Source: Carcharhinus amblyrhynchos (lineage: Eukaryota). From it: 64,000 nucleotides of DNA. The stretch covers positions 2,790,001 through 2,854,000 of the forward strand of contig OZ336895.1 in assembly GCA_965287045.1 (NCBI GenBank), in the 5' to 3' direction. Made by a program: the position numbers and the translations under genes. Positions 1-64,000 of this stretch are shown one piece after another (the stretch's first letter is position 1; each line of letters begins with the position of its first letter). The notes below the pieces were generated by a model. The model searched no databases. It was not told the DNA's origin and saw only the letters and a program-made list of their open reading frames with translations.

Positions 1-207
1 ATCCGCACAGTGACCCAAGCTAAGGGACAATTTACCATGGTCAATCAACCTAAACTACACATCTATGGAGTGTGGAAGGAAACCAGAGCACCCAGAGGAA
101 ACCCATACAGACATGGAGAGAACGTGTAGACTCACAGTCACCCCAGGCCGGTTTGAACCCAGGTCCCTGGTGCCATGAAGCAGCAATGCTAACCACTGTG
201 CCACCTT
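1..207 (-). mobile_element. HE1-type V-SINE (partial)
   Basis: tRNA-derived head (GGTGGCACAGTGGTTAGCA) plus V-domain on the minus strand. Confidence 0.85.
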
Positions 208-1034
208 TCTACACAATTGGAGGAAAAGAAAGTATTTGAGCTTAGTAACGAATACCAGTGGTGGCAATGGCCGGAGCAGTGACAAAGTGATCAATGGAGT
301 ACAACAACAACATTCATGCTATACAATGATTGAAGCAATGTGTTTTGGACTGTTTCAGTGTTGATTCTTGTCTGATTAGTAAAGGGGGAGAACATTAGGG
401 TGGGTAACCCAGTGTGAATTTGACAGGCCAAATGCCCACCTTTGTGCTTTTATGACTCCTTCTCCATGACCACAATACAGTTGATGAGGTAGGTTTTAAA
501 CAGTGTTGGAGAAGGGTGGAGAAGGAGAAGTGCACAGACCTGGGGGAATGAATTTGAGAGGATAGACTGCTTAAGGCACAGGCACCGATGATTGCCAAAC
601 AGCACTGGGGTATGATGTCATTATTCCAATAACACATGGATAAGAATAGACTAAAGCAAGACAATGCTCAAAGCTTTGGTCTTTCTAGGACACAGGGACG
701 TCCCACTCAGCTTTAGGGGCAAATAATAAGCCTAGAGTTTCCAATCCACATTAAAATGGCCCATTTTAAAATCTAGGGCCTAAGGATGCTGTTTATGTAG
801 ATATATGTCAACATGTTGGGTGCAAACATCTAGCCAGAGATTCAGGAACTCTCTAGAATGAAAAAAAAAGCCCACTTCCAATCACAAGATATTCACATTA
901 GGCAAATCAGCAATAGAAGGTCCAATCATAATAGAATGAACTACAGGGATATACAAGCTGAATTGCTGGAATTGGCCCAAATGTGGCCCCAGAAGTGGTT
1001 GTATGTCTCTCTACATTGGAAAGAAGAGTAGATA

Positions 1035-1300
1035 TTATGGCTCCTCAAGCCTGCTCTGCCATTCACTACGATCATTCTCTTCTACATCAATCCCACTTTC
1101 TCAACTCATCTTACCCTCAAAAAGATCAATCTCAACCTTGAATACTGAGTGACCGAACATCCACAGCCCCCTGGGGTAGAAAATTCCTGTGTATCACAGC
1201 CTTCTGAGTGAGGAAATTTCTCATCTCAGTCCTAAATTACAGCCCCTTCTCCTGAAGTTGAATTGCGGTTGTAGACTCTCTACATCTATCCCATCAACCC
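1035..1300 (-). mobile_element. CR1/HER1 LINE 3' fragment
   Basis: Resembles the CR1 3' ends seen elsewhere in the window. Confidence 0.6.
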
Positions 1301-1520
1301 CTCCGCCCACGCATCCCCCTCCTCCCTCTCCTCCCCCCCCAACACACAATTGCCCACATCCTTAAGAAACAGTTGAGAATGGGTAAAGGATTCTTGAAGA
1401 CAGATCTCTGTCTGCTCAGTGTCTTCTCGATTGCATCCTTTCTGCAGCTATATTTTGGGTAATTGATCTATCCCAGAGAAGTCAATGTCACAGAAGTGTC
1501 GCAAGATTTTAAACAGTGGT

Positions 1521-1838
1521 CACAGAATTCCTACGGTGCAGAAGGAGGCCATTCAGCCCATCAAGTCTGCATCGACAACAATCCCACCCAAGTTCTCTCA
1601 CTGCAACTCCATATATTTACCTTGCTAATCTCCCTGGCACTAAGGGGCAATTTACTATGGCTAAATCAACCTAGCCCGCACATCTTTGGACTGTGGAAGG
1701 AAATCAGAGCACCTGGAGGAAACTCACACAGACACAGAGAACATGCAAACTCCACATGGACAGATGGTCACCCGAGGCTGGAATTGAACCCGGATCACTG
1801 GCTCCGTGGGACAGCAGTGCTAACCACTGTGCCACCAT
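1521..1838 (-). mobile_element. HE1-type V-SINE
   Basis: Head, V-domain and CR1-like tail (…GAATGGCCTCCTTCTGCAC…). Confidence 0.9.
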
Positions 1839-2029
1839 GTCCACAGATGGGATTCATAACATGGTCTCTGGGAGAATTACTACATTGGCAAGAGGTGCAC
1901 AGGGCTGCCACAGTGTTTATATAGCAGCAATATTCCCATTACTGCTACCATCAGAAACGGCAAACTACCCACAGGATTTATTGCGGAGATGCAATGTTAT
2001 TTACTCAGGCATGTTGGACGTTTCTTTTT

Positions 2030-2370
2030 TTAATTCATTCATGGGACGTGGGCCTCGCTGGCTGGCCAGCATTTATTGTCCATCCCTAACTATCAGCAGG
2101 CAGTTGAGAGTCAACCACATTGCTGTGGCTCAGGAGTTACATGTAGGCCAGACCAGGTGAGGATGGCAGATTTCCTTCCCTAAGGAACATTAGTAAACCA
2201 GGTGGGTTTTTTCTGGACAATCGCAAATGGTTTCATGATTATCTGTAGGTTCTTAATTCCAGATATATTTGTTTGAATTCAAATTCCACCATCTGCCGTG
2301 GTGGGATTCGAACCCGGGTCCCCAGAACATGAGTTGAGTTTCTGGATTAATAATGCCACCAGGTCACTGA
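2030..2370 (-). mobile_element. Second SINE family (tRNA-like box B head, LINE-like tail …AGGGATGGGCAATAAATGCTGGCC…)
   Basis: Related copies at about 32582-32922, 37290-37665, 41870-42190, 42400-42930, 52010-52505 and 61290-61700. Confidence 0.75.
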
Positions 2371-3437
2371 CTACATTTGCAGCTGATCTCCTACGAAGGG
2401 GTTGGTTTCAGAGGAGAGTGATAATTTCCTCTGCCTGGCTTGACAAGGACTTTGGAAATGATTAGGCTTTTGATTTGTTTTATAAAGTTGTTTAGTAAGC
2501 AGAAATCTATGATAATTGATTAAAATATTTAAATTAAATATACCCTGCTCCTTTGTTATCCTACTAAACAGGAGTTCAATGAGGAGCTTTTCACAAAACT
2601 AACATTTGTATTCACATTCAGTGCTGACCTTCTACTTCAGATGTGAATGCCATCACTCGAGTTATCCAATCAGCTTTCCTCCTCAAAATTTTTTATGATT
2701 TCCCCATGCACTCTTATCTGCCCAAGGCCGTCTGCAACATTCATGCTTTTGACAGTCAGCTGGGGGCGGGGAGGGGGGGGGGGGGATGCTCAGACTGCCT
2801 CAGCCCCAACGCTCACAGTCAATGTTACTTACACTCAATGCACTCCTGCTGGGTGCAGCTGGTTCTTACAGCATACACCGCACCCCCACCCCTCGCCAAA
2901 CCAAACCTTCAAAACACTGCCAGTCATATCCCAGAGAAGAATATTAAGTGTCTGCAACTGGTGACAGTCAAGGAGTGAAGTAAACCAAATTTGAAAGGTC
3001 AATGGAGTCTCAGGTCTGAGCACACAGCTCTGACAAAATCCAAACTGCCACTTGTTAAAGATTCATATTGATCTCCATTTTAATTTTTCCAGTAATTGTT
3101 TTGCTATCATTTCTGCTTTCAAAGGACAGAAAGCATTGATTGTGGTCATCGATTTACAGATGGATTTGCAATGGGAACTTCAATAGGTTACATTTACATT
3201 GCTTGACTCCAGTGCAAATAACATATTGATTTAATGCCAGAGGTGCTGTGGTTAGAGAATCACAATCTTGGTATCTGGATTCATATTAGGTAGCCCCGTG
3301 AAAACTCCTGCACCGCGGCCTCGTGCGAGGCAGTTCCAATAAGCCATCAGGCATCTTCACATTTCCTCAACACAATCGATTTTGTTCCAAAGGCACTGGC
3401 CAAAATCACCCAATAATCAGAAATTTTTAAAAATGTG

Positions 3438-3753
3438 GGGCAGCATGGTGCCACAGTGGTTAGAACTGCTGCCTCACAGAGCCAGGGATCCAGGTTCAAT
3501 TCTGGCCTTGAGTGATTATGCAGATTCCGCACAGACAGACATTCTCCCCACGTCTGCGTGGGTTTCCTCTGGGTGCACCGATTTCCTCCCACAGTCCAAA
3601 GGTTAGGTTGATTGGACAAGCTAAATTGTCCCCAGTGTCAGGGGGATTAGCAGGGTAAGTGTGTGGGGTTACAGGAATAGGGCTTGGGTGGGATTTTGTT
3701 GGTGCAGACTCAATGGGCTGAATGGCCGCCTTTGTACTGTAGGGATTCTATGA
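3438..3753 (+). mobile_element. HE1-type V-SINE
   Basis: Full head, V-domain and tail. Confidence 0.9.
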
Positions 3754-4579
3754 TGTTGATGCATGTGCAGGAGACTTCAGAAACACACTTACAAGCACCA
3801 TTTGCTGGTCTCAACCCACAACCACATTGTTCCAGGCAACTGTTTAGACAGAGAATTTGCATTTTAAATGTTCACAAAGGCAGGTTTGACGTGGAAAATG
3901 TTAACAGAGGAAAAACTGACAACGTCTACAAACAGAAGGTATTCAATAATGTATATGCAGCACATCAGATACTGCAACGGACAAACAAAATATTTCAATT
4001 CAGACGGAAGGTTCTGCTCCTTTGAAAATAAAGATTGCAGTTCGAGCAGACACAGCAAATGGTCGGGAAAGACAGAAGGGTCATTTGGTCAAGTTAATTT
4101 TGCAAGTACCATCTTTTGGTTGCATCATAGAGGCTATATTGCTACTGGCCTCAATACATCTTGTGACAAGCAAGGCTCTCTTCCTGTTGAAAAGGGTTCA
4201 AAGGCAAATAAAGGTTGGACTTTGCTGCAGTGTCTCCCACAATCTAATGACCCGATGGCACACTTTGAGATCAGACATGAAGAATGGTCAGAGGGGAGAT
4301 TCCACACTCTGCCACACAAACAAAGAGTCAACAGTGAAAGGGAGGGGGGGGGGGGGTGGGGGGGGGAATGAAAAGGCATTTTCCTCATCAGATCCAGTAT
4401 TTACTACCCTTCCATCAGGGACTCTTCTCAATCCTGCATTTACTTAAAAACCAGTTATGGATGGTGACTTAGAAATATGGCATATCCATAGGCTCCTGGA
4501 ATGAAGCTTTGCTGCACAGTTTCACGATAAGAAACACATACACACACAAAACAGTACATGTAAGGTTGTACCAGGGTCC

Positions 4580-5155
4580 GTGGTCTAAAACTTAGGGCCA
4601 AGCCATTCAGGAGAGATGTTAGAAAACATTTTTACATGCAGAGTGTGGCATAGGTTTGGAACTCTCTTCCTCAAATCATGGAATCCCTACAGTGCAGAAT
4701 GTATCTCCATGATCACAATCGCACTCAGGCCCCACTCCCACAAGCCCCCACATTTACCCCACTAATTCACCTGACACTAGGGTCAATTTTAGTATGGCCA
4801 ATCAACTTAACCCACACATCTTTGGACTGAGAGGGGAAATCACAGCACATGGAGGAAATCCACGTGCACACGCAGGGAACGTACAAACTCCACACAGTGA
4901 CCCGAGGCCGGAATTGAACCTGGGTCCCTGATGCTGTGAGGCAGCAGTGCTAACCACTGGGCCACCCATGGCAATGGGTACAGGTTCAATTGTTAGGGTT
5001 AAGTCCGAGTTGGAGACATTTTTATTGAGCAGAGGTATCAAGGGATATGGGCAGACAGCAGGTACATGGAGTTGGAGCACAGATCAGCCATGATCTTACT
5101 GAGTGGCGGACCGAGCTCGAGGGGCTGAATGGCCTAATCCTGTCCCAATAGTTCT
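4580..5155. mobile_element. CR1 3' fragment (+) with a nested HE1 SINE (-, about 4678-4968)
   Basis: CR1 tail motifs on both sides of a minus-strand SINE. Confidence 0.75.
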
Positions 5156-6092
5156 GCAGCTTGCGTTCTTGTTCAGAAAACCTCCATGTTCGAACCAAAG
5201 TTTACAAAATGACGTAAACCTGCAGCACTAATTCCACAAACAACTCAGTGCAAAAAAAAGTCTTAATTCTCCATTTAAGTGGGTAACATAACACTTGGGC
5301 AAATTTTTAATCAGTTTATTTAGCAAATGATGCTACATGGGGTGGAATCTCAGACTTAAACCCAACGTTTCATGAGAGATTTTCATTCAGCGCCCTATGT
5401 TAGCACCACTAACCAGTGACAGACCTGCAACTATATTTATAGCATGAAACCTCTCGAGTCACTACACATATTTCCAAAGGTGAAACATACAATTGTACTT
5501 CTTTGGTTTTCAAGTCAACTGGGTGTTTTCAGGTCAAGTTGACGGAATACAAAAAGATTTTGTGTTTCAGCAGTATACTTGACCAAAATCCCACTGACAA
5601 TACAGCCAGGTCTGCACATTTGAACACAAGGATGTATCCAATTCAATCCACATTAAGCCTTTCCTTTGAATTGGTATTCCAAGCATTTCCAACCATGATC
5701 ACGGCTGAGATCTAAACTTGAATGCCTCATTCCAGGGGGAATAGGAGCAATTAGTCATGATTCCATTTAATGCTTAGGGTCAGTCTCGCCCAGAAATTCA
5801 CTCCTCTTTCTGTCTCCATTCAGCCTTAATTTTCAATTACTGATCTTGGAAAAAAAAATCATGCCTCATGTTCACATGGCACAAGCCATTTCCTGCTTCC
5901 TTTTTAATCCAGTCCCTTCATCGCTCAACATCAAAAAAAAATCACGCGATATGTCCTACCAGAGATTTCTGACAAATATTCCGAATTCCAGGACGGGCAA
6001 ATCATTCAGCAGCAATGAATGCTGCATATCGGCCTCACATCGAATACTCAAATTACTGCACCGGGCCAGACTCAAGTGTTAAATTACCTATT

Positions 6093-6418
6093 TAGGGCGG
6101 CACAGTAGCACAGTGGTTAGCACTGCAACCTCATAGCTCCAGGGACATGGGTTTGATTCCCAGCATGGGTCAGTCTGTGTGGAGTTTGCACATTCCCCCC
6201 CGCGTCTGCGTGGGTTTGCTCCAGTTTTCTCCCACAGTCCAAAGATGTGTGGTTGATTGGCCATGCTAAATTGCCCCTCAGTGTCCCGGGATGTGTAGGT
6301 TAGAGGGATTAGTGGGGTAAACATGTGGGGTGGTGGGGGTAGGGCCCGGGTGGAATTGCTGTCGGCGCAGGCTCGATGGGCCGAATGGCCTCCTTCTGCA
6401 CTGTAGGGTTTCTACAAT
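6093..6418 (+). mobile_element. HE1-type V-SINE
   Basis: Full-length copy. Confidence 0.9.
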
Positions 6419-6824
6419 TGTAAGAAAATCTGGACCAGGGATGGGCAATAAGTGCTGGACAGCCAGTGACACCCACGTCCCACAAGTTAATAAAGTAACA
6501 CACTACTCCCATCATTTGTTCAAGAACTTTGATGTCTGCACTGTCCACCTTTTCTAGTTTGTTTATATGATGACACAGCTGTCTCCTCCAAGAAGAGAAT
6601 CAGTAACCTTGACCTAAAAAGCAGTACAATTGTATATCCCACCCTCAGAAATGTGTGTAGCGTCTCGAGAGGTTTCATGCTCTATATAATATATATAAGA
6701 TTCAATAAGGTACACCTTTAGAAAAGGATTAAAATTGCTGTAGTTATAATTCCATGAATCATCTTGTGCCACAATGATGAAGACATTCCCTTGATGCTTT
6801 TCTCTCAGTTATAAATTTGATTAA

Positions 6825-7400
6825 TAGAAACATAGGAGTTAGGCCATTCAGCCCTGCGAGCCTGCTCCACCATTCATTACCATCATGGCTGATTGTCCAG
6901 CTCAATCCTGCTTCCTCCCCAGAACATTTGATACCATTCGCCCCAAGTGCTATTTTTTCACAGAATCCCTACAGTGGAGACCATTCGGCCCACTGAGTCT
7001 GCACTGACCACAATGCCACCCAGACCCTATCCCCATAACCCCAAATATTTACCCCAATCTCCAGCCGCCTCTTGAATACATTCAATGTTTTGGCATCAAC
7101 TACTTCCTGTGGTAATGAATTCCACAGGCTCACCACTCTTTGCGTGAAGAAATGTCATGTCATCTCCATTCTAAATGATCTACTGTGAATCTTCAGACTG
7201 TGACTCCTGGTTCTGGGCTCCCCCACCATCGGGAACATCCTTCCTGCATTTAGCCTGTCTGGTCCTGTTAGAATTTTATAAGTCTCTACGCAACCCCCCC
7301 CCCACCCCCCTCGTTCGTCTGAACTCCAGCCAAAACAATCCTAACCTATTAAATCTTTCCTCATACATCTGACCCGCCATCCCTGGAATCATCCTAGCAT
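6825..7400 (-). mobile_element. CR1/HER1 LINE 3' fragment with a nested SINE tail
   Basis: CR1 3' UTR and ORF2-end motifs on the minus strand. Confidence 0.75.
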
Positions 7401-8034
7401 AGCATCAAATGAAAAGCTTGCAACCCTCCATTTTAATATTCTCATCAAACACGCATTGTGACCAATCAGATGAATTACTTTGGTAACCGGGCAAATGGCA
7501 GTCCAGAATCTAACTAACAAAGTCACTCAACTGTGCTTAAAGCACAAGACAATTTTCAGATGTTCAGCTATCTCCCTCTTGACATCTTAACTGGCCTCCA
7601 TTGTTCCCACCTGTTTTTTCTTTACAGAAACATTCCTCACACAAACCTCAGTAGACATTCAATGGTTGATTTCTCTCTGCGGTGATATCATGAACCCAAC
7701 TTGGCGAATGCTGGGTTGGTAGAAAAGCTCACTCCGTTCACCAGGCCACGGCAGGAGTGTATGAAGGACAACACCTCTTTCCAGGCCTCAGTCCCAAACT
7801 TCAAAGAACAGAGGCAGCGCTTGATGTGCCCATCATTCCATCTAACGCCATTCCCACAGCGGCGTGATTGACTCTTAACCACCACACAGTTCCAGGGTAA
7901 TTAGGGATGGGCAAAAAACACTGGCCTTGCCAGCAACACCCACATTCCATGAAAGAATTAAGAAAAGAAACACTTGTGCCAATGCAATTTTGGGGCACAT
8001 ATTTGCACAAGCGCATTCATTACCCCACCCCTCT

Positions 8035-8160
8035 GTCAGCTCTGATGAAGGGTCAGCCTGACTCAAAACATTGGCTCTATTCTCTCCCTATAGATACTAC
8101 CAGACCTGTTCATTTATTCCAGCATTTTCTGTTGCAAATTCCAGCATCCGCAGTATGTTG
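8035..8160 (+). mobile_element. Penelope-like element remnant with a degenerate hammerhead core
   Basis: CTGATGAAGGGTC…GACTCAAAAC followed by a tail shared with copies at about 12.0, 17.6, 32.5 and 40.3 kb. Confidence 0.6.
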
Positions 8161-8264
8161 TCTCTACTCTCTACATTTCGCCACTAGATGACCTGAGGTA
8201 CTAAGGTGTTCAGGAGTTGCTCTGTCATTCGGTTAAATCTGTTTAAAATAGGCTTTATATTCAC

Positions 8265-8628
8265 CTCAAACGTGGCGTAGCTGTAGGGTTCTGGAATGAA
8301 GCTTTGCTGCACAGTTTCATGGTATCCATAGACAGACACACTTTAACAGGATTCTGCAGCTTGTGCTCTTGCTCAGAGGAATCTACGTTAGAACTAAAGT
8401 TTACCAAATGTAAATGGCTTTTCAAAGCCATTTGCCGTTTAACTTGTTGCAATCACGCCACCAGTTGCCTCCTTTCAGATCTAAAGCGCTCTGGTTCTTC
8501 TTTCCTAGTGTCCAGAGGCTGCTTTGTAATTCTTCTCATCATCATCTTTGGACCTTGAGTGCTTTCCATTTAATGTGTTTGTTTTAAAGTAATATCTCGC
8601 CTGATAGCTTGGAGATGAGCGCTGCTAT
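8265..8628 (-). other. Candidate 364-nt cassette (poison-type) exon in TLE intron 1
   Basis: ttctatctgtgttctattcag| acceptor and GAG|GTGAAT donor. Stops in all frames. TE-free. Confidence 0.3.
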
Positions 8629-9044
8629 CTGAATAGAACACAGATAGAACACCAGGTGCTGACATTTGACCCGGAGACTTAACTGCACCATGTGCAGACA
8701 CAGTGGTACAGCACAGCACTTGCCAGCACAGTAATGGAAAACAACATGTACATTATAGATTAGACATCAGATTCAACATCAACAGTACAACGTGTACTCT
8801 TTGGCCCATAAAGGTTTTGTGACCGAGTAATTCCTTCTCATGAGCAACGCCACCAACACAGTGTTCCTGCCACAGGCTATTTTCCAAAATAAAACGAGGA
8901 AGGAAGGAATGAATCAGTGCATTTACTACTGGAACACCTTCTTCACAAAAGGACACAACCCCAAAGCAATAAATACTGCACCACATTTAGGATTTTATCA
9001 TCTCCCCGCCCAACCCCCTCAGCATATTAGCCATGCTCTTTATA

Positions 9045-9770
9045 GAATAATCGAATCCCTATAGTGTAGAAGGCGGCCATTCAGCCCATCGAGACTGCAC
9101 CACCTCTCCGAAGGGGCATCTTACCCAGGCCCTATCCCCATAATCCTACATATTTACCCTACTAATCCACCCAAGATATGCAGGTTAGGTGCATGCTAAA
9201 TTGTCCCTTAGTGTCTTGGGATGCATAGGTTAAAGGGATTAGCAGGGTAAATATGTGAGGTTACAGGGATAAGACCGGGTAGGATTGTTGTCAGTGCAGA
9301 CTCAATGGGTCGAATGGCCTCCTTTTGCACTGTAGGATTTCTATGATTTCCAATCTACGCATTGGAATCTGTACAGGTTTCCTCTGGGTGCTCCGGTTTC
9401 CTCCCACAGTCCAAAGGTGTGCGGGTTAGGTTGATTGGCCATGCTGAATTAATCCTAATGTCAGGGGGTTACCAGGTAAATATGTAGGGTTACAGGAATA
9501 AGGCCTGTGTGGGATTGTGGTCAGTGCAGACTCGATCGGCCGGATGGCCTCCTTCTGCACTCCGGGGATTTTATGATCTCTGGACACCGAGGGGCAATTC
9601 AGTGTGGCGAATCCACCGAACCTGCACATCTTTAGACTACAGGAGGAAACCAGAGCACTTGGAGAAAACCCACACAGACATGGGGAGAACATGCAAACTC
9701 CATACAGTCACCAAAAGGCGGAAGCAAACCCAGGTCCCTGACATTGTGCTAAGCACTGTGCCAACCCACT
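9045..9770. mobile_element. Cluster of rearranged HE1 SINE fragments in mixed orientations
   Basis: Abutting minus/plus/plus/minus SINE pieces. Confidence 0.85.
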
Positions 9771-10731
9771 GCATTCAAAGGTTTGATAAGATTCATGAAG
9801 ACACAATAAGGCATTCAACAAACACAAAACATCCTTTCTCCAAGCGAGCTTGTCCAGTACATTCGTTTGAAATGCAAATCCATCCCCACTAGAAATTAGA
9901 TTTCAAAAATGCCCAAACTCCATTCAGACAGGAGGCTTTCATCTCATTAGAGCTCGTTCAACCTGGGGATCCAGAGATAGTAAGAAGTCTCACAACACTA
10001 GGATAGAGTCCAACCAGTTTATTTGATAATAATCCCACAAGCTTTCGGGGTAGATCAGGTGCGAACCCATTGCACCACCAGTTAGGGACTTCTACAGTTA
10101 GATTGCACTTGTTACTTAATTGATTGGGCAAAGAACAATACAAACAACCCCACAATGCAACCCTTCAATTCAACTGGGTTTTGAATTAGCACAGAACAGA
10201 AATAAACAAGGCCCAGACTCCCTGGAGTGACAATATACTTTTCAATTGCCCAGAGATCGACTAAAAGCACAACAACTTCCCTCTAGTTATTGTTCCCATG
10301 TCACAATGTGTTCCATCCAACTCTGTCAACTATAAAAGAGAAGGCATTTTGTTCTGATCATCTCATTTGGTCTAGTGAATTATACAAATGTGAAGTCGCC
10401 TTAGAAAGTAAAATTTAATGCAAGTGAGTTAATGGATAGGTTTGGTTAACAATAGCTACACACACACAGAACTGAGTGAGGAAGTTCACATTCAAGTTCC
10501 AATCCAATATAGCGAATGTTCTGAGACAGAAATTTCATTTCCACCCTTGTCCGAACCCAAATTTATCACCTTCTCTTCTCGAAGGACGAGGAATGTCTGG
10601 TCACATGTGGGCTCCAACAGGACTCGGGTATCTCACTTACGCAGCCTTTTCTCAATAATTACTGCATCCTGTGTCAGAGTTACTGTCTTCTCCACAACTC
10701 CTCATTTTAGGATGGGGCAGTCCAAAACGAT

Positions 10732-11065
10732 AGCAGCACGATGGCACAGTGGTTAGTCCTGCTGCCTCACAGCGCAAGGGACCTGGGTTCAATTCTGGCC
10801 TCGGGTCAGTACCTGTGTGGAGTTTGCACATTCTCCAGGTCTGCGTGCATTTCCTCAGGGTGCTCCAGTTTCCTCCCACACTCCACAGGTCTGTGGGTTA
10901 GGTGGATTGGCTGTGCTAAATTGACCCTAGTGTCAGGGGATTAGCAGGGTGAACACGTGGGGTTAAAGGAATAAGGCCTGGGTGGGATTCTGGTTCGTGG
11001 AGACCTGATGGGCTGAATGGCCTCCATCTGCACTGTAGGGATTCTATGATCTATTCTGTTCTATG
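10732..11065 (+). mobile_element. HE1-type V-SINE
   Basis: Full-length copy. Confidence 0.9.
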
Positions 11066-11067
11066 AA

Positions 11068-11695
11068 AACCAGAGGGCATAGGTTGAAGGAGAGAGAGAG
11101 AAAGATTTAAAAGGGACCCAAATATACACTTGTGCGCAGGTGCATGTGTTTGTGTACCTGAAACGCTCCAAGGTGCGAAGAGCACCCATTGCTGTCTATT
11201 ACGACCTCAGCTCAGACGAGTCAACCCACTGAATTTAAGCGTATTGGAGATGTCGGGGTAAGTTTTTGACTCAGAGGGTGGTGGGCGAGTGGATTCGTCT
11301 GCTGTCAGTGGTGGTGGAGGCGAACTCATTGGGGTCTTTTAAGAGACTTCTGGACAAGTACATGGGATTTAATGGGATTGAGGGTTATAGATAGGCCTAG
11401 TAGGTAGGGATATGATCAGCACAACTTGTGGGCCGAAGGGCCTGTTTGTACGGAAGTGTTCTATGCTAAATAGCAACGTTTTCACAGAGGGTGGTGTGTG
11501 CATGAAATCAGCTGCCAGAGGTGGTGATAGAGGCTGGTACAATATAGACATTTGGACAGGTATATGGATGGGAGAGCTTTACAGGGATATGGGCCAAACA
11601 CAGACAAATGGGACTAGTTCATTTTACAAAACATGATCAGTACGGATGAGTTGGGCTGAAGGGCCTGTTTCTGAGCTGTACATCTCGGTGACTGT
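11068..11695 (+). mobile_element. CR1 LINE 3' fragments (nested)
   Basis: Two CR1 3' ends with typical …GGGCCGAAGGGCCTGTT… tails. Confidence 0.7.
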
Positions 11696-11995
11696 GCAGC
11701 TAAGGGGTTTGGAAGTGCACTGGAGAGCAAGCAGGAGAATGGATCTGCTACGACACTGGGACTAACCAACACGCCAACATCTCGAGCAGAAAGCAGCTGA
11801 TCCATGGATCGGGCTGGAGTTCATCCATGGAGCTTCCTTGTTTCAACAATAGGATGACACCTAGATCCCAACATTCCACGGTCACTTGTTTCTCTCCAGA
11901 ATCCACAACCAATAATGCAAATAAGTTAATTGGTGACAATTTCTGAAGGCCAAGCGAATCAAATGATTCATAAATCCAGTTTCTGGCTTTTATGA

Positions 11996-12530
11996 AATAC
12001 TGGAAAATCTCAGCAAGTCTGGCAGCAACAAGGAGAGAGAATTGAGCCAACATTTCAAGTTGGGATGACCTTTCGTCAGAGCTCTGATGAATGGCCATCC
12101 AAGCTTGAAACATTGGCTCCATTCTCTCTCCACTGATTTTCCTCCTTGATTTAATTTTGATTTTTTATTGTCACGTACAGTGAAAAGTATTATGTCTTGT
12201 GCGCTATACAGGCAAAACATAGAGAAGGAAAGGAGAGCGAGCAGAACGTAATGTTACAGTCATGGCTAAGCTGTAGAGAAAGATCAACTTAATGCAAGGT
12301 AGTCCATTCAAACATTCGACAGCAGTAGGGAAGAAGCTGTTCTCGACCTCAGACTTTTGTGTCCTTTTCTCTAATGGAAGAAGGTGGAAAAGAGAATGTC
12401 TGGGATGCGTGGGGTCCTTAATTACGCTGGTTACTTTGCCAAGGCAGTGGGAAGTGTAGTCATGGTCAATGGATGGGAGGCTGGTCTGTGTGATGGGTTA
12501 GGCTACATTCACGACCTTTTGTAGTTCCTT
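11996..12530 (-). mobile_element. Rex1/Babar LINE 3' fragment joined to a palindromic Penelope-like dimer
   Basis: Rex tail on the minus strand at 12150-12530 and an inverted PLE dimer centred on CAGAGCTCTG at 12078-12087. Confidence 0.7.
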
Positions 12531-13149
12531 CATGGCTGGAAGTGGAGGTCTGTAGCTAACCTTGCATTTTTGAGTCATTTCTGCACCACCGTTAGCTCCC
12601 TGATCTCTGAAGATGTTGGCAGTACGCGATCTGATTTCTCACATTTCTTGTTACCTGTCTTGAGGTGCAATGCCACTAACGTGTTTCATAAAAGCCAGAC
12701 ACACTGATACAGAGAAAATAAATGAATACATTAGTGTACAGTGATCACGTAAGACAGTACTGGTTGGACAATAAACGTTCATGATAAGTGGGCCAGAGTT
12801 CTACATCAAAGCTACAGGACTGCATATTTTCCAAACAGTAACATTAACTAAGTCTCCACGCTCCAATAGCTATCATAAATTGAACTTTCTTGGGATTTAT
12901 TGCCTATATTTACATATCCATTCAAAACGACTATAAAACTCAATCAGCTGCCCCGCTTTTTTTCCAACTAGGGTTAATTAGTTAATTAGTCGTCAAAGGA
13001 TGGAAGTTTAATTTTTAAACTTGGCAATTTCTCATTACTTTGCTCCCACAGTAGGTTCCAAGTTATTTTACAAGATTAGGATTGTTCCACCATGCAATTC
13101 CCATTGTCTTCTGCTGTGAAGGTGAGGCAGTGTCCTTGTCGTTTCAAGG

Positions 13150-13945
13150 TGCTATAGTTAAGAAAGCCCACCAACGGCTCTACATTCTCAGGAGACGAAG
13201 GAAATTGGGCATCTTCTTTACAACTCTCACCAACTTCTACGATTGAGGTTTCTGAAAGGGGGCATTTCTTCAGCACTGCTTTGGCCCCACGAGAATTGCT
13301 CACCTTTCTCCTAGCTCCACTTTCAGGTATCTTTCTGGTAACAGTCTCTCACATTCCAGTGGGTAGGCCTCATGTAGGCCACATTTTCGTGAACACAGCC
13401 AGCTCTGCACAAGTCAGCTCACGACTGCCTCAAAAAGGCAGGCAATTTGTTCTGTTTGTAAGCAACGGGCCTGATATCTGAATTATTTTCCAGATGCACC
13501 ATAAAAAGCATTCTTTCTGGTCGTATCACGGTTTGGTGTGAGCTGCTGCCCTGTCCAAGGCCGCAAGAAATTGTAAAGAGTTGTGAACGTAGTCCAGTCC
13601 CTCACTCAAACCAGTCTCCCATACGTAGACACTGTCTATACTTCCCACTGCCTTGGAAAAGTAGCCAACATAATCAAGGACCCCACTCACTCTGGGCATA
13701 CACTCTTTCAACCTCTTCCATCGGGAAAAAGATACAAGTCTGAGACCACATACCAACCAACTCAAGAATAACATCTTCCCTGCTGCCATCAGGCTTTTAA
13801 ATGGACCTAGCTATGACTGTAACACTACATTCTGCACTCTCTCCTTTCCTTCCGTATGAATGGCATGCTTGTCTGTACGGTGCGCAAAAAACAATACTTT
13901 TCACAGTATACTAATACTTTACAATAATAAATCAAATCAAATTCA
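13150..13945 (+). mobile_element. Rex1/Babar LINE 3' fragment with a ~250-nt foreign insert (13241-13491)
   Basis: KKAHQRLY-type RT C-terminal sequence, (AATCA)n tail, interrupted at ttctac^agatgcacc. Confidence 0.75.
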
Positions 13946-14329
13946 AAGCACAGTTGTTGGCAAGGAAACATAGTCTTGAGTTAATCAGAGCTCAACTTAT
14001 TTGGCAAGCAATGGAAACATTAATAACAGTCAGGACCCGATGCCAGAACCTGCGCAGAGTAATCAGCCTTTTAAAAACAAATAGTTCTGCACCTAACAAA
14101 ATGTAGACTCTCTGGAGTGGGGCAGACACATCATTTTTAATTGTTACCTGTGAGAAGCACAGGGGAACCCTTCAATTGTGTTCTAAGTGTATATCAAAGC
14201 CTAGTACATCGAATTGCTCAGAAATAAGCCCTTCAGTCCAACTAGTCTGTGCCAGTATTTACACGTCAATCTTCTCCTACATCATCTACCTCATCAGTCT
14301 TCCAGCATATTTTCTATTCCCCTTTTCCT

Positions 14330-14615
14330 CAGAATAGAATCCCTACAGTACAGAAGGTGGCCATTCAGCCCAACCAGCCTGCTCCAAAAGAGCATTTTTC
14401 CCAGGCCCAGCCCCCACCCTATTCCCATAATCCCATGCATTCACCATGGCTTGTCCACCTAACCTACATATCTTTAGACTGTGGGAGAAAATCAGGCAAC
14501 CTAAAGGAAACCCATGCAGACACGGGAAGAACATGCAAACCACACACAGGCAGTCACCCAAGGCCAGAATCCAACCTGGGTCCCTGACGCTGTGAGGCAG
14601 CAATGCTACTACTGC
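14330..14615 (-). mobile_element. HE1-type V-SINE
   Basis: Head, V-domain and tail. Confidence 0.85.
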
Positions 14616-15717
14616 GCTGCTCATTAAGTACACCCAAACTATTTGCCTCAACCCATCCCTGTGGCAGTGAGTTCCAAGCCATGCCAGTTTTCTTTTCCTT
14701 CATCTGATAGTTTTTGTCACTCCTGTCCCAAAGGGATTTACTCGTCACCAGAGCATACCTTCAGGGATGCTCAGTCTAATGGAACATTACTGATCAGTGA
14801 GCCTCAAAAACAATCTCTCTGGATTTAAAAGGCCTACAGGCTTCCCTGAAGGGCAGAGCTGTGCACTCCTTCGCTGAGGTAGCAGTCGTGTGTGGATTTC
14901 TCAATAGTTGCCGATGAGTTTACTGGGGGATGAGAAATACAAATTAGATGCCCAAGTTCTATCTACAGTGAAATTCACCCTGACCCATCCCGAATTTACA
15001 GGAGATTGCTGAACTTTCAGCCTCAGACACCTAGAATCACAAGAGAGCAACGGTGAAGGGTGCAAATTATCCAGGCACATTGCGGAGTGGCAGTATTCCA
15101 ATTGGCCAGACAAATCTTGCCATTTTTGCATCTTTACCCTACTTTGTATGAAACCATTCTCTGATGCCCACTACTCCAAACCTCCCACTGCACATCCAGA
15201 CCAATTCCAGTTTCAAATTTGTTTGGAATCCCTTTGGGTGTATAGCCAGGCATCAATATTAGATGAACTTCTGTACCCCACTTGAACTGGTCCATGAAAA
15301 ACCGTTCAGTGAGCTGAATCACCTGCTCCAAATCACTTAATTGGTAAACAACTAATTCCAATTGGATGGGATGGTTGTTCACCTCCGCGTCCCTTCAGTC
15401 CCCAGCCTCCAGTGTTGCGGAAGCTTGCTAATGCTCTAAGCACTCCTGCCTTTGATCAGAAGGTTGTGGATTGAATCTCAACTCCAAGATTTGAGCACAT
15501 TATTAGGACTGATACTCAAGAGGTGGATTGTTGGGAATTTTCCTTTTGACGAAGCATTACTTCAAAGGAAAGGATACTTGCAGGTTCATTTCAGAGATCA
15601 CAACCGGTGTGCTTCTTGACCCTTTGGCTAAGTCAAGATCAGGTGCAAAGCCTTCTCTGGTCAGTGTGGATCTTCCATGCCTCTCTCGTGGGGGCCATGA
15701 ATTGGATTCAACTTGAT

Positions 15718-16042
15718 TTAAAGTTTACTTATTAGTGTCACAAGTAGGCTTGCATTAACACCGCAATGAAGTTACTGTGAAAGTCACCACTCTCCGGTGC
15801 CTGTTCAAGTACACCGAGGGGGAATTTAGCATGGCCAGTCCACCTAACTTCCTGAGAAAGTAGAGGCGTTGGTGGACTTTCACAACTATAACGTCTTGGA
15901 GTGTGGGAAGGAACTGTAGCACCCGGAGGAAACCCGCGCATACATGGGGAAGACATGCAGACTCCACACAGACAGTGGCCCACAATGGGAATTGAACCAA
16001 GGTCCCTGGCGCTGTGAGATAACAGCAGTGCTTCCCACTGTG
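15718..16042 (-). mobile_element. V-SINE variant with an alternative 3' tail
   Basis: HE1-like head and V-domain with tail …GTAAGCCTACTTGTGACACTAATAA. Copies at about 21595, 24352, 25285, 28291, 30575, 38125, 40410 and 43740. Confidence 0.8.
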
Positions 16043-17144
16043 GTTCTTGAAGCAAGCAAAGAGATGGATAAGGGCTCACTCTTCCACTGGCTCTGTACCT
16101 TGAAAAACTGAGTAAAAATTACATTTTTTAAAAAGCGATGGCTCTCTCAAACACCACAAATGGCACTATTCGTGGAATTTCACTTTGCAAACACGGCTGC
16201 CACGTGACTGTTCTACAAAATTAATTATGTGAATTTCCTGCAAATAAGGTGCAGGTCAGTATGAATGCAAGTCTTTCTTACTCAGTATTCCTTCCCCCAC
16301 CACCCCCCCTCCCCAAATATAGCACAAACTGTAGGTGTAATCAAGAACTACTGCGTCTGAAAAATGATATTCCAGCTGAGGCTCTATGCAGTCCACTGGG
16401 ACTGAACCAAAACTTTGCTCAACTTGCTTCATTTATGATAAGCATCAGAGCGTGGAGACTTAGTTGCTCAGAGAGTTGAATTCAAGTCCAGGTCATACAG
16501 AGGAGAGATTAAACCCTAGCACAGCAGTTCACTAAACTAACAGGTATGCTCACTAAATCTCCAAAGCCTCTCATTTTCCATGTCTAAGTAAGCCCTTTCG
16601 TTACTGCTGCAATTAACAGTTGCTGTACTTTTTCCAATACCATTTGGATTTTTGTTCAAGATCCAAGTGAAGGCAAAATAGTACAACAGTAATCATCAGG
16701 AACCGTCAATTACTGCTCAGGTGGTTAACATAACAAGTTGATACAAGGTTGGAATCCCAGTCTGTGTCGAGTTAGCTGACTTCAGGCAACATGGAACTGA
16801 GAGGGCAATAAGAACACAGCAGGACGTCCGCAAGGGTTTCTGCTTTCAATTGCTATCTATTGAAGCTTACTGCCAATTGCAAATCTGATCACTGGATGAG
16901 AAGAGGTCAGTCAGGCTTTGATGCAAATCCTACCACTTGCACACACCTCACCCTGCAACTCACAGCATCGTTAAAAAAAACACAAGTCCAGTGCATTAGT
17001 GGCATTGCACCTCAAAACAGGTGACAAGAAATGTGAGAAATCAGATCGAGTACTGCCAAAATCTTCAGAGATCAGGGAGCTAACGGCAGTGCAGAAATGA
17101 CTCAAAAATGCGAAGATAGCTACAGACCTCCACTTCCAGCCATG

Positions 17145-17760
17145 AAGGAACTACAAAAGATCGTGAATGTAGCCCAATCCATCACACAGACCAGCCTCCC
17201 ATCCAACGACCATGTCTATGCTTCCCACTGCCTCGGCAAAGCAACCAGCATAATCGAGGACCCCACGCATCCCAGACATTCTCTTTTCCACCTTCTTCCA
17301 TTAGGAAAAAGGATACAAAAGTCTGAGGTCATGAACCAACGGACTCGAGAACAGCATGTTCCCTACTGCTGTCGAACACTTGAATGGACTACCTTGCATC
17401 AGATTGATCTTTCTCTACAGCTTAGCCACGACTGTAACACTACGCTCTGCACGCACTCCGTTCCTTCTCTATGAACGGTATGCTTTGTCTGTATAGTGTG
17501 CAAGACACAATACTTTTCACTGTATGTTAATACATGTGACAGTAATAAATCAAAATTAAATCAAGGAGGAAAATCTGTGGAGAGAGAATAGAGCCAATGT
17601 TTCAAGCTTGGATGGCCATTCAGAGCTCTGACAAAAGGTCATCCAAACTTGAAATGTTGGCTCAATTCTCTCTCCACGATGCTGTCAGACCTGCTGAGAT
17701 TTTCTAGTATTTTCTTGTTTTTGTTTCAGAATCCAGCATCTGCAGTATTTTGCTTTTATC
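17145..17760 (+). mobile_element. Rex1/Babar 3' fragment plus Penelope-like dimer (inverted counterpart of 11996-12530)
   Basis: Same composite and the same junction AATCAAAATTAAATCAAGGAGGAAAATC. Confidence 0.75.
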
Positions 17761-18046
17761 TGAAGAAAAATCACTGGTGGAGCAAAAGGGTCCAACGTAG
17801 ACACAACTTTTAGTTACTGTACAAGCACTCCATCCATCCAACCCCCTTCGTATAGCTTCCAGTAAATATAAAGTTCAGTGAACGAGGTGGGAGCGGCAAT
17901 AATTTTTCTTTTTTTGACTGCACTGCTCTCGAAGGAAAACAAGAGGGCTACCACAATTTTCCAAGCTGAGAAATAATACACCAAGAGACCAACTTTTGAA
18001 CACAAACGCTGAGTGCATCTTAGGCAACTTACAAACTAATAACAAC

Positions 18047-18358
18047 AGATGGCAGAGTGGTTAGCACTGCTGCCTCACAGCACCAGGGACTTAGGTTCAA
18101 TTCCAGCCTCGGGTCACTGTCTGTGCAAACTCCACACATTCTCCCCATGTCTGCATGGGTTTCCCCCGGGTGCTCTAGTTTATTCCCACAGTCCAAAGAT
18201 GTGCAGGTTAGGTGGATTGGCCATGATAAATTGACCCTAGTGACAGGGGGATGAGCGGGGTAAACGTGGGTTATGGGAATAGGGCCTTAGAGGGATTGTG
18301 GTTGGTACAGACTCAATGGGCTGAATGGCCTCCTTCTGTACTGTAGGGATTTTATGAT
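18047..18358 (+). mobile_element. HE1-type V-SINE
   Basis: Full-length copy. Confidence 0.9.
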
Positions 18359-18989
18359 AATCAGTTTTTAAAGAAGTCACTAATCTCAATGCCAAAGAAA
18401 AATAGCTGCAAAAAAAAAATGGCCCAAACCCAATCTACAGAACATATGTTGACATTGATCACACAGCAATATTAACATTAGCATCTTTTGGATGCCAAAA
18501 TTGTCAACAGGAACAATGCCTCAGTATTTCACAAACAATCACAATGGCTCAACAGCTCTGACCAGAGTGGATCAAGATGTTCACGCCGTGTGCCAGAGTT
18601 TAAACCTCCGACTACGCTAACCTGCCTTCAATGGGTCCACCTTCACCATGCCAGTTCTCAAGTAAGAACAGAATCCAACACGGATAATCAGAATGGAGCT
18701 GCCGACGCATAACACAGCTGCACTGAGTGCAACTGTGGAGAGTTAACCGATTCGCTCTAGCACTCTTGGACTGACAGAGGACGTACAGCAATCAAACTGG
18801 TGATGTTCTTACCTAGAATAGTCCACACAAACTAAAGAAATGCACACACTGCAAACTCTGTGCATCTCTGAATTATCTATTGAGTTTCTCCCACTTCACA
18901 TTTTCTCCTCACATCCTAATATGAAGGACCTCATATCAGCATGCACTTGGTTGTCATTTATGATTTGCCCGGGTGGCTATTCCTTATTT

Positions 18990-19432
18990 ATAGAATCCCT
19001 ACAATGCAGCAGGAGGCTATGTGGCCCATCAGTTGACAGTAACCCCACCCGATCCCCACAACCCCACATGTTTACCCTGCTAATCCCCCTGGGCAATCAA
19101 CATAACCTGCACATCTTTGTAACCATTTGGCCCATCGAGTTTGCTCTGACTCTTCGATGGAGCATTCCACCCAGACCCTATCTGCATAACCCATGTATTC
19201 ATTCCATTAATCCCCCGAATCTACACATCTCCTGACACTAAGGGGCAATTTAGCACAGCCAACCCACCTAACCAGCACTTCTTTGGAGTAGAGGAGGAAA
19301 CCGGAGCACCTCAGAAGAAAGCCATACAGACACGGGGAGAACATTTAAAATCCACACAGACAGTGACCCAAGCCAGGAATTGAGCCCAGGTCCCTAGTGC
19401 TTTGAGGCAGCAGTGCTAACCTCCGTGCCCCC
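18990..19432 (-). mobile_element. HE1-type V-SINE with a duplicated tail
   Basis: SINE body plus two tail segments. Confidence 0.85.
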
Positions 19433-19966
19433 GTACGAGCAGACAGAACCAGTTCGACCATGGGAGATATGACCTCAATCCACTTGCTTTCCAGTGGATC
19501 AAAAGTTCAAACCCATGCATATTTTGGTCTCTCCAGCCAAGAACTGAAGATAATCAGCTGTGACATTTCTGGCACAGTCACAGCTGAGATAGGTACAGAC
19601 AGAAATGAAATCTGAGACCTTCTTGCTCTGTGTATTCTTGGTGCACGAGTTAAGTAAAAACAAAATCAGCACATTTTCTGGATCACCCACTGGCACATGC
19701 AAAGGAACAAAGGTCTATACAACTTGTAATATATTGCCTAGGAATGAGCTGAAGGTTGATCTCCAGGCACAAAACAGGTTTACACTAAGCCTATATTTGC
19801 ACTGCATAGATGTCGACTGTACCGAGAATGAGAAAGCAACGGCAGAACCACTTTGGATTGTAGAATCCGGCTAGATTTGAATATCTGATCAGTGCCGAGA
19901 AGCACACAGAAGTTAATTGCAGCACAATGGGAGACAAAGCCTGTTGAAAATACACTGAAGGCTCAC

Positions 19967-20056
19967 CTTCATTTTTAACTTTTTTTAAAATTGCTCATTA
20001 TTTGACGTTGAAAACTCATCTCAGAAGATTGCATGGAGTAACAGGCACTCTTAAGT
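19967..20056 (-). other. Candidate 90-nt cassette exon in TLE intron 1
   Basis: ttaac branch-like motif, cctctgttccag| acceptor and AAG|GTGAGC donor. Confidence 0.4.
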
Positions 20057-20097
20057 CTGGAACAGAGGTATACTGTTAATCCAAATTTAAACAAGTT

Positions 20098-20400
20098 TCA
20101 TAGAAATCCTACAGTTCTGGAGGCCACCATTCGGCCCATCGAGTCTGCACCAACAACCATCCCATCCTAACCCTATATTTACCCGGCTAACCTACGTATC
20201 CCAGGACACTAAGGGGCAGTTTAGCATGGCCAATCCACCTAACCTGCACATCTTCAGATTGTGGGAGGAAACCGAAGCACCTGGAAGAAACCCACGCAGA
20301 CATGGGGAGAACGTGCAAATTCCACACAGACAGTGACCCAAGCTGGGAATCGAACCCAGGTCCCTGGTGGTGTGAGGCAGCAGTGCTAACCACTGTGCTA
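20098..20400 (-). mobile_element. HE1-type V-SINE
   Basis: Full-length copy. Confidence 0.9.
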
Positions 20401-21246
20401 CACTTCACTGTATAGAAATGCACCGTATGCAATCCAGGAATACCTATTGCTGACACTAAGTACTCAAAATATTAAGTTTTCCAATCCTTTTCATTACATT
20501 CTGTGGACTGGTGACCCTCCCACTACTCCTCCATCCTCCCACCAAAACAGTGGTGGATTACAAAACACAGATGCGTTTTTCTTTGATTTAGTATTTCAGA
20601 ATGGGAGCTGCAACATAAAATTGTAAGTTCATTCAAGATCCAACAATCTCTGCAGTCTTCATGACGTTCCTGGTCAGGTGTGACAATGAATGCGACAGTC
20701 AGCTTGTCACACCTGCCCCTGGAACATGGAAACAGGCAGCTGACATTCTCCAACCTGATCCATATCAAACTGCATCTGACAATTACACCACAGCCCAAGT
20801 GCTCCCAGTTGAATACAAGTGCTGCAATTTAGGTTCTGAAGCAACTGATGGGTGAAAAGCTAAATGAGGGCTTAAAACCACAAACTATCCAGGGGGCACT
20901 TCAAAAGCTGACTGTTCACAGGGAGATTGGAGATTTTAAAAGAAATGCAGAAAAATCTACTTTATTCTGCAGAATAGATGTGATAATTAGCCCATAACAA
21001 AATGAGCCAACTTCCAAGGTTTCAGCAGAAATAGCACTCGTTTATGCACAAGACACAGCTGACATTGTCATGTGATGTCCCAACCACTGGAATATGATTC
21101 CCTTTCTCTGACAGTGGTTGTTCGCACTCCAGCACTGCCAGCCAGGTTTTGGTACCCACGAAGACACCTCGCATGAGAGCCTAAGCAGTGAATACCAGCA
21201 AGCTATCAACCAGAGGACATTCCATTTAAATCCCAGTGCCCTCACT

Positions 21247-21765
21247 GGGGCTGCACAGTGGCTGCATCACAGCGCCAGGGACTGGGATTCAGTTCTTGGC
21301 TTGGGTCACTATGTGCAGAGTCTGCATGTTCTCCCCGTGTCTGCGTGGGTTTGCTCCAGGTGCTCTGGTTTCCTCTCAATTCAGAAATGTGTAGGTTAAT
21401 TTGATTTTCCATGCTAAGTTGCCCCTTAGTGCCTCAATTTCTGTAGCAGGATTAGTGGGGTAAATATGTGGGTTTGTGGGGATAGGGCCTGGGTGAGATA
21501 CTCTGTCTGAGAATCAGTGCAGACTCAATGGGCTGAATGGCCTCCATCTGCACTGTGGAATTCTATAAGTTTAAGCCACAGCCTGTACAGCCTTCAGGTT
21601 CTCCAGTTTCCTCCCATAGTCCGAAAGATATGATTAGGGGCATTGGCTGTGCTAAGTTCTCCCTCAGTGTACCTGAACAGGCGCCAAAGTGTGGCAACTA
21701 GGGGATTTTCACAGTAACTTCATTGCACTATTAACCATAAGCTCAATTGTGACACAATAAATAAA
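21247..21765 (+). mobile_element. HE1 SINE followed by a variant-tail V-SINE fragment
   Basis: Two abutting SINE bodies. Confidence 0.85.
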
Positions 21766-22227
21766 TTTGAAACATCATTTAGTGACTGTTCTGTTCCCGC
21801 AGGTGTTGCTGTAATGCCCCATTACCACTGCCTGCCATCTCCAACTGATTCCCTTTTCCACATCTCTCCCTATACTTGCAGCACTGAAGAATTCCAACTG
21901 TCCTTCAACTTCTGTAACTCAGAACAAATAACTTAATTGCTAATTAAAACCAAACTCAATTCTTTTTAAAATTTGCCTTGAAGCTAAAAGAATTTGTCTA
22001 AAATAAAAATACAATCTCCCAACCTGCTCTCGAAATCGCAAGTCTTCACATGATTTTGGGACTTTCGGTTGGATTTTTAACTAGGGCCAAAACTCTCGGG
22101 TGGGATCCAAAGTCAGCAGGACAAGCTGACTAATCCCCACCCAAGATCTAATCTCAGAAACGTGTATGGCTTCACAAAGGATGGTGTAGCAAAGAGGAAG
22201 ATTAAAAACAGAGTTCAAAAAACTTAC

Positions 22228-22385
22228 CAATTAACTGGGAGACAGCCCCAGTCCCTCTGTCTGACTGCGCCCAAACACTAAAGGGGTTACCGCACCTGCG
22301 GAACTTTCGTCTTCATGTACAGAGGGGCATAAACAACAAATGAACACCAGCCTGATACAAACTTCCCGCCCAGCGTGGGACAGCT
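22228..22385 (-). other. Candidate alternative first exon or cassette exon in TLE intron 1
   Basis: cccactgcag| acceptor, strong TTG|GTAAGT donor and local CpG enrichment. Confidence 0.4.
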
Positions 22386-22674
22386 CTGCAGTGGGATTGC
22401 CAAAATTAAATTCACATGTGACGACGTCGTGTGATACAACTGTGAATTGACTTTGTATTAGAGCATGACACAGCCGTGACGATTTAAAATTGGGAAGGTG
22501 GTGGCGGCGGGGGAGGGGGTGGGTTGTGGTAAACGGCTATAAAAGTGGTTCCAAAGGCAAAGCTGGCCACATTATGCAAAGTCACGCAACATATGTTGCC
22601 AGTTTACATGGCATGCATGTAGTCAGACTGATTTCAATTGCGCTGGTAAACTCCTTCCAGATCTTATCTGGAAG

Positions 22675-22900
22675 ATTACAGGTTTGATTCACAGTCTGCG
22701 TCAGCTTATCTGATCTCATACCGGACGGCAATAAGGGTACTAATTGGCCTCAGTGCCCCTGGACGAAGGGAATTAGCCAGGGATCCCATTCTTAATTGCA
22801 AGTTAATGGCCTCTACATGCGTGTCACACTGGCAGAGGCTAGGATCAGGATTGACTGCAATATCATCCGCAGTTGAATAAACTGCTGACACACACGGTCA
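22675..22900 (+). mobile_element. Old, diverged SINE-like repeat
   Basis: Similar to about 16745-16930 and 51925-51990/52505-52730 (GGTTTGATTC…AATTGGCCTCAGT…). Confidence 0.45.
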
Positions 22901-24316
22901 TGATCCCACTTGAACCTGTGCCCACAGAGCAGCAAAGCATCAAGGAACTAACCATGAGCTCGGGAGACACCATGTGAAAGGATGCTCCTGAACCTCATTC
23001 CCCCACACCAAACAGACAACAGTACATCCCCAAAACATACACCTTGCTTTCTCAAACAGGAGTGTATTGGGATTTTGCAGCAAGCGGTCAAAGGTTCAGC
23101 TTTAGGTTCAGAGGAAGGGGAGGAGTTCAGCACAATGTTTTGGAGCTCCTCTTGCCATGACGGTTCATTGTGTGATTGCAATTGAACCAAACAAGGATAG
23201 CTCCCAGCTCGCTTAGCGGTCTGGCTGAGTGACTGGCCTCAAACCCAACTCTACGAACGAACTCGGCACCTCTGTCCTCAACAGTGGAGCAAAACGTCAC
23301 TCAAGGCCCCCACTCTGACTCCCAGTGAAAACACGGTGCCTGTTGATACTGGAAGTAGATGGATCAGCATAAAGCTAAGTTTCCCCCAACCCTGGCTAAA
23401 CAGCCTGCTGGTGCTCAGAGGCAAGGTATCCACCTCCTCTGAAGAGCAGTTACTTGAGATAGCTGGGAGACAGTTGTCACCAATGAAATTACATCTCAGC
23501 AGTACCTTCAGGAGCGACAGGGGAGTATTTCAACTCTTGACCAAGCTGCCCACAGTACCATGTGGAAGGACATCATTTTCATTGGTGGGAGAAAGAAGTC
23601 TGGTTGGACCACAGCCAAATCAACTAGGCCCCCTGATGGCTAATTAAACGAGCAGTGAGAAAGTGATGAGTTCCACAGCCCTGACACTTCCACCCAATTG
23701 ACCAAAGGGACTGGCACATGAACAACTCGTCATTATTACCAGGAAGCACCACCTTCTCACACCTTCTGTAATCTATTTTTAGATCACATCCAGGTTCCAT
23801 TTTGTGCGCGCAACATTTTACAGATATCACTCTCAAACCCTCAAATTAACCAATGCTTCAAAAAATCCAATTCTCGCTCTATTTTGAGGCCAAAACATTG
23901 TGTGATTTCAAGAAATTAGATATAGCTCTTGGGGCTAAATGGATCCTGTGATATGGGGTATGGGGGAGGATCAGGATATTCAAATCTGATGAATTTAATT
24001 AATGGCAGAGCAGGCTTGAAGGGCCAAATGGCCTACTCCTGGCTTCTAGTTTCTATGTTCCCATACCCACCAAGAATCCAGTGGATCCTAAAGGTTTCTT
24101 AGTAAAAATCAGTAGTCGTGTGAACAGAGTGAATATAGTTTGGTGATGTGTTTACCTTCGCCTATGCTTACAAGTGGTAGACATGTGGATGGAGATTAAG
24201 ATATTGAACAATCTTATTGTTCAAGATAAGACGCAATGAAGATGTAACTTGCTTCATTACATCACCTCAAGACTTTTAATCCATTATTTTATTTCTTTCT
24301 CAAAATGACAAAAATG

Positions 24317-25549
24317 TCCTCTGTCCAATCTCAATCTTCACTGACACATGGACAGTACAAAGTGGCTAGCACTGCACCAGGGACCCTGGTTAGATTCCCA
24401 GATTGGGTCAGTGTGTGGAGTCTGCACGTTCTCCCACGGGTTTCCTCTGGCTTTCTCCCAAAGTCCGAAAGATCTGCTGGTTAAGGTGCATTGGCCGTGC
24501 TAAATTCTCCCTCAGCGTACCTGAACAGGCACCGGAGTGTGGCCACTAGGGAATTTTCACAGTAACTTCATTGCAGTGTTAATGTAAGCCTCTCGTGACA
24601 TTAATAAACATTGAGGGTAAATTTGCTGCCCAGTGGCACTCAATCATTCAACCCAGGATTCCCAGCCAAGGCTCCAATCCCAGATCACACAGCATCTCTG
24701 GAAAGTGCACCATGTGGTTAGAAGTAGGTCTGCCCCCTGTCCCACCACCCCCAGCAAATAATTTGCAGAGAGTCAGCATCTCAAGTCACGTGAGGAAAAA
24801 TGACCTGTGGACTCGGTACTAGGAGGGGGACCATTAGGATGATATGCCAGCACAGGTTAGCACCTCCAAACAGCGAGGAGAGGGGCGGCAGCTTGTAGAC
24901 TGGTTAGTACTGCTGCCTCACAGCGCCATGGACCTGGGTTCAATTCTAGTCTTGGGTCACTGTCTGTGTGGAGTTTTGTACGTTTTCCCTGTGTTTGTAT
25001 GTGTTTCCTCCCACAGTCTAAACATGTGCAGACTAAGTGAATTGGCCATGCTTTTGGTGTCAGGGGGATTAGTGGGGTAAATACATGGCATTATGGGGAT
25101 ACAGCCTGGATGGTATTGTTGTTGGTCCAGGCTCGATGGGCCAAATAGCCTCCTTCTGCACTTCGGGAGATCTATGATTCTACTTTATTTTTTAAAATCT
25201 TATAAATTAAAGTCTTGAGGAGATGTGCCCACAAAGCGAGTTACATTATTTCTCCTCTGTCCAATCTCGATCTTCATTGACACATGGACAGTACAAAGTG
25301 GCTAGCACTGCACCAGGGACCCTGGTTAGATTCCCAGATTGGGTCAGTGTGTGGAGTCTGCATGTTCTCCCACGGGTTTCCTCTGGTTTTTTTCCCAAAG
25401 TCCAAAAGATCTGCTGGTTAAGGTGCATTGGCTGTGCTAAATTCTCCCTCAGCGTACCTGAACAGGCACCAGAGCGTGGCCACTAGGGAATTTTCACAGT
25501 AACTTCATTGCAGTGTTAATGTAAGCCTCTCGTGACACTAATAAACATT
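24317..25549 (+). repeat. Local ~295-bp direct duplication (24317-24612 and 25253-25549) flanking an HE1 SINE (24882-25181)
   Basis: Near-identical copies that include non-SINE flank (TCCTCTGTCCAATCTC…) and share private SINE deletions. Confidence 0.85.
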
Positions 25550-26428
25550 AAACAACGCCTACCACTCATGACCACAGGAGAAGGTAAACACAGATCAGCA
25601 AAGTACAATCACCCCCTTCACAAGGCTGCTGGCTCTAACTGAGAAACCTTTCGAACCCACTAGTGGAGAGAGAGAGAGTTGGGTTTTTTTTAAAAGCATT
25701 GGTTAATTTGAGGGTTTCAGAGTGACGTCTGTAAAATGTTGCACACACAAAATGGAAACTGGATGGGATCTAAAAGGAAAAACAGGTTAAAGGTGGTGAG
25801 TGGTTAACCTGGAAATCCCGAAGTGACCTTTTGGGGGAAAAAAACTTCTGCACATCAAACAAAAAATGACAATTACGCTGCGTGTACAATTCCACCACCA
25901 TCTTTGATTCCACAATCCGGTTTGCAAGCGTCATTTCTTAGAGTGCCTTAGCTTTAAAGCGTGCTAAAGGAACGGTTAATTGATGTGAGGGGCCCCCTTC
26001 ACATTAAGTGCCGAGAAAGCGGGTTTAAAACAATAGCAAATGAGTCCGAACTCTACAGCAGATCCAAACAGTGCGTTATTACAAAGCAAGGTGGGTGCAT
26101 CCTTCCCCCCCCCCCCTTTTGGAAATTACAAAGGGATACATGAATTTACAAAAAAAAATGATTATAGACATCCAAGTGAAAGAAATCTTTCAGCCCAACC
26201 TGCAACTTAAATCAGAAATTGAGTGAGTGGGTGCCAATTTGATTTTGTTAAGGAAAAAACAGAGGGAGGATAGCTGTGGCTCGGGAAAGCTCACAATATC
26301 CGGCAGGAGGAAGAGACTCCAGAAGGATTTCAGAGCCGGCTGCTCAGTTTCACTTCCGAGAAGAAGACAAAACAAAAACAAGTGAAATTAACACGCTGAA
26401 ATCCAAAGGTGCGCAAGAAGTCACTTAC

Positions 26429-26452
26429 CGACTGCCTGGCTTGCGGATACAT
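26429..26452 (-). CDS. TLE: First coding exon (MYPQARQS, phase 0) of a Groucho/TLE-family transcriptional corepressor; paralog unresolved
   Basis: Minus strand reads ggggcgATG TAT CCG CAA GCC AGG CAG TCG|GTAAGT. This matches the short first exon of vertebrate TLEs (TLE2/3 MYPQGRHP, TLE1 MFPQSRHP, TLE5 MMFPQSRHS). Consensus donor and CpG-island context. Confidence 0.8.
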
Positions 26453-26666
26453 CGCCCCTTTTTTTTCTCCTCTTTCCCCTTCTCTCGGAAAACGGAGATT
26501 ATTTTTCCCCCAAAATTTCAATGAATCAAACCCTCCCTTGGAATCCAACAAAAAAAAATTCCTGCGGTAGCGACCAAGGGTAAAAACAAAAGCCAGATGA
26601 AGCTGTTTCCGCCGACACTTCCCGCACGGATTTGGTGGTGGGAAAAGAAAAAGCGAGAGAAAGGAA

Positions 26667-26774
26667 TTATTTTCTATCTTTCATGATGCGGTCGCGATAC
26701 ATTGTACACCCCTTCCGATAGATGACGTTGATGAGGGAGTCGCTGGTGTTTAGCACCGAAACATCTCGGTGCAT
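26667..26774 (-). CDS. Candidate 35-aa upstream ORF in the TLE 5' leader (MHRDVSVLNTSDSLINVIYRKGCTMYRDRIMKDRK*)
   Basis: ATG with G at -3, TAA stop, and ten consecutive C-ending codons, set between low-complexity homopolymer tracts. Confidence 0.5.
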   Translation of the reverse strand: MHRDVSVLNTSDSLINVIYRKGCTMYRDRIMKDRK

Positions 26775-27439
26775 TGCTCAGTGTGTATCACCCCCCAAAA
26801 AAAACAGGGAGGAAAAAAATCCTCTCTCTCCTTTGTATATTTTCCTCTTCCCTCTTTTTTTCCTTTTTTTGGGGGGGGTTCTTCTAGGAGGGGTTTTTCT
26901 TTTCCAAGGGGGGAAGGGGAGGGGGCTGATGTTGTTGTGGGAAGGGTAGTCTTTGCTGCCTTGCTGTCTGCCTCCCCGTTCCCCGTTTCCCTTCCTCGGG
27001 GATACAACGTTGTCGAGCGCTACAGCAGAGCGACACTGTAACAAACCGAGTGAGGGCGGTCCAATGACTGAGACAGACACCATGTGATGCGGAAGTGGGG
27101 TAGCTTACCCAGAGCCATTTTTAATAATCTTTACCCCCCAAAAATACACATTTTATTATATGCATATTTTTTAAAAAAGCCTCCCATCAAACCACTCTTC
27201 TATTTTAATTTCCTTCCACTCAGGACAAATAAATACATATTCCCCTCCCCCTCTTGTTAATTTACAATACAGATACATCGTTTCCCCCCCCCCCCTCCCC
27301 ATCCTGCTTATTTATAAAAGGGACGGGTTTGGACCTTAAAAATATATATAATTTTCCAGCTTCTTAAAAGCTCTGGAATAAATGTGCAGAATTCAACACT
27401 GCCTGAAGTATACCCTGGAGAGATAGATTACAAGGCTTG

Positions 27440-27740
27440 TTATCTCACGAGGGGTTTCAGATCACATCAATAAGGGTGACTGGACGGCTGTTTTTTTTTT
27501 CGCGTTGTGTGTCGTGTGCTGGTGATCCCACCTCCAACCTCCCGCTGAAAAAAAATGTGCGAGATTTAACTCCAGCTTGTCCAGGTTGTGCACTCCCCCC
27601 CCTCTCCCCTTTCCCCACCGCGATCCTGCCCCGCTCTGTCAGCCGCTACTTGCGTCCGGACGGAACGGTGGCAACAAAATGCGGATGGGGAGGAGAAGAA
27701 ATCTCAGTCTGTTAATTAACGGATCCAATGTTGGCCTCGT
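27440..27740. promoter_or_regulatory. Second CpG-rich patch upstream of the TLE promoter
   Basis: CpG-rich, TE-free segment next to the main promoter. Confidence 0.35.
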
Positions 27741-28039
27741 GCTGTCCCCATGATGTCTCTCCCAAGGGTGCAAACGACAGCAACATTCATTGATGAAGGA
27801 CAGAGTGAACAGGATAGGGGATTAGATATAAACTGAAAGATACAAAGGCAATTCAGCAAAGTGAATAAAGTAGGTCAGCAATGAGTGAGTAAATAAGTCA
27901 CCATCAGAGACAGTTACGGAGGAAAAGGACGTAGGTCATTCAGCCCCTCGAGCCTGTGCTAGCATTGAATTAGGATCATGTCTGACCGCCACTTCAACTC
28001 CAATTACCTTCGCTCCAATTCCCTTCACAAGCTTACCTA

Positions 28040-29330
28040 ATTAAAAGGCAACTTATTATCTAAATGGAGAGAAACTTGAGAGTGCTTCGGTGCAGAGGGA
28101 TCTTGGTAACCTATGCGTGAATGGCAGAAAACTAGTATGTAGGCACAGCGGGTAATAAGGAAGGCAAATGGAATATTGGCAGTTATTGCTAAAGGAAAAC
28201 AGTATAATTAGTATGGCTGCCACTGTACAAGGCATTAGTGAGATTGCACCCCTTTGATCTCAGTCTCGGACATTGCAATTTTTTTAAAAAAAGTTTATTT
28301 ATTAGTGTCACAAGTAGGCTTACATTAACACTGCAATGAAGTTACTGTGAAAATCCCCGAGTCGCCACACTCCCTTGCCTGTTTGGGTACATTGAGGGAG
28401 AATCTAGTATGACCAACACACCTAATTAACATGTCTTTCAGACTGTGGGAGGAAACTGGAAGACCCAGAGGAAACCCATACAATCACAGGGAGAACATGC
28501 AGGCTCCACACAGATAGTCACCCAAGCCGGGAATCAAACCCTCGTCCCTGGTGCTGTGAGGCAGCAGCGCTAACCACTGTGCCACGATGCCGCCCACTGC
28601 AGCAGTCAGTGGGGAGAGAGTTCCAGATTTTCACCACCCTTTGTGTGAAGGCATGTTTTTGATTCAACGTTAAGATCATGTTCTCTTGTTCCTCTTCAAC
28701 TATGGACAATAGTTTTTCTGTATCTACCTTACAAATCTCTTATAGTTTTATATATTAAGTAAGATCACAGGGGATTAAGGATAATTTATTAGCTTGGATA
28801 GAGGACTGGGTAACCAACAGAAAGCAGAGAATTGGGGTATATGGGTCTTTTTCTGGTTGGTAAGACGTAACTAATGGGATGCTACAGAGTTTAGTCCTTG
28901 GGCCCCAATTATTTACAATCTATTTTACTCACGTGGCCACATGGATAGAAGGTACTATACTCCAATTTGCAAATGATGCTAAAATAGGTGGGATAGTAAG
29001 TTGTGATAAAGAAATAAGCAGTTTACAAATGGATATGGATGGGTTAGGTGAGTGGGTCAAAATGTGGCAGATGGAGTTTACTGTGGGTAAGTGTGAGATT
29101 GTCCATTTTGATCAGAAAAATAGAAAGGCAACTTATTAGGGAGACTTCAGAGTGTTTTATTACAGAGAGATCTGGTCATCATCATGCCTGAATCACAGGA
29201 AACGAGTATGCAGGTACAGCAGGTAATAAGGAAGGCAAATGGAATTTTGGCAGTTATAGCTAACGGACTAGAGTATAACAGTAGGGGAGTGTGGTAGGAA
29301 CTGTACAAGGCATTCCTGAGACCGCATCAG
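28040..29330 (+). mobile_element. CR1/HER1 LINE reverse-transcriptase fragments with a nested V-SINE
   Basis: Degenerate RT motifs (SLVLGPQLFTIY, QFANDAKIGG, WQMEF) at 28765-29140. Confidence 0.85.
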
Positions 29331-29714
29331 TGTTTAACTTACCTCATCAATATTCTAAACTCAAGTCAATAAGAATCAAGTTTATGCAATTCATAAATTA
29401 ATGCTTTTAGTCTGGCGTCATTCAGATTAATCTTCACTGTGCTCCTTCTAAAGCAGTTACAGGAAGCTCAAAGCAAACAGATTAAATCCCATTAAAACTT
29501 CTGTTGAAACTTTGTGCCTTAAAGTTAATGTTTAAGTTCCCAACTCCCCATCCAGACTTACTTCCTGCTCCAGAGATAGAAATACATATTTCCGGAATTC
29601 TACTACCCTGCCTGTCATGGAATCAGAGTGGGAGAGGGGCGGACAACAGAAATGTCCTTTGACCTCAGGTGGGATTTTCTGGTCTCGGGTCGAGTGAAAC
29701 TGTAAAATCTCCAG

Positions 29715-30285
29715 ACTGACACCTCAATGCAGCACGTTGGTTAGGCCACATTTGGAATACCATGCCCAATTCTGGTCACCACTCTACCAGAAGGACGTGG
29801 TGGCTTTGGAGGGAATACAGAAACGGATTACCAGGATGTTGTCTGCTATGGAGGGTATTAGCTGTAAGGAGAGGTTGAATAAAATGGGATTATTCTCCTG
29901 GGAAAGACGGAGGTTAAGGGAGCAACCTGATAAAAGTTTATAAAATTATGAGGGGCATTGATAGGGTGAACAGTTGGAAGCTTTTTCCCAAGGTTCCAAC
30001 TGTTGGAAATGACAATTACAAGGGGGCACTAGTTCAAGGTAAGAGGGGAAAGATTCAGTAGAGATGTGCGGAGGACGTTTTTACACAGTGGATAGTGGGG
30101 GCTTGGAATGCACTGCCAAGTAAGTTGGTTGAGGCAGATCCTTAGCAATATTTAAGACTTATCAGGAAAGGCATGTGAACAGGTGGGTTATAGAGGGGTA
30201 CAGGTGGCTGGTTTTGCTAAGACAACGTGATTAGTGAAGGCTTGGAGGGTGAAAGCTGTGTTCCTGTGCTGTATTGTTCTTTGTT
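29715..30285 (+). mobile_element. CR1 LINE 3' fragment
   Basis: VRPHLEY…QFWSP motif and 3' tail. Confidence 0.85.
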
Positions 30286-31477
30286 CACTGAGGGAGGTCT
30301 GTGCTATCAGGTTTGTCTTTTCCAGATGAGATATTAAACCGACCTGCTCTCTCAGACAGAGATTATAGATTCTATGATGTTATTTGTAGAAGAGCAGGCA
30401 AGTGGATCATGTTCAACTTTAGTTGTTTTCTAAAATTTAGTCATTTTATTGCTGTTTATTAGATCCTCCTGTGTGCAAACTGGTTGCTGCATTTCTCACT
30501 GTGAATATATTTTAAAAAACACTTCTTTGATTGTAGAGCCCTTTGGGACATCTCGAAGATGTCAATGGAGTTGAAAGTTTATTTATTAATCACAAGTAGG
30601 CTTACATAAACACTGCAATGAAATTATTGAGAAAGTCTCCTAGCCACCGCACACCGGCACCTGTTCGGATACACTGAGGGAGAATTTATCATGGCCAATG
30701 CACCTAACCAGCATGTCTTTGGAGTGTGGGAGGAAACTGGAACACCCGGAGGAAACCCATGCAGACATGGGGAGAATGTGCAGACTCGACACAAACAGTG
30801 ACCCAAGTCAAGAGTCGAACCCATGTCCCTGATGCTGTGGGGCAGCAGTGCTAACCATGCCCTGCCGGAATTATGTGCCTTTCATTCTGTTTTACTGTAT
30901 CCTAAGTGACAGCGAAGTTCAATGGGTTTACGGTTGCTGTGTGAAACTGAGGTGTGGCTATTGGCCTTGTAAGCACTCCTGTGTATCTAGTTTTAATATA
31001 TCGGTGTCTTTCATGCATGGATGAAGCTCCGTTCAACAGCTGCTGGTGATGCTGCTCAGCTGTGTGGAAGAGTACAATGTCAAGACATGATTAGGGCAAA
31101 TGTGAATCTTTCCTCGGTGGCACCCAAGGTTGAGACAAGGTGCAGGTCAGTAACAGTGCCTGCATCTCTGCCTTTGCCAAGAGAGCGGCCACGTCCCTGG
31201 AAAGTGATTATTGAATCAAAAAATTTATGACACAGGATATTTTTGGTGCATCTTTTTTTTGTAGCGTAGGATTGAGGAATATTTGATTTGAAAATCCAAA
31301 AACAAAGGTTGCACTGATGTTTACTGATCAGAAAGGACATTTCTCGATACAGAGTGCAGTTTTTGATTTTTATTTTTAATTCTGTTTGTGATGGATACCC
31401 TGGAAATTATCAAATACAGGATGCTCTAAGTTGAGGTACAATGACAGCCATAGTGATGGTTTAGCTGTTACATATTA

Positions 31478-31835
31478 TCATAGAATCTTAGAATCTCTAC
31501 AGCGCAGAAAGTGGCCATTTGGCCCATCGAGCCTGCATCGACAAAAATCCCACCCAGGCCCTACCCATGTAAACCCAGGTATTTACCCTGCTAGTCTCCC
31601 TAACACTAAGGAAGCAATTTAACATGGCAAATCAACCTAACCTGCACATGTCAGTGCAGGCTCCTTGGGCTGAATGGCCCCCTTCTACACTGTAGGTATC
31701 CTATGATTCTATGATCTTTGGAGGAAACTGGAGCACCTGGAGGAAATCCACGCAGACACGTGGAGAATGTGTAAATTCCACACGGATAGTCACCCTGAAT
31801 TGAACCTGGGTCTCTGCTACCCACTGTGCCGCCCT
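31478..31835 (-). mobile_element. HE1-type V-SINE with an internal inverted tail piece
   Basis: Minus-strand SINE body with a plus-strand tail fragment at about 31650-31715. Confidence 0.8.
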
Positions 31836-32079
31836 ATGCATTGTAATATTCACTACCTTCTCAGGAGGTTCTCACTGTGTTGAAACAGAGACTTCAACAT
31901 AAATGTTGGGTTTTCCAACTAAGAAACTGCAGAAGCTCCAGCGTCCCACTCTCCATATGAACCATCCTTGCATCTCTTTGTTTTACTGACACTATCATAA
32001 TAATTTGTTTCTCCTTTCCAAGTGCTCTTTATCCTCACGACTTTTGCCAGGATTTAAGGAATCTCTTAAAACAAGAGTG

Positions 32080-33150
32080 GAAATTTGTGTTTATATAGCG
32101 CCTTTAATGTTGTAGAACATCTCAAAGCATTTTATCAGAGCATTGTTGAGCAAAAGATTTGACGTTGGGCCAAACAGATATGAGGACAAATGACCCAGAG
32201 TTTGGTCAAATAAGTCTTAAAAGAGGAGCCAGGTGTAGGTGGTGTTTGAAGGAGGGAATTCCAGTCTAATGGCCTTAGGCTGCCAAAGTGGCAAGATTAA
32301 AATTGAGGAAGCCTAAATCCAGAGGAGCACCGGAGGGCCGTCGGAAGTTACAGAGATGGAGAGGGGCAAGGCCATGGAAGGATTTGAAAACGAGGTTGAG
32401 AATTTTCAAATTGAGGCATCAGCAGGCTGAGAACCAGTGTACACAAAAACAGAAAATGGTCATCCAGACCAGAAACATTAGCTCTGTTCTCTCCCCACAG
32501 ATGCTGTCAGACCTGCTGAGATTTTCCAGCATTTTCTATTTTTGTTTCAGATTCCAAATTCTGCAGTTTTTTAAAAAAAATTGTTCATGGGATGTGGGCA
32601 TTCTGGCTGGGCCAGCATTTATTACCCATCCCTGAAGATATTTAAGAGCCAACCACATTGCTGTGGATCTGGAGTCACATGTAGGCCAGACCTAGTAAGG
32701 ACAGCAGATTTCCTTCCCCAAAGAACATTAGTGAACCAGATTGATTTTTATGATAATCAACAATGGTTTTATGGTCATCATTAGACTTTTAATTCCAAAT
32801 TTTTAATTTCATTGAATTCAAAGTTCACTATCTGTCATGATGGGATTCAAACACAGGTGGCCAGAGCATTACCTTGGGTTTCTGGATCACCAGTCTAGCA
32901 ACAATACCACTATGCCACTGCCTAATTTGTTTTTATTTAATCTGGGAATGAGTGTAGGTCAGCAAGCACAGGGATGATGGTTGGTTTGGACCTTGATGCA
33001 AATTGGGATATGAGCAGCTGAGTTTTGGGTGAATGCACAGTTATGGATGGTGTAAGGCAGGAGTACAGCCTGGAGAGTATGACAGTCATCGAGTTGAGAG
33101 GTAATAAAGGCAGAGATAAAGAGTTTCAGGGCAGATGGGGCAGGTCTTCC
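32080..33150 (-). mobile_element. Old L2-like LINE 3' remnant with nested PLE and SINE
   Basis: Degenerate AFITSQLD…QNSAA L2-type C-terminus and a TTTATATAGCGCCTTT-type end. Confidence 0.55.
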
Positions 33151-35074
33151 CTCAGTCTCTCCCAAAATAAAAATAAATGGATTCAGGGAAGAAGTTCATC
33201 ACCGTTTCAATCCAAGGCAAACAGAGGAAGTGGCAACTCAGGAGACTGTGGTGACCTGTTATATATTTAGCCTTTACAAAAGACAATTTGTTAAAGTTCC
33301 TTTGTGCAAGGAAAACAGTTTTAATGGGAATCTTGTAATTGTACCAGTGACAAGATTGGATGGACAGATTCCACGACAGATATGGATATAGGAATTTGCA
33401 ATGGAAATACGAAAAAATTAAGGACGCAATGTCTGACTTTAAAATGAGGATTCTGTGACATCTTCAAACCCATATGCCAGAATTTTACCACCTCACCCAC
33501 CCAAGGCTCATAAGATTCCGCCCAAGGCCAACGGAGAATGCCATTCTGCGAGCCTCGCCCTCCCCGATTCCGGGATGGGTGTGCCGGTAAAATTCCGCTT
33601 ATTATCTCTTCCTGTGTTTCAAGGTGCCTCAATCAAATGTACTTAAATTTGTCTGTAAGAGCACTTTGGGACGTTTTGAGGGAATAAAAGATGTGATATA
33701 AGTGCAAATCTTTCTTTCATTCTATTACCCATGGTTTTGTATGACCTGTACTGACTGGTACACACAACATATAGAAAGGGTGAGAAGGATGAATGAATTC
33801 TTCTGCCACTAGCCACAAGATGCAGCTGTCTCGTTATGGTCTACATCACATTTCTTAAGTTGCAGAATCAGGAGCAGTAACAGACGTATTTTTGTTTCAA
33901 ATATAGCTTAAAAATGCTGGATGCCAGGCTTTGAATTAATAGCAGCCATTCAGTTTATTGTCCCTCCGAAATATTGCCACATGATTTCAAGTCATGAGGT
34001 GCCTTCTAATACCACTGAGTCAAGTTGATGTTCAGTGACTGTCTCCGAGCCCTCTGGCAATGTTAGTTAGGGTGGAAGGAAACCAATAGCTCACTATACT
34101 GGAAAGCCCAAAGGAAGATAAGTGTGAACCAGGCAAGTGCAGAACTAGTAACCTTCAGCCTGTCTCTCCCTTTATGTTCACCAAATGTGCATCTTGATAT
34201 GCCCGCACCCCACCACCCACACTACATTCTCACTATTCTGAATGTAATAACCACCTCATTGTCTCTTTTCTCAGAACTCTCGGGTGTAGAATTTCCTACC
34301 TGCATTCAGTTTCTTTTTCTCTGACAATCGACAGATTTTTTTGAAATCCCTCACTTGATATCATGATGGTATCTATTTGGCTCCTGTCAGTTGTAGATGT
34401 ATAATTGCTTTTCCCTGAAAATAGATAAAAGGTGAAATTAATTCCTATTTTAATATATGTACATGGATATTTTTGGAGCTGTAAATTTTTTTCAAAGGTG
34501 AAATATTGAAACTTTCTTCTTCCCCAGTTCTCTGCCCAAAGGCAGGTCTGACCTGCCTTGATTGCCACTGTGGCTAGGGTAAGGTGGGCATGCCCCATAT
34601 CCACCCCAACCAAAACACTGTTTGAATCCGAATCCTGTTGGCACCAACCTGATCCGCACCAACTGTCCAGCCAACTGAGCCAACCAGTCTGATCCAGATC
34701 AAAGCAGCCTGCTTCATCGAAACCTCATCCATTAGCCCAAATACCTCACCACTGACCCAACAGCAGAGATCCCCAGTACAACCAAACTCACACAGATGAT
34801 GGACGATATCGCCAACTGCTCTCCAAGTCGAAGGCGAGGGACGGCTTGAGGTGCAAGTGTGTGCATGAGCACTAGACCAGAAACATATTACATCAACTTG
34901 CCCACTAAGATCTGTCAAGTGAGGCATCTCATTTCTCCAGGCAGTGTCTCAGAAAGCCATCGAATGGATTGCCAAAATAGACATCCTATTATATGTTATT
35001 CTTATCATATGCAAGTATAATGTGACCTAAAGAATTCAGTGGTGTAGAATTTCTACCTGCATTCAGTTTATATT

Positions 35075-36150
35075 TAGTCCAAAGATGTGCAAGTTAGGAT
35101 GATTGACCATGCTAAATTGCCCCTTAATGTTTGGAGAATTAGGAAAGCAAATATGTGGAGTTACGGGGATAGGACAGGACGTGGATGGGATTGTTGTCCA
35201 TGCAGGCTCAATGGACCAAATGGCCTCCTTCTGCACTGTAGATTCTATGATTCTGTAACTCTATGATAAATATCTATCCCCTCCATTTCTATGACATGGT
35301 GGTTACAAATCTGCAAGATGTAAACAACCAAACTTTCTTCAGAAGCGCATTCCAAATTCACGACTCTGATCATTTAGAAACAAAGACACCAAGATTACAT
35401 GGATTGGCCATGGTAAAATGCCCCTTAGTGTCGGGGGCCTAGCTGGGGTAAATGCATGGAGTGATGGGGATGGGATCTGGGTGTGATTGTGGTCGGTGCA
35501 GACTCGATGGGCCGTATGGCCTCCTTCTGCATTGTAGGATTCGAAGATAACAGAGACATATAAGATAATGAAGGGGCCAGATAGGGTGGAGGTAGAGATT
35601 CTTTGCACTTAGAAAGGATAGCAGAACTAGAGGACACAGCCTCAAAATAAGGGGGGGTCAGTTTAGAACAGAGTTGAGGAGGAACTTCTTCTCTCAGAGC
35701 GTAGTGAATCTCTGGAATTCTCTGCCTGTTGAGGTGGTGGAGGCTACCTCATTGAATATATTTAAATCATGGGTAGATAGATTTCTGATCGATAAAGGAA
35801 TTAAGGGTTATGGGGAGCAGGTGGGTAAGTGGAACTGATCCACTTCAGATCAGCCATGACCTTATTGAATGGCGGGGCAGGCTTGAAGGGCTAGATGGCC
35901 TACTCCTGCTCCTATTTCTTATGTTCTTATGATAAATGCATGGGGCACCATCACCTCTAAGTTCCCTTTCAAATCACACATCAGCCAGACTTGAACATGT
36001 GTTACATTTCCTCCATCGTTGCTTGGTCTATATTTTGGAATTCCCTAGTTTACAGCTTATTGGGAGCACCTGTCACATGGACTACAGTCATTCAATAAAA
36101 AGGTCCATCATCACCTTCTCAGGGCAAGTAGGGATGGGCAATCACCAACA
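35075..36150 (+). mobile_element. SINE fragments plus CR1 3' fragments
   Basis: HE1 tails, a CR1 end at 35545-35930 and a LINE tail at 35940-36150. Confidence 0.75.
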
Positions 36151-36254
36151 ACTGTAAGTTTCAGGGTTCAAAGGTCAAAGATTCCCCAAAGTGGGGGTTC
36201 AAGAACTCATAATTAAGTTAGCTTATTAAGTTTATTAAAAATCAACAGTTTAGA

Positions 36255-36928
36255 TCATTGAATCATAAAATCCTACAGTGCAAAAGAAGGCCACTCAGCC
36301 TATCATGTCTGCACTGACCACAATCCCACCCAGGCCCTATTTGCATAACCCCATGCATTTACCCTAGCTAGCCCCCCCGACACTAAGGAGCAATTTAGCA
36401 TGGCCAATCACCTAACACACACATCTTTTGACTGTGGGAGGAAACTGGAGCACTCAGAGGAAACCCATGTAGACACAAGGAGAATTTGCAGACTCCACAC
36501 AGGCAGTGACCCAAGTAGGGAATGAACCCGAGTCCCTGGCGCTGTGAGGCAACAGTACTAACCACTGTGCCACCGTGCTGCCCAATAGATAAGGTACATA
36601 ATATAAATAGACAGAAAAGACATGTAACCTGAAACAGGTGAGCATGGTTTAGAGGTCCTACTCTCTGTGCAAAGTCTGCACCTTCTCTCCGTGTCTGAAT
36701 GGGTTTTCTCTGGGTGCTCCAGTTTCCTCCCACATTCCAAAGATATGCAGGTTAGGTTGATTGGCTATGCTAAATTGCCCCTTAGTGTAGGTCAGGTGGA
36801 TTAACCATGTGAAATGTGTGGGGTTATGGGGGTAGGATTGGGAGAGGACCCGGGTAAGATACTTTGCCAGAGTTGGTGCAGGCTCAAAGGGTCAAATGGC
36901 CTTTTCTGCAGTGTAGGAATTCTATGAT
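36255..36928. mobile_element. Head-to-head inverted pair of HE1 SINEs
   Basis: Minus copy at 36255-36583 and plus copy at 36660-36928. Confidence 0.85.
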
Positions 36929-38999
36929 TGTAGATCAGACTAGTGGTTGGGGGAGGCAGGGGGATGCTGATTTCCACAAGTGACGTTGGCAGTCTCCTTA
37001 GAAGGGTATATTGGACCCAGATCACACAGTCAGCTGGAGGAGGTTGATCTCTCTGGCTGGAAATGTTTTCTTCAGTCTTCTTGAGACAGTCAGAGTGTTA
37101 GACTCATACCAGTATGGATTGCTTTGAAAAGCTCGCTCCTCTTGTCTGAGATTTTCTTGAGCTAACCAAGGTGTTAGGCTGGAGCCATCATCTCAAGTAG
37201 CTCTCCTCCATCCAAAGTAATTTTTCCCTCTCAATCATCTGCTTAGTTACCTTTTTTTCTGGGACACTGACATCAATCATTTATTCTGGGAGGCGGTGAT
37301 GTCGTAGTATTGTCACTGGACTAGTAATCCAGACACCCAGGATGATACCCTGGGAACCCAGGTTCAAATCCCCCCATTGGCTGATAATGAAATTTGAATT
37401 AAATAAAAAACTGGAATTAAAAGTCTAATGATGAAATAATCACGAAACCATTATCGATTGTATTAAAATAAAAGCTCATCTGGTTTACTTATGCCCTTTA
37501 GAGAAGAAAATCTGCCCTCCATATCTAGTCTGACTTACGGGTGACCCCAGATCCTGTAATAGTGCTTGACTCTTAAATACCCTCTGAAATGGCCTGGCAA
37601 GCTATTCAATTCAAGGGCAATTAAGAATGGATGATAAATGCTGGCCCACCCACACCTTATGAAAATATTAAGAAAAATTATCAAAATTTTGGCAGGAGTC
37701 AGATATTCCTGGTAACCCTTCCTATTCTGGCTTGAAACCCAGGAAGTCATCTTTTGGTTCAGTGCTTGTTAAGATGTCCTGTTTAACCTTCAGACAGTTG
37801 GCTTTTGTATGGTCATGAAGTCGCGTGAACTCCCTATCAGGATTAGCAATTTCTTGTGCTCGAGCCATGTCCTTGGCAGAGATAATGACTTGGGCTTGTC
37901 AGCTCAGGAAGCTGCAATGGGAGCGTTCATTATGAGAGAGAGCGAGAAAGAGAGCGCAGTTTCTATAATAGTCAATAAATTACTGCAGGCTTTACAAAGT
38001 TATCATATGGTTGTTTCTTACAGTGACAACTCCCTTTTGGGAGTGAAGGAAGAAATAAGCTATTTAGTGATGTTTGGTATATTGACCAGGAAACCAAGAT
38101 AAATTCTAAGCTTGTTTCTTCCCACAGAATGAAAGACTTGCTGGTTAGGTGCATTGGCCACGCTAAATTTTTCCTCAGTGTACCCGAACAGGCACCAGAG
38201 TGTGGCAACTCGGGGGTTTTTACAGTAACTTCATTGCAGTGTTAATGTAAGTCTACTTGTGATACTAATAAATAAATTTAAAACTTAAACTCTTCCAATT
38301 GTGCCACAAAGGATACTATACATCACGCTGAGCAAACAACCAGGTTCCAGTTTAATATCTCTTCTGAAATTTAGTATCTCTGACAGTGCAGCAGCTGCAT
38401 GGCGCTGCACTAGGTTGTGCACCTAAACCATATGCTGAAGTCTTCAGAGCAGGTCATGAACCATAACGAGGCACAAATACTACCGGGAAGTAAGGCACAA
38501 AGAGGAGTAAAAAGAAATGGATCCCAAACCTTAGAACGGTGATTGAAAGCTTCTTCAGAGAAATAGAACTGGGCTTTCAAATGCCCTTGCCACTAAATTC
38601 GGGTGTGGACCTACTTTGAATGTAGAGGCAGAACGGGCAGACCTGCTTACCTCCCAATTAACTGCCCGTTAAGTTAATTGACTTTTTTTTGAAGAACTTG
38701 TCAATGAGATGGAGAGGGCCAGTAGGAAAATTTCAAAGTGAACAGTAAGAGTAAACAATCTGGAACACGTTAGTGCGCAGCTGTTGTGAGCACAGCAGGG
38801 AGCCATAATGTGATCTTTAATAAATGAGAGGAGGTTCCTTTGTAGATTACATGCTATTTTATGGATATCATACCACATAATGCATCATTGTGCTGCTTGG
38901 GCAGACTTACGAAACTTGAGGCATTTATGTGAAGGAGGCCACTCGGTCTTTCTATCAATGCTGGCATTTTGTAGTGCAATCCATAAGACTATAAGATAG

Positions 39000-39425
39000 A
39001 GGAGCAGAGGCAGGTATAATTTTGATTTTTAAGAAGCATTTAAACATTTACATGGGTAAGATGGGTATAGAGAGATATGAGCCAAATGCAGGCAATTGGG
39101 ATTAGCTCCGGGTTTTAAAAAAAGGCGGCATGGACGAGTTGAACCTCTATGACTCTATGAGGAGCAGAATTAGGCCATTTGGGCCATTGAATCAGTCTGT
39201 TCCGCAATTCAATCGTGGCTAATAAGTTTCTTAACCCCATTCTCCCGTGTTTTCCCTGAAACCTTTGATCCCCTTACCTATCAAGAACCTATCTCTCTGT
39301 CTTAAATCATTTTAATGACCTGACTTCCACAGCCTTCTGTGGAAATGAATTCTATTGATCCACCATTCTCTGGCTGAAGAAATTCTTCCTCATTCTTCAT
39401 TGTCCCTTTAATCTGAAGCTGTGCA
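39000..39425. mobile_element. CR1 3' fragments (tail-to-tail)
   Basis: CR1 3' UTR motifs on both strands. Confidence 0.65.
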
Positions 39426-40299
39426 AAAAAAATCCAAAACTACTTCTTCTGTCCTGCTCTGTCCTCAAAGCCATGTATCTTCCTTTAGTTTAATATTTAT
39501 TTAATTTGTCCTTAAAATGCAACCATCTCTGCCTTGGTCACTACCAATGACAAAGTATTCTATGCCCAACAATCTACAATTCTATTAATATCACTTCTCA
39601 TTCTCAGTGACAAGTTTATATTTATCATTGACTTCTCAACCAGAGGAAACTTGTCATTCTCTATGCATTCTGTCAATCTTCATAACTTTAAAATCCTCTA
39701 TTAAATCCCTGTTTAGTCTTCACTGCCCGGGGAGGATTAGTTCCAGTATCTCAAGCTTTTCTTTGTAACTAAAACTTTCCATCCCTGACATCGTCCCGGT
39801 GAATCTGTACTTTATGGCTTTAACGTCCTTCTACGATGGGGTAGTGCACACAGGGGGCAAACTACTGATGAACAAATATTTTGGACAAATTAATCATAAT
39901 AACAGAATCGAGGCATTTTGGAAGCAGACAGGAAGTGGAGTTAAAAGCATGAGTCACTCATAATTGTATTGAGTGGTGGTGCAGGCTCCCATTTCCCATA
40001 GCCTTACATTATACCTGCTGCTGCAATTAATAAAGCTAATATTTAGTTGGCTGTTTCATGTCAGTACATTTCATATCTCAGTATACTTGTGATTCATGGA
40101 TCTTTTGGTTTCTACTTCCTCTGACGTCTTTCCTTTGTTCATCTGGTCCCATTCCTTTGTTTTTCTCCAACCAAAATAAATAACCTTACACTTGTGCAAA
40201 TAAAATTATACCTTTGACCTTGTGATCCATTCTGTTAATCTTTCAATGTCTTCCTGACATTTTTACCCTCTTCCTCACTCATTGCCAGACCCCTTACTT

Positions 40300-40775
40300 T
40301 TGTGGAGAGAGAACCGAAAGTTTTGAGTCTGGATGACTCAAAACGTTAGCTCGGTTCTCTCTCCACAGATGCTATCAGACCTGCTGAGATTTTCCAGCAT
40401 TTTCTGTTTTAAAGTTTAAACTTTATGTATTAGTGTCACAAGTAGTCTTACATTAACACTGTAATGAAGTCATTCTAAAAATCCCCTAGCCACAACACTC
40501 CGGCGCCCGTTCGGCTACACTGAGGGGCAGTTTAGCACGGCCAATGCACCTAACCAAGACATCTTTTGGACTGTGGGAGGAAACTAGAGCACCTGGAGGA
40601 AACCCACGCAGACACGGGGGGGAACATTCCAACTCCACACAGACACAGTGACCCAAGCCGTGAATTGAGCCCGGGTCCCTGATGCTGTGAGGCAGCAGTG
40701 CTAACCACTGTGACCCCGTGCTGTCCCATTTTGTTTCAGATTCTGGCGTCCGCAGAAATTTGCTTTGTTTTCCTG
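40300..40775. mobile_element. Palindromic Penelope-like remnant with a nested V-SINE
   Basis: TGTGGAGAGAGAACCGA…TCGGTTCTCTCTCCACA inverted repeat, with a SINE at 40410-40727. Confidence 0.7.
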
Positions 40776-40984
40776 TACTTTGGTCTTGTTTGCAAGTGGT
40801 GAGGTTACAACCTTTTATCATCAAATTGTTGGAGGTGGAAGAGGATTTTGTCAGCCAATTTTACAGATAGGGGAGATATAGCAAGCATGTTCTTTGCCCT
40901 CAATACTGTTGACTCTCCACCCTGTGACTGCTATTTTTAAGTTGATCCTTTCCTCTGTCTCCTGTGCCAACAAAGTATTTCAAA

Positions 40985-41425
40985 TGTGTGAGGAATGTTT
41001 GAGGACTCTGGGTCTGTAGTCGATGGAGTTTAGGAGGGTGAGAGGGGATTTCATTGAAATTTACAGAATGCTGAAAGGCCTGGATAGCATGGATGTGGGG
41101 AAGATGTTTTCATGAGTAGGCGAGACTAGGATATGAGGGCACAGCCTCAGAGGAAAGGGACGACCTTTTAGAACTGGGATAAGGAAGAATTTCTTCAGCC
41201 AGAGCGTGGTGAATCTGTGGAATTCATTGCCACTGAAGGCTGTGGAGGCCAGGTCATTGAGTGTATTTAAGACAGAGAGAGATAGGTTCTTGATAGGTAT
41301 GGAGATCAAAGGTTACGGGGAAAAGGTGGGAGAATGGTGTTGAGAAACTTATCTGCCACGATTGAATGGTGGAACAGACTCGATGGGCCAAATGGCCTAA
41401 TTCTGCTCCTATTTCTTATGATCTC
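40985..41425 (+). mobile_element. CR1/HER1 LINE 3' fragment
   Basis: RVVNLWNSLP motif and 3' tail. Confidence 0.85.
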
Positions 41426-43044
41426 AAAGTACAGAATAGGTCTCTCTGCGCATTCCAAATGATTGCCTTTCATTATTCCATGAACAGAAATCTGAATATG
41501 TGTTAGCGCAACACCAGAATCAGAGGCACCCTATTGGTGCTGTACTTTATTTTATTACAGATAAACAGCACATAGTGTATTTAAATTTTAAAATGTTTTT
41601 TACTTTTCTTATGCAATGTGACAGTTACACCAGAGTAGATAATGTGACAGCGATAAATGTTTAATGATGAGACAAGTTGATTCAGATTGTGTCTGTTTGT
41701 CAGTCTTTTTAAGAATTAAGTGCTTGATTCTGAACATTTATATCACAGTGAAGCAAAGCATTAGTTTGTTTGCGTGCTGTGCCACTGATTTGGATTACAT
41801 GGGTTTGCCCCGCAAGATTCTTGTTTGTCCCGAGGTGGTGTTATTTTTTGCTCTCGAGATTTTTTAAAAAATTCATTTGTGGGACATGTGTGTCGCTGGG
41901 TGGCCAGCATTTATTGCCCATCCCTAGTTGCCCTTGGAGGGCCTTTCAGAGTCAACCACATTGCTGTGGCTCTGGGGTCACATGCAGGCCAGACCGGGTA
42001 AGGACAGCAGATTCCCTTCCCTAAAGGACATTTGTGGACCAGATGGGTTTTTCCGACAATCGACAATGGTTTCAGGATCATCAGTAGATTCTTAATTCCA
42101 GATTTTTTTTAGTGAATTCCGATTCCATCATCAGCTGCGGCGGGATTCGAGTTTCTGGATTAAGAGTTCAGCGATAATATCATTCAGCCATCAGTGCAGT
42201 CATTGGGAGTTTACAAGTATTTTAAAATCCATCTACGTTGGCTCGGATTTGTGCAAGGTTATGCCATTTCACCCTTTGCAGTTGTGGCTTCCGTTGCTAT
42301 TATTTTTAAAAAACATTTAGTTGTCACTTATCATGACCTCAGGAAGTCCCAAAGCACTTATACTCAATGAGGTTACTTCTGAAGAGTAATACCTTTTTTG
42401 ATTCATTCGTGGGTTGTGAGCATTGCCAGCTGGCCAGCAGTTACTGCCCACCCCTAGCTGCCCAAGGGCAGTTAAGAGTCAACCATATTACTGAGGCTCT
42501 GGAGACACATGTAGACTAGCTAAGGATGGTAGATTTCCATCCAGTCCAAAGATGTGTGGGTTAGGTGCATTGGCCATGCTAAATTACCCCTTCCTGTCCT
42601 GGGGTGCATACGTTAGAGGGATTAGTGGGGAAAATGTGGGGAGTTGCGGTGATAGGGCCTGGGTGGGATTGCTGTCGGTGCAGACTTAATGGGCTGAATG
42701 GCCTCCTTCTGCACTGTAGGGATTCTATGATTTCCTTCCCTAAAGGACATTAGTGAACCAGATGGGTTTTCTGACAATCGACAATAGTTTTATGGTCATC
42801 AGTAGATTCTTAATTCCAAATATTTTTTATTAAATTCAAATTCCACCCCTTCTGTGACTGGATACAAACCCAAGTCCCCAGAACATAAGCTGAATTTCAG
42901 GATTAATAGCCCAACAATAATACACCAGACCGTCACCCCCCACACTGGCACCATGTTGCAGGAAAAGCAGCAAGCAATTTGTGTGCAGCAAGCTTTCACA
43001 GTTAGATATTGACCAGAGATGATAGTTAACTATCATATATATTG

Positions 43045-43388
43045 GGTGGCATGGTAGCACAGTGGTTAGCACTGCTGCTTCACAGCCCCAGGGCCCTGGG
43101 TTCGATTCCCGGCTCGGGTCACTGTCTGTGTGGAGTTTGTACATTGTCCTCGTGTCTGTGTGGGTTTCCTCCAGGCGCTCCGGTTTCCTCCCACAGTCTA
43201 AAGATGTGCAGATCAGGTTGATTGGCCATGCTAAAATTGCCCCTTAGTGTCCTGAGATATGTAGGTTAGAGGGATTAGTGGGTAAAATGAGGGATATGGG
43301 ACTAGGGCCTGGGGGGGATTGTGGTTGGTGCAGACTCGATGGGCCGAAGGGCCTCTTTCTGCATTGTAGGGTTCTATGATTCTATGAC
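43045..43388 (+). mobile_element. HE1-type V-SINE
   Basis: Full-length, relatively young copy. Confidence 0.9.
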
Positions 43389-44181
43389 TGCAAAGATAAA
43401 CCAGATCATTGGTGAAAACTCCCCTTGTTATTCATTGAATAGAGTTGTGGGATTATTTATGTTACCTGAGAGGGTGGACAGCAGAAAAATGTGTATTTCT
43501 GCTGACAAAAAATGCACTCTGGTTGTGCTGTCAGCTTTAGCAGAACGGGTAACATTCCCGCCTCCGTGTCAGAAGATTGTGGCTTCAAGTCCCATTCAAG
43601 AAACTTCAGCACGTAAGCTAGGCTGTCATTCCAGTGCAATACTTCTTGGTCTTTTGGCTAAAGTCAAGCGCTGGATCATGCCTAAGATGGGGTACAATGC
43701 CTAATCTTGTCACCTTGGATCTTGTTTGTCTCCCTTGCAGTCTGAAAGTCGTGCTGGTTAGGTGCATTGGCCACGCTAAATTCTTCCTCAGTGAAGCCAA
43801 ACAGGTGCCGGAGTGTGGTGACTGGGGGATTTTCACATTAACTTAATTGCAGTGTCAATGTAAGCCTACTTGTGACACTAATAAATAAATAAACTTGCGG
43901 GGACCATTAATTGGATTCAATTGGATTTTGAATTTGGTTTTTGGAAAGCGAGGGATGGATTTGGGTTTGTCCAATCCACTCTGAGCATTGGCTTTGTTAC
44001 TTTAAAGATGGAGTAAAAAATGTTTTTTTTAAGTTTCAGTGCAGTACTCAGGGAGCATTGCATCGTCTTGATTTTGAAGCTGTTTTCCAGAGAAACGTTG
44101 CATGTGCTTGTATTGTTTTCAGGAGCCATTGTAGGGCGCGGGAATAGTGAGGGGAGACTGATATCTGAGGCCAGCCAGAAG

Positions 44182-44485
44182 CATAGAATCCCTACTGTGT
44201 AGAAGGAGGCCATTCGGCCCATCAAGTCACACCAACTAAAATCCCATCCAAGCTCAATTCCCATAACCCCACATATGTACTCTGTTAATCCCCCGACACT
44301 AATTTAGCATGACCAATCAACATAACCCACATACCTTTGGAGTGTGGGAGGAAACCAGAGGAAACTCACACAGACACGGGGAGAACATGCAAACTCCACA
44401 TAGTCAGTGACCCTGGCCGGAATTGAAACTGGGTCTCTGGCGCAGTGAGTCAGCAGTGCTAACCATTGTGCCACTATGCTGCCCT
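44182..44485 (-). mobile_element. HE1-type V-SINE
   Basis: Full-length copy. Confidence 0.9.
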
Positions 44486-46059
44486 GAAGATGTAAGTAAG
44501 ATTCCTCCTCCTGCGCTGGCAATTCAATTCTTCATGAGGTCAATTTTCAGTTACACCCAGGCTACTTGGGAGAAAGAGTAGAAATATTCAAAGCACTAAA
44601 GAATCAAATGTTGTTTTCTTGTACTTTCATCACAAAGTGTCGATGAAGTGTCGATGGCCAAAATATTTTTCAAGTGGATTTCTTATTCTTTCAGTCAGAG
44701 AAAGAGTAAAGCTAAGGGAAAGGACACTGTATATACGGGAATAAAGGACAGTATCTCCCTGCGCAAACAAAACGATAATACTCTTTTATGAGTTGTGTGA
44801 TCAATATAATTTATTACCCATGTCATAAAGACTTGCCTTATGCATTCACTGATGTTCAGATTATCAGTCATGCATGTATTATTCAGTCATTTGATTGAAA
44901 CTGGCTCGACAATGATCATATAATTACTTGAATTGCAACCTTCTCTGCAATACCAGTGTTGTGGATATCCCCAGTATAATTCGAAGTAGTTCGCTGAGTT
45001 GGATTTCAACAGGATCCTGTGATATTGGATAATCTAATATGGTAATTTGGTAATGTGAAGTGACTGTTAGACACAGGAAATCAGATGTCTTCCACTAAGC
45101 TATAAGGCCATTATTCAATTGAGTAGTTCTTTGTGACATAGTAAACCGCAAGGGAAACTCAAGTGATTTACGAACTCCAGCAGGGGCACAAACTGAAATA
45201 TGTCTTAAATCCCTGCAGGACATTTATTATTTTCTATAATAAGCTCCTTTTCTGTGCATTGTTTGTGGCAAGTTGGAGGCTTATTTTGGAAAGATAGCAT
45301 ATTGCAATGTATGAGCCTGTTACCAAGGTGAAACTGAGTCCCTTTAAGATAATTAGTTCTAATTGCTGTTAAAAGGCACATCACGCGGTCAGTTAGATGT
45401 TAATTGACAATTGCAAAAAGTAAGTGCCACACGCACAGTGAACACATCGATACAAGACTTTGATCTCTAGTGACATAAACAGAGACTGAATGAAAGAGAG
45501 AGATATATAGTGATAGTTCTTTATAAGTTGTTCAATGTAACTTGGGTGCAAAGTTGTCTAAGTCTCATTGAAGCTCAAGATGTCAGATGTTCCAGCATTG
45601 CAACAGCTACAGACTAATTTGATTCAATCAGCTGGGAATCTTTTTGTTATGATGCCACAAAGTAGATGGGGGATCATCGATAGATCTCCCCAAGGACTTT
45701 ATGGAGTGCAAACTCCCTTACTGAGTAAGTAGTAGCTCACCCAATGGGAAGTAAACAGCAGGGGATTAAAACCTGTTGCTTCAACTCAGACCCTTGTTGT
45801 AGGGCCCAGGTATTGCCTTGTTTACTGTAAGCACTGGGTGTGAGTCTTCCTTTGGTCATCAATAAAGGATTTTTCAGTGATAGAAGACTGGCTTTGGTGG
45901 AATTATTACATTTTTAAATAACTTTTTTGTCTTGAGTGTTAAAGGCCCCATGGGACAGTTGTCTCTCTGTAAACATTAAATCTCCATTTTCTTTCAAATG
46001 TTGGTGAAGAGTGTTTCCTGGTGTTGTGTACTGACCACTGAACTAGCCAATGCCATGAA

Positions 46060-47000
46060 CAACATTTGATATGACTGGAATATATTGATACACACATCAT
46101 CACCAACTTCTCTGCAGCCTCTGATAGGTCGACCACCTCATGCTCTTCCACCTAGCCTCTTCTGTACAGGTGACAATCTTTTCTTCATTGCTTTCTTATC
46201 TGTAGCAGAAACTCATGTCCTGTCTTTCCACCTAAAGATGCATCATGGAACAGTGCAGAAAGAGGCCATCTGACCCATCAGGCACCTGAACAATCCCACT
46301 CAGGCCCTTTTCCTTTAACTCCATGTATTTACCCTGCTAGTTCCCCTCACACTAAGGGGCAATTTAGCATGGCCAATCCACCTAATCCATAAATCCTTGG
46401 TTCCTTCCCCTTTCTCATTTATATTCTATCCCTCTGACAATATCATCTGGAGAAATGAAGTTGACTTCCGCATGTATGCTGCTGATGCTCAGAGCTGCCT
46501 CTCCATTTCTTCTCAACCTCCCCACTGCCTCTCTGTGTTATCAGATTCCTTGTCAAACATGCAGAATTTGGAAGACCTGAAATGCCCCTAGCGAAACACT
46601 GAGTAGACTGCCTGTCAGCTTCTGCCACAAACTCTACATGTTAATTCCAATCCAGCCTCCACCTGAGTCCAATCCAACTGTTGAGAGGTTCCGTGCCCTA
46701 TTCAAACCTTGGGTTGAGCTTCCTAACTCTTAACTCCTCCATTGCAAAAGCTGCTTATTACCAGTTCTGTAACATCGCCAGCTTCTGCCCCACCTCAGGA
46801 CATGTGTTGCCGAAATCTCCATCCATGCCTTTGCCATCTGCAGATGCAACATTGCCAATATTCTCTTAACTGTGTATCAATACCAAGTTCCAAGTTCCGT
46901 GTCCTCAGCACAGTTAGATGCCGCTGTCCAGACGCATCTCATATCAAGACTTTCTCACTCATCACCCTTGTCCTTGAGCACTGGCACTGGAAGCCAATAT
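46060..47000 (+). mobile_element. Old L2 LINE RT remnant
   Basis: Degenerate F(H/R)MYA(D/A)D(T/A)Q RT motif in ORF 46397-46591. Confidence 0.6.
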
Positions 47001-47549
47001 TTGTGAACCGAAAGCACATGGTGCTACATAAAACATTTAATAATATGTGGCTTTACATATGAAGAAAATTATCTTAATTTGTTGATAAACTGCTCGCCAG
47101 CTAACCTTCAACTGACTGAAGAGGCAGCTTGTTGGCACAGTGGTCAGCACTGCTGCCTCACAGTGTCAGGGACCCGGGTTCAATTCTGGCCTCAAGTATC
47201 TTGGGAAATCCCCATGTCTGTAGGATTCAAGGTAGGTTTCGCCGGATGATCCGGTTTCCTCCACAATCCAAAGATGTGTGGGTTAGATTGATTGGCCATG
47301 CTAAATTGTCACTTATTGTCACAGGGATTAACAGGATAAATAGACAGGTTACATAATAGGGCCTGGTTGTTGGTACAGGCTTGATGGGCTGACTGGCCTT
47401 CTTTTGCACTGTAGGGAGTCTATGAGGGGATTTTCAGGCCTTCCTCATCCCAAAACTGGAAAATCCCACTCGAAGTCAATAGATCTTTCCATGATCCATC
47501 CCTTGCCTGCTCTGATTCCTGTGGCGGTCAAGGCAGTAAAATTTTGGCC

Positions 47550-47735
47550 TGTGAGTCTTTATCAGGTCTGTGCTTTATATGCTGTGTCTGAGGCCAGAAC
47601 TCTCTATTCACCTGATGAAGGGGGTAACCTCGAAAGCTAGTGAGTTTACTATCAAATAAATTGGTTGGGCTTAAACCTGGTATTGTCAGACTTTTTACTG
47701 CGTTTACCCCAGTCCAACGCCGGCATCTCCACATT
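47550..47735 (+). mobile_element. Penelope-like element pLTR remnant with a minimal type I hammerhead ribozyme (47606-47645)
   Basis: ATTCAC-CTGATGA-A-GGGG GTAA CCTC-GAAA-GC-TA-GTGAGT. Related copies at 52040-52185 and 55135-55420. Confidence 0.7.
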
Positions 47736-47739
47736 AAGA

Positions 47740-48275
47740 TTCACTGGCCAGAAAGGCAATCCAACAGCAGCTTCACCTCCAAGTCAACATGCCCAATGTT
47801 GAAGCACTAATCACTCAAAACCAGCTTGACTGGCAGGATATGTTGTTCAGATGCATCGATATCAGACCCCCAAAGCAACTGCTCTATTGGGGACTTGTTC
47901 ATGGCAGAAGTTTCCCCGGAGAACAGGGGAAGTGCTGCAGGGATGTCCCCAAAGCACCCCTGAGTAGGACAAACATCATTACTGGCTCATGGGAGACCCA
48001 GGTTTGCGACCGTCCAAAATGGAGGAGGCTCATTCGGGAAGGGAGCAAACAACCCAAGAAACTTCCATGGGAACATGCAGAGGAGAAATTGAGGTGTCAG
48101 AAGGAACCTCCAAGCAATCCATAAACCTAATCCTTCAACAACCACTTGCCCCATATATGCCAAAAATCTACAGATCGCTCAATGGATTCACCAGCCATCT
48201 CAAAATCCACTGAACCAGAATGGGAGCAAGTTATTTTCAACCAAGAGGAACTGCCTAAGAAGGAGAAGAAGAAGA
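47740..48275 (+). mobile_element. RTE-clade LINE 3' fragment
   Basis: QLDW…RPPKQLLYWGL…WE…DRPKWR, the RTE C-terminal signature, with a (GAA)n tail. Confidence 0.8.
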
Positions 48276-48909
48276 GCTGATATATCAGAAAAAAGCACTG
48301 GAAGGTTATACCAAATTTAAAGATGAAAATAATTTCAATAATGCCTCAATCAGAAATTCACTTCATGGACTCTGTAAAAACACTAGGCAGACAAATGAGC
48401 CCCAGGTTCACTCTCTCATTTCGGTACAATTAGCTGTTAAAAACAGCTGAGAGAAAAAAAGTAGTTGTATTTACATAATACCTCATCACATCATCAAAAC
48501 ACTTCGAAATTAATTACTTTCAGAAGCAGTGGCTGTTGCTACAGAGGCAAACACAAAAACTGTTCTACTCCAGTGAGATGCTGTAAAGCTGCAGTGAGAT
48601 AAATGAGTCGTTACTCTTTTGTTTGGCGTTACCTGTTGAGGAATGGATGTTTGGCCAAGGGACTGAGAGATCTATGTGTATTTCTTCCAGTCGTGCCATG
48701 AGGCCCTCACGTCCAACCGATCCAGTAATCCTGGCTAAGCATCTTGTCGTGGGGTTAAAACCAATTGGGACTTAGATTCGTAAAGTCGTTCGCTGGAATA
48801 ACTACCGCCCCACCCACCACCGGGTTCGGAATGGGCGAGGGACAGACAATGTTGACCTCGGGCAAAATTTTCTGGATCTTGGGTCGAGCAAGGTTGTAAA
48901 ATCCCACCT

Positions 48910-49770
48910 TCAGAGCTTTACAACACAGAAATAGGCCCTTCAGCCCATCGTGTCTGTGCCAGCCCTCAAACTTATTCTAATCCCACTTTCCAACACTTGG
49001 TTCATGGCCCTATGTGCTATGGTGTTTCAAGTGCTCAACTAAATTTTTTCAAATGTTATGAGTGTTCCTGCCTCTGCCATCCTTTCATGATGTGAGCTCC
49101 ATTTTCCCACCAATCTCTGTGTGAAAAACCTTTCCTCAAATCCCCTCTCAGTCTCCTGCCCCAACCATAAAAATATGTCCCCTGATATTGACCCTAACAT
49201 GGTGGTACAGTGATTAGCGTTGCTGCCTCACAGCGCCAGGGACCCGGATTCGATTCCAGCCTTGGATCACTGTATGTATGGAGTTTGCACGTTCTAAAAG
49301 TATCTGTGTGGGTTCCACTGGGTGCTCCAGTTTCCTCCCACAGTCCAAAGATGTGCAAGTTAGATAAATTGGGCTGTGCTAAATTGTCCCTTAGTGTTCT
49401 GAGATAAATTAGGAGGATTAGTGGGTTAAATATGTGGGGTCATTAGGGATAGAGCAAAGGTGGGCACTGGGAGGATGCTCTGTCAGAGAGTCGGTGCAGA
49501 CTGAATGGGCTGAATGGCCTCCTTCGGCCCTGTAGGGATTCTAGGAATCTACGAAGGGGATATGTTTCTTGCTATCTCTGTTACTCATAAAATTTTATAT
49601 CTCAATCAGCTCCTCCCACCCCCTGCCTCCCCCCTCCATCCCCACCCTCAGCCTTCTCTGCTCTAAGGAAAGCAATGCTAGCCTAACCAGTCTCTCTTCA
49701 TAACTAAAACACTCCAGCTCACCCCGATTAATCTCCCCTGTGCCCTTTCTAGTGCAGTCAGATCATTCCC
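48910..49770. mobile_element. CR1 3' fragment (-) with a nested HE1 SINE (+, 49197-49550)
   Basis: CR1 tail motifs on both sides of the SINE. Confidence 0.75.
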
Positions 49771-50089
49771 TGGACTTGGATAGGGATTTAAACAACCTGG
49801 ATTCATGCCACAGATCACGATGCAGTGACCCTCAATGCTGACAAACAGACATGGACAGGAATCGGTTGAGAGATTGGGATTGGTTTGGGTGTGATGTCCC
49901 TCTGTCCAACACTCCCATTCCAGGCTGAGGTGTGAACAGTAATGATCCATGGAATGCAGAGTCAGACTCCAGTCTGTGAATCAGTGCCTTACCAATAAAA
50001 CAGAGGATTAACAAACAGTTTACAAAGAGACTGTAATGATTTTAATCAGGCAGGTGAGGTTGGTCTGCTTGAATATGAACTCCATGATT

Positions 50090-50487
50090 AAATGGGGAGA
50101 GGCCGGGTGGGGTGTGTTGCGGGGAAAGAGGAAGACCTCCTCATGAACCTGCTTCTGGGCCTGGCAAGGCGTTCCATCTCCAGGTCCAGGCAGCGGGTGA
50201 TCGAGGGGGTCGTCCAACCTGTCTGCCGCAGCTATATTCGTGGCCAGGTGTCCCTGGAGAGAGACCATGCGATGTCCGGGGGCACTGTTAATGCCTTCCA
50301 CACCTGCTGGCCACCACAGGGACTGGGGTGTATTATTGACCCCTTTAATCATATTTTAATTTGATATTTTAAGTTTCCTTTCCACTTTGCCTTTTGTTTC
50401 AGGTGGCTCCCTTCCTTTTGGGAGCTGCCCCTTTTAAGTTGTCCCTGTGTTAGTTTGATTTAGTTTATTTGGTTGAACCACAAAAGA
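50090..50487 (+). mobile_element. Tx1-like (L1 clade) LINE 3' fragment
   Basis: EDLLMNLLLGLAR…YIRGQVSLERDHA…AFHTCW ORF2 end with a T-rich 3' UTR. Confidence 0.7.
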
Positions 50488-50604
50488 TGTCCATGATTAA
50501 GGGCCAAATTGATGGTCCAGTCAGACAGTCCCATGCACTGTACTTAAACAGGAGTGTCAGTTCCTCTGGCACTCCGGAGGGAAACTGCATACTGAGAGCT
50601 CTCC

Positions 50605-51310
50605 GTATACTGTGTATGTGGTGAGACCACATCTGGAATACTGTGAACAGTTCTGGTCCTCTTATTTAAAGATATATATTATTTCATCGGAGGCAGTTCA
50701 GAGAAGGGTCATTAGGATGATTCCTCCATATGGATGGATTGTCTTACGAGGAAAGGTTATACAGATTGGGACTCGATTCATTGGAATTTAGAAGAATAAA
50801 AGGCGATCTCATTGAAACATATCAGATTCTTAAGGGGCTTGACAGGGTAAATGCTAAGAGGATTGATCCCGTCAAGGGAAAGTCTAGGACTAGAGGACAC
50901 AGTCTCATAATCTCACTATAAAACTGAGGCGAGGAAGAATTTCTTCTCTCAGAGGATTGTGAGTCTTTGGAACTCCTTGCCACAGAGAGCTGTGAGGGGC
51001 AGAGTCCTTGGGCGGAATTTTCCAGACAATTGCCATGAAACTGGAAAATCCCATCCGAGACCAACGGACCTTTCCTTGGACTGCCCCTTGCCTGCTACGA
51101 TTCTTGTGGGTGTTTGGAATGTGGAAAATCAGCCCCTTCTGTATAATTAAGGTTGAGATAGGTAGATTTCTGATCAATAAGGAAACCAAGGGCTACAGGG
51201 AAAGGGCAGGAAAGTGGACGTGTGGAATGTCGGATCAGCCATGATCTTATTGAATGACGGAGCAGGCTTGAGGGGCCGAATGGCCTACTCCTGTTCATAT
51301 TTCTGATGGG
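50605..51310 (+). mobile_element. CR1 LINE 3' fragment with a nested palindromic MITE-like element (~51000-51135)
   Basis: GLSYEERL…GDLIETY motif. Confidence 0.8.
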
Positions 51311-53424
51311 CTTAAAATAAATTTAGTCAGCCAAATGAGAAAGCAATCACAAGGGTCAGCTAATATATAAACTGCCTGAGCTGCCCTGTTATAGTTTATT
51401 AGAACATCTGAATCCCTTGCTTGTGATACTGTCTTGTAGCTCCGTCCTACCGATCCATTATTCTTTATTTAAAGGATAATAGGCCAGCAGAGAATCTCAT
51501 TACGGTACAAAGACCAGCACACTCATTTGCTCACTTTCAAAACAAGCTGACAGTGCAGTATTACTTTCTGTTTTAACAAGGCCCGTGGGTACAATAAAAT
51601 CAATAGTTACTGCAATTTTTTTTTAACTGGCAGTACTATAATATTTTCCCTTAGGTTAGTGAAGTGACCTTTATACCTGTTTTAAATGTGGACTAATACC
51701 CTGTAATTATCAGTTCAATATATATATGGCTCTGTATAAACGTGGTAAGCTATAAACAGAGGAGGAAATTTTAATTTCCAGTGAACGCAATTGACTTGGA
51801 GGAGTCAGAGCTGTCAATAACACAGGAAGCAACATTAAAAAGGAATGGCTCTGTGGTGAGTTACTGTTAATCTATCACACAGAAGGTCATATAAAATGCC
51901 TGCTACCTTTCTGAAACTGTGAGACTGAGCCAGACAGATAAAGAGGTTCCAGGTTTGATTCCTGGTCTGCATTGAGTTCACTCATCTCAGTAATCATCAA
52001 ACATTTTTCTTAAATTCATTCATGGGACATGAGCGTTGTAAGAAGTCTGACAACACCAGGTTTAAGTCCAACCGATTTATTTGATATTAAACTTGCAAGC
52101 TTTCGGGGTTTGCTCCTTCGTCAGGCGAAGTTGTCAGACTTCTTACTGCGTTTACCCCAGTCCAACACCGGCATCTCCACATCAACATTTATTGCCCATC
52201 CCTAGTTGCCTTTGAACTGAGTGGCTTGCTAGGCTATTTCAATGAGCAGTTGAGAGTCAACCACATTACTCTGAAGTCACAGAGGCCAGGCCGGGTAAGG
52301 ATGGCAGATTTCCTTCTCTAAAAGGCCAGATGGGTTTTTCCGATAATGGTTTCATGGTCATCAGTATACTCTAAATTCCAGATTTTTTTTATTGAATTCA
52401 AATTCCACCATCTGCCGTGGTGGGATTTGAACCTGGGTCCCCAGAACATTAGCAATCGCAAGGGTCAGCTAATGCAATAATATCACCAGACCACTGCCTC
52501 TCCCTTGGTCTGGCTACAATTGGTCTCAGTTCTGAATGAGGAAGAGACTAAAGAAGATTGCCACTTCCAAGTATGTCTTCGGGCCCCTTGCTACACTTCT
52601 CTCACTCCTGCTCCAGCCAAACTAGGAGATGCATGTGTGTCAGGGAATGACAGTTTTGTTGATGATTGTTATGGTTCACTAACCCATCCATCTGGGCTCA
52701 TCTATGAAGAATGGCCACCTGGAATTGGATGAGATGTCAAAGGACTGCAGGCACCCGTGGAATTGAATTTGAATGTATTTCAGCACCCTTCAGCAGAGAC
52801 TACAGGAAGTTGAAAATTTACAGAAATCCTCAAGGTATTGTAGTGCTCGTTATCTCAGTAACTCGACTGAGAACCAGATCTGAACCTGGGCATAAATCAG
52901 GCTGGCATCAGGAGCAAATCAACCCTCACCAGGGTTTGATTACACTCGGCTCTTCCTAAAGGAGAAATGGACAATTAGATTAGTAATCCGGTTGGATTGA
53001 GAATGGTGCAGAATAATGCCAACACTGCAGGTTCAATCCCAGTACCGGCTGGGGTAGTTCTCAGGAAGTGAGTCTTTGCCTTGCCCCATAGTAATATCAT
53101 GGAATCAGCCATGAACAGCAACTTTCAGTTTGCAAGGACATTGCATTGAGAGCTCGAGAGACAAAGGAGCATTTATATCTCCTTTGGGCCAAAGAATTAT
53201 GATCAAGCAAAAGGCAAAAATGGTGATCAAAAGTCCACTTGTTAACATCATATATGGTTAATTTTTAATGTCATCACATGGAACTTATTAAAGAAGGAAG
53301 TAATATTGTGCTGTCAATTTGCCTTGAGATTGAGTCTGCTGATCTTTGTGATCTATGATCTTACAAAATATATAATAATGGGTAGGTGAGACAGAGCTGC
53401 CAACAGCCTGCCCGAGCACCCCCA

Positions 53425-53808
53425 TGCTGACACTATAGTTAAGAAAGCCCACCAACACCTCCACTTTCTTAGAAGTCTAAGGAAATTTGGCATGTCAGCT
53501 ACAACTCTCACCAACTTTTATCGATGCACCAGCATCCAACCCAGTTATAGAAGGAACAGCGAAATATTTCCAAGTCAAAATGGTGTGTGACTTGGAGGTG
53601 AGTTTCCAGGTGGCACTACTCCCATGTATCTGCTGTCCTTATTCTTCTAGATAGTAGTTATTGTGGGTTTGAAGATGCTCTCAAAGGAGTCTTTGTGAAT
53701 TTTTGAAGTGCATCTTGTAGGTGGTACACGCTGCTGCTACAGTGCATTCTTTCTGGTTGAATCATAGCTTGGTATGGATCCTGCTCTGCCCAAGGCCGCA
53801 AGAAACTG
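53425..53808 (+). mobile_element. Rex1/Babar fragment interrupted by a minus-strand LINE tail
   Basis: KKAHQHLHFL-type sequence, broken after GATGCACCA and resuming at GCATTCTTTCTGG. Confidence 0.65.
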
Positions 53809-55134
53809 GTGATGGGGAGGAACCGTCCTGTCCCAGTCTGCCATGGGAACTGTAGCGGGTGAATGCGGGCGGGGGGGTGGGGGGTGGGGGTGTGGGTAGG
53901 GGATGGTCATGCAAAGATCCGTTGACCCCGGGTGGGATTTTTTGGTTTTGGGCCGAGCGCGCGCCAGAAAATCCTGCCCCTAGCCTGTAAAAGCAATGAG
54001 GATTGTCTCACAAATTCCAAAGCTCAAAATTCAATTCTTGCTTTGTGCTATTAACTGATCTTGGCCACTCTGGAATGTTGAATTGCTGCAAGGGTCATCA
54101 TCTTGCCTTTCCCGTTTCACCCCTGCGTTTCCCCCACTGGTCACTCAACATTCCATTTTCATGGCGCCAGACCTGCCCTGGCCAATTTTAAAGCCATGTG
54201 CTTCTTTGTTACTCGGATGGCTAATTCCTGACCATCAAATAACTTCCTTTTTCTCATTTCCAACATTTTTCAATCTGTTTAACAATCGCCTTGAAAGATT
54301 TGTGTTCTTTTTAAAAGGCACCTTGATATTTCTCCTGGGGTTTCTGGGAGATTTCTTGAAAGCTCCAGAACAATCCTGAGGTGTTGGCAACCTTTACTCA
54401 CCTGGGCCGTCAGTTGGCATTCTGCCAGCGTTTTCGAGCTAGGGAGGGGAGATCTCAGGCAAAGTTCCTGCAACTTATTAACATCCAACAAGCTGTGCTG
54501 GCAGTGCATGTCCATGGTATCAGGTGCACATAGGACTGGGCTCAGTGGGGTGGGGGGGGGGTGGGGGGGGGGGGGGGCATATGCCACATGCAGATAAGCT
54601 CATGCATGAAGTATGATCTGTGAAATGTCAGAGAGCTGGCAAAACCTGACACACGCAAACCTCAGGGTCTTCAGGAGAAGAGAAGAGAGGATACGGGGTG
54701 CTGTAGCAGCACAGTGTGTCAGGAGGCTCAGAGGCCATGTTGCTGGCTTACTGCTGGGCACCATGACCTCCGTACGCCTCCAACTGCTGGATATCCAACA
54801 CCATCAGCTCCGTGCCAGATATCGGCAAGGAACTGTATCAATTATGATTACTAGCATATGATTAGCAGGCCCAGGACTGAAATCTCCAGGCCCACTAACA
54901 TCTATTCTCCACTCCCGAACCCCATCCCAAACCGCTCCCCCCGACTCCACCAACCCACCCCCCCCACCCCCCTTCCCGACCGGGAGCGTTTCACTTCAGC
55001 GGGGTTTGCCATAGGTCCCCACTAGTGGGGAGCTGGCAGCCCGACCCCACTGGAGTGAAAGGAAGCCATGGAGGCTCCCAGAAGGTTGGGGGTGAGGTGG
55101 AGGGGGGTGGCCCCTGGGCATTGCCAGCTTTGAT

Positions 55135-55420
55135 GTGGAGATGCCGGATTTGGACTGAGGTAAACACAGCAAAACGTCTCCCACACAATACACATCTCTT
55201 TAACCTGTGCTTAACCCTCTCTCCACTCACATTGTCCGTACCTTTAAGATTTGATTAACTGTAAAGACTCTCATTCCAACCATTATTTTGTAAATTGAGT
55301 TAATGTCTTTATATGCCCTGTTTGTGAACTTACCTGATGAAGGAGCAGGGCTCTGAAAGCTAGTGGCTTGTGCTATCAAATAAACCTGTTGGACTTTAAT
55401 GTGGTGTTGTGAGACTTCTT
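55135..55420 (+). mobile_element. Penelope-like pLTR remnant with a hammerhead core
   Basis: CTGATGAAGGAGCAGGGCTCTGAAAGCTAGTG at 55334, with an inverted pLTR piece at 55135. Confidence 0.7.
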
Positions 55421-57094
55421 ATTGTCATTGCCAGCTTGGCAGTGCCAGCCTGGCCCCCTAGCACTGCCCAAGGGGCAAAGTGGAAATGCCCAGGGGGCAC
55501 CTGGCACTGCCCACCAGACATCGGGCAGTATCAAGGGGGTGGGGGGGGTGCCCTGCTGCCACTCTATAATGGCGATGACAGAGGGATGGCAATGTTTGGG
55601 TACACTGAGGGAAAATTTAGCACGGCCAGTGCACCTAACCAGCTGGTCATAAGAACATAAGAAATAGGAGCAGGAGTAGGCCATCTAGCCCTTCGAGCCT
55701 GCCCCGCCATTCAATAAGATCATGGCTGATCTGAAGTGGATCAGTTCCACTTTCCCACTTTCTCCCCATGACCCTTAATTCCCTTGCCTACCAAAAACCT
55801 ATCTACCCGTGTCTTAAATATATTTAGCAAGGTAGCCTCCACCACATCAACGGGCAGAGAATTCCAGGTCTTTTGGGGCTGTGGGAGGAAACCGGAGCAC
55901 CTGGAGGAAACCCACTAAGACATGGTAGAACATGCAGACTTCGCACAGAGAGTGACCCTAAGCTGGGAATCTAACCCTGGTCCTTGGCCCTGTGAGAAAG
56001 CTAGCCACTGTCGCCATGCCAACCAGATGTGCATTTCAGAAGTGCTTCTTTGTCCGTAAGATGCCTGATGGTCATGACAGGCATTATATAAATGGAAGAT
56101 CCTTTTCTATCTACAGTGCAGGAACCGTGATCAACGTGGCAGGCAATGAACCTCTGCCACAGCTGCCAGTCGCCATGTTAAGTGCTTAGATCCTTATGGG
56201 TGTTGAGCACAATTGAGTTTGTAGGCCGCACTCTTCTGCATTGACACACTCCTTCATCATCGCCTAATTAAAATCCAGCTAATCTAATTGATGGGCAAGT
56301 AGGCAATAATCATGTTGTAGGAATGCCCTTTTTAGCTTCTGCAGCTGCTGTGTTCCACCACCCATTTGAAATCGAATCAGCACCAAGGGGATTTCTAATG
56401 GATTTTCTCTTCTAACGACCCCAGTGTGCCAATATGGAAATTGTATTCCAGAATAGGGGAGCTCCAGCTGATTAAATCAGCTCTTTGTCTCCTATTTAAA
56501 CACAGATCCCATGAGCTCAAACTCTATCGCCTTCACGTTGTTGTTCAATTTACCGACCTTTGACCCACTTAAACTCAACTTGATCCGTAACAATAGTTGA
56601 GATGTCTGAGAGTGTTGTGGATTATGTTTATTTGTGGTCTTATAATCCTAGACCAGACCCCAAGATTTTGGTAAGATTCAATAATGTTTTATTTACAGTA
56701 GACAACTATGAGAATTGTCAAAATGTTGGGGGGGGGGGTGGGGAAGATGGGGGGTCTGGATTGGGTTGGGGGTGCCTGGTGGTGGGGGGTGGAGGTGGGG
56801 TGGGGGGGACACAAGATTCTCTCAAGGCAGGGTTGGTGAACTACGGTAAATCTCCATTCACATCAATGGGATTAGAACATCCCCCTGTCACGAGGGGGTG
56901 GGAAAATTCTGGCCAAAGTTTCAAATACAAGTGAATAAAGCCACAAGACTCTATGGGATGTGAACAGATAAAAATAAGCTTGACCCATACAAGGTCAAAA
57001 GTGAAACAATTTACCACACCTATCTTATATTCAAACATTCCAGGTAAATATGAAGTACGTGTAAATTAATAAGCAAACTATGTTCTCAATCTCC

Positions 57095-57977
57095 TACCAT
57101 ACTCTTTATACACCCACGACTGTGTGGCCAAATTCCGCTCTAATTCGATTTTCAAGTTTGCCAATGACACCTCAAAGACATCTCAAACAATGATGAGACA
57201 GAGTATAGGAATGAGATAGAGAATCTGGTGAACTGATATGGTGACAATAATCTCTTCCTCAATGTCAACAAAATGAAGGAGATTGTCATTGACTTCAGGA
57301 AGCTTGGGAGAACATGGCCCTGTCTACATCAATGGGGATGAAGTAGAAAGCATCGAGACCTTCAAGTTTTCGGGTGTCCAGATCACCAACAACTTGTCCT
57401 GGTCCGCCCATGCCAACACTATAATTAAGAAAGCGTACCAACGCTTCTACTTTCTCAGAATACTAAGGAAAATTGGCATGTCAGATACGACTCTCAGCAA
57501 CTTTTACAGATGCCCAATAGGAAGCATTCTTTCTGGTTGTATCACAGCTTGCTATGCCTCCTGCTTTGCCCACGACTGCAAGAAACTACTAAGGTTATGA
57601 ATGAAGCCCAATCCATCAGGCAAACCAGCCTCCCATTCAATGACTCTGTCTACACTTCCCTCTTCCTTGGCAAAGCAGCCAGCATAATTAAGGACCCCAT
57701 GCACCCCAGACATTTTTTCTTCCATCTTCCGTACAAAAGTCCGTGGTCACGTACGAACCGACCCAAGAACAGCTTCTTCCCTGCTGCCGTCAGACTTTTG
57801 AATGGACCTACCTTGCATTAAGTTGACTTTTCTCTACACCCTAGCTATGACTGTAACACCACATTCTGCACTCTCTCGTTTCCTTCTCAATGAATGGTAT
57901 GCATTATAGAGCACAAGAAATAATGCTTTTCACTGTATGCTAATACATGTGACAATAATAAATCAAATCAAATCAAA
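57095..57977 (+). mobile_element. Rex1/Babar LINE 3' portion (RT)
   Basis: YTHDCVAK…FKFANDT…LNVNKMKEIVIDFRK…KKAYQRFYFLR motifs and an (AATCA)n tail. Confidence 0.85.
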
Positions 57978-58069
57978 AAAACACACCACACTACATAATG
58001 AATGGCAGATGTGACCAAGATGGAATCCATGGATCACTCACTAACTCTACTAAATGTCAGTAACCACTA

Positions 58070-58485
58070 TGGGTGAGGTTCTCCTGCCTCCCAGCTGCAT
58101 GTTTCTCAGCGGTGGAAGGTGGCATACTGTTTGCTGGTGGGATTCTGTGGATCCCACTGCTTTCAATGGGATTTCCCACTGATGGCACCCCATGCCATCA
58201 GGAAACCTACAGATGGGTAGAGGTGCACTACCAATGAGACCAGAAAATCCCGCTGGCGTGAACAGCTGGAGAATTCTTACTGAAACTCTGGGCAGGACTC
58301 TCTGGCCATTCCCACTGGCTGTATATTCAGGCTCCACTTACAGTGACCCACTCCCCACCACAGATTCTCCAGCAAAGGAGGGTCTGAACAATGGGAAACC
58401 CTGTTGACCAACAGGGACCAGAAGATCCTGCTTCAGGCCACATCCACAAAACACACCGCGAGCGGTTTGGAAAATTCCAGCCCCT
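58070..58485. mobile_element. Palindromic MITE-like repeats
   Basis: Internal inverted symmetry. Related elements at about 29570, 33480, 47425, 48800, 53810 and 59920. Confidence 0.5.
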
Positions 58486-59389
58486 CTCTCACAATTGTCA
58501 CCTTTGAAGATCTAACCTGGGAATTCACTTCAAAAGTCGCTCCAACTTGGAAAGCAACAACATTGGGCCACCTTGCAAGGTTTCAGTGCAGATTCCACAG
58601 GGACAGTGACCCAAGCAGGGAATCGAACCCGGGTCCCTGGTGCTGTGAGGCAGCAGTGCCATCATGCTGCAACATAAGTCACGTTACTGAGGCAGACAGG
58701 GTGGGTTATGCAACGATGTAACTGCAAAAACATGGAGCATAACGGTGTCCCTTTAATTCAGATCAGCAAGTTGACGCCTCAAGCCTTCATACCAATGTTA
58801 CTAATTCTAGATCATTATCAGCTGCATCATTCTTTTACTATAATCTTTAAAGGTGTTGAGTAATAAATTAACTTATACTTCAGTTGGGTTGATGACTAGT
58901 AGCACAATTTCAGTTGTACACTGCTATTGACTCAGTAATTATTAACTTGCTGGTATATTTTTCAGTTCTCTAATCTGGAGATTAATCTAAAGATAACTTT
59001 CTTCTCCGTGCTCCACTATTTTGCCTTCCTTCCAACTTTCTCCCCTCTTCTCTGTCAAGAAGTGGGAACTCTTTGCTAAGAATCTAACAGGTTGTGATTA
59101 AAGTGCGGTTTTGATGACAAACATCAGCAGGCTGTCCAACATTCAGCCAAGCTGACCTTGTCCCTTTCCGATGTTGCATGTGTCTCCAGAAGTTGGGGTG
59201 GGAGGTGCGGGTGGCTGGCCTGGATCATGATTGGGAACTGGGAATGCACTCCCACTCCTCTCGGGCCCTCCGTGCCCTGTGCACTGCCCATGGCTGCAGC
59301 TTCACGAGCTGACTGACCAAGCAGCCACCCCAGGACTTTCCTGAATAGCTTGATTTGGAGAACTTGACCCACAGTGAATATGGGATCCT

Positions 59390-59835
59390 GGGCAGCATGG
59401 TGGCACGGTGGTTAGCACTGCTGTCTCACAGCACCAGGGACCTAGGTTCAATCCTGGCCTTGGGTGACTGTGTGGAGTTTGCACATTCTCCCTGTGGGTT
59501 TCCTCTGGGTGCTCCAGATTCCTCCCACATCCCAAAGCTGTGCATGTCAGATGAATTGGCCATGCTAAATTGCCCCTTAATGTCAGGGGGATTTGGAGAG
59601 TAAATAGGTGGTGTTACAGGAATAGGGCCTGAGTGGGATTGTTGTTGGTGCAGGCTTGATGGGCCGAATGGCCTCCTTCTGCACCATATGTTCTATGATT
59701 CCAGGTTAGGGTGATTAATGGGATAAGTATATGGAGTGACGTGGATAGGGTCCGGGTGAGGTGATACGTCAGAGAGTTAGTGTGGACTCAATGGGCCAAA
59801 TGGCCTGCTTCTGTACTGTAAAGATCCTGATTCTC
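59390..59835 (+). mobile_element. HE1-type V-SINE with a duplicated tail
   Basis: SINE body plus two tails. Confidence 0.85.
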
Positions 59836-60523
59836 TGCTTTTGTGTCAGCTCTCCCTTTGTTGAGGCTTTCATAATCCAAGATTCCCAATAAAGAGGGAG
59901 ACAGATGCTGGTATTTTATAGCCTCACTTGGGCGAGGCTGGTTAAATCTTGTCCGAGGCTAACAGAGAATTCTGTTTCGCGAGCATCGCCTGTCCTGGAA
60001 TTGGGGCGGGCATGCCGGTAAAATTTTGGGATGGAAATCTGATCTTAATTAAAAACATTGTTGAAGCTATCAAGGGAAGTACACAAGAGTTAATTTAACC
60101 TCTAATTATTTTCTCCTTCTACATGTGCAGTGATATTTAGCCTCCATGTGGTCTCATGCAACACCTCCAAGACTCCATCCCAACCCTACCCTTTACTAAA
60201 AGCACCCTGCCATGATCAGGAAGTCACTGGGGGAAGGTCTGGCTCCAATGGACTCAACACTAGTCCAGCATATTTTAAAATAAATGCTATAGATCAACAG
60301 ATTGAATTCCCTGGGTGTTATTTTTATTTTAAACAGGCTAGCAACCATGGTAAAACAGCACAGTAAAGAATTTATTTGAATACATTAACCGCTAGACTCG
60401 AAATAGCAGAGAGAGACAATTAAGTCTGCTGCAATTTCTTTCCCAAATCGATGTCCATTGTTTCTCCAAGTTATTCCTGCGTCTTACAATGCAGTTACTA
60501 ATTATTAAGGATTTTAATTAATC

Positions 60524-60546
60524 TTCATTCATTCATTCATTCATTC
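60524..60546 (+). repeat. (TTCA)n microsatellite
   Basis: About six tandem TTCA units. Confidence 0.8.
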
Positions 60547-61934
60547 AGAAAGGAAAGACTGGAAGACCAGTCCTGATCCCAGGCCTTGCATCTTGCTTTT
60601 TGTTTGGTGTTTAGAAACGAGGCAAAAAAAGCCAGCAATGTAATTGTGAAAGAGTTCTGCTGTGAAGCCAACCGTGGCCCCCACTCCTCAAATCAAGTCT
60701 ATATATTCTGTAGCGCACATATCAAATCAGAATCAATAACCAGTTCAGATTAAATAGTGAACCCCAGAAATTGACAAATAGGTCGCTGGAAAATGAGATA
60801 GCATTGCTTTAATAAATCAAAGATGCTCTTTTTCTGTTGCTCTCTGACATCACTCACTGACGCCTGTTGCCTGAAGGAAATCAGATAGAAAGCTGCGGCG
60901 CAAAAAAAAGATTCTGTGTCATGTGACCACAGTTTAGCTACTCACATTTAAGATTCTAGCCCCAGGTACAATATTAATAGGCTGCTGGTGTATGCGTTCT
61001 TTCAGGAATGAAGGCAGATTGTAGTTAACTCTTTAACTGCTCAATCCTCAAGCACCATTAGAAATACCTAATATTTCCCCGAAAATATTCAACCTCCTAA
61101 TTTGCAACATATGTTCCTGTCTGCTGTGAAATTAGACCACGTGCTGTTGGGTTTGTTTCCAATTTCTTTTGGCCCAGTTACAATAATCTGATAACTGCCT
61201 CTGATAAAAGAGCAGGCAAAAGGTTTTCATTGAAAGGCGTCAGTATCTCCACGCACTAATATCCCACAGATACATCTCAAATCTTTTTGTTTATTCATTC
61301 GTGGGACATGGGCACCAAAGTTATTGCATTTATCACAGCATTTATTGCCCATCCCTAGTTGCTCTTGAGAAGCTGGTGGTTTAGTGATTGATACTACTGA
61401 GTGGCTTGTTAGTCCATTTCAGAGGGCGGTTGAGGTCAACCACATTGCTGTAGTTTGGAGTCACATGTAGGCCAAACCAGGTAAGGATGGCAGGTTCCAT
61501 TCCCTAACAGACATTAGAAAACCTAATATGTTTTTCCGACAATCGACAATGGTCATCAGTAGATTCTTAGTTCCAGATATTTTTTATTGTACTCAAATCC
61601 CACCCTCTGCTGTGGCGGGATTAGAACCCAGGTCCCCAGAACATCAGCTGAGTTTTTGGATAAATAGTCTAGTGATAATATCACTAGGCCATTGCCTTCC
61701 CCTGAGGCAAGGGAAGAAGTTGTACCTACGACAGGTACACTGCGAAAGATTATGTTCAGATATACAGGCCAAGAAATTAGATGGTACCGTGCCAATATTT
61801 CAGGTGCAAAACACATGCCTAACATTCACTATGGTAGACAAGGCTCTTATGCTAATGGGTCACCATCATCAATATTGTGGTGGTAAGAACTCCCCCACCC
61901 TCCTCCCCCTACCCCTAAGTTTGAAACAGATATT

Positions 61935-62660
61935 TAATTTTGATTTGATTTATTATTGTCACATGTATTAGTATACAGCAAAAAGTATTGTTTCTTGTGC
62001 AGTGTACAGACAAAGCATACTGTGCATAAAAAAGGAAAAGAGAGAGTGCAGAATGTAGTGTTACAGTCACAGCTAGGATGTAGAGAAAGATCAACTTAGT
62101 GTGAAGTACATCCACTCAAAAGTCTGACAGCAGCAGGGAAGAATCTGTTCTTGAGTCGGTTGATACGTGTCCTCAGACTTTTGTATCCTTTTCCCAACAG
62201 AAAAAAGTGGAAGAGAGAATGTCCGGGGTACATGAGGTCCTTGATTATGCTGGCTGCTTTTTCAAGGCAGTGGGAAGTATAGACAGTGTCTATGTGTGGA
62301 AGACTGGTTTATATGATGGATTGGGCTACGTTCACAACATTTGTAGTTTTGCTGTGGTCTTAGACGGAGCAGGAGCCATACCAAACCATGATACAACCAG
62401 AAACTATGCTTTCTATGGTGCATCTGTAAAAGATATCAGACATCAGGTCCATTGCTTAAGAACGTAGGGGATCACCTGCCTTTTCAAGGCAGTTGTGAGC
62501 TAGCTTGTGCAGGACTGGCTACATTCAAGAAAATGTGGCCGATGTGAAGTTTACCCACTGGACTGCGAGAGGTTGTTAGTAAAAAGACACCTGAATGAGG
62601 CGTGAGGAGAAAGATGAGCAACCCTCATTGGGCCATAGCAGTACTGAAGATACCCGTATC
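61935..62660 (-). mobile_element. Rex1/Babar 3' fragment carrying the same foreign segment as the 13.2-kb copy
   Basis: Rex tail at 61935-62428. The segment at 62430-62655 is homologous to 13265-13485. Confidence 0.75.
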
Positions 62661-63504
62661 GTCTCTTCCTCCCATTCTCCTTTGATCACTCTGTTCCCTC
62701 CTGAATACTTCCTCTCTTTCCCAGGACCATTTGTAGGGTTACCAGGATTGCGCTGGAGTCTCCAGGAGTTGAATACTAGTCTCCTGGACAATGTTGTGCT
62801 CGAAGATCGTGGTGAGAATCGAGTGAGGAGGCGGAGAAAAATCATGTGGAGATTTTAAAGATTCTGGGGTTTTGATCACTTTATTTTTAACCACTACTGC
62901 TTGTTAGTCATGGATATATTGGGGAAGTGGGAAAATGGCAGTAGGATAATGGAGGGAGTTCATGGGACCAAATTCCCAGGAATTAGTCTGTCCAGAGTTG
63001 GCATCCGTAACTATGGGACGCCATTTCCAGCAGCGAGGCAGCATTACATTGAAATCTGTTTAGCTCACGAGGTGCCGGGGGGCACCCAATTGTTGCCAGC
63101 GGCTCATTGGTCTCCTGTGAGTAAAGCCCAACAACACCAGGTGCACCTTCGTACCAACAACTCCCCCCCCAACTCCATCCTCTCATCCTTTACCCCCCTC
63201 CCCCCCATTCTGCTGCACACCAGTTTCTAAGCTATCAAATCTTGGCCCCAAGCAGGTATGAATGGATTGGGTAACAGGGATATGCTAGATGCAATCACTG
63301 ATGTACATTTATATCTTGTGCTCACCGTTGTAGCTTGTTGTGTAAGAATGTCTGCATGGCGTTTAACTACCTTCAGTGCATAGAAAACATGTAACAAAAA
63401 AATACCCAAGGGCACGATCTTTCCAACTCCCTGCATCGGCTGATCGATGCGGTGAGCAGGGAATATAACACACGAGGTGCTGGTGCTGGGTGTGAACTGG
63501 TCTT

Positions 63505-64000
63505 ACAAATGTGAGGTAATGCATTTTGGAAGGTCTAATGCAGATAGGAAATATACAGTAAATGGCAGAACCCTTAAGAGTATTGATAGGCAGAGGGATC
63601 TGGGTGTACAGGTGCACAGTTCACTGAAACTGGCAACGCAGGTGGAGAAGGTAGTCAAGTAGGCATATGGCATGCTTGCCTTCATCGGTCGGAGCATTGA
63701 GTTTAAAATTTGGCAAGTCATGTTGCAGCTTTATAGAACCTTAGTTAGGCCGCACTTGGAATATAGTGTTCAATTCTAGTCGCCACACTACCAGAAAAAT
63801 GTGGAGGCTTTGGTGAGGGTACAAAAAAGATTTACCAGGATGTTCCCTGGTATGGAGGGCATCAGCTATGAGGAGAGTTTGGAGAAACTTGATTTGTTCT
63901 CACTGGAACGACGGAGGTTAAGGGGAGACCTGATGGAAGTCTATAAGATTATGTGAGGCATGGACAGAGTGGATAGTCAGAAACTTTTTCCCAGGTGGAA
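63505..64000 (+). mobile_element. CR1/HER1 LINE ORF2 fragment
   Basis: KCEVMHFGR…QRDLGVQVH…LVRPHLEY motifs. Confidence 0.9.

Follow-up and report, generated by a model that had tools for sequence, protein, structure and literature searches.

The 5' leader of AES/TLE5, a short member of the Groucho family, carries a 244-nt block in which no substitution was found among four sequenced organisms, and within this block lies a 35-codon uORF (upstream open reading frame) holding four upstream AUGs (uAUGs). We propose that this nucleotide-invariant block may well damp AES translation, and that it would do so independently of the sequence of the encoded peptide. AES/TLE5 counts as a dominant-negative modulator of the long TLE co-repressors (PMC2997355), and a change in AES protein dose would shift many Groucho-dependent outputs; the frozen, AUG-loaded leader would, if our reading is true, offer a compact example of how that dose is set at translation. 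That developmental regulators carry conserved uORFs is familiar in general, but a hyperconserved uORF-bearing AES/TLE5 leader in cartilaginous fish is apparently undescribed so far, no prior description having been found in the literature outside most subscription papers, the ESUCA chicken/zebrafish CPuORF list and the h5UTR Table S1.

The uORF had been assigned by the first-pass annotation to the leader of a TLE gene. The host is indeed of the Groucho family, but it is the short, dominant-negative-type AES/TLE5, with seven exons, the Q and GP domains and no WD40 repeats, rather than a long TLE co-repressor. A TLE_N search of the genome gave 19 matches belonging to six genes, three of them on C26 (the contig carrying the window, i.e. 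the 64,000-nt stretch analysed here, C26:2790001-2854000), two on C5 and one on C28. The exons of the AES/TLE5 Q domain (TLE_N, PF03920) lie at C26:2776164-2776238, 2763346-2763423 and 2695848-2695943, and the donor at 26428 of the window leads to exon 2 at C26:2776262 across a first intron of 40 kb, with the loose ends of the assembled contigs matching exon 2 in four out of four cases. Exon 7 (C26:2691571-2691344) terminates in a stop codon, and no convincing WD40 motif was present in the 200 kb of C26:2500001-2700000. In addition, cartilaginous-fish proteins named TLE5 or AES-like match the last exon at 97-100% identity, with cluster members of 197-213 aa, and five of the eight cluster members read have the identical N-terminus across the exon 1-2 junction. 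On these sequence grounds the host is identified as AES/TLE5 of a cartilaginous fish, adjoining a TLE2-like paralogue. This neighbour fits the tandem-duplication origin from a TLE2-like paralogue that has been proposed for AES (PMC2997355).

The gene spans 125 kb (C26:2691344-2816452), and by the same last-exon measure its protein is almost invariant among sharks, rays and chimaera. The cluster members occur in 197/198-aa pairs and exon 7 opens with CAGCAG past its acceptor, which suggests a tandem acceptor. Besides AES/TLE5 and the TLE2-like gene, C26 holds a third Groucho gene on the opposite strand, with a likely first exon unlike the rest.

Twenty of the 22 sequencing runs listed held the stretch, covering eight studies and nine organisms, and one run was assembled for each of four organisms (A-D). 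The runs were taken as RNA by guess, which the exon 1-2 junction supports. In each of the four organisms one contig spans the uORF, extends 230-309 nt past its AUG and joins exon 2, and the uORF therefore lies wholly inside the leader. By the first-pass annotation, a transcription start below 26774 would have refuted its reading; in these transcripts the contigs from all four organisms reach 27004-27083, so that the uORF keeps its place in the message. No joint within the leader was listed in the contigs of the four runs.

Near the 5' ends of the contigs, the AES CACATG and reversed CCAAT motifs stand 634 and 613 nt upstream of the AUG respectively. In the five paralogues, CCAAT boxes accompany an CCCCACGTG E-box; the distance from there down to the AUG is 584-859 nt in four of them and 1412 nt in one, and the pairing is possibly a promoter signature common since the Groucho duplications. 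Two longer coding readings of the leader were rejected. In the present genome the frame of the main ORF continues upstream from the AES AUG through 76 stop-free codons (26453-26683), back to a TGA overlapping uAUG4, but it is closed in B, C and D, where an extra A at 26501 introduces a stop; this eliminates both a conserved N-terminal extension and a +1 frameshift fusion to AES. Likewise, a 101-codon frame running from 27083 to a stop 3 nt before the first uAUG would have its own AUG at the very ends of the contigs or outside them, and it is broken by indels listed for B, C and D. The coordinates of the features are collected in Table 1.

Table 1. Features of the AES/TLE5 leader (positions in the window) and the Groucho-family genes of the genome
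Feature	Position	Strand	Basis or scope
AES/TLE5 exon 1, coding part, 8 codons, main AUG at 26452	26429..26452	-	spliced contigs
AES/TLE5 5' leader as far as spliced contigs extend, ends 27004, 27031, 27060 and 27083	26453..27083	-	contig ends, which give no start site or level
Substitution-free block; a single-nt deletion is listed at 26791, within a run of G	26553..26796	-	organisms A-D
Post-stop non-coding part of the block, as invariant as the uORF, ending in a splice-acceptor-like site	26553..26666	-	0/114 sites
35-codon AUG uORF, whose TAA also serves the in-frame AUGs at 26702 and 26684	26667..26774	-	0/108 sites substituted in A-D
Ten consecutive C-ending codons (9-18)	26721..26750	-	
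4-codon uORF, MFRC-stop, in the frame of the main ORF	26750..26764	-	
Predicted hairpin of 8 bp whose stem begins at the G of uAUG1 and whose loop contains uAUG2	26753..26772	-	fold prediction
Likely core promoter, putative function: E-box-like CACATG with a reversed CCAAT box, close to the 5' ends of the contigs	27061..27086	-	
Six Groucho-family genes	C26:1992876, 2415034, 2816452; C5:58144458, 59389528; C28:12964701	+, -, -; +, -; -	

Among organisms A-D, none of the 244 sites of the block varies, against 36 of the 335 sites elsewhere in the leader, and when 36 variable sites were placed at random, not one of 20,000 placements left a gap this long. As much of the flanking variation sits in slippery tracts, we also compared high-complexity sites only: six of 94 vary outside the block, against 0 of 108 in the uORF (p=0.009) and 0 of 114 past its stop (p=0.008). 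These data show that the constraint is real and that it ignores the stop codon of the uORF. The block is half coding-capable and half post-stop, which allows peptide-level constraint to be separated from RNA-level constraint. The conservation refers to four of the nine organisms, and organism A is identical to the window. The uORF is fully intact in A and in C, whose 16 gap letters all fall outside it, whereas organism B has no deletion in the uORF and four inserted letters without a placement. Organism D is less than 90% alike over the leader with indels partly unplaced, comprising 19 inserted and two deleted letters, and these two deleted letters fall in the bin 26751-26791, which takes in the opening 24 nt of the uORF. 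The unplaced letters of B and D come from 14 indel rows outside those listed.

The 35-aa peptide is the translation of the minus strand from 26774 to 26667, as first annotated, and its start context, GCA ATG C, with G at -3 and C at +4, is adequate. The uORF terminates 214 nt ahead of the main AUG at 26452, in agreement with the earlier estimate of about 215 nt, and it is not fused to the main ORF, having another frame and its own stop; none of the 12 cartilaginous-fish AES proteins read begins with the peptide. The sequence-complexity island that was said to coincide with the uORF does so on the 5' side, but past the stop a pyrimidine tract of about 28 nt gives way to a second high-complexity stretch.

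The first-pass annotation read the uORF as encoding a conserved peptide or a microprotein controlling Groucho/TLE dosage. Its position in a spliced Groucho-family leader, with no substitution in four of four organisms, bears out one half of that proposal; the peptide half fares less well. A functional 35-aa peptide would act either as a conserved-peptide uORF stalling ribosomes in cis or as a microprotein from a bicistronic AES mRNA, so that a sequence-dependent product, frozen in cartilaginous fish, would set the dose of dominant-negative AES from its own mRNA, and we regard this as unlikely. Its sequence is unchanged wherever it is fully accounted for (A and C), and its AUG lies 22 nt within the 5' edge of the block. 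However, the post-stop 114 nt are as frozen as the coding part, and the start is masked by a predicted stem. Over the 22.3 synonymous sites of the uORF we found zero synonymous and zero non-synonymous changes among A-D, which leaves Ka/Ks undefined and gives peptide-level selection no support. At higher background rates 2.4-4.3 synonymous changes would be expected (P0 0.09-0.014), and their absence counts against a constraint on the peptide; at the low background rate the expectation is 1.4 (P0=0.24), and the zero is then compatible with peptide-only constraint, which tells against our favoured reading. The near-invariance of the AES protein in cartilaginous fish points the same way, since slow evolution could mask synonymous change.

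The uORF had been described as codon-biased. Codons 9-18 do all end in C, as noted at the outset, and C occupies 15 of 36 third positions of the uORF against seven first and four second positions, which would favour a coding function. A same-base period-3 run of at least ten arose in seven of 20,000 dinucleotide shuffles of the uORF (P 3.5e-4). The run is notable but not decisive, because the window holds ten period-3 runs of at least this length, most of them in low-complexity sequence and three others with 7-8 distinct triplets. Furthermore, the run does not follow AES codon usage, under which it is as unlikely as under shuffling (P 1.7e-4), the AES coding sequence having C at 51 of 200 third positions.

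Database searches returned no homologue of the peptide among 1.84 billion representative proteins, no Pfam match for the peptide or for the frame read through its stop, and no exact record of the peptide; these blanks weigh against a functional peptide, although they are weak evidence because it is only a 35-mer. It also lacks an eh1 or WRPW-type motif. A DNA search of the genome for a paralogous copy matched the leader itself only, and an apparent likeness of the peptide to AES exon 2 was discarded as chance (P 0.26 for protein and 0.79 for DNA). The leaders of the five paralogues align with that of AES no better than shuffles and hold unrelated short uORFs, among them a 38-codon uORF in the C5 paralogue at 59.39 Mb, lying 191 nt ahead of the AUG, and a 58-codon uORF in the C26 paralogue at 2.41 Mb, lying 563 nt ahead. 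Rfam gave seven matches (E 0.8-3.6), all far under their gathering scores and none inside the uORF, and YCAY clusters numbered six against 5.2 expected. In the human Ribo-seq catalogue of 7,264 ORFs, TLE5 is represented only by a young 18-aa internal ORF, and the uORFs of TLE1/3/4 are unlike the peptide (PMC10032668). There is no aes/tle5 row in 13 of the 16 supplement files of PMC4568590, a set of conserved-sORF tables, nor in five files of PMC7484617 or in one file of PMC4890304.

The single non-self match of the peptide in the genome led to a further possibility, concerning origin and compatible with the other readings, namely that the block is an exapted, very old C-terminal coding fragment of a LINE-type retrotransposon, readable in one frame through the stop. 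We consider this very unlikely. The match is a copy of a family that carries the ALKBH8_N domain (PF09004), has 106,000 first-look candidates in the genome and is presumably Rex1/Babar. Against a profile built from 71 sequences of the family, the read-through frame of 70 aa reaches 9.7 bits, a value attained by none of 4,000 shuffles, and the post-stop part, which played no role in picking the family, gave P 0.005 at fixed register and 0.014-0.024 on broad profiles. Against this, the family was chosen post hoc, from a hit with E 4.25 in a search of 2.9 Gb, two unrelated loci do equally well (75 and 72 compared with 74), and windows without the family motif by eye reach 9.3-9.4 bits among 23,954. 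With the 49 divergent homologues the score falls to 8.4, on the genome-copy profile 1,329 of 5,000 shuffles outscore the post-stop part alone (0.27), and no match was found at the DNA level at E up to 100. The likeness to a LINE tail is thus a weak one, at the top of the chance range, and that a peptide carved from a LINE protein tail now serves as a functional regulator seems exceedingly improbable. The match itself lies between two TLE genes on C5, which is explained by copy number, at about 36 candidates per Mb.

We return to translational damping, which requires AUGs and a stop codon but makes no demand on the peptide sequence. The 608-nt leader (26453-27060) has four AUGs, and every one of them falls within the 108 nt of the uORF; all four have a purine at -3 (P=0.032), and three of them are in frame with one another and end at one stop (P=0.046), both values coming from 5,000 shuffles and from tests chosen after looking. 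The clustering of the AUGs and their purine contexts lead us to lean towards translation. A stem directly following the first AUG and looping out the AUG of the MFRC-stop uORF had been described; both the stem and the looped AUG (26764, in a loop of 4 nt) are borne out, with the correction that the stem begins on the G of uAUG1 itself. The predicted hairpin comprises seven Watson-Crick pairs and one G-U pair (-11.3 kcal/mol), seven pairs reach a probability of at least 0.97 in the whole-leader fold, and stems of at least 7 bp occurred in 2.9% of shuffled uORFs. Calculated over 35 nt from each start, the ensemble energy amounts to -12.8 kcal/mol at uAUG1 and lies between -2.2 and -5.9 kcal/mol at the remaining four AUGs. 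A hairpin about 14 nt downstream of an AUG aids initiation, whereas that of the uORF begins at +3. In vertebrates, uORFs tend to be translated more when the structure at their start is less stable (PMC4890304), and the modelled stem on uAUG1 is likely to weaken that start. The hairpin shows no variation among A-D from which covariation could be read. The purine tracts of 26790-26900 are also predicted to be able to pair with the pyrimidine tract of 26640-26666, enclosing the uORF, although the stability of the leader fold exceeds that of shuffles only slightly.

Translational damping would then operate as follows. Scanning ribosomes would be slowed at the stem, making uAUG1 a weak start, and those passing it would meet the MFRC-stop uORF and then two further AUGs in open sequence, so that only leaky scanning, or reinitiation over a distance of 214-297 nt, would bring ribosomes to the AES AUG. 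Ribosomes terminating at the uORF stop, 238 nt short of the first exon junction, would also make the mRNA liable to nonsense-mediated decay, and the 114 frozen post-stop bases would probably form an RNA-level element, such as a protein-binding site or an aid to reinitiation. uORFs mostly act independently of their encoded sequence and can trigger nonsense-mediated decay (PMC7530721, accessible part), and hyperconserved vertebrate 5'UTRs change translation efficiency (10.1101/2020.06.29.165878, accessible part). Two further observations tell against this reading. With one variable site, the 5' end of the leader (26981-27083) comes close to the block in constancy, so that the complex parts of this exon may be constrained in general. 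In addition, the block folds no better than shuffles (z 0.1), and no special folding was seen in the uORF (z -0.3), the post-stop part (z -0.2) or the whole leader (z -1.4).

Multi-uORF leaders of the ATF4/GCN4 type place a very short uORF ahead of additional AUGs, all of them upstream of the main start. The AES leader shares the very short uORF but has it nested in the longer one, and none of its uORFs overlaps the main ORF. The hyperconserved 5'UTRs (h5UTR/HCE), as defined in the accessible part of 10.1101/2020.06.29.165878, are similar in presenting a long, near-invariant leader block of a developmental regulator near the start codon, but they were called at a PhastCons LOD of at least 500 over at least 250 nt in 60 vertebrates, anchored on the mouse, whereas the AES block measures 244 nt in four organisms. 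The ESUCA CPuORFs (such as PTP4A1, MKKS and MIEF1) resemble the AES uORF as AUG uORFs of tens of codons, unfused to the main ORF, with a purine at -3 and kept in several species; they require a Ka/Ks of less than 0.5 across at least two further orders (PMC7530721, accessible part), whereas the AES uORF has no substitutions and its constraint runs past the stop.

Finally, the block might be a DNA-level promoter-proximal or splicing element, for instance through an acceptor at 26561 used with an upstream donor such as that at 27108, with the ORF incidental; this we hold to be improbable. An AUG ORF of at least 35 codons appeared in 23% of 5,000 shuffles of the block, so the length of the uORF is unremarkable, and the block lies in CpG-rich first-exon sequence. 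The acceptor-like site (first base past the AG at 26561) stands at the 99.1th percentile of the minus-strand AGs of the window, at the low end of the scores of 17 real TLE acceptors, and a GTAAG donor is present at 27108. One run also yielded a separate low-depth contig upstream (27402-27499 and beyond), which could reflect an upstream promoter, an antisense transcript or DNA. In contrast, neither a joint nor a loose end was seen at 26561 in the four runs, whose contigs drop rare forms, and the arrangement and contexts of the AUGs favour translation. A second CpG-rich patch (observed/expected 0.66-0.69) extends over 27250-27750 of the window.
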